Shown piece after piece: positions 1 to 64,000 of a stretch of 64,000 bases of DNA. The stretch covers positions 320,001 through 384,000 of the forward strand of contig OZ219785.1 of the NCBI GenBank assembly GCA_964291285.2, in the 5' to 3' direction. Each line of letters starts with the position of its first letter. The first letter of the stretch is position 1. The notes beneath the pieces were generated by a model. That model was not told where the DNA came from. It ran no database searches and saw nothing but the letters and a program-made list of their open reading frames with translations. The position numbers and the translations under genes are program-made. Source of the DNA: Alphaproteobacteria bacterium (lineage in GTDB: Bacteria > Pseudomonadota > Alphaproteobacteria > Bin95).

Positions 1-584
1 CCGTTGGTATAGGTCTGGCCCCGGACGTATTCGCCAACGCTATGATTGACGGCCTCGTGCCTATGCGGCATGCCCTTGTAGGCAACGGCCTTGTCCGTAT
101 AAACGGTTGCATAGGGCTCAACATACTCGCCGCAAAAAAGCCAGCCAGCGTTGGCGCCACGGTATTTGGGCACGGGCTGCACCTAGACACGCCACGTTGC
201 CCAATTGCGCGCCCCAACAACAGCAGTTTTGCCAACCATGCCACTTTCTGCGTAACACCAAGGTCGCGATGCAGCTTCATGCTGCTAACGCCCTCGAGGC
301 TGGTGACGTAGAGGTAAACGGTGAAAGCCCATTTGCGCAGCGGCAGGTTGGTCTCCTCCATGGCGGTGCCCGTGCGGACGCTAAAGTAGTTCTTGCAGTC
401 CCGAGACCTGTAGGGGGCGGGTTTACGGTTCCTCACCTCATAAACCACATTTGCCGCAGAAGCGACTGCCGAGCCAATGGACCTCCTCAAACCATGCTTC
501 CGCCGATGCCTCATCGGGAAACATGGCGGCCAACTCCATAAGCGAAATGCCTTTGCGGTGAGCCTTGCCTGGGGCTTTGGTCAT
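1..584 (-). pseudogene. IS1595-family (ISXO2-like) transposase pseudogene
   Basis: Minus strand from ATG 584 reads MTKAPGKAHRKGISLMELAAMFPDEASAEAWFEEVHWLGSRFCGKCG then a stop. Other frames give YFSVRTGTAMEETNLPLRKW..GVSSMKLHRDLGVTQKVAW and VYTDKAVAYKGMPHRHEAVNHSVGEYVRGQTYTNG. These are IS1595 motifs broken by frameshifts and a deletion. Confidence 0.85.
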
Positions 585-651
585 GGCGGTTTCTCCCTTT
601 CAAACAATGCAGGGTGAAACCGGGCCGGAGGCAATCAGGATTATAATTCCC
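1..651 (-). mobile_element. IS1595-family insertion sequence remnant (one end; continues off window)
   Basis: Lower-GC segment holding a degraded IS1595-type transposase. Probable terminus reads GGGAATTATAATCC on the minus strand starting at 651. The other end is outside the window. Confidence 0.65.
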
Positions 652-683
652 AAAGAAAAGGGGCGCCCCGCGAAGGGCGCCCC
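652..683 (-). terminator. Rho-independent terminator of groESL
   Basis: 9-bp GC stem (660-668/675-683) with a 6-nt loop, followed on the minus strand by TTTTCTTT, 30 nt past the groEL stop. Confidence 0.9.
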
Positions 684-713
684 AATCGTTGTAACCGTCG
701 GTGACGGCGTGGA

Positions 714-2408
<1,695 letters not shown>

Positions 2409-2437
2409 CTACGCCGCCATTCGTAAGGCTCGCCGGC

Positions 2438-2737
2438 TCAGGCGGCGGCCTGCTCAATGACGCCCATGATGTCGGACTCCTTCATGATCAACAGCTCCTG
2501 GCCGTCGATCTTGACCTCGGTGCCGGACCACTTGCCGAACAGCACCCGGTCGCCCGCCTTGACGTCGAGCGGGGCGAGCTCGCCCTTGTCGTTCTTGGCG
2601 CCGGGGCCGGCGGAGATGATCTCGCCTTCCATCGGCTTTTCCTGCGCCGTATCGGGAATGATGATGCCGCCGGCGGTCTTCTCTTCCTGCTCGACGCGCC
2701 GGACGAGCACACGGTCATGGAGCGGCCTGAATTTCAT
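2438..2737 (-). CDS. groES: Co-chaperonin GroES
   Basis: [35 protein letters not shown], 99 aa. Start moved to ATG 2737, which follows a GGAGG RBS. Confidence 0.98.
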
Positions 2738-2793
2738 GCCTTGCCTCCTGCTGGACTCTGGTGAAACGACCCCCAAACAGGGGTTGGCGGGGC

Positions 2794-2822
2794 AGTTAAG
2801 GTCTCGGCGGCGAAAGTTCAAG
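2794..2822 (-). promoter_or_regulatory. Putative RpoH (sigma32) promoter of groESL
   Basis: Minus strand CTTG-N17-CCTTAACT, resembling the alphaproteobacterial heat-shock promoter consensus. Confidence 0.55.
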
Positions 2823-2828
2823 CAAAAT

Positions 2829-2855
2829 CTGGCACTCATGGTCATCGAGTGCTAG
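2829..2855. promoter_or_regulatory. CIRCE element (HrcA operator)
   Basis: CTGGCACTC-N9-GAGTGCTAG versus consensus TTAGCACTC-N9-GAGTGCTAA, upstream of groES. Confidence 0.92.
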
Positions 2856-2992
2856 CAATTTCGGCGGGCAGTTTGTCCCGAATGGCCTCGAATGCCGACT
2901 ATTCTCAATAATTGCAATATATTACACAGAATCCAGTCTGTGCTGCGGCGCGCTTGCGGGACGGGTTGTCGCAGAGACCGCCCCGGCCCCGC

Positions 2993-5900
2993 TCAGGCCT
3001 GGAGGCAATGTCTGATCCATGCCGCCGTCAGCTTTTCCTGCACGCCGTTCTGCGACAGCCGGCCTTTCAGCGTCGGGAAGTCCACAAGGTCGAGCGGCTG
3101 GTCCTGGTTGAAGCAGGAATAGACGACGCGCTCCTCGCCCGAGTCCGGGTCCCGGTGCAGTTGGAGGCACTGGGCGCAGATCTCCTTCATCATGCATTGC
3201 ATCGGCGAGTTGATCGAGCCGACGGCCTTGTGCCCCGGCTTGAGCAGGTCGCGGAGCACACCCCGCCGCGCGGCATCGACCGCCGCCATCATGCCGTCCG
3301 AGCCGATGGCGAGAATGCGGTCCACCTCGCCGAGCGGGATCGGCGGCGCGCCCATCCGCCCCTCTCCGTAGACCGTCATCGCGTCCACGATATTGCCGAC
3401 ATGGGCGAAGTCCTGCGCGCGCTCCGGCCGGAAGCCCGGCGCCTCGTCGCAACACCAGACCACGACATCGGCCGCCGCCTCGATCTCGGCGGTCTTGTAG
3501 CGGTCGCCCGCTTCCTTGTAGCCCGCGAAGTAGAGCACACGGCTGCCCGCCTCGCGCAGCGCGCGCCCGATGGAGAACAGCACCGCATTGCCGAGCCCGC
3601 CGCCGGCGAGCAGCACCGTTTCATTCCCGGGAATCTCCGTCGGCGAGCCGGTGGGGCCCATCAGCACAACAGGCTCGCCCGTCCGGAGCGAGGCCGCGAG
3701 GTCCGAGGAGCCGCCCATTTCGAGGATGATCGTCGAAAGCAGGCCGCGCTCCCGGTCCACCCAGGCCCCGGTCATCGCCAGGCCTTCCATGGCGAGCACC
3801 GTCCCGCGGCGGCGGAGCGCATGGCTCTCGAAATTCTGGAGGCGGTAGAACTGGCCCGGACGGAAGGCCCTCGCCGCCGCCGGCGCCTCGACCACGACCT
3901 CGACGATTTTGGGCGTCAGCCGCACCACCTCGTGTACGCGCGCGCGGAACTCCCGGTTGGCGCGTTCGGCGAGGTCGGCCCCGGTCGCCGGCGGCTGCTC
4001 CGCCAGCAGCCGGCTCACCAGCGGATAGGCCTGCTTCACGCCGCCCATCGCCTTCACGACATTGCCGGCGAAGGAAGGGTGCAGGTCGCCGAAGAAGCTG
4101 ACCGCGCGCCCGTCTTCCCGGCGCTGCATCATCACCTCGGGCGCGGCCGGCTTCGCCGTCGGCTCGGGGACGACCGGGTTGCCCCCGCTGTCCACGGCCT
4201 GGAAATACCTGTCGTCGAGCGCGATGCCGTCGCTCTCGCGCGCCAGCACCGTGTTGGGCTGGGTGCCGGCCGCCACCAGCACCGAGCGGGCCGGCAGCGA
4301 CACCGTCTCGCCGTCACCGAGGGCCCGGCGCCGGCCGCGCTCGTCGATCTCCACGCGCTCGAGGCGCAGCGCGCTTGCCCGGCCGCGCTCGTCCACTTCC
4401 ACGGCGAGCGGCGACAGGCATTCGGCGAACCGGATGCCCTCCTCCAGCGCCTTCGCCACTTCCTCGTGGTTCAGCGTGTAGCTCGGCGCGTCGATCAGCC
4501 GGCGCCGGTAGGCGATGGTGACGCCGCCCCAGGCGCGCAGCAGCTCGCGGATGCGCGGCGCCTCGCCGGCAGCGGCCGCCCGCGCCCGCTCCGCTCTCAG
4601 CGCACGGGCATGGGCGAGGAACTCTTCGGCGACCTCGGCCTCCTCCTCCGTCCACGCGATCCTGCCGTCCAGCGCCTCGCAGCGGGCGAGGAACTTCTCG
4701 ACCTGCACCGGGTAGTAGGCGAGGGACTCGGTCGCGGTGTCGATGGCGGTGAGCCCGCCGCCCACCACGACGACCGGCAGGCGTATCTGGAGATTGGCGA
4801 TGCTGTCCGTGCGCGCCGCGCCGGTAAGCTGGAGCGCCATCAGGAAGTCCGACGCCATGCGCACGCCGGGCGCGAGCGCGTTGGGCATCGGCACATGGGT
4901 CGGCCGGCCGGCCCCGGCCGCCAGCGCCACATGGTCGAAGCCCCATTCGAACGCCTCGTCGAGCCCGAGCGTGCCGCCGAAGCGCACGCCGCCGACCATG
5001 GTGAAGGCCGCGCGCCGTTCCAGCAGCAGGCGCACCAGCTTGAGGAAGTTCTTGTCCCAGCGCACGGTGATGCCGTATTCGGCAACGCCGCCGAAGCCGG
5101 CCATGACGCGCTCGGACAGGTCCTCGCGGAGTTCCGCCATGTCGCGCACGGGCCGGAAGGGGTGGCGCGCACCCGCCTCGTCCACGCCCGAGAGCGCGGC
5201 CGGAAGCGGCTCGATCTTGAGCCCGTCCACCGCCACCACGCGGTGCCCGTCATTCATGAGGTGGTGGGCGAGGCTGAATCCGGCGGGGCCGAGGCCCACC
5301 ACCAGCACCTGCCGGCCGCTGTCCGGCAGCGGCAGCGGGCGGGCGAAATTGAGCGGGTTCCAGCGCGTCAGCAGGCTGTAGATCTCGAAGCCCCAGGGCA
5401 GGTCGAGCACGTCCTTCAGCACCCGCGTCTCGACCTGCGGGATATCGACCGGGTCCTGCTTCTGGTAGATGCAGGACTTCATGCAGTCATTGCAGATGCG
5501 GTGGCCGGTGGCGGCGCAGAGCGGGTTGTCGATGCACACCGTCGCGAGCGCGCCCAGCGCCCAGCCCTCGGTCTTGAGGAGCTGCATCTCGGAGATCTTT
5601 TCTTCCAGCGGGCAGCCCGCGAGTTCGACGTCGAACACCGTCCTGCCGAACGCGCCCGTGCGGCGGTCGCGCAGCCCGCGCGCGCAGCTGTCCTTGCCGT
5701 GGTTGTGGCAGAAGATGCAGTAATGCGCCTGGTCGAGCGCCGCCTTGAGGTCCATGCCGTCATCGGTGAGCGCGAAGCCCTCGCGCCGGCGCAGCCGCGC
5801 CTGCGCGAGTTCGTGGGCCTCCGCGCCGTTCTCCATGCGCTGCTCGGTGTCGATCAGGCGCATGGGGTCGATGCGCCCCGGCTGCCTGAACAGCACGCCG

Positions 5901-6436
5901 TTGCCGTGGCGCGCGCGTCCCTGCGGGTGGTGGAGCGCCCAGGCCGCGTAGCGCGCCGCCGCCTCCAGCGCCTCGCCCGCATTCGCCTCGTCCCCGAGCC
6001 AGCCCAGCACCGCCTCGGAGAAGGCCTCCTCCTCGACCGGAACCGGCATATGCGCCCCGAGCGCCGCCTCGACCGCCGCCCCGTCGAGCGCCGCCGCCTC
6101 CGCCGGCTTCACCGCCCGCGCGGCGCGGCGCTGCACGAACAGCCGCTTGCAGCGATAGACGGGCGCGAGCGCGGTATGGCGCCCGGAGAGCGCCTCCGCC
6201 TCCGCCTCAATGCCGAACAGGCGGGCGAGGCAGGCTTCCAGCTTCGGCGCCAACGCCAGCACCAGCGCCGCTTCCGCCTTCGGCTCCAGCGCGCCGGGCG
6301 CCGTGCGGGCGGCCTCCAGCTCCGCGCGCAGCGGCTCATCGAGGCTCTCCAGGAACTGCGCGTCGAGCCGGACCAGCCCGTCGCGGCAATAGAGGTCCTC
6401 GAAGCGGAAACCGTCGGCAAGGGTGAGTTCGGTCAT
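2993..6436 (-). CDS. Large Fe-S flavoprotein: GltD/NfnB-like pyridine nucleotide-disulfide oxidoreductase fused to a PyrK/NfnA-like FAD/2Fe-2S reductase
   Basis: 1147 aa. Fe-S motifs CIFCH..C..GCP and CNDCMKSC; Rossmann motifs VVGLGPAG and VVGGGLTAID; C-terminal PGQF, GPTG, GGGLG and SPMQCMMKEICAQC..C. Confidence 0.85.
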   Translation of the reverse strand: MTELTLADGFRFEDLYCRDGLVRLDAQFLESLDEPLRAELEAARTAPGALEPKAEAALVLALAPKLEACLARLFGIEAEAEALSGRHTALAPVYRCKRLFVQRRAARAVKPAEAAALDGAAVEAALGAHMPVPVEEEAFSEAVLGWLGDEANAGEALEAAARYAAWALHHPQGRARHGNGVLFRQPGRIDPMRLIDTEQRMENGAEAHELAQARLRRREGFALTDDGMDLKAALDQAHYCIFCHNHGKDSCARGLRDRRTGAFGRTVFDVELAGCPLEEKISEMQLLKTEGWALGALATVCIDNPLCAATGHRICNDCMKSCIYQKQDPVDIPQVETRVLKDVLDLPWGFEIYSLLTRWNPLNFARPLPLPDSGRQVLVVGLGPAGFSLAHHLMNDGHRVVAVDGLKIEPLPAALSGVDEAGARHPFRPVRDMAELREDLSERVMAGFGGVAEYGITVRWDKNFLKLVRLLLERRAAFTMVGGVRFGGTLGLDEAFEWGFDHVALAAGAGRPTHVPMPNALAPGVRMASDFLMALQLTGAARTDSIANLQIRLPVVVVGGGLTAIDTATESLAYYPVQVEKFLARCEALDGRIAWTEEEAEVAEEFLAHARALRAERARAAAAGEAPRIRELLRAWGGVTIAYRRRLIDAPSYTLNHEEVAKALEEGIRFAECLSPLAVEVDERGRASALRLERVEIDERGRRRALGDGETVSLPARSVLVAAGTQPNTVLARESDGIALDDRYFQAVDSGGNPVVPEPTAKPAAPEVMMQRREDGRAVSFFGDLHPSFAGNVVKAMGGVKQAYPLVSRLLAEQPPATGADLAERANREFRARVHEVVRLTPKIVEVVVEAPAAARAFRPGQFYRLQNFESHALRRRGTVLAMEGLAMTGAWVDRERGLLSTIILEMGGSSDLAASLRTGEPVVLMGPTGSPTEIPGNETVLLAGGGLGNAVLFSIGRALREAGSRVLYFAGYKEAGDRYKTAEIEAAADVVVWCCDEAPGFRPERAQDFAHVGNIVDAMTVYGEGRMGAPPIPLGEVDRILAIGSDGMMAAVDAARRGVLRDLLKPGHKAVGSINSPMQCMMKEICAQCLQLHRDPDSGEERVVYSCFNQDQPLDLVDFPTLKGRLSQNGVQEKLTAAWIRHCLQA

Positions 6437-6514
6437 GGAATGTACGGTTCACCTGGCGCGGCGGGGCCTGCCCGGTATTGCCGGGCCGGGCGAGGCTCTC
6501 TAATTAGGCGTTCC

Positions 6515-7561
6515 ATGTCCGAGCGACAAGCGACCCCGTGCCGCGCCGTGACCGTCTGGCTCATCTTCATGGCGTGCGCCGTGGCCGCCATGGTCTCGAT
6601 CGGCGGCATCACGAGGCTCACCGGGTCGGGCCTGTCGATGGTGGAATGGCGCCCGCTGATCGGCTGGCTGCCGCCGCTTTCCGAGGCCGAGTGGAAACGG
6701 ATTTTCGCGCTTTACCGGGAGACGCCGGAGTTCCGGCAGGTCAATTTCACCATCGACCTCGACGGCTTCCGGGCGATTTTCTGGTGGGAGTATGTCCACC
6801 GCCTCTGGGGCCGGCTGCTGGGCGTGTTCTTCATCCTGCCGCTCGCCTGGTTCTGGTTCCGGGGCCGGATCGACCGGCCGCTCCGTTTCCGCCTGGCTCT
6901 GCTGCTGGCGCTCGGCGCGCTGCAGGGGCTGATCGGCTGGTGGATGGTGCGCAGCGGCCTCGCCGACCGGCCCGATGTGAGCGCGGCGAGGCTCGCCGTC
7001 CATCTCGGCATGGCGCTCCTCATCTTCGCGTTCCTCGTCTGGACCGTGCTCGACCGCATCCGGCCCCGGGCAGGCAGGAGGGCGCTCTCCGCCTGGCTGC
7101 TGCTCGGCCTCATCGCCGCCGCCATCGCAAGCGGCGCGCTGGTCGCCGGCAACAATGGCGGCCTCATCTACAACAGCTTCCCGCTCATGGGCGGCGATCT
7201 GGTACCGCCGGACTACCGCAGCGGCCGGAGCTGGATCGCCGATGCGCTGGAAAACCCGGTCGCGGCCCAACTCCATCACCGGCTGCTGGCGATGGCCGCA
7301 CTTCTGGCGGTCGTCGCGGCCTGGCTCCGGGCCGGCGGCCGGCGGGCCGGGACGGCGGAGCACCTCCTGCTTGCGGCAGTCCTGCTTCAGGCCGGCCTCG
7401 GCCTGGCAACGCTGCTCGCCGTCGTGCCGCTCGGCCTCGCTGCGCTGCACCAGTTCGGCGCCGTGCTGCTATTGGCCGCCGCCCTGTTGCGTACCCAAGG
7501 CGCCATTGCCTCCGCAAGTATAGAATTCGGGAATACAGATAATCATTCAACAATACAGTAA
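6515..7561 (+). CDS. ctaA: Heme A synthase (COX15/CtaA type 2)
   Basis: GGITRLTGSGLSMVEW, FWWEYVHRLWGR, QGLIGWWMVRSGL, LAVHL, LHHR, ALHQ. The real gene is only the 3' part of ORF 2912..7561. Confidence 0.93.
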   Translation: MSERQATPCRAVTVWLIFMACAVAAMVSIGGITRLTGSGLSMVEWRPLIGWLPPLSEAEWKRIFALYRETPEFRQVNFTIDLDGFRAIFWWEYVHRLWGRLLGVFFILPLAWFWFRGRIDRPLRFRLALLLALGALQGLIGWWMVRSGLADRPDVSAARLAVHLGMALLIFAFLVWTVLDRIRPRAGRRALSAWLLLGLIAAAIASGALVAGNNGGLIYNSFPLMGGDLVPPDYRSGRSWIADALENPVAAQLHHRLLAMAALLAVVAAWLRAGGRRAGTAEHLLLAAVLLQAGLGLATLLAVVPLGLAALHQFGAVLLLAAALLRTQGAIASASIEFGNTDNHSTIQ

Positions 7562-7695
7562 AGAAACACCGATACTCATAAACAGTGCATAAATAGGACA
7601 ATATAAATACAAGTATAGACATTATTGAAAATTCATCGGCTCCATGCAAATTTATAGGCTCTCAACGCTTATCTTGACTTGAGGAGTTCTTTCGC

Positions 7696-8715
7696 ATGGC
7701 GGAACGATTGGCCGAAACAGCCGAAGACGTCTCGCGGCTGGCTTTCGGTTTCATGGCTTCCAAGGCGCTGTTCGCCGGCTTGCATGTCGATGTCTTCAGC
7801 CAGCTCGCGGACGGGCCGAAAACGGCGGGCGCGATCGCGGCGGCGACGGGCGTTCCCGTCAACCGGATCACGACCCTGATGACGGCGTTGACGGCAGTCG
7901 GCCTCGTGGACCGGGAGGAGGAGAGCTATTTCAATGCGCCTGCCGCCTCGTCTTTCCTGGTGCGCGGCGCGCGCCACGATTTCGGCGACTATCTGCGCTA
8001 CCAGATCGACCGGCAGATGTATCCGTTCCTGACCCAGTTGAACGAGGTCATGGACGGCTCGCTCGACCCCGAGGCCGTGGACAGCTACCAGCACTGGATG
8101 TCGGACCCGGAGCAGGCCGTGCTCTACAGCGAGGCGCAGCATGCCGGCTCCCTCGGGCCCGGCCGCACGCTTGCGCGGCTGGTCGATCTCTCGGGCTGCC
8201 ACAACCTGCTCGACGTCGGCGGCGGCACCGGCGCCATGACCATCCGGCTGCTGGAGACCTTTCCCGACCTCGTCTCGACGATCATCGACTTCCCCAATGT
8301 CGCCGAGATCGGCTGGCGGTTCATCACCGAGGCCGGGATGGTGGACCGGGTGCGCTACATACCCGCCGATGCGCTGGCCGCCGACTGGCCGACCGAGCAG
8401 GACGCGATCCTGATGTCATACCTGTTCAGCGGCGTCCCGGGCTCCGAACTGCCGCGGCTGGTGCAACAGGCCTACGATTGCCTGTCGCCCGGCGGCCATT
8501 TCATCGTCCACGACTTCATGGTGGAGGACGACCGCACCGGCCCGCCCATGGCGGCGCTCTGGCAGTTGCAGCACATGGCCTTCACCCCGGAGGCGCGCTC
8601 GGTCACCCCCGGCTGGCTGAAGGGCCGGATGCTGGAAGTCGGCTTCGCCGTGCCTCGCGACGAGGAAATGGTGCCGGGCATGACCCGGCTGATCCACGCC
8701 CGCCGGCTGGCATAG
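7696..8715 (+). CDS. dsyB: SAM-dependent methyltransferase, probable MTHB S-methyltransferase DsyB (DMSP synthesis)
   Basis: 339 aa. AFGFMASKALFA, DFGDYLR, DPEQAVLYSEAQHAGSLGP, LLDVGGGTG, QDAILMSYLFSGV, AALWQLQHMAFTPEARS and PGMT all match motifs I recall from alphaproteobacterial DsyB. Confidence 0.85.
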   Translation: MAERLAETAEDVSRLAFGFMASKALFAGLHVDVFSQLADGPKTAGAIAAATGVPVNRITTLMTALTAVGLVDREEESYFNAPAASSFLVRGARHDFGDYLRYQIDRQMYPFLTQLNEVMDGSLDPEAVDSYQHWMSDPEQAVLYSEAQHAGSLGPGRTLARLVDLSGCHNLLDVGGGTGAMTIRLLETFPDLVSTIIDFPNVAEIGWRFITEAGMVDRVRYIPADALAADWPTEQDAILMSYLFSGVPGSELPRLVQQAYDCLSPGGHFIVHDFMVEDDRTGPPMAALWQLQHMAFTPEARSVTPGWLKGRMLEVGFAVPRDEEMVPGMTRLIHARRLA

Positions 8716-8775
8716 ACGGCGCCTGGGGGCTCATCTGCCGCGGGCAGAGCCGGCGCAGCGCCTGCCCCGCGGCGC

Positions 8776-9321
8776 TCAGTCGAGCGGGAAGGCGTCCAGC
8801 CAGGGCTGGTAGTCGGGCTCGACATCCACCTCCAACGTCTCCAGCAGCCTCACCACGCCGCAATAGAACGCCACCACGAGCACGAGATCGACGGTGCGCG
8901 CCGTGCCGAGCTCCCGCTCGAGGAAAGCGAAGGTCTCCCCGGACATGGCGGGGCCGCGGGTCATCTCGCGCGCGCCTTTCAGCACCGCCGTCTCGACCGG
9001 CCCGAGACCGCCCGGCTCGCCCCGCGTCTCCGCCTGGACGGCGCGGATATCGCCGTCGCTGAGGCCGAAATCCTTCCCGATCTTGATGTGGTGGCTGTAT
9101 TCATACTCGGACTTCGCCAGGCAGCCGACCTGCAGGATGGCGAGCTCCCGCAGGCGCGGGTCGAGCTTGCATTGCCAGCGGATCCAGCTTCCGAGTCCGC
9201 CGAACGCCCTTGCCCCTTCCGGGCTGTGCGCGAGCGCTTTGTTCAGGTTGATGGGCCGGGCAAGCACATCGCGGTCTTCCGGCGCGAGGTCGGCTTCTTC
9301 CAGCAGGGGAATGCGGGCCAT
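8776..9321 (-). CDS. Carboxymuconolactone decarboxylase/AhpD-like family protein
   Basis: MARIPLLEE..LAHSPE..LDPRLRELAILQVG..YEYSHH. Its ATG overlaps the SDR stop (TGATG). Confidence 0.85.
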   Translation of the reverse strand: MARIPLLEEADLAPEDRDVLARPINLNKALAHSPEGARAFGGLGSWIRWQCKLDPRLRELAILQVGCLAKSEYEYSHHIKIGKDFGLSDGDIRAVQAETRGEPGGLGPVETAVLKGAREMTRGPAMSGETFAFLERELGTARTVDLVLVVAFYCGVVRLLETLEVDVEPDYQPWLDAFPLD

Positions 9322-10118
9322 CAGACGGTATCCCTTTCCGGACCGCGGACGGAAGCGCCGCCATCCACCACGAGCGTGTGCCCGGTGATCCACCGGGAGC
9401 GGTCCGAGAGCAGGAAGCGCACCGCCTCGCCGATGTCCCAGCCGGTGCCCTCGGTCCTGAGCAGCGAGGCGTCGGCGCGCGCCCGGCGGGCTGTATCGCT
9501 CATGCCCGGCCCGCGCTGATACACCATCGGCGTATAGACCGGCCCCGGTGCTATGCAATTGACCCGCACCCCCTCGCCGCCGTGATCCACCGCCATGGCG
9601 CGGGTGAGCGCAATCACCGCGCCCTTCGAGGCCGAGTAGGCGGTGAGGCCGCGCGGACGCAGCGCCGAGATCGAGGACACATTGACCACCGCGCCGCCGC
9701 CTGCCGTCGAGACCATCGCCGGAATAGCGTGTTTGGCGGCGAGGAACATGCCCTTCACATTCACCTCCATCACCCGCTCCCACGCCTCCTCGGTCTCCTC
9801 GACCACGGAGCCGCGCGAGGAGATGCCGACATTATTGTCGAGTCCGTCGAGCCGCCCGAAGCGTTCCAGCACCGCCGCAACCATGGCGGCGCAGTCCTCA
9901 TCGCGGGTGATGTCGGCGGCGCAGGCCGCCGCCTCGCCGCCGCGTTCGGCAATCATCTCGACCGTGCGTTCGGCCAGCGCGAGGTCGCGGTCCACGCACA
10001 TGATGCGCGCGCCCGCCTCCGCCATCAGGATCGCCGCCGCGCGGCCGTTGCCGATGCCGTCCGGATCGACGGCGCCCGCCCCCGCCACGAGGACGACCTT
10101 TCCCTCCATCTCCGCCAT
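9321..10118 (-). CDS. Short-chain dehydrogenase/reductase (SDR)
   Basis: GAG..GIGNG, NNVG, YSASKGA (YxxxK), VRVNCIAPG, ITGHTLVVDGG. Confidence 0.93.
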   Translation of the reverse strand: MAEMEGKVVLVAGAGAVDPDGIGNGRAAAILMAEAGARIMCVDRDLALAERTVEMIAERGGEAAACAADITRDEDCAAMVAAVLERFGRLDGLDNNVGISSRGSVVEETEEAWERVMEVNVKGMFLAAKHAIPAMVSTAGGGAVVNVSSISALRPRGLTAYSASKGAVIALTRAMAVDHGGEGVRVNCIAPGPVYTPMVYQRGPGMSDTARRARADASLLRTEGTGWDIGEAVRFLLSDRSRWITGHTLVVDGGASVRGPERDTV

Positions 10119-10157
10119 GACAGCCCCTCTCCTGATTCGCCCTGTCGTTCGCCGCCC

Positions 10158-11318
10158 TTACTTGTAGGGATCGGCGGCGTCGCGCAAGCCGTCGCCGAGG
10201 AAGTTGAAGGCGAGCACCGTCACCACGACCGGCACCACCGGCAGCATCAGCCAGGGATAGAGAACCACGACATTCATGTTCTGCGCTTCCGTCAGCAATA
10301 CGCCCCAGCTCGTGACCGGCGGCCGGAGGCCGAGGCCCAGATAGCTGAGCGCGGTCTCGCCGAGGATCATGGACGGGATCGAGAGAGTCGCGGACGCGAT
10401 GATATGGCTCGCGAACCCGGGCAGGAGGTGCCGGCCGATGATGCGCCCGGGCCTGGCGCCCATAAGCTGCGCGGCGGTGCAGAAATCCTCCTCCCGGAGC
10501 GCCAGCAGCTTGGAGCGCACGGCGCGCGCAAGCCCGGTCCAGTCGAGCAGGCCCAGAATGACGGTGATGCCGAAAAAGACCAGCACGGGAGACCAGGTGA
10601 CCGGCAGCGCGGCCGAGAGCGCCATCCAGAGCGGCAATTCCGGGAAGGAACGCACGATCTCGATGATCCGCTGCGAGAGGCTGTCCACCCAGCCGCCGTA
10701 ATAGCCGGCGAGCCCGCCTATGACGATGCCCAGCGCGAAGGAAATCAGGATGCCGAACAGGCCCACGGTAAGCGAGATGCGCGCGCCGTAGATGATGCGC
10801 GATAGCACGTCCCGCCCGAGCCGGTCGGTGCCAAGCAGGAACAGCGTCGCCCCCTCCTCGCCCGCCGGGCAGACGAGATGCAGGTCGGCCTCGAACAGGC
10901 CCCAGAAGCGGTAGTTGTCCGCGCGGCAGAAGAAGCGCAGCGGATAGACCTTCCCCGGGTCCTCGACATAGACGCGCTTCAGCTGCGCGAGGTCGAGCGA
11001 GCGGGAATAGCCATAGACGAACGGCCCGATGAACTCGCCCTCATGGAATAGATGCAAGGTCTGGGGCGGCGCATGGATATGGCGGATGTTGCGGCTGTGC
11101 AGGTTGTAGGGCGCGAGGAACTCGGAGATGAGGACCGAGGCGTAGAGCAGGAGCAGCACGATGCCGGAGGCGACGGCGAGCTTGTGGCGCTTCAGCTTCC
11201 ACCACATCAGCTGCCATTGCGTCGCGAGGTAGTAGCGCTCCTGCTCGGGTGTCAGCGCCTCGACCGCGTGCGGGTCCCAGGGCGCGGTATCGACGAAATG
11301 TTCGGGCCGGTCGTTCAT
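10158..11318 (-). CDS. Peptide/nickel-type ABC transporter permease (DppC-like)
   Basis: LLGTDRLGRD..GARISLTVG, EAA-like loop, ETALSYLGLG. Starts MNDRPEHF, overlapping the upstream permease stop. Confidence 0.92.
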   Translation of the reverse strand: MNDRPEHFVDTAPWDPHAVEALTPEQERYYLATQWQLMWWKLKRHKLAVASGIVLLLLYASVLISEFLAPYNLHSRNIRHIHAPPQTLHLFHEGEFIGPFVYGYSRSLDLAQLKRVYVEDPGKVYPLRFFCRADNYRFWGLFEADLHLVCPAGEEGATLFLLGTDRLGRDVLSRIIYGARISLTVGLFGILISFALGIVIGGLAGYYGGWVDSLSQRIIEIVRSFPELPLWMALSAALPVTWSPVLVFFGITVILGLLDWTGLARAVRSKLLALREEDFCTAAQLMGARPGRIIGRHLLPGFASHIIASATLSIPSMILGETALSYLGLGLRPPVTSWGVLLTEAQNMNVVVLYPWLMLPVVPVVVTVLAFNFLGDGLRDAADPYK

Positions 11319-12313
11319 CGCTGGGCGCGGCCCCCCAGCCGGATGCGCGGGTCGAGCAGGGCAAGCGCCAGGTCGGACAGCAGCATGCCGACGATGGTGA
11401 GCACAGAGAGGAACATCAGGAAGGAGCCGGCGAGATACATGTCCTGGCTGCGCAGCGCGTCGATCAGCATCGGCCCCGTGGTCGGCAGGCTCATCACCAT
11501 GGCCACGATCGCGGACCCGGAGACGATCTGCGGCAGCATGTTGCCGATGTCGGCCACGAAGGGGTTGAGCGACATCCGCACCGGGTATTTCAGCAGGAGG
11601 CGCAGATTGGGCAGCCCCTTGGCCCGGCCGGTCACGACATACTGCTTCTGCAACTCGTCCAGCAGGTTGGCACGGAGCCGGCGGATCATGCCCGCGGTTC
11701 CCGCCGTGCCGATCACCACCACCGGCACGATCAGGTGCTCCGCTATCGACACCGTCTTCGCCCAGGACATGGGCTGTTCGACATATTGCGGGTCCATCAT
11801 CCCGCCGATGGAGATGCCGAACTCGATCCGCAGGAAATACATGAGCACGAGCGCGAGGAGGAAATTCGGCGTCGCGAGCCCAAGAAATCCGAGGAAGGTA
11901 AGGCCGTGGTCGCCCCAGGAATACTGGTGCGTCGCGGAGTAGAAGCCGATCGGGAAGGCGACGACCCAGATGAAGATGACGGTCGAGAAGTTGAGCAGCA
12001 GCGAGAGCCAGAGCCGGTCCCCCACCACATCGGAGACCGGCAGGTCGTATTCGAAGGAATAGCCGAAATCGCCCTGGAACATGCCGAGGACCCAGAAGAC
12101 ATATTGCTTCCATAGCGGCTGATCGAGGCCGTATTGCTTGCGCAGGAACTCGATCTTGCCGCTGTCCGCGGACTCGCCCTGGGACTGCAGCTCGGCGATG
12201 TAGGTGGTGAGGTAGTCGCCCGGCGGAAGCTGGATGATGACGAAGATGATGGCGCTGACCACCGCAAGCGTCGGGACCGCGATGAACAGGCGCCGGAAGA
12301 TGTAGGTCAGCAT
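11315..12313 (-). CDS. Peptide/nickel-type ABC transporter permease (DppB-like)
   Basis: QLPPGD, YGLDQPLWKQY, GDFGYS, YVVTGRAKGL, LLDPRIR. Confidence 0.93.
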   Translation of the reverse strand: MLTYIFRRLFIAVPTLAVVSAIIFVIIQLPPGDYLTTYIAELQSQGESADSGKIEFLRKQYGLDQPLWKQYVFWVLGMFQGDFGYSFEYDLPVSDVVGDRLWLSLLLNFSTVIFIWVVAFPIGFYSATHQYSWGDHGLTFLGFLGLATPNFLLALVLMYFLRIEFGISIGGMMDPQYVEQPMSWAKTVSIAEHLIVPVVVIGTAGTAGMIRRLRANLLDELQKQYVVTGRAKGLPNLRLLLKYPVRMSLNPFVADIGNMLPQIVSGSAIVAMVMSLPTTGPMLIDALRSQDMYLAGSFLMFLSVLTIVGMLLSDLALALLDPRIRLGGRAQR

Positions 12314-12329
12314 CCTTCCCGTCCCGCCG

Positions 12330-14204
12330 TCAGTTGGCCAACCAGAACCGGTCGGGGCGGAATATGCCGAAATGCGCGCCCGGCTCCCAGTTGTAATAAC
12401 CCTCTTCCGGCACGCCTCTCAGGCGGTCGGATACGACCACGGGCTGGCGGATTCCGCCGACGATCCCCAGCATGAACACTTCCTCGGCGTGGATCTCCAG
12501 CATCTCGCGCCAGATGCGCCGGCGCTCTCCGGTGTCGCGGGCGTGGCGCCAGGCCTCGTTCAGCGCGTGGAGCCGCTGCGGCGCTTGCATATCGACCGGC
12601 TCGCCCGCGGCACCCCGGGTCTCGTGGTACTGGCCCCATTTCGGCCACTGCAGCTGCTGCTGGCTGGTGGGGGCGAGCTCGGCCGGGCTCATGTCGGCGG
12701 AGGCAAGCCCGTTTTCCCAGCCCGACCAGACCGACATGAGCGTCTGGCCGGAGAAGATACGGTTGCGCAGCAGCTCGCGCTGGAGCGGCTTGGTGTGCAG
12801 CGCAATCCCCAGCTTCAGCCAGCTGTCGCGGACGAGTTCGAGTATATCCGTCTCTTCCGTGCTCTCGCCGGCGGTCTCGACGATCAATTCCGCCGGACGG
12901 CCGTCGGGCAGCAGGCGCAGCCCGTCATCGCCCCACCGGAGCCCCGCCTCGTCCAGCAGGGCATTGGCCGCATCGGGATCGTAGGCCGCCCAGCGCTGGC
13001 GGACCGCCTCGTCATAGAGCGGGCTTCCCGGAAGCAGGCTGTTGTTGCCGGTGAGCGCGAGCCCGAAATAGATGACCTCGTTGACTTCCTCCCGGTAGAG
13101 GCCGAGCGACAGCGCCCGGCGCACCCGGCGGTCCCGGAACAGGAACCGCCAGACAGGGTCGGCGGCATTCAGGTTGGGATAGAGCGCCACATGCGCGCCC
13201 TTGCCCGTGCGCCAGAGGCGGACCTTGTAGCCGCCGGGCTCCTCGCCGCGCTTCAGGAAGGTCACATTGTCGAACCTGAGATAGCGCGCCTGGAGATCGC
13301 TGGCGCCGGCAGCGGTCTTCGCCGGGATGAGGCCGCTCGCGGCAATGTTCATCACCACGCGGTCGATATAGGGAAGCTGGCGGCCGCCGCCGTCCACGCG
13401 GTGGTAAAAGGGGTTGCGGGCGAAGAGGAAGCGGTCGGACGGCGGGCGGGTCAAGGGAACCCAGGGCTGCAGGGTCGGCAGGTCCGGATTGTCGTTCTTG
13501 TACTGGCTGTCGAGCTTGTTGTGCAGCGCGGCCCAGCTTCGCCGGCGCGCCTCTTCCACGGCCCGGGCCAGCGCCTCGGGCGGCGCATGGGCTGCGTGGA
13601 AGCGCTTCAGGTAGTGCGCCGGGCGGTAGATGTAGAGCGGCCGCGCGCCGGCGAGAGCGGGCAGGAACCCCGCATTGGACGTCGCCCAGCTGTAGCGGAC
13701 TGTCGTGTCACCCAGCACTTCGAAGACCGGCGGTTCTCCGTCGACAAGCATCGCCGCCGGCGGTCCGGTCGGCGAGAGTTCCTCGTTGTTGGCGACATCC
13801 TCCCACCAGTAGCGGAAGTCCTCGGCGGTGAAGGGATGGCCGTCCGACCATTTGTGGCCCGGCCGGAGATGGAGCGTGAAGATGCGGCCTTCCTGCACGT
13901 CCACGCGCTCCAGAATGTCCGGCTCCAATACGAGCTCCGGCGTGTAGCAGAGGAGGCGCGCATAGCCGTAAACGACCAGCTGGCGCGTATCCTTGGCCTT
14001 GGCCATCAGCACGCGCAGGTCTCCGCCATGCCGGCCGGGCCCGGCTTCCTCGTCGAGATGCGGGACGGCCGGCAAACGCTGTTCGACGGGAGGCAGCGCG
14101 CCGGCGCCGACCCGTTCCGCGAGAGACGGTGTTTCGACAGGGGCCGCCAGGGACACGCCCGCAACGAGAGCGAGCGGCGCGAACAGGACGGCCGGCGGCT
14201 TCAC
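12330..14204 (-). CDS. ABC transporter substrate-binding protein (family 5)
   Basis: Signal peptide, LPPVEQRLP, LRPGHKWSDGHPFTAEDF, RNPFYHRVD..QLPYIDRV. Confidence 0.92.
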   Translation of the reverse strand: MKPPAVLFAPLALVAGVSLAAPVETPSLAERVGAGALPPVEQRLPAVPHLDEEAGPGRHGGDLRVLMAKAKDTRQLVVYGYARLLCYTPELVLEPDILERVDVQEGRIFTLHLRPGHKWSDGHPFTAEDFRYWWEDVANNEELSPTGPPAAMLVDGEPPVFEVLGDTTVRYSWATSNAGFLPALAGARPLYIYRPAHYLKRFHAAHAPPEALARAVEEARRRSWAALHNKLDSQYKNDNPDLPTLQPWVPLTRPPSDRFLFARNPFYHRVDGGGRQLPYIDRVVMNIAASGLIPAKTAAGASDLQARYLRFDNVTFLKRGEEPGGYKVRLWRTGKGAHVALYPNLNAADPVWRFLFRDRRVRRALSLGLYREEVNEVIYFGLALTGNNSLLPGSPLYDEAVRQRWAAYDPDAANALLDEAGLRWGDDGLRLLPDGRPAELIVETAGESTEETDILELVRDSWLKLGIALHTKPLQRELLRNRIFSGQTLMSVWSGWENGLASADMSPAELAPTSQQQLQWPKWGQYHETRGAAGEPVDMQAPQRLHALNEAWRHARDTGERRRIWREMLEIHAEEVFMLGIVGGIRQPVVVSDRLRGVPEEGYYNWEPGAHFGIFRPDRFWLAN

Positions 14205-16084
14205 GCGGCGAGCCCTCCGGGCGCGGCGTCTTCCCCGAGGCGGACGAAATGTCCCCCCTCGACTTCCTCGAACACGCCTCTCGCGCCGCCGGCAAGCCGA
14301 TAGGGGCCGGGCCAGAGCTCCGGCTTCGAGGCGCGTTCGTCGGCGAGCGCCTTGAAGTCCAGCGGATAGTCGAGGTCAGGCTCCGGCACGGCGGCCAGCA
14401 GCGCCCTGGTGTAGGGGTGGCGCGGATTGCGGAACAGCACCTCGCGCGGCGCAAGCTCCACCAGCCTGCCGGCGCACATCACGGCGATGCGCTCGGCCAT
14501 GTAATCGACCACTGCCAGATTGTGCGACACGAACAGGTAGGTGAGGCCGAGCGCCTTCTGCAGGTCCTTCAGCAGATTGAGAATCTGCGCCTGCACCGAG
14601 ACGTCGAGCGCCGAGACGGGCTCGTCGCAAAGCAGCAGCTCCGGCTTGAGCGCAAGGGCGCGGGCGATGCCGAGGCGCTGGCGCTGGCCGCCCGAAAAGC
14701 TGTGCGGGTAGCGGTTGAGATGGCGCTCGTCGAGGCCGACCAGGCGCATCAGCTCGCGCACGATCCCGCGGCGCTCCTCCGGCCCGGCCAGACGGTGCAC
14801 GACCAACGGCTCCGACACGATGTCGAACGCCGTCATGCGCGGATTGAGCGCGCTGAACGGATCCTGGAATACATATTGGATGCGCCGGCGGTAAGGCAAC
14901 AGGCTCTTCTGCGGCAGCCGCAGCAGATCGACCGCGGCGCCGTTGTCGTCGAACAGCACTTCGCCCCGGTCGGGCGTCAGCGCACGCATGACGATCTTGC
15001 TCAGCGTGCTCTTGCCGCAGCCGCTCTCCCCGACCAGGCCCAGGCATTCGCCGCGCTCGATCCGGAAGCTCACATCGTCCACCGCCAGCACGCCTTCCTC
15101 GGCGGCTCCGCCGAAGAGGCCCGCCTTGCGGCTGCCATAGCGCTTGGTGAGGCCGCGAACCTCCAGCAGCGGGCGGTCGGCGGGCGCCTCCGGGGCCGCG
15201 CGGCTTTCCCCGGCGAGCAGCCCGCCGGTTTCGGGGCGGACCTCGCGGATCGGGGTCAGCCGTTCGCCCTCGGCCATGTGGAAGCGGGGGACGGCGCGCA
15301 GCAGCGCCTTCAGATAGGGGTGCCCGGCGCGCCGGAACACGTCCTCGGCGCTGCCGGCCTCGACGATGCGGCCGTGATACATCACCACCAGCTCGTCGGC
15401 CATGTTGGCGACGACGCCGAGGTCGTGGGTAATCATCAGCACCGCCATGCCGAGTTCCTGCTGGAGGTCCTTGACGAGTTTCAGGATCTGCGCCTGGACG
15501 GTCACATCGAGCGCGGTGGTCGGCTCGTCCGCAATCAGCAGCGCCGGGCGGCAGATCAGCGCCATGGCGATCATCGCCCGCTGGCGCAGGCCGCCCGAGA
15601 GCTCGAAGGGATAGGTGTCGAGCGCGCGTTCCGGGTCCGGAAAGCCGACCAGGCGCAGCATGTCCGCCGTCTCGGTCCGCAGCCGCTTCGCGGTGGTTTC
15701 GCCGTGCAGCCGGAGCGCCTCGGAGACCTGGTCGCCCACGGTGTGCAGCGGCGACAGCGAGGTCATCGGCTCCTGGAAGATGATCGAGACCGCACCGCCG
15801 CGCAGCCGGCGCATCTCGCGGCCGTCCGGGTCGAGCGCGGCAATGTCCACCTCGGGCAGGCCTTCGCGCCGGAGGCGGATCAAGCCCGAGCGGATGGCGG
15901 CGGCGCGCGGCAGGATGCCCATGACCGCCTGCGCGGTCACCGACTTGCCGGACCCCGACTCCCCGACCAGAGCCACCGTCCGGCCGTGCGGGATGGAGAA
16001 GGACACGCCGTCCACGGCCGTGACCGCACCGCCCGGCGTGCTGAATTCGACCGCGAGATTGTCGATTTCCAACAGCGCGCTCAA
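14201..16084 (-). CDS. ABC transporter ATP-binding protein with two fused NBDs
   Basis: [16 protein letters not shown] and [20 protein letters not shown] start at 16084 follows GGAGG. Confidence 0.92.
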
Positions 16085-16138
16085 CGCGCGGCCTCCATAC
16101 TGCGCGCGCTCAACGCGCAACCCCGATAATGAGCGCGT

Positions 16139-16633
16139 TCACCGCCCCGCCTCGAGATCGACCGGCCAGACGCCGATCGACTCCAGATTGGCGAGCGTCG
16201 TGGGGTCGGGCGTCAGCGCATTCTCGGCCGCCGCCCGCGCCGCCCGCGCCGCCACGAGGTTGAAACGGTCCAGGTTGGAGTCGATGGTGATCGTCGTCCC
16301 GCCGCCCGAAAGCTTCAATTGCATCCAGCCGTGGCCGCGCTCCTTGCGGGTCGAATAGAAGCGCAGCGCCAGCCGGTCGAGCGCGTCCCAGGCGATCGTG
16401 CGGCCGACGGGACCGAGAATCCGTATGCCCGCCGGGTTCATCTGCACGGTGGAGCGGTGTTTCACCCAGGTCATCACCGCGAAGCCGCCGAACAGCAGTG
16501 CCAGCAGGCCGAGCAGCCAAGTGCCGAAACTGCCGGGCGGCACCCACGGCATGGGCAGCAGCGCAATCGCCAGCCCGATGCCCGCGCGCGTATAGTCCGG
16601 CCAGAGCGTGCGGGCCGGATAAGCCAAGGCCAT
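16139..16633 (-). CDS. Hypothetical membrane protein (two TM helices plus a PH-like soluble part)
   Basis: 164 aa, two hydrophobic stretches, co-oriented upstream of the ABC operon. Confidence 0.65.
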   Translation of the reverse strand: MALAYPARTLWPDYTRAGIGLAIALLPMPWVPPGSFGTWLLGLLALLFGGFAVMTWVKHRSTVQMNPAGIRILGPVGRTIAWDALDRLALRFYSTRKERGHGWMQLKLSGGGTTITIDSNLDRFNLVAARAARAAAENALTPDPTTLANLESIGVWPVDLEAGR

Positions 16634-17039
16634 GCCGCCGCCTGGCGCGGCCGCTTCCGCCGTCGTCGAGATCGCGCGGTCCCCTTCTGCCCCGGACCCT
16701 TCCGAGTCTGCGCGATTCCGCCCGCCGCCGCAATTCCGCCTTCGGATGAACGCCGGTTCCTTCTTGACACCTTATACCAACGGTCGTTGATTGGAACCTA
16801 TAGCAGAGCCTCCCTCCGCAGCTCGCCCCCTGAGCCGAGGCCTCCTACTGCAAGAGGTAATCTCCGCCGAGAGAGGCTAATCGGTTCTTATCTGTGGCCG
16901 GTGGTATTAAAACATTCATTCAAAATACATCTTAAGGTCCCCCATCTGCGGATCGCGAATGCGCCGCCTGCAAGCCCGGTCCGCGTTTGGGCGCATCGCA
17001 ACCGGGCTGCCGGGCAACAGCAGATAGGAGACGCGAGCC

Positions 17040-18161
17040 ATGCTACAGTTGAACAGACGCCAGGTCCTGACCGCCGGCGGCACACTGGGCGCCATGTCCG
17101 CCATGAGCCCCATCGTGAAGGCCTCCACCGGCAGCGCCGCGGTCAAGGCCGACCTCGACAGCCTGCCCCGGGTCAAGCAGGAACTCGTGGCACCGCCCTT
17201 CGCGCCCGCGCATGAGCAGGTCGCCGCCGGAGGCCCGAAGATCATCGAGGTGGAACTGGTCGTCCACGAGGAAAAGAGGGAGATCGACGACGACGGAACC
17301 GTGTTGAACGCGCTTTCGTTCAACGGTTCCATCCCGGGCCCGCTGATGATCTGCCATGAGGGCGACTACATCGAGCTCACGCTGAAAAATCCTTCGACCA
17401 ACGTGATGGAGCACAATATCGACTTCCACGCCTCGACGGGCGCGCTCGGCGGCGGTGGCCTCACGCTCGTCCAGCCGGGCGAGCAGGTCGTGCTGCGCTG
17501 GAAGGCGATCAAGGCCGGCACCTTCATCTACCACTGCGCGCCGGGCGGGATCATGATTCCCTACCATGTGGTTTCCGGCATGAACGGCGCGGTCATGGTG
17601 CTGCCGAGGGGCGGGCTGACCGACCGGCAGGGCAATCCCGTCCGCTACGACAAGGTCTATTATGTCGGCGAGCAGGACTTCTACGTGCCGCGGAACGCCG
17701 AAGGCGATTACATGCAATATGAGTCGCACAGCGACGCGATGGCCGACGTGCTGGACGTGATGCGGACGCTCACGCCCACCCATGTCGTGATGAACGGCAA
17801 GGTCGGCGCGCTCACCGGCGACAATGCGCTGACGGCCGCGGTCGGCGAGTCGGTGCTGTTCGTCCACTCCCAGGCCAACCGCGATTCGCGGCCGCACCTC
17901 ATCGGCGGCCACGGAGACTATGTCTGGGAGGAAGGCTCGTTCATCGATCCGCCGATGGAAGGCCTCGAGACCTGGTTCATCCGGGGCGGCTCGGCAGGCG
18001 CTGCACTCTACACCTTCCGGCAGCCGGGGGTGTATGTATACCTCTCGCACAACCTCATCGAGGCCGTGCAGCTGGGGGCGCTCGCCCATGTGGTGGTCGA
18101 TGGCGACTGGGACGACGACCTGATGGCGCAGGTCCAGGCCCCCGGACCGATTCCGGCATAG
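17040..18161 (+). CDS. nirK: Copper-containing nitrite reductase
   Basis: Tat signal RRQVL; [42 protein letters not shown]; AGGAG RBS. Confidence 0.96.
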
Positions 18162-18202
18162 GCGGGTCCGGCGGCAGGGTCGTCCCCCGCACCCGCAGCG
18201 CT

Positions 18203-19336
18203 TTACCCTCGGCGAAGGCTCGGGTCGGCGACGGCAAGGTGGTTGTCCCAGCGGCGAGACACCGGAAAGCCGGTCGGGAACGGGCGGAGCTTGCGCGCGT
18301 GCGCGTCCAGCAGGAACACCCCGCCCTGCCCGCTGCTCACGAGGAACGCCCCGGCCCTTGCCGCCGGCGCCAGGCCGCAGCCGTCGGCCAGCCGGGCCGA
18401 ATGGAGGAATCCGCCGTCAGCGCCGTCCCAGACGGTCACGATATTGCCGCGCGGGGCGGAGACGGCGAAGGTGCGGCCCCCGCTGTCGAAACAGACATCG
18501 CCGCAATACTGCCTCATGGCGCGGAGGACCGAAGGCGGCGCCTCCAGCGGGCGGAGCGGCCCCCCGGCCCGGCAAAGCGCGACGAGCGGCACGCGGTCTC
18601 CCCTCGGCCCTTCATATTGCATCGCGACCGCGACCCGGCCCTCCCTGCCGACAGACAGATGGCGGATGCTCAACTGGCGAAGACCGGCCCCGAGACGCCG
18701 CTTCCGCAGCAACTCGCCGGTCTTGCGGTCGATGAAGCAGAGCGACGGCTCCATCGCCGGCAGGTTGAGCTTCGCCCTCGGATAGTCGGGATGAGTGTGG
18801 ATGCCGCCATTGGCGACAACCAGCGTCCGTCCGTCCGCCAGCAGCCGGATGTCATGGGGGCCGACGCCGCCGGAGGAGAACTCGCCCAGCCGCCGGAAGC
18901 CGTCCCGGGCGTCATATATGCCGAGGACGCCGCGGCCCGCATCGAAGTCGTTCTCCGTAGCGTACAGCAGCCGCCCGGAAGGATCGAAGACGCCATGCCC
19001 CTGGAAGCACCGGTCCTGCGGGGGCGCGAACCGGCGGGGCACCGCGCTCCGATCGATGTCCAGCGCCAGTGCGAATTCCCCCGGGCGGCGGGCGAAATGC
19101 ACCGCCAGGCAACCGTCCGGGCGCACGGCGAAGGCGTGCCCGCGGGCCGGCAGCACGGAGTCCAGCAGCGCTTCACCGGCTTGCGAAAAGCCGCCGACCC
19201 GATACCCGCCGGGCGCCGCCGCGCCGGCGGAGAGGTAGCGGCGTTCGGTCCGCTCCGCCCGGGTGCCGCCCGGCCAGAACGCCGCCCCGAGGCCGCCGGC
19301 GAGCAGCCGGAGCGCGCGGCGGCGGTCAATCGCCAT
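18203..19336 (-). CDS. DUF1513 domain protein (Tat-exported beta-propeller)
   Basis: MAIDRRRALRLL; LPARGHA, ARRPG, FQGHGVF, TENDF, GVGPHD, ANGGIHTHPD, LSIRHL, WDNHL. Confidence 0.9.
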   Translation of the reverse strand: MAIDRRRALRLLAGGLGAAFWPGGTRAERTERRYLSAGAAAPGGYRVGGFSQAGEALLDSVLPARGHAFAVRPDGCLAVHFARRPGEFALALDIDRSAVPRRFAPPQDRCFQGHGVFDPSGRLLYATENDFDAGRGVLGIYDARDGFRRLGEFSSGGVGPHDIRLLADGRTLVVANGGIHTHPDYPRAKLNLPAMEPSLCFIDRKTGELLRKRRLGAGLRQLSIRHLSVGREGRVAVAMQYEGPRGDRVPLVALCRAGGPLRPLEAPPSVLRAMRQYCGDVCFDSGGRTFAVSAPRGNIVTVWDGADGGFLHSARLADGCGLAPAARAGAFLVSSGQGGVFLLDAHARKLRPFPTGFPVSRRWDNHLAVADPSLRRG

Positions 19337-20423
19337 CGAGCGCGTTGAAGCCGATCGGCAGGCCGAGGGCCTTTGCCAGGCGGTTCCGCACGATCTGCCG
19401 GAGCGCCTGCACCTGGATCCGCAGCTTGTCCACCTTCTTGCGCTGCGCCGGGTCTGCCGCGGCGGCCTCCAGCTGCCCGTCGATCGACTTCGCCGTCGCC
19501 ACGGTTGCGCGGAATCCCTTGACGAGCAGCTTTTCGAGCTTGCCTGCAGAGTCCGGCAGCAGGGCTGCGATGCCCGGCTCGCCGCCGCCGCCATACAGGT
19601 CCTGCAGCGACTCGAGGTTCAGGACGACGTTCCGGAGCGACCGGCCGCTCAGGCGCGACTCCGCCAGATGCGCGCGGACCTTGTCCACGCCCTTGCCGAT
19701 GACGGGCGCGATCTTCAGATCGACGATGCGCTGCAGCCCGTCATGGAGGCTCTTGAGGAAGGCCAGCGACGCCTCGCCGTGGCTTTCGAAATACGGGTTC
19801 TCGGGGCCGGGGCCGATGAAGAGCGCGATGAACGGGCGTTCGCCCGTCCACCAGTCCCTGTCCATCCCCTCCGCCATGTCCCGCATGTTGCCGGCTACGG
19901 CCTGGAGCAGACGGCATCCTTCCGCCGATCCGCCCGGCCGGGTTTTGGGGGACTCCGGACCCAAAAGCAGCGCTTCGGCCGCCATCAGGCCCTGGCCGGC
20001 CACGCTCCCCCTGCCGACGCGGGCCGGCGAGACGGTCTCTTCCGCCAGCAGCCGCGCGACGGCCTTGTCCACCTTCCCGCGCGCCTCGGGCCAGAAATGG
20101 AACCGGTGGATGCGCATGAACAGCTCGGCCGGACCGAACCGCAGATGCTCGGCGGCCATCCAGGCGTCCATGAGGTCGTGGAACGCGGCCTCGGCCCCGG
20201 CGAAGGTCCCGGCTCCCGGCCGGGCACAAAGCACCCCGGCGGCTGCCTCGAAGTCCCTGGCCGCGGCCGCCAGCCGCACATAGCGGGGCCGCACATGGTT
20301 TTCAGCCAGCGCGGCATTGACCCGCTCGAAGGCCTCGGGCGGCGGCCTGTCGACGGCGGCGGCAGGCGCGCCAAATGCGAGAATCACCAGAGCCAGCGCC
20401 GGTAGAACGATTGCAGGCGGCAT
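19326..20423 (-). CDS. Imelysin-family (peptidase M75-like) protein
   Basis: Signal peptide, HLRFGP, FHFWPEARG, QGLMAAEALL, AESRLSGRS, C-terminal GFNALDGD. Confidence 0.9.
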   Translation of the reverse strand: MPPAIVLPALALVILAFGAPAAAVDRPPPEAFERVNAALAENHVRPRYVRLAAAARDFEAAAGVLCARPGAGTFAGAEAAFHDLMDAWMAAEHLRFGPAELFMRIHRFHFWPEARGKVDKAVARLLAEETVSPARVGRGSVAGQGLMAAEALLLGPESPKTRPGGSAEGCRLLQAVAGNMRDMAEGMDRDWWTGERPFIALFIGPGPENPYFESHGEASLAFLKSLHDGLQRIVDLKIAPVIGKGVDKVRAHLAESRLSGRSLRNVVLNLESLQDLYGGGGEPGIAALLPDSAGKLEKLLVKGFRATVATAKSIDGQLEAAAADPAQRKKVDKLRIQVQALRQIVRNRLAKALGLPIGFNALDGD

Positions 20424-20446
20424 TGCGCGCCTCCGTTTCCGTTATG

Positions 20447-21910
20447 TCAGAGCGAGCGCAGAAACGCGAGCAGCGCGTCCCGCTCTTCTTCGGTCATGTC
20501 TGCAACGCGCTGCTTCGCGGCCTCCGCCTCGCCCCCGTGCCAGAGCACGGCCTCGAGGAGGCCGCGCGCGCGGCCGTCATGCAGGAAGAAGCTGTGGCCG
20601 TTCACGGCTTCGGTAAGCCCGATGCCCCAGAGTGGCGCGGTGCGCCATTCGCGGCCGGTGGCTTCGCCTTCGGGCCGGTCGTCCGCCAGTCCCGGACCCA
20701 TGTCGTGCAGGAGCATGTCGGAATAGGGCCAGATCAACTGGAAGGATTGCTCCGCCCCGATGGAATCGCGGCGCGTCACGAATTTGGGCGTGTGGCAGGC
20801 CGTGCAGCCGGAGTCGTAGAACAGGCGCTTGCCCCGAAGCACCTGCGGGTCGTCCAGGTCGCGCCGGGCCGGCACGGCGAGGTTCCGGGCATAGAACATC
20901 AGCAGGTCGAACAGGGTCTCCCCCGCCTCGACGCCCGGAACGCCCTTGTCATCGTCGCCGTGAGGGGCGGTGCGGCACGCCGCCTGCATCTCCGTGCAGT
21001 CGCCGAACGGAACCGGATAGAGCGGCGTCGAGATGCCGATATCGCCGCGAAAGGCCGCCGCGGCCTGCTGGACGAGCGTGGGCTGCCCGGCCTTCCAGCC
21101 GAACCGTCCCAGCATGAGCCTGCCGTGCTCGTCGCTCCACACCCGGTTCGGCCGCCCCGAGACGCCGTCGCCGTCCCGGTCGTCCGGGTCCGCGCCGGCA
21201 AGGATGTCGTCCTCCGGCACCGCCTCCAGCAGACCGACGCCGATCATCGGCGGGGCGGTGCGCGGCGACATCCGCAAATCCGGCGCGGGCGGGCCGTAGC
21301 GCAAGCCCGTCAACCCGTATCGGGGCCGGCGCAGCGACACCGAGCCGCCATCGGCCAGTCTCACCGGGATTTCCTCCCAGGCAGTGGTCATCCTGCCCTC
21401 GGCGGGCACGCCCTGCACGGAGCGGTTCTGAAGCTGGCCTCCATAGGACGGGTCCGGGTCCCTGCCGCCGGGCCCCGCGGACAGGCGGAGCACCATCGAT
21501 ACCGCCGGGTCGCCGGGCACGGGCGGACGACCGCGTCCGTCCTTGACGTGGCAGCTCTGGCAGGAGCGCGCGTTGAACAGCGGACCCAGCCCGTCGGACG
21601 ACCGGGTCGAACTCGGAGACGACACCCAGATCTTCACGAAGACGCCGTCGCCGACCTCGAAATCGAGCTTGCGCTCGAAGGGCATATTCGCCGACGGGTG
21701 CGAAAAAGCGTCACGGTTCGGCGTCGCGAAGGAGGTCGCCGCGCCGCCGGGCCGCCGTTCATAACGCTCGGGGGCGGTGAAATCGGTCGCAGGCCGTGTC
21801 ACAGCCTCGATACGCGCCCGCTCCGCATCTCCACCGGACGATACCCCGGCGATTCCCGCGAACGGCAGGAGGATCGCAGCCGTCGCAGCGATATGACTGA
21901 ACCTGTTCAT
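20447..21910 (-). CDS. Di-heme oxidoreductase family protein (DUF1111)
   Basis: DGLGPLFNARSCQSCH, GRFGWKA, GCTACH, LLHDMG, EWRTAPLWGIG, LHDGRAR..EAVLWHGGEA. Confidence 0.92.
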   Translation of the reverse strand: MNRFSHIAATAAILLPFAGIAGVSSGGDAERARIEAVTRPATDFTAPERYERRPGGAATSFATPNRDAFSHPSANMPFERKLDFEVGDGVFVKIWVSSPSSTRSSDGLGPLFNARSCQSCHVKDGRGRPPVPGDPAVSMVLRLSAGPGGRDPDPSYGGQLQNRSVQGVPAEGRMTTAWEEIPVRLADGGSVSLRRPRYGLTGLRYGPPAPDLRMSPRTAPPMIGVGLLEAVPEDDILAGADPDDRDGDGVSGRPNRVWSDEHGRLMLGRFGWKAGQPTLVQQAAAAFRGDIGISTPLYPVPFGDCTEMQAACRTAPHGDDDKGVPGVEAGETLFDLLMFYARNLAVPARRDLDDPQVLRGKRLFYDSGCTACHTPKFVTRRDSIGAEQSFQLIWPYSDMLLHDMGPGLADDRPEGEATGREWRTAPLWGIGLTEAVNGHSFFLHDGRARGLLEAVLWHGGEAEAAKQRVADMTEEERDALLAFLRSL

Positions 21911-21945
21911 CGAAAAATGTTCACGCGGGGGTTGACAGTTCGTAT

Positions 21946-21964
21946 GCTAATGAGAATCGTTAGC
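21946..21964. promoter_or_regulatory. Fur-type iron box in a divergent promoter
   Basis: GCTAATGAGAATCGTTAGC matches GATAATGATAATCATTATC at 15/19 and lies just after TTGACA (21932-21937), between iron-uptake-type genes. Confidence 0.8.
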
Positions 21965-21994
21965 ATTCGCAACTGGTGAGAGTGGAGCGAGTTC

Positions 21995-23299
21995 ATGAAA
22001 AAGCACGGAATGCTGGCTGCAGCGTTCGGGGCCTGCCTCCTGGGATCGGGCCTGGTCGCCGCGGTCGGCGGGCAAAGCAAGGCCACGGCGGATGCCGGGT
22101 CGCCCGAGAGCAGGGTGCTCGCGCACTATGCGGCACTGGCGCATGCCGTCTATGAGGATTCGCTCATCACCGCCCAGACGCTTCAGGGGGCGGTGGACAA
22201 GCTGATCGCCGCCCCGTCCGAAGACACGCTCGCCGCGGCGCGCGCCGCCTGGCTCGCTTCCCGCGTGCCCTACCAGCAGAGCGAGGTCTATCGCTTCGGC
22301 AACGCCGTGGTGGACGACTGGGAAGGCAAGGTCAACGCCTGGCCGCTCGACGAGGGCCTGATCGACTATGTCGATGCCGGCTACGGCGCCTCCTCGGAGG
22401 AGAACCCCGGCTACACCGCGAATGTCGTTGCCAATGCGATGTTCACCTTCTCGGGCGAGCAGATCGACGCCTCTTCCATCGACGCGGCGCTGCTGGCCGA
22501 CCGGCTGCACGAGCTCGGCGGCGTTGAGGCGAACGTCGCGACCGGCTACCACGCCGTCGAGTTTCTCCTCTGGGGCCAGGACCTGAACGGCACCGGGCCC
22601 GGCGCGGGCGTGCGTCCGGCGACCGATTTCGACACGTCCGACTGCACCGGCGGCAATTGCGACCGCCGCGCCGCCTATCTCAAGGCCGCAGCCGACCTGC
22701 TGGTGGACGACCTCGCCTGGATGACGGCGCAATGGACGGCCTACGGGCCCGCCACCAGGGCGCTGGTGGGCGGCGATGCTGCCGAAGGTCTGGCGACCAT
22801 CGTCACCGGCATGGGCAACCTCTCCTACGGCGAGCTCGCCGGCGAGCGCATGAAGCTCGGCCTGTTGCTGCACGACCCGGAAGAGGAGCATGACTGCTTC
22901 AGCGACAACACGCATAACTCGCACTATTACGACGCGCTGGGCATCAGGAACATCTATCTCGGCGAATACAGGCGGACCGACGGCAGCATGGTGTCGGGCC
23001 CCGGCCTGTCCTCGCTGGTGGCGGCGGTTTCGCCCGAAGTCGACATGGCGCTGCGCGCCCGTCTCGACGCCACGATGGCGGCGATGGCAGAGCTGGTGAA
23101 GTCAGCCGAGGGCGGCGAGGCCTACGACCAGATGATCGGCGAGGGCAATGCGGCCGGCAACGACCGGGTGCAGGCCGCCATAGACGGGCTCACCGCGCAG
23201 ACCGACGCGATCACGAAGGCCGCATCGGCGCTCGGGCTCGCAAGCATCGAGTTCGAGGGTTCCGACAGCCTCGACGACCCGGAGGCGGTCTTCCAGTGA
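21995..23299 (+). CDS. Imelysin-family iron-regulated protein (IrpA/IcmP-like)
   Basis: VNAWPLDEGLIDYV, NVATGYHAVEFLLWGQD, YGELAGERM, EEEHDCFSDNTH. Confidence 0.93.
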   Translation: MKKHGMLAAAFGACLLGSGLVAAVGGQSKATADAGSPESRVLAHYAALAHAVYEDSLITAQTLQGAVDKLIAAPSEDTLAAARAAWLASRVPYQQSEVYRFGNAVVDDWEGKVNAWPLDEGLIDYVDAGYGASSEENPGYTANVVANAMFTFSGEQIDASSIDAALLADRLHELGGVEANVATGYHAVEFLLWGQDLNGTGPGAGVRPATDFDTSDCTGGNCDRRAAYLKAAADLLVDDLAWMTAQWTAYGPATRALVGGDAAEGLATIVTGMGNLSYGELAGERMKLGLLLHDPEEEHDCFSDNTHNSHYYDALGIRNIYLGEYRRTDGSMVSGPGLSSLVAAVSPEVDMALRARLDATMAAMAELVKSAEGGEAYDQMIGEGNAAGNDRVQAAIDGLTAQTDAITKAASALGLASIEFEGSDSLDDPEAVFQ

Positions 23300-23434
23300 T
23301 CCGGTAGGGAAACGGCAGGGAAGGCGCTCCTCCAGCCCACCCTGCCGCTGCATGGGCGGCGCAACCGCGCAGCGCCGCCCATGCACTTTCTATCACAGAA
23401 GCGGCGCGCCTGTCGCCCGCAATCGGGCAGCCGG

Positions 23435-25718
23435 CAGGGAAAATTTTTAGTCGAACCGCGGGCTTTGTCTGAGTGATGTCGGTCTGGCTGCCGGTGTTTG
23501 CCGTGAAAATTGTTGGGGATCGGGCGCAAAAAAAACCTCCCCGCCAAAGCACTGCTCCCGAGGCGTCCGATACTCGCCATCTGCGGCGCCCGTCTTGCGG
23601 ACCCTGACCGGTAGGCAACCCCGTAAAAGCCCGAAGTCCCGCCCGCGCGGCCGGCACCTGTTTTCATGATACGGGGTGGCCGACCCGCCCGACAATGAAG
23701 GTTTTGGGGAACCCCAGACGTTTCTGGCCGCCGTCATGGTGGTTTCTTGATGCCGCGGTCCAGTGTTTTCGTCCTCGACGGGCGCAGTTGTTTTGCTGCG
23801 CCGTTCTTCGGCCCGAGCCTGTATTGCGGTGGGGGGTGGGGTATCAGCCTCTGGGCGCGATCATAATCGCGTCGAGGGCCTCTTGGGCGCGGGCGGCGTA
23901 GTGCCGGTTGGCCTCGGGTACATATCGGAAGCGTCCGTCGCAGCGCACGATAGCGATGGCCGCGTTGCTCAAGCAGGCCAGATTTCCGGGCAGGTGGCGC
24001 ACATATGCCCGGCAACGGTCTTCGTCATAGGTGAAGTCACGCACATAGTGCACACGGTTCTCAATGTGCCAGTGGTTGCGCACCAGATCGAGAAGCTCCT
24101 TGGGGCCGGCTCGCTCTGCGCCAAGCGACGTCAGGCTCCAGGTGACCTCGATGCTGCGCTTGCCGGTTTTGAGCATCTTGCGCTCGCGTTCCATGCGCAT
24201 TGCCTGGCGGCGCCCGTGAAGGTGGGCGTAGCCGTCCCACTCGGCAGCGCAGAGGTCGACGACGGCGCAGCGTCGGCGCTCAATGCGACCATGGCCCTTG
24301 TCGACGGTTTCGTGCCAGGGCGCATCGCTGAAGTCGATCGCCTTGAGGTCTTCGAGGATGGTCTGCTGGTTGCCCTTCACCGCGCTGACCACGTAGTCGG
24401 CACGGCGTTCGAGCAGGCAACGCGCGGTCTCGTGCTGGGCGTGCATCGCATCGATGGTGACGATCCGGCCTGTGAGGTCGAGACCGCTGGAGAGTTCGCG
24501 CACGGCCGGGATTTCGTTGCTTTTGGAGCTGACTTCGACCTGCCCGAGGACCACGCCGGTGTCATGCGCCACCGCAGCGACCATCCTCCTGCGCCGGTCT
24601 TCGCTCTGCTTCGAGGCACCGCGCAAATCCTTTCCGTCCATGGCCACAGGCGCGTGCGCACTGCTGTGCTGTCCGGCCCACTGGCCGATGGCATTGTCCA
24701 GGGTCTGTGGCGGCAGGGCGGCGAGGATGTTGTGGAAGGTGGTGACCGCCGGCGGCGTGTAGCACTGCCTGGATGGGCTCCAGAAGGCGCCCACCGCCTT
24801 GAGTTGCTTCTGGGAGAGCAGGGCGGCGAACTGGGCGAAGGCGTTCACACCCCGGTATCCGGCAAGCCGGGCGGCAACGGCCAGCGTCAGAATGGTGGTG
24901 AGCGCATAGCGCTTGCCCCGGGCATGGCGGTATTCGGGCACCTCGCCCAAACACTCGAACAGGCTGCGCAGCCGGGGCGCCGCCATCGGCTCGGTGTGCT
25001 GCTCAGCGTTCCAGTCTGCCGGTATCTCGGGATGGCTCAGCGCCTCGGGGGCGCCGTGTGTCAGTTCGAACACGAAGACCTCCTTGGGCTGGCCGTGGTG
25101 ACGCCAGCGCGCCACCCCTCCGGGCTCGCGGGCAAAGCCGCGCGTCAGACCCAAAGAGCGCCAGTTGGCCGCGCGGTAGCAGGTGCCGGCGAAGCGCGAG
25201 ACGTCCACAAACGTCTCCGCCACAACAGCCGGATAGCCATGCGCCGCCCGCAGGTCCTGCGACAGCCGCCGCACGCTCAGCCCCAGCACCCGCGAGGCAA
25301 GGTTGGGAACCCGCTCAGGCGTCAGGATGACAAAGCGCGAGTTGTTGGCAACCAGATGCAGGCGACGGAACTGCTGCTCCGCCGACCACCCGATCCAGCG
25401 GTCCCGCGCTCCCACCTTGAACGCTCCAGGCTGCCAGCCAACCAGGGCAAGCCAGGCCTCGCCATGAACCGCGACATGGCGCAGACCCTTGCCGATGATG
25501 CCGTGGAACCGCAGATAGTGGTGCGCCGCTACCAAATCGTCCCAGCGCCGGTGCTCCCGTGCCCCCCAGGTCGGGCGCACCGTGACCGCGCGAAGATCAA
25601 CCCAAACACCCGCAAACAGAAACCTCGCCATGACCGGCACACTGCCATATCAAGAAAAAAATAGCCACCCCGGACCCCACCTCAACATGGCCCAAAGGCA
25701 GACAATTAATTCGCCCTG
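23435..25718 (-). mobile_element. ISAs1-family insertion sequence, about 2.28 kb
   Basis: Imperfect terminal IRs: CAGGGAAAATTTTTAGTC (23435-23452) and GACAATTAATTCGCCCTG (25701-25718), 13/18 match, with ISAs1-type CAGGG ends. No clear target duplication. Confidence 0.75.
23844..25640 (-). CDS. ISAs1 transposase with N-terminal DUF4338 domain
   Basis: N-terminal HHYL..RDRWIGW..ANNSRF..PNLASRVL..ETFVD..GTCYRAANW (DUF4338). C-terminal RGKRY, MDGKDLRG, KSNEIPA, TIDAMHAQ, VKGNQ, GHGRIERR, HWHIENRVHYVRD..EDRC (ISAs1 DDE). Start may be 25631. Confidence 0.9.
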   Translation of the reverse strand: MPVMARFLFAGVWVDLRAVTVRPTWGAREHRRWDDLVAAHHYLRFHGIIGKGLRHVAVHGEAWLALVGWQPGAFKVGARDRWIGWSAEQQFRRLHLVANNSRFVILTPERVPNLASRVLGLSVRRLSQDLRAAHGYPAVVAETFVDVSRFAGTCYRAANWRSLGLTRGFAREPGGVARWRHHGQPKEVFVFELTHGAPEALSHPEIPADWNAEQHTEPMAAPRLRSLFECLGEVPEYRHARGKRYALTTILTLAVAARLAGYRGVNAFAQFAALLSQKQLKAVGAFWSPSRQCYTPPAVTTFHNILAALPPQTLDNAIGQWAGQHSSAHAPVAMDGKDLRGASKQSEDRRRRMVAAVAHDTGVVLGQVEVSSKSNEIPAVRELSSGLDLTGRIVTIDAMHAQHETARCLLERRADYVVSAVKGNQQTILEDLKAIDFSDAPWHETVDKGHGRIERRRCAVVDLCAAEWDGYAHLHGRRQAMRMERERKMLKTGKRSIEVTWSLTSLGAERAGPKELLDLVRNHWHIENRVHYVRDFTYDEDRCRAYVRHLPGNLACLSNAAIAIVRCDGRFRYVPEANRHYAARAQEALDAIMIAPRG

Positions 25719-25793
25719 CCCCTGCCGCCCTGTCCTCCGGCGCCGGCGCCGGCTAGACTGTCGGCGTCGCAATTCATCGGGGAGGCATGCGCC

Positions 25794-26651
25794 ATGCCGT
25801 TCGAAGCCGTTCCGCTGTCCGGGTCCCTCGGCGCCGAGGCCCGGGGCGTCGATGTCGCGAGCCTCGACGATGCCGGATTCGCCGAGGCGCATGCCGCACT
25901 GCTGGAATACGGGGTGGTCGCTTTTCGCGGCCAGGAGCTCGACGCGCACGCCTATCTCGCCTTCGCGAAGCGCTGGGGAGGCATCCACCTGCATCCCCAT
26001 CTGAAGGGCCTCGACGACCGGCCGGAGATCATCGAGATCGTGCGAGAGGCGGACGACCCGACGGGCTTCGCCGACCACTGGCACACCGACCAGAGCTTCA
26101 CGAAGACGCCCGCCATGGCGACCCTGCTCTACGCGAAGGAAGTGCCGGCGGCCGGCGGCGACACGCTGTTCGCCAACCTCTACGCAAGCTACGACGCGCT
26201 CTCCGACGGCATGAAGGCGATGGCGGCGAAGCTGCGCACCCACAATCTCTACAACAAGCACGCGCCGCGCTCGGAAAAGATGCAGATGCGCGTCACCGAG
26301 AAGGACAAGCCCGCGGAGCCGGCCTACCACCCGCTGGTGCGCGTCCACCCGGAGACCGGGCGCCCGGCGCTCTACCTGAGCGATTCCCGCAGCACGAGGC
26401 GCTTCGAGGGCATGACGGAGGAGGAGAGCCTGCCGCTGCTCGACTGGCTGATGGGCCATGCCACGCGGCCGGAGTTCACCTGCCGGCTGCGCTGGGAAGC
26501 CGGCACGCTCGCCATCTGGGACAACCGCCGCTTGATGCACATGGCCGTCAACGACTATTTCGGCCAGCGCCGGGTCATGCAGCGCATCACCATCGAGGGC
26601 GGGCCCACCGTCGGCATCCTCGACGCGGAGGCGCCCCGGCAGGCGGCTTAG
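25794..26651 (+). CDS. TauD/TfdA-family 2-oxoglutarate/Fe(II) dioxygenase
   Basis: WHTDQSF (HxD), GGDTLFA, HPLVRVHPETGR, WDNRRLMH. Confidence 0.93.
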   Translation: MPFEAVPLSGSLGAEARGVDVASLDDAGFAEAHAALLEYGVVAFRGQELDAHAYLAFAKRWGGIHLHPHLKGLDDRPEIIEIVREADDPTGFADHWHTDQSFTKTPAMATLLYAKEVPAAGGDTLFANLYASYDALSDGMKAMAAKLRTHNLYNKHAPRSEKMQMRVTEKDKPAEPAYHPLVRVHPETGRPALYLSDSRSTRRFEGMTEEESLPLLDWLMGHATRPEFTCRLRWEAGTLAIWDNRRLMHMAVNDYFGQRRVMQRITIEGGPTVGILDAEAPRQAA

Positions 26652-26660
26652 GGCGGAAGT

Positions 26661-27170
26661 TCAGCGCCGGATAGCCGCCACCAGGCGGGCCAGTTCGCGC
26701 CAGGGCCCGGGGTCCCAGTAGCCGCTCGCGGCACCGGAGGTCGAGGGCAGCACGAACATCGCTGTATCGCCGATTCGCTCCTCCCGGAGGCCGTAGCCGA
26801 CCCGGTTCGCGCCGATGAACCTCTGCGCGGCGTTCTTGCCGTTGAAGGCGAGCATGCAGGGCCGTGCCGCCTCGATCCTGCGGCGGAGCCCGTCCGCGTC
26901 CCATGCGCTGCGCGGTATTCCGGAATCGGGACCGCTGGCCGTCTTGGCGAGATCGGTGAGGCCGATGCCGAATTCGGGAAGCAGGCGGAATTCCTCGGGC
27001 GCCAGCAGGCGGGGCGTCAGCCCGGTCTCATGCAGGATGCGCCAGAACCTGTTGCCGCGTCCGGCATAGTAGGCGCCGACCTCCGCCGAACGCCGCCCGG
27101 CGGCCGCGCCGCAGACTGCGAGGTCGAGGCCGGGCGGCAGCAGATCGGGAAGCTTGTCGGAACCCGGTAT
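26661..27170 (-). CDS. mug: Mismatch-specific uracil-DNA glycosylase (Mug-like); start codon uncertain
   Basis: The frame upstream of the listed 64-aa ORF reads KLPDLLPPGLDLAVCGAAAGRRSAEVGAYYAGRGNRFWRILHETGLTP..GIGLTDLAK..AFNGK..LPSTSGA. No ATG/GTG/TTG is in frame; ATA at 27170 is a candidate. Confidence 0.8.
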   Translation of the reverse strand: MPGSDKLPDLLPPGLDLAVCGAAAGRRSAEVGAYYAGRGNRFWRILHETGLTPRLLAPEEFRLLPEFGIGLTDLAKTASGPDSGIPRSAWDADGLRRRIEAARPCMLAFNGKNAAQRFIGANRVGYGLREERIGDTAMFVLPSTSGAASGYWDPGPWRELARLVAAIRR

Positions 27171-27238
27171 TTTCGCGGTACCTATGATCGGCTTCTTTTG
27201 CGCGATTTCGTTTCAGCGGCAGCGAGCCGTCGCCCCCG

Positions 27239-27293
27239 GCCGACAGTACTGTCTTATAGATACTTTGAGTATTGTCGGCTTACACTGTACAGT
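27239..27293. promoter_or_regulatory. Inverted repeats upstream of higBA (probable antitoxin operator)
   Basis: GCCGACAGTACT (27239-27250) and AGTATTGTCGGC (27268-27279), 11/12; plus palindrome ACTGTACAGT (27284-27293). Confidence 0.5.
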
Positions 27294-27299
27294 CTGCAA

Positions 27300-27578
27300 A
27301 TGATCAGGACGTTCCGTCATCGCGGCTTGCGGGAGCTCTACGAGCAGGGACGGTCGCCAAAATTGGCGCAAGGACACATCGGGAAGCTCTCGCGCATCCT
27401 GACCGCTCTGGATCGGAGCTCCGGCCCGGAAGGTATGGATATTCCCGGCTTTCGACTCCACCCTCTCAGGGGACGTATGCAGGGACATTATGCAGTATCC
27501 GTTTCCGCCAACTGGCGAGTGACATTCCGGTTCGAGGATGGCCACGCAGCGGACGTCGATTATATGGACTACCACTAG
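27300..27578 (+). CDS. higB: HigB/RelE-family toxin
   Basis: MIRTFRHRGLRELYEQG..PGFRLHPLRG..YAVSVSANWRVTFRF..VDYMDYH, 92 aa. Confidence 0.92.
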   Translation: MIRTFRHRGLRELYEQGRSPKLAQGHIGKLSRILTALDRSSGPEGMDIPGFRLHPLRGRMQGHYAVSVSANWRVTFRFEDGHAADVDYMDYH

Positions 27579-27589
27579 GAGGTCTTGGC

Positions 27590-27877
27590 ATGGCAATGAA
27601 GAATCCCGCGCATCCCGGCGCGATTGTGCGCGAAGACTGCCTGAAGCCGTTGGGCCTGTCCGTTACCGAAGGCGCGAGACGGTTGGGCGTAGGCCGCCAG
27701 ACGCTGTCCAACCTTGTCAACGAGAAGGCGGCCGTCTCGATCGAGATGGCCTATCGCCTCTCCAAGGCGTTCGGCTCCACCCCGGAGACATGGCTCGGCA
27801 TGCAGTTGGCTTTCGACCTCGCGCAGTCGCGCCATCTGGAACGCACGATTACCGTCGAGCGAATCGCGGTCGCATAG
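27590..27877 (+). CDS. higA: HigA-family HTH antitoxin
   Basis: MAMKNPAHPGAIVREDCL..LGVGRQTLSNLVNEK..MAYRLSKAFGSTPETWLGMQLAFDL; AGGAGG RBS. Confidence 0.93.
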   Translation: MAMKNPAHPGAIVREDCLKPLGLSVTEGARRLGVGRQTLSNLVNEKAAVSIEMAYRLSKAFGSTPETWLGMQLAFDLAQSRHLERTITVERIAVA

Positions 27878-27899
27878 GGAGCGGCGCAGACAGCCGCGC

Positions 27900-28304
27900 T
27901 CAGCCCAGTTCGGCCAGCTTCGCTTCGGCGACGGCGGCGCGGCGTTCGGCGTCGGCGCGGCGGCGCTCGTCGTCCGTGTCGGCGGCGTCCTCGCGCGCCT
28001 CGCGCAGTTCGCGTTCGACCTCCGCGCGGTCGAGTTCGGCGAGCGGCACGGCCTCGTCCGCCAGCACCGTGCAGCGCTCGGGCGTGACTTCCGCGAAGCC
28101 GCCGGCGACGAAGATCGCGGCCGGCTCGCCCGCGCCGTCATGCAGGCGGATCGTGCCGGGGCGCACGGTCGAGATCAGCGGCGAGTGGCGGGGCAGCACG
28201 CCGAAATCGCCGGCCGCGCCCGGCACCACCACCATGTCGGCCTCCTGCGAGAGCAGCAGGCGCTCGGGCGTGACCAGTTCGAATTCGACCTTGCCGTCCG
28301 CCAT
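27900..28304 (-). CDS. atpC: ATP synthase F1 epsilon subunit
   Basis: FELVTPER, GDFGVLPRHSP, GGFAEV. Confidence 0.97.
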   Translation of the reverse strand: MADGKVEFELVTPERLLLSQEADMVVVPGAAGDFGVLPRHSPLISTVRPGTIRLHDGAGEPAAIFVAGGFAEVTPERCTVLADEAVPLAELDRAEVERELREAREDAADTDDERRRADAERRAAVAEAKLAELG

Positions 28305-28306
28305 CG

Positions 28307-30630
<2,324 letters not shown>

Positions 30631-30645
30631 GGCGGCGGCGGGCGC

Positions 30646-32175
30646 TCAGGCGAAGGTCCTGGCGAAGGCGGCGACGATCCCGTCCACTTCCTTCTCGGTG
30701 TCGTCGTCGAGGTCGCCGGTCTCGTCGATGCGCGCCATCAGCTCGCCGTGGCGGGCCTTGATCTCGCCGAGCAGGCCTTCCTCGAAGCGGGTCACGTCGC
30801 GCACGCCGACGCCGTCCAGATAGCCGCGCACGCCGGCGAAGATCGCCACCACCTGCTCGGCCACGCTGCGCGGCGCATACTGGCCCTGCTTGAGCACCTC
30901 CGTGAGCCGCGCGCCGCGGGCCAGCAATTGCTGCGTCGAGGCGTCGAGGTCGGAGGCGAATTGCGAGAAGGCCTCCATCTCCCGGAACTGCGCAAGCTCC
31001 AGCTTGATGCGCCCCGCCACCTTCTTCATCGCCTTCGTCTGCGCGGCGGAGCCGACGCGGCTGACCGAGAGGCCGACATTGATCGCCGGGCGCACGCCCT
31101 TGTAGAACAGGTCCGTCTCCAGGAAGATCTGCCCGTCCGTGATCGAGATCACGTTGGTCGGGATGAAGGCGGAGACGTCGTTGCCCTGGGTCTCGATCAC
31201 CGGCAGCGCGGTCAGCGAGCCGGCGCCGTGGCCGTCCGCCATCTTGGCGGCTCGCTCCAGCAGGCGCGAATGCAGGTAGAAGACGTCGCCCGGGAACGCC
31301 TCGCGGCCCGGCGGGCGGCGCAGCAGCAGCGACATCTGGCGGTAGGCGGTCGCCTGCTTGGAGAGGTCGTCATAGACGATCACCGCATGCATGCCGTTGT
31401 CGCGGAAATACTCGCCCATGGCGCAGCCCGAATAGGGCGCCAGGAACTGGAGCGGCGCCGGGTCGGAGGCCGTGGCGGCGACGACGATGGAGTATTCCAT
31501 CGCGCCGTATTCCTCGAGCGTCTTGACCACCTGGGCGACCGAGGAGCGCTTCTGGCCGACGGCGACATAGATGCAGTAGAGCTTCTTCGCCTCGTCGCCG
31601 CTCTCGTTGATCTGCTTCTGGTTGATGAAGGTGTCGATGGCGACCGCGGTCTTGCCGGTCTGCCGGTCGCCGATGATGAGTTCGCGCTGGCCGCGCCCGA
31701 TGGGCACCAGGGCGTCGAGCGCCTTCAGGCCGGTCTGCATCGGCTCGTGGACCGAGCGGCGCGGGATGATGCCGGGCGCCTTGACCTCGACCAGCCGGCG
31801 CTCCGCGGCCTCGATGGGGCCCTTGCCATCGATGGGGTTGCCGAGCCCGTCCACCACGCGGCCGAGCAGGCCCTTGCCGACCGGCACATCGACGATGGCC
31901 GAGGTGCGCTTGACGAGGTCGCCCTCGTGGATGTCGCGGTCCTCGCCGAAGATCACCACGCCCACATTGTCGTCTTCGAGGTTGAGCGCCATGCCGCGCG
32001 TGCCGTCGGCGAACTCCACCATCTCGCCCGCCTGCACGCGGTCGAGGCCGTAGACCCGCGCCACGCCGTCGCCGACGGACAGCACCGTGCCGACTTCGGC
32101 GACATCGGCTTCGTCGCCGAAATTGGCGATCTCGTTCTTGAGGATCGCGGAGATTTCGGAGGCGTCGATATTCAT
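30646..32175 (-). CDS. atpA: ATP synthase F1 alpha subunit
   Basis: [31 protein letters not shown]. Confidence 0.99.
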
Positions 32176-32181
32176 GTCCCC

Positions 32182-32739
32182 TCAAGCTCCTTTCATGGAG
32201 AGTTCGAGCCGGCGCAGCCGGGAGCCGAGCGAGCTGTCGAAAAGCCGCGAACCGAGCCTGACGACCAGTCCGCCGAGAATGTCGGGATCGACCCTGAGGT
32301 CGATGGAAACCCTGCCGCCCGCGACGGCGCCGAGCGCCGATTCCAGCGAGCGGAGCTGTGCGTCGTCGAGCGCGTGCGCCACGGTGACTTCGGCCGTCAC
32401 CTCGCCCCGGCGCGCGGCCAGCACGGCGAGGAACCGCTCGGCGATGGCCTGGAGCGCGAACAGCCGGCCGTGGCGCGCGACGACGCCGATGAAATTGCGG
32501 GTGAGGTCCGAGAAGCCGGCCCGCTCCGCCACGGCCTGCATGGCGCGCGCGCGGTCCTCGCGGGCGATCAGCGGCGAGCGCGCGACATGAGTGAGCTCCG
32601 GGCTTCCCTCCAGCAGCGCCTTCAGCGCCTCCAGGTCTTCCGCGACCCGGTCGAGCGCCTTGTTTTCCTCGGCCAGTTCCAGCAGGGCGGTCGCATAGCG
32701 CCCGGCGAGTGCGGAAACGGGTCCTGCCTGAGAAGCCAC
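32182..32739 (-). CDS. atpH: ATP synthase F1 delta subunit
   Basis: GTG start; AGRYATALLELA..VDPDILGGLVVRLGSRLFDSS. Confidence 0.95.
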   Translation of the reverse strand: MASQAGPVSALAGRYATALLELAEENKALDRVAEDLEALKALLEGSPELTHVARSPLIAREDRARAMQAVAERAGFSDLTRNFIGVVARHGRLFALQAIAERFLAVLAARRGEVTAEVTVAHALDDAQLRSLESALGAVAGGRVSIDLRVDPDILGGLVVRLGSRLFDSSLGSRLRRLELSMKGA

Positions 32740-32977
32740 GAGATGATGTCCCCGAAATGCGTGCCGCTTCCGATCCGCCGCCGGACCGGGCGCAACGGGC
32801 GCGGGCCCGGGAGCGCCGCGCGGGCCTCCTGCTATCACAGCGCCCGCCGGAGCCGCAACCGAACCCCCCGCGACATATTGGCAAGGCGGCGCGAATATGG
32901 TGTCTATGTGGTGTTGAATTCGGACGCTGCCGGCCTTACCTTGCGCGCACCGGATCGAACCCCGGAAGGAGGCCGCG

Positions 32978-33244
32978 ATGGAAGTCGCCATACGCGAGGC
33001 GAAAGCCCGCCTCTCCGAACTGGTTGCCGCCGCCGGGAACGGCGAGCGCGTCGTCATCACGAAGCACGGGCGCCCGGCGGCCGAACTGGTCGCCTGCAAG
33101 CCGCGCGGCGGCATCGATTTCGACAAGCTGGACAAGATACGGGAACGCCTCGGCATCGTCGGGGACGGGGAGCCCTGGCCGGAAAAATGGAACGACCCCG
33201 CCTTCAGCCGGCAGGTGCTGGGGCTGGAGGACGAGGACGGGTAA
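32978..33244 (+). CDS. Phd/YefM-family antitoxin
   Basis: MEVAIREAKARLSELVAAAGNGERVVITKHGRPAAELV; GGAGG RBS. Confidence 0.92.
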   Translation: MEVAIREAKARLSELVAAAGNGERVVITKHGRPAAELVACKPRGGIDFDKLDKIRERLGIVGDGEPWPEKWNDPAFSRQVLGLEDEDG

Positions 33245-33248
33245 CGGG

Positions 33249-33656
33249 GTGCGGATTCTCCTCGACACCCACTGGCTCTACGATTTCATGGAGGCTCCGG
33301 GGAAACTGCCGGCAACCGCGCGGCGATTTCTGGTCGACCGGAATACGCAGCTGTTTTCGAGCGCCGTATCCATCTGGGAAATGCGGCTCAAGTTCCATGC
33401 CCGCCACCGGGACGGCGCGCGCAAGCGCCGCTTCGACCCGAACGACGTGCTGGCGGCGCTGGAGGACCTGGCCATCCCGGTGCTCGCCATGACCCCGGCC
33501 CACGCCGCGCGGCCGCTCGAAACGCCGCTTCCCCACCGCGACCCGTTCGACGAACTGCTGCTCGTCCAGGCCCAGGAGGAAAGCCTCAGGCTGCTGACCC
33601 GCGACCGGCTTCTCCTCGCCCACCCGCTGGCGGTTTCGGCAGGCGCGGCTGCATAG
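33249..33656 (+). CDS. vapC: VapC-family PIN-domain toxin
   Basis: (V)RILLDTH..SSAVSIWEM..HRDPFDELLLVQAQEE..LLTRD. Confidence 0.92.
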   Translation: MRILLDTHWLYDFMEAPGKLPATARRFLVDRNTQLFSSAVSIWEMRLKFHARHRDGARKRRFDPNDVLAALEDLAIPVLAMTPAHAARPLETPLPHRDPFDELLLVQAQEESLRLLTRDRLLLAHPLAVSAGAAA

Positions 33657-33671
33657 CGTAGCGCGGGCCCC

Positions 33672-35834
33672 TCACATGAAGCTGTAGGGGTCCACGTCGA
33701 TCTGGAGGGAGACGCTGGCGGGCAGGCGGACGGAGCCGAGCCAGGCGCGCAGCACGGGTTGCACCACCCGCTCGCGCGGGGCCTTGAGCAGGAGGCGCCA
33801 GCGGTGGCGGCCGCGGAGCAGGGAGAGCGGCGCGGGCGCGGGGCCGAGCACGTCCGCCTCCCCGCCCTGGGGCGCGGCGCGGGCGAGCGCGCGGGCGGCC
33901 GCCTCCACAGCCGTCGCGTCCCGCGAGGCCAGCACCAGCGCCGCCAGCCTGCCGTAAGGCGGCATGCCGGCCGCGCGGCGGCCCTCCCGCTCGGCCTCGA
34001 GGAACGCCTGCCGGTCGCCCGAGGCCAGCGCCTGCATCACCGGGTTCTCCGGCTGCCAGGTCTGCACCAGCACGCGCCCCGGCCGCTCCGCCCGCCCGGC
34101 GCGGCCGGCGACCTGGGTCAGCAATTGGTGGGTGCGCTCGGAGGCGCGCAGGTCGCCGCCGGCAAGGCCGAGATCGCCGTCCACCACGCCGACGGCCGTC
34201 AGCCAGGGGAAATGGTGCCCCTTGGCGGCAAGCTGCGTGCCGATGATGAGGTCGATCTCGCGCGCCTCCACCTTCTCCACGAATTCCGCGGCGGCGCGCG
34301 GCCCGCGCACGCTGTCGCTCGAAAACACGCCGAGCCGCGCCTCTGGGAAGAGCGCCGCCGCCTCCTCGGCGATGCGTTCCACGCCGGGCCCGCAGGCAAT
34401 GAGGCTGTCCTCCGCCCCGCAGGCCGGGCACTCTGCGGGCGGCGGGCCGGCATAGCCGCAATGGTGGCATTGCAGCCGCCCGGCCAGCCTGTGCTCCACC
34501 AGCCAGGCGCTGCAATGGGGGCACTCGATCCGGTGCCCGCAGGCGCGGCAGAGCGTGAGCGGCGCATAGCCCCGCCGGTTGAGGAACAGCAGCGCCTGCT
34601 CGCCGGCATCGAGGGCTGCGCGGAGCGCCGACTCCAGGGGCGCGGCGAGCCACTGCCCGCGCGGCGGCGGGCTCCGGCGCAGGTCGATCAGCGACACTTC
34701 CGGCAGGGCCGCCCGCCTGTAGCGCTCCGCCAGCCTGAGCCGCCGGTATCGCCCGGCGCGGACGTTCTCCTCGCTTTCGAGCGACGGCGTGGCCGAGGCG
34801 AGCACGACCGGCACATCCTCCAGCCGGGCGCGCAGCACGGCCATGTCGCGCGCGTGGTAGGCGACCCCGTCCTCCTGCTTGAAGGCCGGCTCGTGCTCCT
34901 CGTCCACCACGATGGCGCCGAGTTCGGGGAAGGGCAGGAAGAGGGCCGAGCGCGCGCCGACGACCACCCGCGTCCCGCCCTCCGCAACCGCCCGCCAGCC
35001 GGTGCGCCGCTCGCCGGCCGGCAGGTCCGAATGCCAGGCGAGCGGCCGTGCGCCGAACCGCGCCTCGAAGCGCTGCATCCACTGGGCCGTCAGCGCGATC
35101 TCCGGCAGCAGGATGAGCGCCTGCCGGCCCCGCCGGAGCGCGGCCGCGACCGCCTCGAAATAGACCTCCGTCTTGCCCGCCCCGGCGACGCCTTCGAGCA
35201 GCGACACGGAGAAGCCGGCGCCGCCGAGTTCCGCCGCCGCCGCCGCCTGCTCTCCCGTCAGCGCGACGCGCCCGCTGTCCGGGTCGGGCGCAGTGAAGTC
35301 CGGCCCCGGCGGCAGCGCGACCGGCTCGACCGCACCCAGCGCCGCGAGGCCCTTGAGGACGCCCGGCCCGACACCCGTCCTGCGCGCGATTTCGGCCGCG
35401 GTCAGCGCGCCGCCGCCCGCCAGCGCCTCCAGCACGAGCCGGCGCTGGGGCGTCGCGCGCATGGCCGGCGGCGGGATATCGGCCGGCCGCCAGGCGCGGC
35501 GCGGCCTCGGAGGCTCCAGCGCGGCCGGCACGCTCAGCGCCATGCGCAGCACCGAGCCCGGCGGCGAGAGCGTGTAGTTCGCGACCCGCGCGACGAAGCG
35601 GCGGAGCGCGGGTCGCATCGGCGGAATGTCGAAGCGCCGCGCCACGGGCTTCAGGCGCTCCGGCGCGACGCCGCCCGGCCCGTCGTCCCAGACGACGCCG
35701 CGCACAAGGCGCCGTCCGAGCGGCACTTCCACAATGTCGCCGGGCGCGAGCGCCTCGCCGAGATAGTCGTAGGGACCCGGCAGCGGCAGCGGCAGCAGGA
35801 CCGGCACGGTTGTGGCGCGGTTCGGGGCGGACAT
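33672..35834 (-). CDS. priA: Primosomal protein N'
   Basis: [29 protein letters not shown], two Zn-binding CxxC pairs, QVAGRAGR. Start approximate. Confidence 0.96.
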
Positions 35835-35879
35835 GTATAGAGTCATAACCGTTTGCAGCGACGATAAGGGCGGGTTGCC

Positions 35880-36557
35880 ATGAAATTCTTTGTCGATACC
35901 GCCGATCTGGCGGAAATCCGCGACATGGCCGGGGCGGGCATGGTCGACGGCGTCACCACCAACCCCTCGCTGATCGCGAAAAGCGGCCGCCCGCTGCTGG
36001 AGGCGATCGCCGACATCTGTGCCCTTGTGGACGGGCCGGTGAGCGCGGAGGTCACCGCGACCGACCACGACACCATGCTGGCGGAGGGCCGGCGGCTCGC
36101 CGCCATCGCGCCCAATGTGGCGGTCAAGGTGCCGCTCACCGTGGACGGGCTGCGCACCTGCAGGGCGCTTGCCGACGAGGGCGTGACGGTCAATGTCACC
36201 CTCTGCTTCTCGCCCCAGCAGGCCCTGCTGGCGGCGCGGGCGGGCGCGGGCTTCATCTCCCCCTTCGTCGGGCGCCTCGACGATCTCGGCCAGGACGGCA
36301 TCGGGCTCGTGCGCGACATCTGCGAGATCTACCGCGCCTATGACGGCATCGGCACCGAGGTGCTCGCGGCGTCGGTCCGCGGCCCCCTGCATGTGGTCGA
36401 GGCGGCCCGTTGCGGCGCCCATGCGGCCACGGTGCCGCCGCAGACCCTGCGCCAGCTCTACCGCCATCCGCTGACGGATGCGGGGCTCGAAGCCTTCCTC
36501 GCGGACTGGCGCAAGACCGGCCAGTCGATCCTCGGCCTGCCCGAGGCCGCGGACTAG
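35880..36557 (+). CDS. fsa: Transaldolase / fructose-6-phosphate aldolase
   Basis: [35 protein letters not shown]. Confidence 0.95.
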
Positions 36558-36576
36558 CCCGCCCGTGCCCGAACCC

Positions 36577-37245
36577 ATGTCGGACGAGGTCGCCGAATAT
36601 CTCCGGCGCAATCCGGATTTCCTGCGCCGTCATCCCGACCTGCTGACGGTGCTGTCCCCGCCGGGGCGCGACGAGGGCGGCGTGGTGGACCTCCAGCGCG
36701 TCATGGTCGAGCGCGAGCGGCAGAACAACAGCGAACTGCGCGAGGCGTTGCAGGAATTGCTCGAAATCGGGGCGAGCAACCAGTCCGGCATGTCGCGGGT
36801 CCACGATGCGGCGCTCCGCGCGGCGGGCCGGCGGCGGTTCGCGGAGCTTGCCGCCATCGTCGCCGGCGCATGGCCGGATATCCTCGGATGCGACGGGGCG
36901 GCGCTTGCCTTCGAGACGCGCGCCGAGGCGCTGCCGGCCGCGCCGGGTTTCGCGGCGCTCGCGCCGCGCCGGGTGGACACGCTGGTCGGCGAAGGCGATG
37001 CCCGGCTCGAGGGCGGGCTGAAGGGAGGCCCCGCGGACCTCTTCGGCGCGGAGGCGAAAGCGGTGGCGAGCATGGCCCTGCTGCGCCTCGATACCGGGCC
37101 GCGCGGCCCGGCCGGCCTGCTCGCGCTCTCTTCGCGGGACCCGGAGCATTTCCAGACCGGGCAGGGAACCGAATTGCTGGCCTTCCTCGCGCGCATGGTC
37201 TCGGCGCAACTGCCGGCGCTGATCGACCCGCCCGAAGCGCTATGA
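36577..37245 (+). CDS. DUF484-family protein
   Basis: [30 protein letters not shown], directly upstream of xerC. Alternative GTG start at 36565. Confidence 0.88.
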
Positions 37246-38144
37246 CGCCGGAGACCGCCAGGCTGCTGGAAGACTGGCGCGGCTGGCTCGCGCATGAGCG
37301 CGGCTTCTCGAGGCACACCGTCTCCGGCTACCGGCGGGACGCGGCCGATTTCGTGGCGTTTCTCGAAGGCTATACCAGCGAACCCGTCTCGCCTGCGGGC
37401 CTGACGAAGATCGAGCCGCGCGACATCCGCGCCTGGCTCGCCGAGCGCGCGCGCGGCGGCATGGGCGCCTCCTCGCGCGCCCGCGGCCTCTCGGCGCTGC
37501 GCAGCTGGCTGCGCTGGCTGGCGCGCCGGGGCGTCGGCGATGCGGCGGCGCTTACCGGCATCCGCACGCCGAAACTGCCGCGCCCGGTGCCCAAGGCGCT
37601 CGCGCGCGACGAGACCGACCGCCTGCTCGCCGCGCCCGGCGAGGAATGGCAGGACCGCCGCGACCTGGCGCTGTTCTCCCTGCTTTACGGCGCCGGGCTC
37701 AGGATCGGCGAGGCGCTCGCGCTCGACGGGCGCGCCTTCGAGGCCGGGGACACGCTGCGCGTCATCGGCAAGGGGCGGAAGGAGCGGGTGGTGCCGCTGC
37801 TGGCGGCGGTCCGCGAGGCGGCGTCCGCCTATCGCAGGACCTGCCCGTTTCCGCTGCTGGCGGAGGGGCCGTTCTTCCTCGGCGCGCGCGGCGGGCGCCT
37901 GCAGGCCGGCGTCGCGCAACTCCGGCTCCGGCGCCTGCGCGCCCGGCTGGACCTGCCCGAAACCGCGACGCCGCACGCGCTCCGCCACAGCTTCGCGACC
38001 CACCTGCTGGGCGCCGGCGCGGACCTCAGGACCATCCAGGAATTGCTGGGGCACGCCTCGCTCGCCACGACGCAACGCTACACATCCGTCGATGTCGCCC
38101 ATCTGGAAAGGGTGTTCCGCGCCGCCCATCCGAGAGCGAGATGA
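37242..38144 (+). CDS. xerC: Tyrosine recombinase XerC
   Basis: ERGFSRHT, LLYGAGLRIGE, GKGRKERVVP, TPHALRHSFATHLL, QELLGHASLATTQRYT. Confidence 0.95.
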   Translation: MTPETARLLEDWRGWLAHERGFSRHTVSGYRRDAADFVAFLEGYTSEPVSPAGLTKIEPRDIRAWLAERARGGMGASSRARGLSALRSWLRWLARRGVGDAAALTGIRTPKLPRPVPKALARDETDRLLAAPGEEWQDRRDLALFSLLYGAGLRIGEALALDGRAFEAGDTLRVIGKGRKERVVPLLAAVREAASAYRRTCPFPLLAEGPFFLGARGGRLQAGVAQLRLRRLRARLDLPETATPHALRHSFATHLLGAGADLRTIQELLGHASLATTQRYTSVDVAHLERVFRAAHPRAR

Positions 38145-38206
38145 GCATTGGCAAGCAGCTCCTTCTGTTATAGTCCCGCGATTCGACGCTGCCGGAGCGC
38201 CATGCC

Positions 38207-38974
38207 GTGACGATGCCCCTGGTCGGAATTTCGGCCTGTACCAAGACCTTCCACACCTTCCCGGTGCATTCGGTCCATTCCCGTTTCGCCGAGGTCGTGG
38301 TGGAGGTCGTGGGGGCCGCGCCGCTGCTCGTCCCGCCGGTCGGCGAGCATATCGACATTCCGGACCTCGTGTCGCGTTTCGACGGCATCATCACCACCGG
38401 CAGCCCCTCCAATATCCAGCCGCATCTCTACGGCCAGGACACCGATCCCGAGAACACGAATTTCGATCCGGGCCGGGACGCCACCACGCTCCCCATGCTT
38501 CGCGAGGCGGCGCTTCAGGGCGTGCCCGTGCTCGCCATCTGCCGGGGCATCCAGGAGCTGAATGTCGCCTTCGGCGGCACGCTCCACCAGTTCGTCCACA
38601 AGGTGCCGGGCTGCCAGGACCACCGTTCGGTGAAGACCCGCCCGGTGCGCGGGCGGGCCGGGCTCCGCCATGCCGTGACCCTGGCGGAAGGTGGGCTTCT
38701 GCGCCGCATCGCCGGGGGCCGCAGCTTCGAGATGGTGAACTCGCTCCATGCCGAGGGGCTGGACCGGGTTGCCGACGGGTTCATGGTCGAGGCGCTTGCG
38801 CCCGACGGCGTGGTCGAGGCGATTTCGCGCCCGGCCGGCGCCTTCTGCCTCGGCGTCCAGTGGCACCCCGAAACGCTTTACCAGACCAACGCCTTCGCGC
38901 GCGCCATCTTCGCCGCCTTCGGGGATGCGGTGAAAGCCCGCATGATGGGCGCCGGCGCCATCCGGGCGGCATGA
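38207..38974 (+). CDS. Gamma-glutamyl-GABA hydrolase family (peptidase C26)
   Basis: TGSPSNI, AICRGIQELNVA, VNSLH, GVQWHPE. Confidence 0.92.
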   Translation: MTMPLVGISACTKTFHTFPVHSVHSRFAEVVVEVVGAAPLLVPPVGEHIDIPDLVSRFDGIITTGSPSNIQPHLYGQDTDPENTNFDPGRDATTLPMLREAALQGVPVLAICRGIQELNVAFGGTLHQFVHKVPGCQDHRSVKTRPVRGRAGLRHAVTLAEGGLLRRIAGGRSFEMVNSLHAEGLDRVADGFMVEALAPDGVVEAISRPAGAFCLGVQWHPETLYQTNAFARAIFAAFGDAVKARMMGAGAIRAA

Positions 38975-39906
38975 CGGCGGGGGCCGCCCGGCCGCCCTCG
39001 CTTCCCGAACCGTTCGCCGAAAGGCTGGTCGTCGCCGCCGATGACGGCCTTGAGCTCAGCCTCTACCGCCTGCGCGAAGGGAAGGATGGCGCGCCCGCCC
39101 TGCTCTGGGGCCACGCAAACGGCTTCCCGGCCGGCGGCTACGCGCCGCTGCTCCGCCTGCTGGCCCGCGACTTCCGCGTCTATGCCTACGATGCGCGCGG
39201 TCATGGCGGATCCGGCCTGCCCGACGGCGAGCCGGATTTCGACCGCTACGCCGCCGATCTCGATCTCGTCTGCCGGGCGGTCCAGGCGGATGCGGGCGGC
39301 GCGCCGCTCTTCTATGCCTCGCACAGCTTTTGCGGCGTGGCCGGCCTCAGGCTCGCCGGCGTGTTCGGACGCGAGCCGTGGGACGCCTTCACCGCGTTCG
39401 AGCCGCCGATATCCCCGCCCCTCGACCATCCGGCCAGGGACTTCTCGGTGGCGGCGTCGCTGGAACTGTCCGGCATGGCGCGCCGCCGCCGGCCGCGCTG
39501 GGCCGACCCGGAAACCTTCCGGCTGGCGCTCGCCGAACGGGACGCCTATCGCCGCTTCGACGCGGAAGCGCTTGCCGGCCACTGCCGGGGGTCCCTGCAC
39601 CCGACGGATGCGGGCGACTGGCAGCTTGCCTGTCCCGGGCCGCTCGAGGCGCATAACTACGAGGCGGCGCTCGACCCTTCGACCTATGAGGGGCTTGCCC
39701 GCATCGCCCGGCCGGTCACCTTCGTGGCGTCGGTGGACGGCGGCGCAACCGGCAATCCGAGCTGGGCGGCGACCGTGCAGGCCGATTGCGCCGAACGGGT
39801 GCCGAACGGACGGCTTGCGACATTTTCGCACGCCGGCCACCTGGTGCCGTTCGAGGACCCGCCGCGTTGCGCTGCGCAGATATGTCTTATGCTCGCTGAA
39901 GACTGA
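38971..39906 (+). CDS. Alpha/beta-fold hydrolase
   Basis: HANGF, DARGHG, SHSFCG nucleophile elbow, GHLVPFE. Confidence 0.88.
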   Translation: MTAGAARPPSLPEPFAERLVVAADDGLELSLYRLREGKDGAPALLWGHANGFPAGGYAPLLRLLARDFRVYAYDARGHGGSGLPDGEPDFDRYAADLDLVCRAVQADAGGAPLFYASHSFCGVAGLRLAGVFGREPWDAFTAFEPPISPPLDHPARDFSVAASLELSGMARRRRPRWADPETFRLALAERDAYRRFDAEALAGHCRGSLHPTDAGDWQLACPGPLEAHNYEAALDPSTYEGLARIARPVTFVASVDGGATGNPSWAATVQADCAERVPNGRLATFSHAGHLVPFEDPPRCAAQICLMLAED

Positions 39907-39966
39907 ATTTTTTCGGAAAATTTATACTATTGGACTTGTCAGGCGCGACATTCCGTCCTATCTTCT

Positions 39967-40076
39967 GGCGAAAGGCTGCACGCGGCTTTCTCGCCGCCTT
40001 GGGACTCCCCCTCTCGTCCCGCAGTCTTCGACGCCCTGAAGCGCCCGGTCTCCCCCCGACCGGGCGCTTCTCCTTT
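39967..40076 (+). ncRNA. Candidate three-hairpin small RNA with C-rich loops
   Basis: TTGTCA-N17-TATCTT promoter (39936-39964). Hairpins at 39967-39995 and 40001-40020 (loop UCCCCCUCUC), then a 13-bp stem at 40038-40070 (loop UCCCCCC) followed by UCCUUU. Confidence 0.5.
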
Positions 40077-40108
40077 CCGCGGGGCAGGCGGAGCGGTAGG
40101 GTAACGCC

Positions 40109-40759
40109 ATGAGTGAGATTCTCGTCGTCAATCCCAACAGCACCGAGGCCGTGACGGAGGCCATCGACCGGGCGGCGGAGCCCTTCCGCGCCGCCGGCGG
40201 GCCGGAAATCCGGGCGGCGACCAACCGCGCCGGCCCGCCCGGCATCCAGAGCCAGGGCGACGCCGACGGGGTCGTGCCGCATTTGCGCGCGATCGCGGCC
40301 GACAGCGATGCGGACGCGCTTGTGCTCGCCTGCTTTTCGGACCCCGGCCTGCATGTGCTGCGCGAGGACACGGGCAAACCCGTGATCGGCATCGCGGAGG
40401 CCGGCCTGCTGACGGCGCTGACGCTCGGCGAGCGGGTGGGCGTGCTCGCCATCCTCGCGCGCTCGGTGCCGCGGCATTTGCGCTATGTCCGCCAGATGGG
40501 CCTCGATGCGCGCTTCGCCGGAGACCGGCCCGTGGACCTCGAAGTGGTCGAGCTCGCGGACCCGGTCCGCACCCGCGCCCGCCTGCTGGAGACCGGCCGC
40601 GAGCTGCGCGACCGCGACGGCGCCGATGTCCTGGTGCTGGGCTGCGCCGGCATGGCGGACCAGCGCCCGGCGCTCGCCCAGGCGCTCGGCATGCCGGTGG
40701 TCGAACCCGTCCAGGCCGCCATCGGCATGGCCGTCGCCTCCGTCATGCGGGGATGGTGA
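40109..40759 (+). CDS. Asp/Glu/hydantoin racemase family protein
   Basis: VVNPNST, LACFSDPGL, PVIGIAEA, VLGCAGMA. Confidence 0.92.
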   Translation: MSEILVVNPNSTEAVTEAIDRAAEPFRAAGGPEIRAATNRAGPPGIQSQGDADGVVPHLRAIAADSDADALVLACFSDPGLHVLREDTGKPVIGIAEAGLLTALTLGERVGVLAILARSVPRHLRYVRQMGLDARFAGDRPVDLEVVELADPVRTRARLLETGRELRDRDGADVLVLGCAGMADQRPALAQALGMPVVEPVQAAIGMAVASVMRGW

Positions 40760-40889
40760 GATAATTCGCACGGCGCCCGCCGGTGCTGGCGCCCCTTCGG
40801 GCCCCCGTGAATCGCGAAGCCCGTCTTCGCCCGTTCGACGCCGCGACCGAACGGCAACGGGCGCGCCGGCCCGTTCGCATCTCCCATTT

Positions 40890-41495
40890 CCACGAAACAT
40901 GAAATATTTCCAATATTTTTGACTTCTGTTCGTGTTTTGATCTTGACATCTGGCGGATTGTGATATGATGGTCCCCAGGGAAGCGGACTCCGGAGCCGCG
41001 TCCCCGGGTGCCGCGCGGCCGAGCGACGCCGGTTTCTGAAAACCCGTGAGAAGCCGACGGGAGACGTGCGTCCTGCGTCTCGCGCGCGCAATCAGGCGCG
41101 CGAACCGCGCCGGCGCCGACACGCGCCCGGGCAGGCGCGGGCGCCCGCGCAGGATACGCGCGGAAAAGGGACCCCCTCCCCGTCGGAGAAGAGAGGAGAG
41201 ACGATGACCGCAACCGACCCCCAACTGGCCGCGATGCCGGCCGAAAAGCTGGCACCCGCCGCAGAGGCCCTTGCCAGCGCCTATGCGGAGGATAGGAGCG
41301 CAGCGCCGGCGGGTGGCAGCGCATGCTCCTCTTCCGCCCGGCGGGGGAGGAGGTCGAAGAGCGGAAAGCCCCATGCCCGAAACGGCTACAGCATATGAAC
41401 CCTGCGCATGCAGAACATGACATCTCATGACATATCGGAACACATGGCGAAGGAGGCCGGGCGCGCCTCATGACAAAACATGACATCCCATGACA
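40890..41495 (+). repeat. Dispersed element copy 1 (AT-rich promoter-like start, GC-rich conserved block, small ORF, CATGACA arrays)
   Basis: Homologous to the reverse complement of about 55745-56265. CATGACA at 41416, 41426, 41469, 41479 and 41489. The 5' boundary is approximate. Confidence 0.8.
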
Positions 41496-41579
41496 CGCAG
41501 GGGGTTCCTGCGACCGGGCGGCTTCGCGCGCGCCGCTTGCCAAACCGGGCCGGACGGAGTATCCCGCCGGCCTCGGCGA

Positions 41580-41654
41580 GACCCCATCGTCTAGAGGTTA
41601 GGACACCACCCTTTCAAGGTGGAGACACGGGTTCGATCCCCGTTGGGGTCACCA
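41580..41654 (+). tRNA. tRNA-Glu(TTC)
   Basis: Acceptor GACCCCA/TGGGGTC, anticodon arm CCACC-CTTTCAA-GGTGG, GGTTCGATCCC T-arm, encoded CCA. Confidence 0.97.
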
Positions 41655-41688
41655 CGCGGCACACCCCTCGCCAGGAGGCGCAACCCCC

Positions 41689-41910
41689 ATGTCCGAGCGG
41701 ACCCTGTCCATCGAATACTGCGTGGCTTGAAACTACTAGCCGCGCGCCCTCCGTGCGAGGGACATACTGCAGGCGAACACCGGCCTTGCCGTGGAACTGG
41801 TCAAGGGCGGGGGCGGCGTCTTCGAAATCCGGCGGGACGGCGCGACGCTGTTCTCCAAGAAGGCGACGGGGCGCTTCCCCACCGACGAGGAATTGCACGC
41901 GCTGCAATAG
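41689..41910 (+). CDS. SelW/SelT/SelH (Rdx) family selenoprotein with in-frame TGA (Sec) and an additional in-frame TAG
   Basis: AGGAGG RBS. Reads MSERTLSIEYCVA[TGA]NY[TAG]PRALRARDILQANTGLAVELVKGGGGVFEIRRDGATLFSKKATGRFPTDEELHALQ*. The IEYCxxU, GGVFEI and FSK..GRFP motifs are Rdx hallmarks. Absent from the ORF track; could be a recent pseudogene. Confidence 0.85.
41747..41761 (+). promoter_or_regulatory. Putative bacterial SECIS hairpin
   Basis: CCCTC-CGTGC-GAGGG; the apical loop begins 21 nt after the TGA and has G at loop position 2. Confidence 0.55.
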
Positions 41911-41915
41911 CCCGC

Positions 41916-43334
41916 ATGCGCCGCCCGACATTTCCCGCATGGCTTCTGGCGGCGCTGCTGCTGGCCGCCCAGCCGGCGCATGCCCATGAACCGCGCGCGA
42001 CCGTCCCGGGTTCCGCGGAACAGCTGCGGCTCTCCTTCGCTCCAGTGGTGCGCGCCGTCCGGCCTGCGGTGGTCAACATCTTCACGACCGGGCGCAGGGT
42101 CGAGCGCCGGTCGCCCTTTTCCGGCTTTCCCTTCCTCGACGACCCCTTCTTCCACCGCTTCTTCGATTTCGGCGACCGGCGGCGGCAGCGGGCGCAGAAT
42201 TCGCTCGGCTCCGGCGTGGTCGTCGGCGCGGACGGGCTGATCGTGACCAACCACCACGTCATCGAGAATGCCGGCGCAATCAAGGTCGTGCTCGCCGACC
42301 GGCGCGAGTTTCCGGCAAAGGTCGTGGCTTCCGACGAACGCAGCGACCTCGCCCTCCTCCGGGCCGGGCTCGACGGCGCAACGCTCCGGCCGGCGGTACT
42401 CGGAGACTCGGACGGCCTCGAAGTCGGCGACCTCGTGCTGGCGATCGGCAATCCCTTCGGCGTCGGCCAGACGGTGACCTCCGGCATCGTCTCGGCGCTG
42501 GCGCGCACCGGCCCCTCGGCGCGCGGCCCCGGCTATTTCATCCAGACGGACGCCGCCATCAATCCCGGCAATTCGGGCGGCGCCCTGGTCAATCTGGCCG
42601 GCGAGGTCATCGGCGTGAACACGGCGATCTTCTCCCGCAGCGGCGGCTCGCACGGCGTCGGCTTCGCCATCCCGTCCAACCTCGTGCGGGTCATGGTCGA
42701 GACCGCCCGGAGCGGCGGGCGCGTCGTCCGGCCCTGGCTCGGCATCGAGAGCCAGCCGGTGACGCCCGACCTCGCGGACACGCTCGGCCTTGCCCGGCCG
42801 GGCGGCCTTCTGGTCCGGGCCGTGCGCCCCGACGGGCCGTTCGCGCGCGCCGGCGGGGCGCGGGGCGACGTCATCCTGTCAATAGACGGGCACCCGGTAC
42901 TCGACAGGGCGGCGCTGCGCTTCCGCATGACCACGCTCGGGCCGGGCGGCGAGGCCGAGTTCGGGATCGTCCGGCGGGGCGAGGAGGCGGTGCTCTCCGT
43001 TCCGGTGGAGCTTCCGCCGGAAGTGCCACCGCGCGACCGCAGGCAATTGCGGGGGCCGCATCCGCTCGCCGGCGCCGAAATCGTCAACCTGTCGCCGGCG
43101 GTGATCGAGGAGTTCGCCTTCAGCGGGCCCGGCGCCGGCGTGATGATCGCGGAGGTGGCGCGCGGTTCGCCCGCCCGGCGGCACGGCTTCCGGCCGGGCG
43201 ACCTGCTCCGCAGCATCGACAGGCAGGAGCCGGAGAGCACGGCCGAGGCGGAGGCCATTTTGCGGGCTGGCGAGCGTCCGTGGCGCATTTCGATCTGGCG
43301 CGGCGGGCGTTCGCTGACGACAATCTTCCGATGA
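41916..43334 (+). CDS. Do/DegQ-family periplasmic serine protease
   Basis: Signal peptide, SLGSGV, TNHHV, IGNPFG, QTDAAINPGNSGG, two PDZ domains. Confidence 0.95.
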   Translation: MRRPTFPAWLLAALLLAAQPAHAHEPRATVPGSAEQLRLSFAPVVRAVRPAVVNIFTTGRRVERRSPFSGFPFLDDPFFHRFFDFGDRRRQRAQNSLGSGVVVGADGLIVTNHHVIENAGAIKVVLADRREFPAKVVASDERSDLALLRAGLDGATLRPAVLGDSDGLEVGDLVLAIGNPFGVGQTVTSGIVSALARTGPSARGPGYFIQTDAAINPGNSGGALVNLAGEVIGVNTAIFSRSGGSHGVGFAIPSNLVRVMVETARSGGRVVRPWLGIESQPVTPDLADTLGLARPGGLLVRAVRPDGPFARAGGARGDVILSIDGHPVLDRAALRFRMTTLGPGGEAEFGIVRRGEEAVLSVPVELPPEVPPRDRRQLRGPHPLAGAEIVNLSPAVIEEFAFSGPGAGVMIAEVARGSPARRHGFRPGDLLRSIDRQEPESTAEAEAILRAGERPWRISIWRGGRSLTTIFR

Positions 43335-44620
43335 CCGACTCGCTGTTCCAGGCCGCAGGGCTCGCGGACGAGGCGCCCCGCCCGCTCGCCGACCGGCTGC
43401 GTCCGGCGTCGCTGGGCGAGGTCGTCGGGCAGGACCATGTGCTCGGGCAGGACGGACCGGTGGGGCGGATGCTGGCCGCCGGCAGGCTCGCCTCGCTCGT
43501 CTTCTGGGGGCCGCCCGGCTGCGGCAAGACCACGATCGCGCGCCTGCTGGCGGGCGCCGCGAACCTGCACTTCACCGCGCTCTCGGCCGTCTTTTCGGGC
43601 GTGGCCGACCTGCGCAAGGTCTTCGCCGAGGCCGAGAGCCGGCGCGAGGCCGGCCGGGGCACCATGCTGTTCGTGGACGAGATCCACCGTTTCAACCGCG
43701 CCCAGCAGGACGGGTTCCTGCCCTGGGTCGAGAACGGCACGGTGGTGCTGGTCGGCGCGACCACGGAGAACCCGTCCTTCGAGCTGAACGCGGCGCTGCT
43801 CTCCCGCGTCCAGGTGCTGGTGCTGCGCCGGCTGGACGAGGACGGGCTGGAAACCCTGTTGCAGCGTGCGGAGGCGAGCCTGGGTGCGCCGCTGCCGCTG
43901 GATCGCGGCGCGCGCACGGCGCTCAAGGCGCTGGCGGACGGCGACGGGCGCTACCTGCTCAACCTCGCCGAGGAGGTCGCCGGCGGGCCGGTGCTCGATG
44001 CGGCCGGCCTTGCCCGCGTGGCCCAGCGCCGGGCGCCGGTTTACGACAAGGACCGCGAGGGCCACTACAATCTCATCAGCGCGCTGCACAAGTCGCTGCG
44101 CGGCTCGGACCCGGACGCCGCGCTCTACTGGCTCGCGCGGATGCTCGACGGCGGCGAGGACCCCCGCTACATCGCCCGCCGGCTGGTCCGTTTCGCTTCG
44201 GAGGATGTGGGGCTTGCGGACCCGGCGGCGCTGCCCGCCGCGCTTGCCGGCTGGGAAGCATATGAACGCCTCGGCAGCCCCGAGGGCGAGCTTACGCTGG
44301 CCCAGACGGTGCTGCATCTGGCGACGGCACCGAAGTCGAACGCCGCCTATGCCGCTTTCGGCGAGGCCATGCGCGCCGCGCGGGAGACCGGGTCGCTCAT
44401 GCCGCCGATGCACAGCCTGAACGCGCCCACCCGGCTGATGAAGGACCTGGGCTACGGCGAGGGCTATGCCTACGACCACAATGCCCCGGACGCCTTCGCC
44501 GGCGTCAACTACTTCCCGGACGGCATGGCGCGCCAGCAGTTCTATCGCCCCGAGGGCCGCGGCGCGGAGGCGGACATCGCGGAGCGTCTGGCCGCCTGGG
44601 CCCGGCGGCGGCAGGCGTGA
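43331..44620 (+). CDS. rarA: Replication-associated recombination protein A
   Basis: PLADRLRP, WGPPGCGKTT, DEIHRFN, ATTENPSF, ISALHKSLRGSD, APKSNA. Confidence 0.96.
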   Translation: MTDSLFQAAGLADEAPRPLADRLRPASLGEVVGQDHVLGQDGPVGRMLAAGRLASLVFWGPPGCGKTTIARLLAGAANLHFTALSAVFSGVADLRKVFAEAESRREAGRGTMLFVDEIHRFNRAQQDGFLPWVENGTVVLVGATTENPSFELNAALLSRVQVLVLRRLDEDGLETLLQRAEASLGAPLPLDRGARTALKALADGDGRYLLNLAEEVAGGPVLDAAGLARVAQRRAPVYDKDREGHYNLISALHKSLRGSDPDAALYWLARMLDGGEDPRYIARRLVRFASEDVGLADPAALPAALAGWEAYERLGSPEGELTLAQTVLHLATAPKSNAAYAAFGEAMRAARETGSLMPPMHSLNAPTRLMKDLGYGEGYAYDHNAPDAFAGVNYFPDGMARQQFYRPEGRGAEADIAERLAAWARRRQA

Positions 44621-44994
44621 GCCTCTGGCTGGCGGTCGCCGCCGGCGGGGCGCTGGGGGCGCTCGCGCGCTGGCTCATGGTGGTGCAGGTGACGCGGCTG
44701 CTCGGCGCCGGCTTCCCGGCAGGCACGATGGTCGTCAACGTGCTGGGCTCGCTGGCGATGGGGCTGGTTGCCGCCCTGCTGGCGCAGGGGCTCTCGCTCT
44801 CGGCCGAACTCCGGACCTTCCTCACCGTCGGCTTCCTCGGCGGCTTCACCACCTTCTCCGCCTATTCGCTGGATGCCGTAGGGCTGGCGGAGCGGGGCGA
44901 ATGGGCGGGGGCCGCGTTCTACACCGCGGGCTCGGTCGCGCTCGGCGTACTGGCATTCCTCGCCGGCGCCCGCCTCGCGCGCGTCCTGCTGTGA
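44617..44994 (+). CDS. crcB: Fluoride efflux channel
   Basis: GGALGALAR, FPAGTMVVNVLGS, GFLGGFTTFSAYS. Confidence 0.95.
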   Translation: MSLWLAVAAGGALGALARWLMVVQVTRLLGAGFPAGTMVVNVLGSLAMGLVAALLAQGLSLSAELRTFLTVGFLGGFTTFSAYSLDAVGLAERGEWAGAAFYTAGSVALGVLAFLAGARLARVLL

Positions 44995-45953
44995 CAGGCG
45001 TCCGGCTGGAAGAGGTTGCCGCGGACGAAGCCGGCCTGCGGCTGGACCGCTGGGTCGCGCGCCGGCGGCCGGACCTGCCGCAGGGCCGGTTGCAGAAGCT
45101 CCTGCGTACGGGGCAGGTGCGCGTGGACGGGCGGCGCGCCCGCGCCGGCGACCGGCTGGAGGCGGGCGCCGTGGTGCGCCTGCCGCCGTTCGGCCCGCCG
45201 CCGGAGCCCCGGCCGGCGCCGCTGCCCGGCAGGCTGGTGGAGGAAGTGCGCGGCTGGGTGCTGCATCTCGATGAGGCGGTGATCGCGCTCGACAAGCCCG
45301 CCGGCCTCGCCGTTCAGGGCGGCAAGGGCACGGTGCGCCATCTGGATGGCATGCTGGAGGCGCTGCGCTTCGATGCGCCCGAACGCCCGCGTCTCGTCCA
45401 CCGGCTCGACAAGGACACGAGCGGCGTGCTGCTGCTGGCGCGGAGCGCAGCCGATGCGGCGCGGCTGACGGCGGCCTTCCGGGCACGGGAGGCCGAGAAG
45501 CTCTACTGGGCGGTGACCGCCGGCGCGCCGGAGCCGCCTGCCGGGCGCATCGCGCTGCCGCTGGCGAAGCGCGGACGGCCGGGCGGCGAGCGGGTTTCCG
45601 TCGATGATGACGGCAAGCGCGCCGTCACCGACTACGAGACCCTCGCCCGCGCGGGCAAGCGCGCCGCCCGTCTGGCGCTCCGCCCGCAGACCGGGCGCAC
45701 GCACCAGCTCCGCGCGCATCTGGCCGCAATCGGCTGCCCGATCCTGGGCGACGGCAAATATGGCGGCAGAGCGGCCTTCCTGGAGGGCATCGGCCTTGAG
45801 CCGCGCCTGCACCTGCACGCCCGCGCCATCGCGCTGGACCATCCTCGCGGCCGGGGCCGGCTGGAAGTCGAGGCCCCGGCCCCGCGCCTGCTGCGAACCG
45901 CCTTCCGCCTGCTGGGTCTGGAGGTTCAGGGAGATGCCAGCTCCCCGCGGTAA
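44991..45953 (+). CDS. RluA/RluC-family pseudouridine synthase
   Basis: S4 domain RLDRW, DKPAGLAVQGG, HRLDKDTSG, TGRTHQLR, PILGDGKY, LHLHA. Confidence 0.93.
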   Translation: MTGVRLEEVAADEAGLRLDRWVARRRPDLPQGRLQKLLRTGQVRVDGRRARAGDRLEAGAVVRLPPFGPPPEPRPAPLPGRLVEEVRGWVLHLDEAVIALDKPAGLAVQGGKGTVRHLDGMLEALRFDAPERPRLVHRLDKDTSGVLLLARSAADAARLTAAFRAREAEKLYWAVTAGAPEPPAGRIALPLAKRGRPGGERVSVDDDGKRAVTDYETLARAGKRAARLALRPQTGRTHQLRAHLAAIGCPILGDGKYGGRAAFLEGIGLEPRLHLHARAIALDHPRGRGRLEVEAPAPRLLRTAFRLLGLEVQGDASSPR

Positions 45954-47325
45954 AGCGCCTCGGTCGCTTCGTCGAAGCAGGTGAAGACGATGCGCGAGAA
46001 GCCCGCGCCGTGGGCGCGCGCGGCGGTAACCGCGATGCCGGCCGCGCGGTCCGGCGGGAAGCCGTAAACGCCGGTTGAGATGGCGGGGAAGGCGATGGAG
46101 CCCAGGCCGTGCTCCCGCGCGAGCGCGAAGCTGTTGCGGTAGCCCGACTTCCGCAACTCGGCTTGAGAATCGACTGATTTGACGGTTTTCCGGCGCGAGA
46201 AGTGTCGGATTTCGGTGCAGTACCTCTCGGGACCGGCTTGTAGTGCCGACCTACCCCCTTGATCGGGCTGGCGAAGATCCGGACGCTGCGCTGATGTTCG
46301 TGCGCTGCAAGAGACGCTTCAAGGACGGCAAGGAGCACCGCTACTGGAGCGTTGTGGAGAACGTCCGGGTCCACGGCGGTCGGGTTGTTCAGCGTCAGGT
46401 GCTCTATCTCGGGGAGATCAACGACAGCCAGCGAGCGGCGTGGTGCCGCTCGATCGAGGTGGTGGAGGGCAAGTCGCGATCACGGCAGATGGCGCTGTTT
46501 CCCGAGGACCGGGAGGCGCCGGCGCTGACTTGCGAAGTGGTGAAGATCGACCTCTCGCAGGTGGCGCTTCACGACCCGCGCCAGTGGGGGGCGTGCTGGC
46601 TGGCGCTGTCCTTGTGGGACCGCCTGGACCTGGACCGCTTCTGGGAAGAGCGGCTGCCGGCGAGCCGGCAAGGCACGCGGTGGCTGGACATCCTGAAGAT
46701 CCAGGTCTGCTACCGGCTGATCGACCCGGGCAGCGAGTGGCGCCTTCACCGTCACTGGTATGAGCACAGCGCGCTTCGCGATCTTCTGGGTGGCGAGCGG
46801 GCGATCGCCGACGACACACTCTATCGCTGTCTCGACAAGCTGCTGGCGCACAAGCAGGGCTTCTTCTCGTTTCTGCGCGACCGCTGGGCGACGCTGTTCG
46901 AGGCGCGCTTCGACGTGCTGCTCTACGACCTGACCTCGACCTACTTCGAGAGCGATCCGCCGTTCGATGACAAGCGCCGCTTCGGCTACAGCCGGGACAA
47001 GCGGCCCGACTGCGTGCAGGTGGTGATCGCCCTGATCGTTACGCCGCAGGGCTTTCCGCTGGCCTATGAGGTGATGCCGGGCAACACCTCCGACGACACC
47101 ACGCTGGCGGCGTTCCTCAAGAAGATCGAGGATCAGTATGGCCGCTCCGAGCGGGTGTGGATCATGGACCGCGGCATCCCCACCGAGGAGACGCTGGCCG
47201 CGATGCGCGAGGGCGAGGCGCCGGTGCGCTACCTGGTGGGCACGCCCAAGGGCCGGCTGACGCGGCTCGAGAAGGTGTTCCTGGGCCTGCCCTGGCAGGA
47301 GGTGCGCCAGTCCGTGACTGTCAAG

Positions 47326-49232
47326 CCCAACTTGAACAGTCGGTGTCGATTTTTGCCGGGCGCGGTTTCGCCAAGTTGTTGAAATGATTGGATAGTGAGG
47401 TGATGATTGGCGCGGGTTGAGAAAAATGTAGTGAAACATTTTTGCTGATTTGGCCTTGTTTTCTTGATTGGTCGATATCGAAGACATACAACGCGGTCAT
47501 GTTCGTGCGCGAAACGACCGCCCGGGGCCACCGCTATCTCTACCTCGTGGAGAGCGTGCGCGAGGGCAAGCGGGTGCGCCAGCGCACGATCCGCGCGCTC
47601 GGCCGCAAGGACGTGTTGCAGGCGAGCGGGGAGCTGGACCGTCTGATCGCGTCCCTGGCGCGCCATTCGGAGCGGTCCGTGGTGCTGGAGGACATGGAGG
47701 CGGGCGCGCTGGCCTGCGTGCGGGTCGGCGGTCCGCTGCTGTTCGGTCGGCTGTGGGATCGGCTGGGCGTGGGCGCTGTCGTGAAGGAGCTTCTGGACGG
47801 TCGCGGCTTCGGGTTCGCCGTCGAGCGGGCGGTGTTTGTGAGCGTTCTGCACCGTCTGTTCGTGTCGGGTTCGGACCGGTCCTGCGAGAAGTGGATGGCC
47901 GACTACGCGATCGAGGGGATCGAGGGGTTGCGGCTTCATCAGCTGTATCGGGCGATGGCCTGGCTCGGGGAGGAGCTGGAGGCGCCGGCGGAAGGCGCGC
48001 TTGCGCCGCGCTGCGTGAAGGACGGGATCGAGGAGCGTCTGTTCGAGCACAGGCGGGACCTGTTCACCGACCTGTCTGTGGTGTTCATGGACACCACGAC
48101 GCTGTCGTTCCACGGCGCGGGCGGCGAGACGCTGGGCGCGCACGGCTACTCGAAGGACCATCGCCCGGACTTGCGCCAGATGGTTCTGGCGGTGGTGCTG
48201 GACGGCGAGGGCCGGCCTGTGTGCACGGAGATGCTGCCGGGCAACACGGCCGACACCAGGGTGCTGCTGCCGATCGTGGACCGTCTTCGGTCACGCTTCG
48301 GGATCGGTCGTGTGTGCGTGGTGGCGGACCGGGGGATGATCTCGGCGGCGACGATAGCGGCGCTGGAAGAGCGGGGGCTGGACTACATCCTGGGCGCGCG
48401 CGAGCGGCGCACGAAGGTGGTCCGCGAGGTGGTGCTGAAGGACACGAAGCCCTTTGTGCCGCTGCTCCTCAAGCGTCCGCGCGGCGAGACGCAGCTGTTC
48501 GTGAAGGAAGTCACGGTGGGCGGCGCGCGCTACATCGTGTGCCGCAACGAGGCGGAGGCACAGAAGGACCGCGCCGACCGGCAGGCCGTGGTGGACGGCC
48601 TCCAGCGCCGCCTTGCGGACGGCGAGAAAGCGCTGATCGGCAACAGCGCCTACCGGCGTTATCTGCGCCGCACGGGCGCGGGCAAGGCGTTCGAGATCGA
48701 CGCCGGCAAGCTCGCCGAGGAGGCCGGCTTCGACGGCATCTTCGTGCTGCGCACCAACGCCGGCATGACGCCGCTCAATGCCGTGCTCCGCTACCGGGAG
48801 CTGCTCACGGTGGAAGACCTGTTCCGCCGGGCGAAGGCCCAGTTGCGCACCCGCCCGATCTACCACTCCTGCGACGCCGCGATCCGCGGCCACGTCTTCT
48901 GCTCCTTCCTCGCGCTCGTCCTCCAGAAGGAACTGGCCGACCGCTGCGCCGCCGCCAACGTCAACGTCGAATGGGACGACCTGATCCGCGATCTCGACCG
49001 CCTGCAAGAGGCCACCATCGAGAAGGACGGCAAGCGCATCACCACCCGCACCCATGTCGAGGGCCAGGTCGGAAAGGTCTTCCAGGCCGTCGGCATCGCG
49101 CTGCCGCCGAACTGGCGCGAACACAAAGCCTGACCGTCCCCAAAATCAACGAAATGTAGTGGGTACACCCGGCGATGCCGGTGTAACTCCCTGTTCTATC
49201 GAATACTTTTAATCGTCACTGTTGAAGTTGGG
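47326..49232 (+). mobile_element. IS1634-family element (inner, apparently intact)
   Basis: IRs CCCAACTTGAACAGT and ACTGTTGAAGTTGGG (14/15); target duplication TCAAG (47321-47325 and 49233-49237). Confidence 0.93.
47499..49133 (+). CDS. IS1634-family transposase
   Basis: MFVRE..YLYLVESVR, FMDTTT, GYSKDHRPD, PGNTAD, VADRG, FDGIFVLRTN, RPIYH..IRGHVF. Confidence 0.95.
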   Translation: MFVRETTARGHRYLYLVESVREGKRVRQRTIRALGRKDVLQASGELDRLIASLARHSERSVVLEDMEAGALACVRVGGPLLFGRLWDRLGVGAVVKELLDGRGFGFAVERAVFVSVLHRLFVSGSDRSCEKWMADYAIEGIEGLRLHQLYRAMAWLGEELEAPAEGALAPRCVKDGIEERLFEHRRDLFTDLSVVFMDTTTLSFHGAGGETLGAHGYSKDHRPDLRQMVLAVVLDGEGRPVCTEMLPGNTADTRVLLPIVDRLRSRFGIGRVCVVADRGMISAATIAALEERGLDYILGARERRTKVVREVVLKDTKPFVPLLLKRPRGETQLFVKEVTVGGARYIVCRNEAEAQKDRADRQAVVDGLQRRLADGEKALIGNSAYRRYLRRTGAGKAFEIDAGKLAEEAGFDGIFVLRTNAGMTPLNAVLRYRELLTVEDLFRRAKAQLRTRPIYHSCDAAIRGHVFCSFLALVLQKELADRCAAANVNVEWDDLIRDLDRLQEATIEKDGKRITTRTHVEGQVGKVFQAVGIALPPNWREHKA

Positions 49233-50343
49233 TCAAGCTTCTGGTCGAGGATGGCGAGCTCTACGTCCTGGTGCGCAGCGAGGGGCGGCAGGTGAAGGAA
49301 CGCGGCATGCGCCGGCGCCGGCTGAAGAGGCTGTGGCGTCGATTGGCCGAGTTGCAAGGGCAGTCGAACAGCCGGGATCAGTTGTTGCTCAAGCTCGGCG
49401 CCGCCAGGAAGGAGGCCGGCCGGGCCTGGAGCCTGGTCGACATCACCGTGCCCGGGACCGACAGCGAACTCGCCGCCAACGGCTTCTCATTCCGCCTGCA
49501 GCGCGACCGGCTGCGCCAGGTCCGCCGCCGCGAGGGCCGTTACCTGCTGCGATCCAACATGGTCGCCGAAGACCCCGCCACGCTGTGGCATCTGTACATG
49601 CAGCTCGTCGAGATCGAGCAGGCGTTCAAGGAACTCAAGCACGACCTCGCGATCCGCCCCATCTTCCATCAGCGCCAAGAGCGCATCGAGGCGCATATCT
49701 TCGTCTCGTTCATCGCCTACTGCCTGCTGGTGACCCTGAAGAACCTCGCCCGGCCGCGCGCCCCGGGCCTCACCCCACGCGCCATCCTTGAGGCCTTCGC
49801 CACCATCCAGATGGTGGACGTCCATCTGCCAACCACCGACGGCCGGCACCTCGTCCTGCCGCGCCACACCCGGCCGAACAAGGAGCACGAGCTACTGCTG
49901 CAACAGCTCGGCATGACCTGGCCGCAGCAACCCGCACCCCGGATCTCCGCCTGACGGCACACGGCGCCGCCTCTCCGTTCGCCGCCTTGTAGTGCCGACC
50001 CTCGGGGAGACGATCAAGGCTATTCAATGAGTTAGCATCCTCATGACCCCCGAGTTGCGGAAGTCGGGGTAGCAGGCGGCAAGCAGCGCATCCTCATCTC
50101 CCGCGCCGCGCCAGACCGGCCCGACGGTGTGGATGACATGGCGCGCCGGCAGCCGGTAGCCGGCGGTGATGCGGGCCTCGCCGGTCGGGCAGCCGCCGAG
50201 CGTGCGGCATTCGGCCAGCAGCTCGGGACCGGCCGCGCGGTGGATGGCCCCGTCCACGCCGCCGCCGCCGAGCAGCGCCTCGTTGGCGGCATTGACGATG
50301 GCGTCCACCTCGAGTGTCGTGATGTCGCCCCGGAACAGTTCGA

Positions 50344-51690
50344 TCATGGCCGGGCCTCCCCTTGTTGCTGCCTTCTCCAGAGCGGGCGCAGCAGCAGCAG
50401 GCCCGGCAGGCAGGCGAGCGCCGTCAGCGCGAAAAAGGCGTTCCAGTCCCCGTCCAGGCTGTCCACGATCCAGCCCGAGGGCGCCGACAGCGCGATCCGG
50501 GCCGATGCCATGAGCGAGGAGAGCAGCGCGAACTGCATCATCGTGTAGGAGATGTTGCAGAGGCTCATGAGATAGGCAAGGAAGGCCGTGGTGCCGAGAC
50601 CGGCGGTGAAGCCTTCCAGCGCGGCCACGCCGGCGAGCCACACGATGTCGCTGCCGGCCTCGTTGAGCGGGATGAAGGCGAGGTTCGAAAGCGCCTGCAG
50701 GATGCCCGCCGCAAGCAGGCCCGGCAGCAGGCCCGCCGCATGGACCAGCATGCCGCCGGCGAAGATGCCCGCGAGCGAAGCGATGAAGCCGCCGGTCTTG
50801 ACCGCCCCCGCGATCTCCGGCTTCGAGAAGCCGAGCTCGACATAGAACGGGATCGCCATGGCGCCGAGCGCGGCGTCGCCGAGTTTGTAGAGCAGGATGA
50901 AGGCCAGCACGGCGCCCCATCCGGGCCGGGCGGCGAACTCAGCGAGCGGGGCGATGACACCGCTTGCGAAGCGCGCGGCAACGGCCCCGCCCCAGGCCGC
51001 TGCCCTGCCGGCGAGCCGGCGCGCTCGCGCGTCGGCCTCCGGGTCCGAGGCGCGGGCCGGCTCGGGCGCAAGCAGCGTGACCGTGACGCCGACGAGGAGC
51101 AGCGCGGCCATGACGGCGTGCGCGCCCGCCCAGCCTAGCGCCTCCGCAAGCAGGAGGCCGCCGGCCGCCGAGACATACATGCCGATGCGGAACCCCTGGA
51201 CGAAGAAGGCCGCGCCGGGGCCGTACTGGCCCTCGTCCAGTATCTCGATGCGGTAGGCGTCGATGACGACGTCCTGGCTCGCCGACGCGAACGCCACCAG
51301 GCAGCCGAGCAGGGCGACCGCCGCGAGGTCGGCGGCCGGATCGGCAAGCCCGAGGCCCACGATCGCCGCCATACAGGTGAAATGGGTCGCCAGCATCCAG
51401 CCCCGGCGCCGGCCGAAGCGGCGCGTCAGCCAAGGCAGCCGGAGGCGGTCGATAACCGGCGCCCACAGGAATTTCAGCCCGTAGATCGCCGTGACGAGCG
51501 AGAACAGGCCGATGCTGGTCAGGTCCACGCCCGACTCGTAGAGCCGCGCGCTCATCACATCGACGGTCAGCATCAGCGGCAGCCCGCTGGAGAAGCCGAG
51601 CGCCAGCATCATGGCGACGCGCCGGCTCCGGAACGCCGCCGCCGCCCGGCGCAGCCGGCCGCGCTGCGATTCGGGTACCGCCGCCGTCAC
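50344..51690 (-). CDS. ampG: AmpG-family muropeptide MFS transporter
   Basis: [55 protein letters not shown] start overlaps the upstream stop. Confidence 0.92.
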
Positions 51691-52994
51691 GGCCGGACTT
51701 CCTCCCGCCGCTGCCGCTTCCAGAGCACGCGCAGCAGTAGCAGGCTCAGGAGACACCCCAGCGTGCCTGACAGGAACAGGCCTTCCCGAAGTCCGCCCAT
51801 GGGCTCCACGAACAAGCTCAATGGGCCGGGATAGAACTGGAAAAGCACTATGACCGAGGAAAACAGCGCGAACTGCGTGGCCGTATAAGAGGGTCTGCAA
51901 AGCCCCATCATGTAGGCCGCAAGGGCCACCGCTCCGAATCCGTCGCCGAACGCTCTGGTCAGCAAAGCGAGACCGTTCCAGACGGACTCGAGCGAGGCCA
52001 AATGGAACGCCAGCAGAGTCGAATTCGACAGTAGAAGCACGCTTCCCGCGACCAACAAGCCCGGCAACGGACCCCGGCTATAGATCACCATCCCTCCGAG
52101 AATTGCCCCAACCAGCGAGACAAAATGAAGGACTGGTTTGTCATGACCGGGGAGTTCCGTGCTGCCCAGGCCGAGCTTGTAGAGCAGGATGAAAGCCAGT
52201 ACCGCGGGCCAGCCCGGACGGATGAAGAACTCCGTCAGCGGGGCGACGAAAACGCGGGAAAACCAGGCGGCAGCAGCGCCGCCCAGCCTGGCGGCCTTGT
52301 CGGAGAGGCGGCGTTCCCGTGCAGCTGTGTCAAGATCCTTCACGCAGGCGGGTTCGGGACCGAGCAGGGCGACAACAATGCCGACCAGCAGCAACGCCGG
52401 CACCGCGACATAGGCAACTGCCCCATCGTATCCGTTATCCGAGGCCGCCACGATCAGGCCCGTCGCCGCCGGGCCGAGGCCTGTCGCGAGTCCGGTAACC
52501 GCATCGCCGGCACCGTACCGGTCTTCTTCCAGTATTTCGATGCGATAGGCGTTGACGACGGCGCTGAGGCAGGACGAGGCAAAGACAACCGGGAACCCGA
52601 AAAGCAGGACGGTCCAGAAGCCGGCCGACGGATGGACAACCCCCAGGACGGGAATCGCCGCCATGCTCGCAACAGTCGTAACCAACATCCAGGATCGGCG
52701 CCGGCCCAAGCGGCTCGCGAGCCAGGGCAGTGGCAGCCTGTCGAGCGCCGGCGCCCAGAAAAAGCTCACGGTGGAAACTGACATCAGTGCGATCCCAACA
52801 AGGGAGGAACTCTCCATTCCGAGATGAGAAAACCGCACAGAAATGTGAAACATCCAGAACAAAGGCACGCCCATGCAGAAGCCGAGCGGCAGCATGAGGG
52901 CGATGTGGGGGTGCCAGAAGGCCCTCGCCGAGCGGAGGAAACCGAGGCGGCGGGCGGGCGGGAGCGCTGCTTCCATTCGGTCGCTTCGCCTCAC
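51687..52994 (-). CDS. Divergent AmpG-like MFS transporter paralogue
   Basis: [63 protein letters not shown]. Start may be ATG 52976. Confidence 0.8.
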   Translation of the reverse strand: MRRSDRMEAALPPARRLGFLRSARAFWHPHIALMLPLGFCMGVPLFWMFHISVRFSHLGMESSSLVGIALMSVSTVSFFWAPALDRLPLPWLASRLGRRRSWMLVTTVASMAAIPVLGVVHPSAGFWTVLLFGFPVVFASSCLSAVVNAYRIEILEEDRYGAGDAVTGLATGLGPAATGLIVAASDNGYDGAVAYVAVPALLLVGIVVALLGPEPACVKDLDTAARERRLSDKAARLGGAAAAWFSRVFVAPLTEFFIRPGWPAVLAFILLYKLGLGSTELPGHDKPVLHFVSLVGAILGGMVIYSRGPLPGLLVAGSVLLLSNSTLLAFHLASLESVWNGLALLTRAFGDGFGAVALAAYMMGLCRPSYTATQFALFSSVIVLFQFYPGPLSLFVEPMGGLREGLFLSGTLGCLLSLLLLRVLWKRQRREEVRP

Positions 52995-54655
52995 GCCGGC
53001 GGGGGGATGTCGCCGCCGTCGGCCACGGGATAGACGCGGAGCGGGCGTTCGCGTCCGCGTATCTCGACCAGCCGGGACGGGACGGTGGAGAAATCCGCCC
53101 CGGCGAGGCGCACGACACGCTGCGAGATCACGGCCTGGCAGGCGAACTCCTTGGTCATCGGCTCCAGCCGGCTCGCGACGTTGACCGCATCCCCGATGGC
53201 GGTGACCGAGGTGGCGCGGCTGTAGCCCATCTCGCCGACGATGACCGGGCCGGCATGGAGGCCGACGCCGATGCGCAGCGGCTCGTTCAACTCCTCGCCG
53301 AGCGCGGCGTTGAGTTCGCCCAGCGCCGCCGCCATAGCGCGCACCGCCTCCAGCGCGCTCCGGCAGCCTTCCCGGGGGTCGCCGTCGATGCCGAACAGCG
53401 CCATCACCCCGTCGCCGATGAACTTGTCCACATGGCCGCCCGCCTCCTCGACCGCGCGGCCCATGGCGAGGAAGTAGCGGTTCAGCAGGAACACCACGTC
53501 ATAGGGCAGCTTGTCCTCCGACAGCCTGGTGAAGGCGCGCAGGTCGGCGAACAGGATGGCGATCTCGCGCTCCGCGCCCTGCTGGCTGCCCGTCCGCGCC
53601 CGCGCTTCCGCCGGCCCGGCCGTTGCCGGCAGCAGGGGCATGAGCGTCACGTCGCCCGCGGGAACCGTCTGGCAGGCGAGGCGCACCCGCTCCGGCGCGC
53701 CGATGCGCCCGAGCAGCGCGCGCTCGCCGTCGGCCGGCGGCGGCAGCGCATCGAAGCCCCGCGACACATGCACCCGGCAGGTGGAGCACCGGCCCCTGCC
53801 TCCGCAGACCGAGGCATGGGGAATGCCGGCGGCGCGGCTCACCTCCAGCAGGGTGGCGCCGGGTTCGGCCCGCACCACCCGCCCGTCAGGATAGGTGACG
53901 CGCACCGGGCGCTGCCGCCGGGCCCGAAGCGCGCGGACCAGCCGCCAGGCGACCAGCGCGGCTATCGCCATGCCGGTCATGGTGCTCATCCGTGCCTCGA
54001 TGCCCTGCACCCATTCGACACCCTCGCGTCCGGGGAAACGGATGCCTTCCAGCATGGCGCCGACCCAGCCGGAATCCGCCGCGGCCAGCGCCAGCACGTC
54101 GCGCCCGCCGACCGCGAAGCCCGCAAGCGCCAGCGCCGGCAGCAGCAGCGCGGCTGCGAAGAGGAACGGCAGGGCGCTTCGGTACCATGCCTGGAGACGC
54201 AGCCAGAAATGGATGCCGATACAGCCATGCGTCCAGGCGGCGGCCATCAGCGCGATCTGTTGCCAGGGATCGCTCCATGTCGCCCAGAGGACGAAGGGAT
54301 AGCTCGGGTCCATGCCGAAGCGCAGCGAGAGCCCGAGCGTGCCCAGCATGTGCAGGCAGAGCAGGAAGGGGATCGCGAGGCCCAGAAGCTGCTGCGCCGC
54401 TTCCCAGACCGGCATCTTCAGGTCGCGCTTGCGGAAGAGACGGGCGACCGACAGCGCGCCGTGGACGGCGAAGCTGCCGACCAGCAGCACCGTGCCCGGC
54501 GGGCTGCGCCAGACGCCGGCGAAGACGCGCCGCCCGTCTTCCATCGCCTCCACCGAGGCGAGGCCGAACGTATGGTTCAGCAGATGGCCCGCGACATAGA
54601 CGAACAGGACGACGCCGCTCCAGAGCCGGAGCTGCTGGATCAGGCGGCCGCGCAT
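52991..54655 (-). CDS. Membrane adenylate/guanylate cyclase with a 2Fe-2S ferredoxin domain
   Basis: N-terminal TM region with HLLNH and HGCIG, HASVCGGRGRCSTC..RLACQ, FADLRAFT, DKFIGDGVMA, GDAVNVASRLE. Confidence 0.93.
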   Translation of the reverse strand: MRGRLIQQLRLWSGVVLFVYVAGHLLNHTFGLASVEAMEDGRRVFAGVWRSPPGTVLLVGSFAVHGALSVARLFRKRDLKMPVWEAAQQLLGLAIPFLLCLHMLGTLGLSLRFGMDPSYPFVLWATWSDPWQQIALMAAAWTHGCIGIHFWLRLQAWYRSALPFLFAAALLLPALALAGFAVGGRDVLALAAADSGWVGAMLEGIRFPGREGVEWVQGIEARMSTMTGMAIAALVAWRLVRALRARRQRPVRVTYPDGRVVRAEPGATLLEVSRAAGIPHASVCGGRGRCSTCRVHVSRGFDALPPPADGERALLGRIGAPERVRLACQTVPAGDVTLMPLLPATAGPAEARARTGSQQGAEREIAILFADLRAFTRLSEDKLPYDVVFLLNRYFLAMGRAVEEAGGHVDKFIGDGVMALFGIDGDPREGCRSALEAVRAMAAALGELNAALGEELNEPLRIGVGLHAGPVIVGEMGYSRATSVTAIGDAVNVASRLEPMTKEFACQAVISQRVVRLAGADFSTVPSRLVEIRGRERPLRVYPVADGGDIPPPA

Positions 54656-55659
54656 GGGTTCCCGATGCCCGCGGACGCGGCGGCGGGCAGGCCGGCCAGC
54701 GGCTCGCCGGCCCGCGCTCCCATCTGCTCGATGATCCGGGCGGCTGCAAGGCTCCCCAGCCAGGCGCATTCGGCGAGCGGACGGGACCGCGCATAGGCAT
54801 GCAGGAAGCCCGCGGCATAGAGGTCGCCGGCCCCGGTCGTGTCTGCGAGACGGGCGGGCGGCGCGGCCGGCACCTCCTCGCGCCCGGCGCCGGAAACGAT
54901 GAGCGAGCCTTGCGCGCTCCGCGTAAGCGCCGCCGTTTCGACAATTGCCGAGACCATGTTCGCGGCGTCCCGGAGCCCGGCGGCGCCGGTCAGCGAAACC
55001 ACCTCCTCCTCATTCGCGAACAGGATGTCCACCCGCTCCGCGATCAGTTCGAGGAAGGTCTCCCGGTGCCGGTCCACGCAGAACGGGTCGGAGAGGGTGA
55101 GCGCGACCTTGCGCCCGGCGGTGCGGGCGGCGTCCGCCAGCTTCACCATCGCCGCCTTGGCCGCAGGCGCATCCCACAGATAGCCTTCCAGATAGGTGAC
55201 GGCCGCCTCGGCCGCGGCGGCCTCGTCGATGTCCGCCGGCTCGATCTCGGCGGCGGCGCCAAGCATGGTGAGCATGCTGCGCTCGGCGTCGGGCGTCACG
55301 AAAACCAGGCATCGCCCGGTAGCGGCGCCGGCGGTCGCGGCCGGCGTGTCGAATCGCACGCCGGCCTCGCGGATGTCGCGGCGGAAGGCAGTGCCGGCAT
55401 CGTCGTCCCGCACCCGACCGATATAGCCGGCCCGGGCGCCGAGCGAAGCGAGGCCCGCCGCCGTGTTGGCCGCCGAGCCGCCGGAACGCTCGGCGGCTGG
55501 AACGACCTCGCCGTGAAGCTCTGCGGCGCGGGACCCGCCGATCAGGGTCATCACGCCCTTTTCGACGCCATGATCGGCGAGCCAGGCGTCATCGACACGG
55601 ACCAGCACGTCGAGCATGGCGTTTCCGACGGCAAGCACATCGAGGGAGGCGGCGCTCAT
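54640..55659 (-). CDS. PfkB-family kinase (adenosine kinase-like)
   Basis: GNAMLD, GGSAANT, YLEGYLWD, FANEEE, DTTGAGDLYAAGFL. Confidence 0.92.
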   Translation of the reverse strand: MSAASLDVLAVGNAMLDVLVRVDDAWLADHGVEKGVMTLIGGSRAAELHGEVVPAAERSGGSAANTAAGLASLGARAGYIGRVRDDDAGTAFRRDIREAGVRFDTPAATAGAATGRCLVFVTPDAERSMLTMLGAAAEIEPADIDEAAAAEAAVTYLEGYLWDAPAAKAAMVKLADAARTAGRKVALTLSDPFCVDRHRETFLELIAERVDILFANEEEVVSLTGAAGLRDAANMVSAIVETAALTRSAQGSLIVSGAGREEVPAAPPARLADTTGAGDLYAAGFLHAYARSRPLAECAWLGSLAAARIIEQMGARAGEPLAGLPAAASAGIGNPCAAA

Positions 55660-55744
55660 GGCAACTCCGGCGCGCGGGGAACGGCGGCGAGTATAGGGAG
55701 GTCGGCGCCGGAAAGCCCGCCCTGCCTTCCTAAGGGCCGCACCA

Positions 55745-56265
55745 TGTCATGAGATGTCATGGTTTACCGTGAAGGCCTGCGGGACACCACGCGATATGTC
55801 ATGAAATGTCATGTTTTGCATGCGCATCGAGCATGTCCCACGGCTGAATCAGGCATGAGGTGGTCGTTTCGGGCGGAGCGTCCGGGTATTCCATCCCGTT
55901 TCCCGGGTTCTGCATCTTCGGCATCGGCTTCTCCTCTCGATCCATCTTCGTTCCAATGTTCCTGCCGCTGGCTCTTCAAGGCGGCGGGACCCTAATTCGC
56001 GCGTAATGTGCGCGGGCGCCCGCGCCTGCCCGTGCACGTTCCGCGGCGGCGCGAATCGCGCGCCTGATTGCGCCTGCGCGCGCGAGGCCGAACACAGGGC
56101 ACACGTCTCCTGCCCGCTGCCAAGGGTCTCCTGGCACCGGCATGGAAGACGAAGCAGCCTCCGGATGCCGCTTTCTTCCTCCTGTCCCATACTATCATGG
56201 ATTTCCGGGGATTTGCTCTTATCAGAGAAATAATTCTGGATTAGTGAACAAAAACACTTCCCCGA
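55745..56265 (-). repeat. Dispersed element copy 2 (inverted relative to copy 1)
   Basis: TGTCATG at 55745, 55755, 55797 and 55807. The reverse complement of 55985-56110 aligns by eye with 41060-41175 (GGAGACGTG..CTCGCGCGCGCA..CAATCAGGCGCGCGA..GGGCAGGCGCGGGCGCCCGCGCA..TACGCGCG..AGGG). Confidence 0.8.
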
Positions 56266-56331
56266 GCATGAAGCTCCCGCCGGGCTTGCCAGGCCGCCAA
56301 GCGCGGCCGCGCGCTCCGCCGCCGGCGCCGG

Positions 56332-56658
56332 TCAACGGATTTCGATCAGCGTCTCGCCCGCCGCAAGCGCGGCCGCCATGGTTTCCATGCGCGGGGCCAG
56401 CCGCGCCCGGAGCGCGGCATTGGTCGTGTTGCCGAGCCTGAGCCAGACGACCTGGAGCCCCGGCTTCAACCGTGCGCGCTCGGCGAAATCCACGTCCTTG
56501 GACCAGATGACGGCGCCCAGGCGGCGCGCTTCGGCTTCGATCCGCGAGTCGGTGGCGGGACCGATGCTGAGGTCGTTCACATGGTCCGCGGGATAGCCCT
56601 CGGCCGTCAGCCAGCGGGCGAGGCCCGGCGGCAATTGCGCATCGACGAGGAAGCGCAA
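56332..56658 (-). CDS. DUF5615-family PIN-like toxin
   Basis: MRFLVDAQLPP..HV..D..I..WSKDVDF..VVWLRLGN. Confidence 0.9.
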   Translation of the reverse strand: MRFLVDAQLPPGLARWLTAEGYPADHVNDLSIGPATDSRIEAEARRLGAVIWSKDVDFAERARLKPGLQVVWLRLGNTTNAALRARLAPRMETMAAALAAGETLIEIR

Positions 56659-56661
56659 GGA

Positions 56662-57375
56662 TCAGGCGGCGTGGACGATGCGGTGCTCACTGGCGGCGGC
56701 CCCCCAGGCGAGCGCCGCCCTCAGGTCGGCATCCTCCAGATAGGGGTAGTCGGCGAGGATTTCGGCAGGCGCCACCCCCGCCGCCATGAGTTGCAGGATG
56801 TCGGACACGCGCACCCTGGTTCCCCGCACATGCGGCCGCCCCCCGCAAATCTCCGGGTCCACCCGAATGCGTCCCTGGGTCTCCGCCGCTTCGTCCAGCT
56901 CTTCGAGAACTTCCCTCAGAACGCAGATCCGGGCGCCCTGTTTCGGAGCCGAATGGCCGTGAGCCTCCATGAATTGCTGCAGCGCGGCGGCCAGTTCGCT
57001 GCCGCGGCGGCTGTCGGCCGACACGACATGGAACCAGTCCGCAAGGACGCGCTCGGTCTTCCGGCCGTCCCTCTCTCCGGACTCCGCCAGGTAGGCGGCG
57101 GCGGTGTTTTGCGAATAGCCGACATATTTGGAGGGAGCGAAGAGCCACGACCCGTCCCCGGAGCGGACCGCATACCAGGCATTCACCCGTTTCATCCGCC
57201 TCTTCAGTTCCATTCCGAAGAGAGCGTCCCCGATTTCGGTCTGGTAACGCACAATGTTCTCGGCTGCCTGCTCCGGGCTGCCGACCAGCCGGGTCCGGGT
57301 GGTTTCGCTCTCCGCCCGAAAGCGGGACATGCTTTCCCGCAGGCTGTGGGGGTCCGACGGCGTATCGCCTAGCAT
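56662..57375 (-). CDS. DUF433 antitoxin with a long N-terminal extra domain
   Basis: C-terminal RIRVDPEICGGRPHVRGTRVRVSDIL..EILADYPYLEDADLRAAL (DUF433), preceded by about 165 aa containing WYAV..FAPSKYVGY..DGRKTE. Start uncertain (57432, 57375 or 57331). Confidence 0.8.
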   Translation of the reverse strand: MLGDTPSDPHSLRESMSRFRAESETTRTRLVGSPEQAAENIVRYQTEIGDALFGMELKRRMKRVNAWYAVRSGDGSWLFAPSKYVGYSQNTAAAYLAESGERDGRKTERVLADWFHVVSADSRRGSELAAALQQFMEAHGHSAPKQGARICVLREVLEELDEAAETQGRIRVDPEICGGRPHVRGTRVRVSDILQLMAAGVAPAEILADYPYLEDADLRAALAWGAAASEHRIVHAA

Positions 57376-57473
57376 CGGATTTCTCCCTGTTGGGATATTA
57401 CCCCATTTACCTGAAATGAAACCGGCAGTCAAGCCGCGCCGCGAAAATGGTGTCCTGCTATGGGGCCAAGACG

Positions 57474-58892
57474 TCAGTCCACCACCTTGCCAGGGTTCAT
57501 CAGGCCGTCGGGGTCCAGGGCGCGCTTGACGGCCTGCATCATCTCGATCTCCGGGCCGGGCTTGTAGTGGGTGATCTCCTCCACCTTGAGCCGCCCGACG
57601 CCGTGCTCGGCGGAGACGGAGCCGTCCAGCCCATTGACGATATCGTGGACGGCGGCGTTCAGCTCGTCCCAGCGCGCGAGATAGGCCTGCTTGTCGGCGC
57701 CGACGGGCTGGGAGACGTTGTAGTGGATATTGCCGTCGCCGACATGGCCGAAGGGACAGGGCCGGGCGCCCGGAATGGTGCGCTCGACCGCTTCGTCCGC
57801 CGCCTCGATGAAGTCCGCAACCCGGCTCACCGGCACCGAGACGTCGTGCTTGATCGAGCCGCCTTCCGGGATCTGCGCCTCGACCACGGCCTCGCGGATG
57901 CGCCAGAGCGCGTTCGCCTGCGCGCCGCTGTCGGCGATGGTCGCGTCCAGCACCAGCCCGTCCTCGAAGGCCAGTCCCAGCGCCTCCTCGACGATCTCGC
58001 GCAGCCCCGAACCCTCGCGGCCGGCATCGGCGCGCAGCAGCGCATAGTGGGTGTAGGCCCGGCCGAACGGGTCGCGCACGCCCGGCACATGCCTGATGGC
58101 CAGGTCGATGCCGAAGCGCCCGATATACTCGAAGGCGGAAACCTGGTCGCCGGTGGCGGCCCGCAGGCGCGAGAGCAGTTCGATCACATCAGGGATCGAG
58201 CGCAGCGCGGCGAAGGCCGTCACCTCCTCGCGCGGCCGGGGGAAGAGCTTGACGCAGGCCGCGGTCACGATGCCGAGCGTGCCTTCGCCGCCGATGAAGA
58301 GCTGCTTCAGGTCGTAGCCGGTATTGTCCTTGCGCAGGCGCCTGAGGCCGTTCCAGACGCGCCCGTCCGGCAGCACGGCCTCCAGCCCGAGCACCAGCTC
58401 GCGCATATTGCCGTAGCGCAGCGTGTTGATGCCGCCGGCATTGGTGGAGATGTTGCCGCCGACGGTGCAGCTTCCCTCGGCGCCGAGGCTGAGCGGGAAC
58501 AGCCGGTCGGCGTCGGCCGCCGCCGCCTGGACATGCTGGAGAATGCAGCCCGCCTCGACCGTCATGGTGTAGTTGAGCGCGTCCAGTTCCCGGATGCGGT
58601 TCATGCGCCCGAGGCTCACCAGAAGCTGGCTGCCGTCCTCGGCCGGCATGGCCCCGCCGCAAAGCCCGGTATTGCCGCCCTGCGGCACGATGGCGACGCC
58701 TGCTTCCCGGCAAAGCCGGACGACGGCCGCCACCTGCTCGGTCGAGGCCGGCCGGGCGACGAAGGGCGTGCTGCCGCGATAGAGGCCGCGCGGCTCGACC
58801 AGAAGCGGCGCCAGTTCGTCCGGGTCGGCGGAGAGCCCGCGCTCGCCCAGAAGCGCCGTCAGCGGCTCCGCCAATGCCTCGGCCCGTGCCAT
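57474..58892 (-). CDS. FAD-binding oxidoreductase (D-2-hydroxyglutarate/D-lactate dehydrogenase-like)
   Basis: PQGGNTGL, STNAGG, RKDNTGYDL, EGTLGIVT, GHVGDGNIH, SAEHGVG, MNPGK. Confidence 0.93.
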   Translation of the reverse strand: MARAEALAEPLTALLGERGLSADPDELAPLLVEPRGLYRGSTPFVARPASTEQVAAVVRLCREAGVAIVPQGGNTGLCGGAMPAEDGSQLLVSLGRMNRIRELDALNYTMTVEAGCILQHVQAAAADADRLFPLSLGAEGSCTVGGNISTNAGGINTLRYGNMRELVLGLEAVLPDGRVWNGLRRLRKDNTGYDLKQLFIGGEGTLGIVTAACVKLFPRPREEVTAFAALRSIPDVIELLSRLRAATGDQVSAFEYIGRFGIDLAIRHVPGVRDPFGRAYTHYALLRADAGREGSGLREIVEEALGLAFEDGLVLDATIADSGAQANALWRIREAVVEAQIPEGGSIKHDVSVPVSRVADFIEAADEAVERTIPGARPCPFGHVGDGNIHYNVSQPVGADKQAYLARWDELNAAVHDIVNGLDGSVSAEHGVGRLKVEEITHYKPGPEIEMMQAVKRALDPDGLMNPGKVVD

Positions 58893-58963
58893 TTCCCGTT
58901 TCCCCTTCAAGCGAATCGGACGCGCTCACATAAGCACCGGCTGCGGCGGCGGCAAGGGCAGTC

Positions 58964-60022
58964 CTATCCCGAAGCTTCAGCCAGCTCCCAGGCGCGTTCG
59001 GCCATGAGCAGGCCGAGGCGGCCGACCTCCTCGGCATTGTCGGAGGCCGCATTGCCGGCGAGGCCGCGGGCGCGCACGCCGTCCAGGATCGAGGCGAAGC
59101 GGAACATGGCGTGGACGTTGTGGACCGGTGTCAGCCCGTCCGGGCGGCCGGCGGCGCGGCGGTAGGTTTCCACGAACTCGTCCTGCTCCGGAATGCCGAG
59201 GGCGCGCCGGTCGAGGTCGCGCACGCCCCAGTATTCGCCCGAGGTGGTGTTGAACAGGATGCAGAGATAGGCGAGGTCGGAAAGCGGGTGGCCGAGCGTC
59301 GCCAGCTCCCAGTCGAACACGGCGACGATGCGCGGTTCGGTGGGGTGGAACATGACGTTGCCGACCCGGAAGTCGCCGTGCGCGACGCGCGTCTCGTCGC
59401 CGTCCGGCATGCGCGGCGGCAGCCAGTCCATCAGCTTGTACATCTCCGGTATCTCGCGCGTCGCCGTCTCCCGGTAATTGCGCGCCCAGCGGTTGAACTG
59501 GCGCTCGAAATAATTGCCGGGCCGCCCGAAATCGCCGAGCCCGACCGCCTCGTGATCAACGGTGTGCAACGCCGCCAGCACCTCGGCGAGCGCGCGGTAC
59601 ATGAGGCGCCGCTCCTCCGGCTCGACGCCCGGCATGGCGCTGTCGGTATAGACGCGGCCCTGCATCCGCTCCATGACGTAGAAGGGCGTGCCGATCACGC
59701 TCTCGTCGTCGGAGTAGAGATATTGCCGTGCCACCGGCACGGCCGTGTCGGCCAGCGCCTTCTGCACCCGGTATTCCCGGTCCACGGCATGCGCCGAGGG
59801 CAGGAGCTCGCCGGGCGGCTTCTTGCGGAGCACATATTCGGCATTGGGCCAGCCCAGCACGAAGGTCGGGTTGGACTGGCCGTAGCCGAACTGGCGCACC
59901 CGGAGCCGGCCTTCCGTGTCCGGCAGCCGGTCCTTGAGCCAGGCTTCGAGCGCCGCCTCGTCGAAACGGTGCGCCTCGCGCACATCGGCGAGCCGCGTGC
60001 CCTCACCCGGATCGATTGCCAT
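58964..60022 (-). CDS. Phosphotransferase family protein (APH/ACAD10-like)
   Basis: GQSNPTF, LRKKPPG.LLPSAHAVDREY, HGDFRVGN, DWELATLGHP. Confidence 0.92.
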   Translation of the reverse strand: MAIDPGEGTRLADVREAHRFDEAALEAWLKDRLPDTEGRLRVRQFGYGQSNPTFVLGWPNAEYVLRKKPPGELLPSAHAVDREYRVQKALADTAVPVARQYLYSDDESVIGTPFYVMERMQGRVYTDSAMPGVEPEERRLMYRALAEVLAALHTVDHEAVGLGDFGRPGNYFERQFNRWARNYRETATREIPEMYKLMDWLPPRMPDGDETRVAHGDFRVGNVMFHPTEPRIVAVFDWELATLGHPLSDLAYLCILFNTTSGEYWGVRDLDRRALGIPEQDEFVETYRRAAGRPDGLTPVHNVHAMFRFASILDGVRARGLAGNAASDNAEEVGRLGLLMAERAWELAEASG

Positions 60023-60158
60023 GGCCGCCCGCTCCCTCCCGATGCGCCCAGCCGGCCACGATAAGGGCCGCCGCCGCCGCCCGCAACGCGGACCCGGCCC
60101 GGTCGCGCGAGCCGCGCGGATGGGGCATGATGGCGGCTCGGGCAGGGAGACAGGACTC

Positions 60159-61097
60159 ATGAAGATTGCAGCGGCGCGCGACTTCCACGACCTCGTCGCC
60201 GAAAGGGCGGCGGCCATCCGGCCAGACATCGAATGGGCGCTCTCGGACGCGAGCGGCGCATGGACTGTTCCGCCCGAAGGCTCGGACATCATCGTCTATG
60301 CGGGCACCGCCTACACGGACAGCTTCGTGGACGACATGCTCTCGATAACGCCGCCGAAATGGGCGCATACGGAAGACGCGGGCATAGACGGGCGCTTCTA
60401 TGACGGCATGCGCGCCAACGGCGTGCCCGTGACGCACAGCCCCGGCGCCAACGCGCCGGAGGTCGCCGAACTCGCCTTCGCCGGCCTCATGTGGGGCGCC
60501 AAGCGGCTCGGCGAACTGCGCGGCCAGCAGAAGGCGCACAAATGGGGCAAGCTCATGCTGCCGGGCCTCAGCGCCACGACCGTGCTCATCGTCGGGCTAG
60601 GCGCCATCGGCAGCCGGGTCGCGCAATACGCCGGGGCGTTCGGCATGACGGTCCACGGTATCAGACGGTCCGCCGAACCGGTGCCCGGCGTGGACCGGCA
60701 AGGCACGATGGCCGACCTGGCGGCATTTCTGCCGGAGGCGGATTTCGTCGTGCTCGCGCTGCCGATCTCGGACGACACGGCCGGCATGATCGATCGCGCG
60801 GCGCTCGCGGCCATGAAGGAGACGGCCGTTCTGGTCAATGTCGGCCGCGGCGGGCTCGTCGATATCGACGCACTCCGGGACGCGCTCGACTCGGGCGCCA
60901 TCGCGTCGGCCTTCCTGGACGTGCTGCCGGTCGAGCCCTGGCCCGCCGACAGCGACCTCTGGGACGTGCCGAACCTGTTCATCACCCCGCATAACGGGTC
61001 GCTCAGCCCCCTCTACGCCGTCCGCGTCGCGGAAATCTGGCTGGAGAACCTGAAGCGCTTCACCGCCGGCGAGCCCCTCCTCCACCGCGCATTCTGA
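60159..61097 (+). CDS. D-isomer-specific 2-hydroxyacid dehydrogenase
   Basis: GLGAIG, VNVGRG, LDV..EP, ITPH. Confidence 0.92.
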   Translation: MKIAAARDFHDLVAERAAAIRPDIEWALSDASGAWTVPPEGSDIIVYAGTAYTDSFVDDMLSITPPKWAHTEDAGIDGRFYDGMRANGVPVTHSPGANAPEVAELAFAGLMWGAKRLGELRGQQKAHKWGKLMLPGLSATTVLIVGLGAIGSRVAQYAGAFGMTVHGIRRSAEPVPGVDRQGTMADLAAFLPEADFVVLALPISDDTAGMIDRAALAAMKETAVLVNVGRGGLVDIDALRDALDSGAIASAFLDVLPVEPWPADSDLWDVPNLFITPHNGSLSPLYAVRVAEIWLENLKRFTAGEPLLHRAF

Positions 61098-61109
61098 GGA
61101 CGGCCGCTC

Positions 61110-61514
61110 CTACCAGAAGGGCGTCTCGCTGACCGTGGAGACGTGGGCGGCCACGACCTTCCAGCCGAGGTCCGGGAAGCGCGCCCAGGTCTGGCTCTGC
61201 CGGCCGATGAGGTCCCGGCCACGCACCTTGAACTCCAGGTTGACCACCGCCCAGTCGCGCCCGAGGGTCAGGATTTCGAGCCGCCGGCGCGCTTCCTTGA
61301 TGCCCGGCCCCGACGGGCGGGCGACGCGGTGCGCGTGGATCTCGTCGAAGCCGTAGCCGTTCTCGTGCAGCGCATAGCGGATGGTGTGCGGGCTCTCCCA
61401 GAAGGTCGCGTCCAGCACATCGACATTCTTCGTCTCCAGCGCCGCTTCATAGGCCTCGAAGCGGGCGCGGACCTCCGCCACCACTTCCGGGATATTGGGC
61501 GTCATGTCGGTCAT
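61110..61514 (-). CDS. AtzH/HpxZ-like protein (DUF3225)
   Basis: PEVVAEV..F..YE.AL, FW.SP.TIRY, GRQSQTW..GWKVVAAHVS. Confidence 0.88.
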   Translation of the reverse strand: MTDMTPNIPEVVAEVRARFEAYEAALETKNVDVLDATFWESPHTIRYALHENGYGFDEIHAHRVARPSGPGIKEARRRLEILTLGRDWAVVNLEFKVRGRDLIGRQSQTWARFPDLGWKVVAAHVSTVSETPFW

Positions 61515-62683
61515 CGTTCCCTCTCCATAGCCCGCGCGAGCGCAACGAGACTGGCGTCGCTTCCGTGTCCGCCGACAATCGACAGCCCGACCGGCAGGCC
61601 ATCCACCGCCGCGCCCGGCAGGTTGACCTGCGGCACGCCGGTGAGGCCCCCATGGCTCGCCAGCACGGAAATGCGGGTCCTCAGCACTTCCTGTTCCGAG
61701 ATCGAAAGGCCCTTCGGCGGGCCGGGGAAGGGCGTGGTCGGCAGGCAGAGCACCGTACGCGGGGGCAGCAGGTGCACCAGCCGGGCCCGCGCCTCGGCCC
61801 GCAACATCGACGCCCAGAGCCGGTCCGCCTCCGCGATGTCCGCGCCGCGCACGAGGTTGCGGGCGACCGAATACGCCATGCGCGGATTGCGCCGGTCGAG
61901 CCAGTCGCGGAAGGTGAGCCAGGCCTCCCAGGGCTGGAGCGTGCGCTGCGCCTTCGCCCAGGCGGAGAGGCCGGGCGGCGCCATCGTCACCTCCTCCGAT
62001 GCGCCCGCGATCCGGCCGAGACGCTCAACCGCCGGCCGGAGCGCGTCGGCCACCTCCGCATCGGCGAAGCCGAAGGCATCGACGGCAACCAGCAGCCGGT
62101 CCGGCAGCGCCTCCGGAATCGCCTCCTGCAACAGCACGGCCGAGACGCGCGCGAAGGTCTCCGCGTCGCGGGCGAACCAGCCGGCCGTGTCGGAGGCCGG
62201 CGCCTGGGCCATCATGCCCCGGAGGTCGAGCCGGCCCCAGGTCGGGCGGATGCCGTAAAGCCCGCAGAAGCTCGACGGCACGCGGACCGAGCCGCCCGTG
62301 TCGGTGCCGAGCGCCGTGTCGCAGAGGCCCGAAGCGACCGCCGAGGCCGAACCCGAAGAAGAGCCGCCCGGCACCCGGTCCGGCGCCGCCGGGTTGAGGG
62401 GCGTGCCGTAGAAGGCGCTCTCGCCGAGAATGCCGAGCGAGACCTCGTCGGTGACCGTCTTGCCGACGAAGGCCGCACCGGCGTCCAGCAGCGCCTCGAC
62501 GGCCCAGGCGTGGTGTCCGGCGGGGGCATCGGCGCCCGGCCAGTCGGGGTTGCCGCCGCCCGTCGGCAGGCCGGCCACGTCGAACAGGTCCTTCGCGGCG
62601 AAGGTCAGCCCGTCCAGCGGCCCGCCGGCGCGGCCCTCGATCCGGCGCTCCGTGCCCGGAACGAAGGCGCCGCCGTCGGCCAC
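61511..62683 (-). CDS. Amidase (amidase signature family)
   Basis: AKDLFD, GKTVTDE, PGGSSSGSA, LGTDTGGSVRVP. Confidence 0.93.
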   Translation of the reverse strand: MADGGAFVPGTERRIEGRAGGPLDGLTFAAKDLFDVAGLPTGGGNPDWPGADAPAGHHAWAVEALLDAGAAFVGKTVTDEVSLGILGESAFYGTPLNPAAPDRVPGGSSSGSASAVASGLCDTALGTDTGGSVRVPSSFCGLYGIRPTWGRLDLRGMMAQAPASDTAGWFARDAETFARVSAVLLQEAIPEALPDRLLVAVDAFGFADAEVADALRPAVERLGRIAGASEEVTMAPPGLSAWAKAQRTLQPWEAWLTFRDWLDRRNPRMAYSVARNLVRGADIAEADRLWASMLRAEARARLVHLLPPRTVLCLPTTPFPGPPKGLSISEQEVLRTRISVLASHGGLTGVPQVNLPGAAVDGLPVGLSIVGGHGSDASLVALARAMERER

Positions 62684-62686
62684 CGG

Positions 62687-63070
62687 CTAATCCCGCTCGA
62701 TGAGCTGGTAGAGCACGCCGTGGCCGTCGGCCGGGTGGACGAACACCATGCCGGTCGCCTCGATGAGCCGCGCGCCGTTCTCCGCCATCTGCGTCTTCGC
62801 GGCCTCAAGGTCGTCCACGGCAAGCGCCACGAGGTGCAGCCCCTCGCCGTTCTTTTCGAGGCTGCGGGCAATCGCGCCGTCGCCGAGCGGCTCGGCGAGC
62901 TCGATGAAGCGCCCGGAGTCGCCGAGCGGCAGGATCGCGCGCCGGAGCCCCAGATCGGGCTCGTCCTCCGGCGGCGCCTCCGCCTTCAGCCCGAGCTTCG
63001 TTTCGTAGTCCTCGAGGCTCCGGTCGAGGTTCCGGACCCGAACGACGATATGGTCGATCCACTTGTGCAT
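62687..63070 (-). CDS. VOC / methylmalonyl-CoA epimerase-like protein
   Basis: IDHIVVRV, FIELAEP, GEGLHLVALAVDD, FVHP..HGVLYQL. Confidence 0.85.
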   Translation of the reverse strand: MHKWIDHIVVRVRNLDRSLEDYETKLGLKAEAPPEDEPDLGLRRAILPLGDSGRFIELAEPLGDGAIARSLEKNGEGLHLVALAVDDLEAAKTQMAENGARLIEATGMVFVHPADGHGVLYQLIERD

Positions 63071-63350
63071 GGCTTTCGCCTTCCTTACTCGCTGTTTTTC
63101 GCGCCGGCACCGGCGCCAAGATGGAATATTCCGCCCGCCCCGGCGGCCACCGCGAGGCGGGCGATGCGACAATCGGCACAGCCCGGCCCGCTTGAAGCGC
63201 GGCGGGCAGGCCGCTATATGGATGCCATAAATTTACTCCCGCGCCCATGACTGCATGGCCCGCGACGCCGTTTACGGCGGAACGGGACGGGAGACTTACA
63301 GTCGCGGACAGACGAATGGACCGCGAGGTTGAAGGAAGGAGAACCGCCCC

Positions 63351-63926
63351 ATGTCCGACCAGAAGCGCCTTTCCGGCATGACCGTCGCCGTGCTCGTCGC
63401 CAATGGCTTCGAGGAAATCGTCATGACCGACACCCAGAAGGCGCTGGCTGCCGAGGGCGCCGCGATCCGCATCGTCAGCCATGAGATCGGGCTGGCCAAC
63501 GGTTGGCATGAGGGGACCTGGGGTCACAATTTCTACATCGACACCCGCATTACGGACGCGCTGCCGAGCGACTTCGACGGCCTGCTGGTGCCGGGCGGGG
63601 AGCGCAGCATCGCCGCGCTCAGGGAGAACGCCCACGCCCGCCGCGTGGTCAAGGGCATGATGGAAGCAGGCAAACTCGTCGCCATTGTGGGCGACGCGGT
63701 GGAAATGCTGGTCGCGGCGGAAGCCGCGCGGGGCCGCAAGGTGACGGGCGCCGAGGCGTCGCGCGCCCGCGTCGAGGCGATGGGCGCCGTCTGGTCCGAG
63801 GCGCCGCTCACCGTCGATGGCAATCTGGTCAGCACCGCGAGCTCGGAAGAGCTGGAGGGGCTGATCGCCGCCGTGATCGACAGCCTTGTCGCCGCGCCGG
63901 AAGGCGAGCGCCAGCAGGCCGCCTGA
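63351..63926 (+). CDS. DJ-1/PfpI-family protein lacking the catalytic Cys
   Basis: VAVLVANGFEE, FDGLLVPGG, VDGNLVS; the nucleophile elbow reads AIVGDA. Confidence 0.85.
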   Translation: MSDQKRLSGMTVAVLVANGFEEIVMTDTQKALAAEGAAIRIVSHEIGLANGWHEGTWGHNFYIDTRITDALPSDFDGLLVPGGERSIAALRENAHARRVVKGMMEAGKLVAIVGDAVEMLVAAEAARGRKVTGAEASRARVEAMGAVWSEAPLTVDGNLVSTASSEELEGLIAAVIDSLVAAPEGERQQAA

Positions 63927-63961
63927 CGCCCGTTTCCCGGCAAACCGCCCGCCGCCGGGGG

Positions 63962-64000
63962 TCAGAACACGCCCGCTTCGAGCCCGGCGGCGAGCGTCAT
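63962..64000 (-). CDS. 3' end of an unidentified gene entering from the right edge
   Basis: Minus strand reads ..MTLAAGLEAGVF* ending at 63962; too short to assign. Confidence 0.35.
   Translation of the reverse strand: MTLAAGLEAGVF

Follow-up and report, generated by a model that had tools for sequence, protein, structure and literature searches.

A SelW-like selenoprotein gene interrupted by a private TAG: a probable recent nonsense mutation in an uncultured alphaproteobacterium

Gene Order Around the selW-like Frame

Four genes, encoding a tRNA-Glu(UUC), a SelW-like protein, a DegQ-like protease, and a RarA-like ATPase, follow one another in the same orientation at positions 41580-44620 (+) of the window, which is the whole stretch of 64,000 nucleotides that was analysed. 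The features identified in this region are the following:

41580..41654, + strand: tRNA-Glu gene, anticodon UUC (ARAGORN; Rfam tRNA, 68.1 bits)
41673..41678, + strand: Shine-Dalgarno-like AGGAGG, 10 nt 5' of the ATG (read from the sequence)
41689..41910, + strand: SelW-like (Rdx family) selenoprotein gene of 73 codons with a premature TAG inside (Pfam/NCBIfam, orthologues, pN/pS)
41728..41730, + strand: TGA, the selenocysteine codon and U of CVAU, codon 14 (conserved in relatives)
41737..41739, + strand: TAG, premature stop, codon 17 (private to the genome studied)
41747..41761, + strand: SECIS hairpin, stem CCCUC/GAGGG, apical loop CGUGC (covariation)
41908-41910, + strand: final TAG of the selW-like gene
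41916..43334, + strand: gene for a DegQ/HtrA-type periplasmic serine protease of 472 aa (Pfam Trypsin_2, E 1.8e-35, and two PDZ domains)
43280..44620, + strand, true start uncertain: rarA/mgsA-type AAA+ ATPase gene (ORF list; Pfam MgsA_C, E 1.3e-65 on 43355-44620)

The start codon of the selW-like gene is located 34 nt past the end of the tRNA-Glu, and both are probably co-transcribed. At the other end, only 5 nt separate the selW-like stop from the degQ ATG (41916), in front of which inspection of the sequence reveals no Shine-Dalgarno motif at the usual distance. The upstream tRNA-Glu, the AGGAGG, and the final stop placed 5 nt before degQ had all been read in the initial annotation, and they are borne out. 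Judging from this layout, translational coupling of the selW-like gene to degQ by termination-reinitiation is plausible, and if such coupling exists, the premature TAG would abolish it. Neither promoter-like nor terminator-like sites were found in 41200-42100. The N-terminus of the DegQ-like protein resembles a signal peptide.

This arrangement is shared by several members of the genus. An identical tRNA sequence is found upstream of the gene in the congeners L002, L013, and L017, and the full order (tRNA-Glu, 34 nt, selW-like gene, 5 nt, degQ) is present in L002 and L013. The 5-nt spacing between the selW-like gene and degQ is seen in L001, L002, and L013; in L017 the tRNA is present, but the next ORF, as defined by a simple ORF rule, begins 107 nt past the stop. 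Eleven of the 16 congeners have PAC as the three residues past the stop. In contrast, 11 loci from the other two genera have different flanks, with neither an upstream tRNA nor a downstream protease start, the downstream ORFs of these genera having been judged by their N-terminal sequence. The head-to-tail order suggests a tRNA-mRNA co-transcript specific to the genus of the genome studied.

On the opposite strand, a 518-aa ORF at window positions 39887-41443 (-) gave no Pfam match at E-values up to 0.001, and in a genome of 68% GC it may be an artefactual frame on the strand opposite real genes. In addition, the heptamer CATGACA is clustered, with one copy every 10-11 nt, at window positions 41416-41495 (+) and 55745-55813 (-). 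Genome-wide, 901 copies of this heptamer are found against approximately 312 expected, with 101 clusters of at least three copies, and in the sequencing runs the depth of the bins holding these clusters is approximately 10 to 70 times that of their flanks. These clusters look like a dispersed intergenic repeat family.

A SelW-like Selenoprotein Gene Conserved Across the Order

As judged from its sequence, the locus at 41689-41910 is a genuine SelW-like (Rdx, CxxU) selenoprotein gene of a known family. The frame reads MSERTLSIEYCVA-TGA-NY-TAG-PRALRARDILQ...GGVFEI...LFSKK...GRFP...LQ-TAG. For the profile searches, the 73-residue frame was read through both stops, with U entered as C and an X at the TAG. 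This query matched the Pfam family Rdx (PF10262; E 1.1e-15, 58 bits vs. a cut-off of 22.6) and NCBIfam TIGR02174 (CXXU_selWTH; 50 bits vs. a cut-off of 34.2), and it missed the equivalog NF041051 (SelTWH_Campy, of the Campylobacter type; 80.6 bits vs. a cut-off of 88), to which the protein is related only. The assignment to SelW/Rdx made in the initial annotation, with all its coordinates, is therefore upheld by the sequence, Pfam, and TIGR02174. The same applies to the placement of the TGA at the U of CxxU, as CVAU aligns with the CTQC of the Cys-form homologue G053, in such a way that the TGA occupies the position of the second, redox Cys.

With bacterial SelW-like selenoproteins the gene shares a length of about 70-75 residues, an N-terminal CxxU motif with UGA, and the GGxFE and GRFP blocks. 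The SelW-like family is reported to outnumber every other selenoprotein family in the Sargasso Sea data set, and its function is described there as unclear, although the motif suggests redox chemistry (PMC1088965). Unlike the family at large, the clade examined here carries its own signature, U-N-Y-E-P-R-A-x-R-A-R-D, and in one genus the tRNA-Glu/degQ setting. Because of the UGA, the gene escapes standard gene callers.

The order was sampled through 37 genomes, which belong to one family and three genera, and the gene was found in 34 of them. Each of the 33 relatives (33 of the 36 other genomes) holds exactly one TGA, and within the order the combination of TGA and TAG appears only in the genome studied. 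Consequently, the frame is open apart from the Sec codon in 33/33 orthologues of the order but not in this genome, whose gene is a disrupted member of the family; a TAG three codons past the Sec codon, in this genome only, sets it apart from the bacterial SelW-like family. A wider search matched 37 of 61 genomes, with one TGA in 35 relatives and none in G053.

The pooled pairwise pN/pS of the 16 congeners is 0.12 for codons 1-13 and 0.27 for codons 18-73, a value that applies among congeners, since the 3-10 differences to the nearest of them in codons 18-73 are too few for the branch of this genome itself. The latter figure indicates that, in the genus, the stretch past the TGA is translated and evolves under purifying selection.

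The SECIS Hairpin

The stem of the hairpin (CCCTC/GAGGG) begins 16 nt after the UGA and 7 nt after the TAG, and its loop starts 21 nt after the UGA. In alignment A1, which comprises 25 distinct sequences and excludes L026 as well as the identical rows L006, L007, L008, and L010, all 125 cells of the hairpin (100%) are paired, with compensatory changes in two of the five pairs (U-A/G-C, 14:11; C-G/U-A, 24:1). The covariation score was reached by 0/500 shuffles, and slid controls were 31-69% paired. The switch from U-A to G-C entails a Leu to Arg change on one side of the stem and a synonymous change on the other, and this amino-acid cost points to selection on the RNA.

Folding of the single sequence gave a different hairpin (CGCGC/GUGCG) as the minimum-free-energy fold, with z-scores near 0. 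This second hairpin has been rejected, as three of its pairs fail to form in 1, 10, and 11 of the 25 sequences and it shows zero covariation. The SECIS-like hairpin initially read at 41747-41761 is thus backed by the comparison, though it is not the minimum-free-energy fold. It lies directly 3' of the UGA and has a small apical loop with a G, the form described for bacterial SECIS elements (PMC1088965) and shared with the bacterial SelW-like genes, whose element is found just past the UGA. An Rfam scan of 41000-42500 by E-value returned the tRNA only, with no match to a SECIS family.

Selenocysteine Decoding and Further Candidate Selenoproteins

The initial annotation had pointed to the Sec machinery as a check on Sec decoding, and selA, selB, selD, and tRNA-Sec are all present in the genome studied (G000, whose contigs are numbered with a C). 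A single tRNA-Sec was detected by ARAGORN over the whole genome (C3:2163017-2163111). On C3, selA (535 bits) lies next to selB (436 bits), whereas selD (277 bits) is on C2; all three genes are above cut-off and free of internal stops. The selD match (C2:1357981-1358862, -) sits in an open frame of 747 aa, which makes a fusion of SelD with a further domain probable.

A crude search for frames of coding-like composition that a single TGA interrupts yielded 334 candidates, 44 of which have a Cys no more than four residues from the TGA. In six candidates picked by hand, a Pfam domain spans the TGA in 6/6 cases, and according to these matches at least six other candidate selenoprotein genes are present in the genome:

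C1:458732-459253: UGSC-family candidate, Pfam PF24696 over one in-frame TGA, E 9e-48
C3:1369294-1369815: UGSC-family candidate, PF24696 over one in-frame TGA, E 1e-39
C2:1143091-1144812: UGSC-family candidate, PF24696 over one in-frame TGA, E 7.5e-28
C1:315950-317080, C4:194074-195156, and C2:781855-782607: two CMD/AhpD-like candidates (CVYU) and one glutaredoxin-DinB candidate (UTSC), with one in-frame TGA each, within the domain match

One of the CMD/AhpD-like candidates falls below the Pfam cut-off (20.7 vs. 23 bits), and the candidate at C1:315950-317080 is located approximately 3 kb before the start of the window. A Sec-containing FdhA was not found among 14 matches, all of which lack internal stops and are below cut-off. 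The Sec machinery stays useful to the organism because of these other candidate genes.

Origin of the TAG at Codon 17

The initial annotation had asked whether the TAG is conserved, and it is not: all relatives have a sense codon at this position. In 17 congeneric sequences (16 congeners and one metagenome contig), codon 17 is GAG in 15, GAA in one, and AAG in one, and it encodes Glu in both other genera. The T at 41737 is the sole base of the 222-nt gene that is seen in no congener, while the nearest sequence, L002, differs at 5/222 positions. The earlier reading that the gene shows no decay downstream of the stop therefore holds. Pattern scans of public collections with an N at position 41737, from which the record of the window itself was excluded, matched 15 loci, with 14 G, one A, and no T; they correspond to one metagenome locus (G) and to 14 genome loci that come largely from the assemblies of the orthologue search and are not independent of it.

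The presence of the T has also been verified in sequencing runs. Runs X1, X2, and X3 each provided a contig of 1023 nt that covers 41607-42300 with 0 differences and 0 gaps, at depths of 150.6, 152.4, and 429.1, respectively. The T is present in all three, and the read error considered in the initial annotation was not encountered; no T>G difference was tallied in any run. As these runs share a single study and host label, and the assembly may itself derive from one of them, they establish the T as real and dominant and not its age or spread, and a GAG minority in X1-X3 is possible because contigs drop minor alleles. In run X7, from another study and host label and approximately 95% identical, the contigs meet exactly at 41738, and no row for 41737 appears among the 40 of 58 listed, so that X7 counts neither for T nor for G at this base. 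The X7 haplotype is not among the fetched loci, the best of which agrees at 16 of 28 marker positions.

Comparison of these sequences makes it highly probable that a G-to-T change at 41737 converted GAG (Glu) into the TAG, as a very recent nonsense mutation private to this genome. A nonsense mutation from GAG was among the options first listed, and the GAG codon of the relatives supports it. The lack of any other change in the gene points to a very recent date for the mutation, although the intact remainder of the gene, which fits recency, fits equally well a continued function by means of read-through.

Termination at UAG and Loss of the SelW-like Protein

The decoding capacity of the genome has been surveyed for UAG. 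No CUA-anticodon tRNA was found among the 56 tRNAs reported by ARAGORN for the whole genome, and no tRNA-Pyl was reported; the best match to the PylS profile TIGR02367 (PylS_Cterm) reaches 25.5 bits vs. a cut-off of 178. Release factor RF1 (prfA) is present, with 492.6 bits, above cut-off. Among the stops of 2029 long coding-like ORFs, TGA accounts for 1428, TAG for 467 (23%), and TAA for 134. Coding-like extensions past the stop were observed for 54/467 TAG, 119/1428 TGA, and 6/134 TAA, in a crude test in which adjacent genes in the same frame can explain the slight excess at TAG. ARAGORN also reported, besides the normal tRNA-Cys(GCA), an 83-nt tRNA-Cys at C1:205124-205206 (-) whose anticodon, ACA, is unusual; this gene may be degenerate or may have been called in error.

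Since RF1 is present and a suppressor tRNA was not found, the UAG should terminate translation. In the relatives, SelB and tRNA-Sec would decode UGA-14 as Sec, guided by the hairpin, to give a CxxU thioredoxin-like protein of 73 residues. In the genome studied, a single G-to-T would have made a TAG of the GAG at codon 17, and a ribosome that passes the Sec codon would meet the UAG three codons further on, where RF1 would release a peptide of 16 residues, or of 13 residues wherever Sec insertion fails. The thioredoxin-like protein would no longer be made in meaningful amounts, and the gene would be at the first step of pseudogenisation, which amounts to the loss of a selenoprotein. Termination at the UAG is presumably efficient and the SelW-like function lost. 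A second Rdx gene was not found in the genome studied, and for this reason the function is probably lost and its loss would be complete. As a counterpoint, complete loss is unusual in an order in which 33 of the 36 other genomes keep the gene.

Taking these data together, the most probable reading, with a probability of approximately 80%, is that of an ordinary SelW-like selenoprotein gene that carries a very recent, lineage-private nonsense mutation, as a first step of selenoprotein loss.

Alternative Readings of the Second Stop

It is possible, but unlikely, that the gene is still partly functional, with a near-cognate tRNA reading through UAG-C, perhaps aided by the SECIS hairpin or SelB, and with selection keeping the frame. 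The downstream frame without any further lesion and the dominance of the TAG allele in three runs would fit this explanation, as would the tolerance of codon 17 to change, this position being variable in the family (L in the Cys-form homologue, K in one congener). Moreover, the stop lies 7 nt 5' of a conserved, stable hairpin, and in some viral systems a stop just upstream of a stable hairpin stimulates read-through. However, the absence of decay is expected anyway for so recent a change, RF1 is intact, and no other genome of the order has a stop at codon 17. Sec insertion and stop read-through are both inefficient events, and the output of the gene would be the product of the two. The slight TAG excess in the genome-wide extension test (54/467) is not diagnostic.

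A more elaborate form of this idea, which is quite improbable, is that the UAG beside the SECIS element would be read at a useful rate, keeping both the SelW-like protein and the flow of ribosomes into degQ dependent on selenium, or else that the 16-residue CVAU selenopeptide would itself be the product. If true, this would represent a natural case of a SECIS element affecting the decoding of a second, different stop codon.

The frame has also been proposed, in the initial annotation, as a selenium-sensing leader of degQ. In such a pathway, ribosomes that get past the UGA would re-initiate at degQ, and the TAG would uncouple or retune degQ-rarA. The 5-nt gap is real, the degQ ATG lacks a Shine-Dalgarno motif at the usual distance, no terminator-like site lies between the selW-like gene and degQ, and the arrangement is kept in congeners. 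Nevertheless, the proposal is weakened by the restriction of the selW-degQ juxtaposition to one genus, with different contexts in the 11 loci of the other genera, and by the conservation of the frame as a protein there and in the genus (pN/pS 0.27, Rdx domain), which does not fit a pure leader role. This leader function is accordingly considered to have a low probability.

A sequencing or assembly error, with G as the true base, is very improbable. The genome is metagenome-assembled, in five contigs, with an estimated contamination of 4.77%, and a single-base difference from all relatives has the look of an error; on the other side, the contigs of three runs were built independently, and they show 0 differences over 41607-42300 at depths of 150-430.

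Finally, programmed double recoding, in which UGA would encode Sec and UAG pyrrolysine or another amino acid through a dedicated system, can be practically dismissed: it was suggested by two different in-frame stops within four codons of an otherwise intact and conserved frame, and users of both Sec and Pyl exist, such as a symbiotic deltaproteobacterium (PMC1976440), but the TAG is found in 0/33 orthologues of the order, no CUA or Pyl tRNA was found, PylS is below cut-off, RF1 is present, and TAG ends 23% of the long ORFs. The initial annotation, which had placed this explanation in its headline, had itself named a sense codon in close relatives as evidence against it, as well as a search for a CUA-anticodon tRNA and for the pyl genes; all relatives have a sense codon there, and neither a CUA-anticodon tRNA nor a PylS above cut-off was found. 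Like the dual Sec/Pyl symbiont of Olavius algarvensis (PMC1976440), as it is described there, this is a marine bacterium of the symbiont type that has several selenoprotein genes, and its locus has a UGA and a UAG inside one frame. Unlike in that symbiont, pylS is below cut-off, there is no CUA tRNA, and the TAG appears in no orthologue, so the locus works nothing like it. An expansion of the genetic code is not shown, and the headline of two recoded stops is to be dropped unless expression data say otherwise.

Implications for Selenoprotein Loss

The preferred reading, a selW-like gene recently disabled by a nonsense mutation, can be compared with the published picture, in which selenoprotein loss is described as frequent (PMC1794560). 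Table 4 of that study (Zhang, Romero, Salinas, and Gladyshev, 2006) includes SelW-like proteins among the families lost in sister organisms. The present case resembles those losses in that one species of the 37 in the order is disabled and others keep the gene. It differs from them in the stage observed, as the losses in the cited study were inferred from the absence of genes, whereas here the loss would be seen at its initial mutation, the SECIS element and the remainder of the gene being untouched. It also differs in taxonomy, given that the losses reported in that study fall only in Firmicutes/Clostridia, Deltaproteobacteria, and Actinobacteria, and the organism studied here is an alphaproteobacterium.

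With regard to annotation, the analysis adds a gene conserved in 34 of the 37 genomes of an alphaproteobacterial order that is uncultured and apparently associated with sponges. To this are added no fewer than six other candidate selenoprotein genes that lack annotation in the genome studied. Concerning the biology of the family, the locus would represent a selenoprotein loss caught at its first mutation, which is consistent with the picture drawn in PMC1794560.
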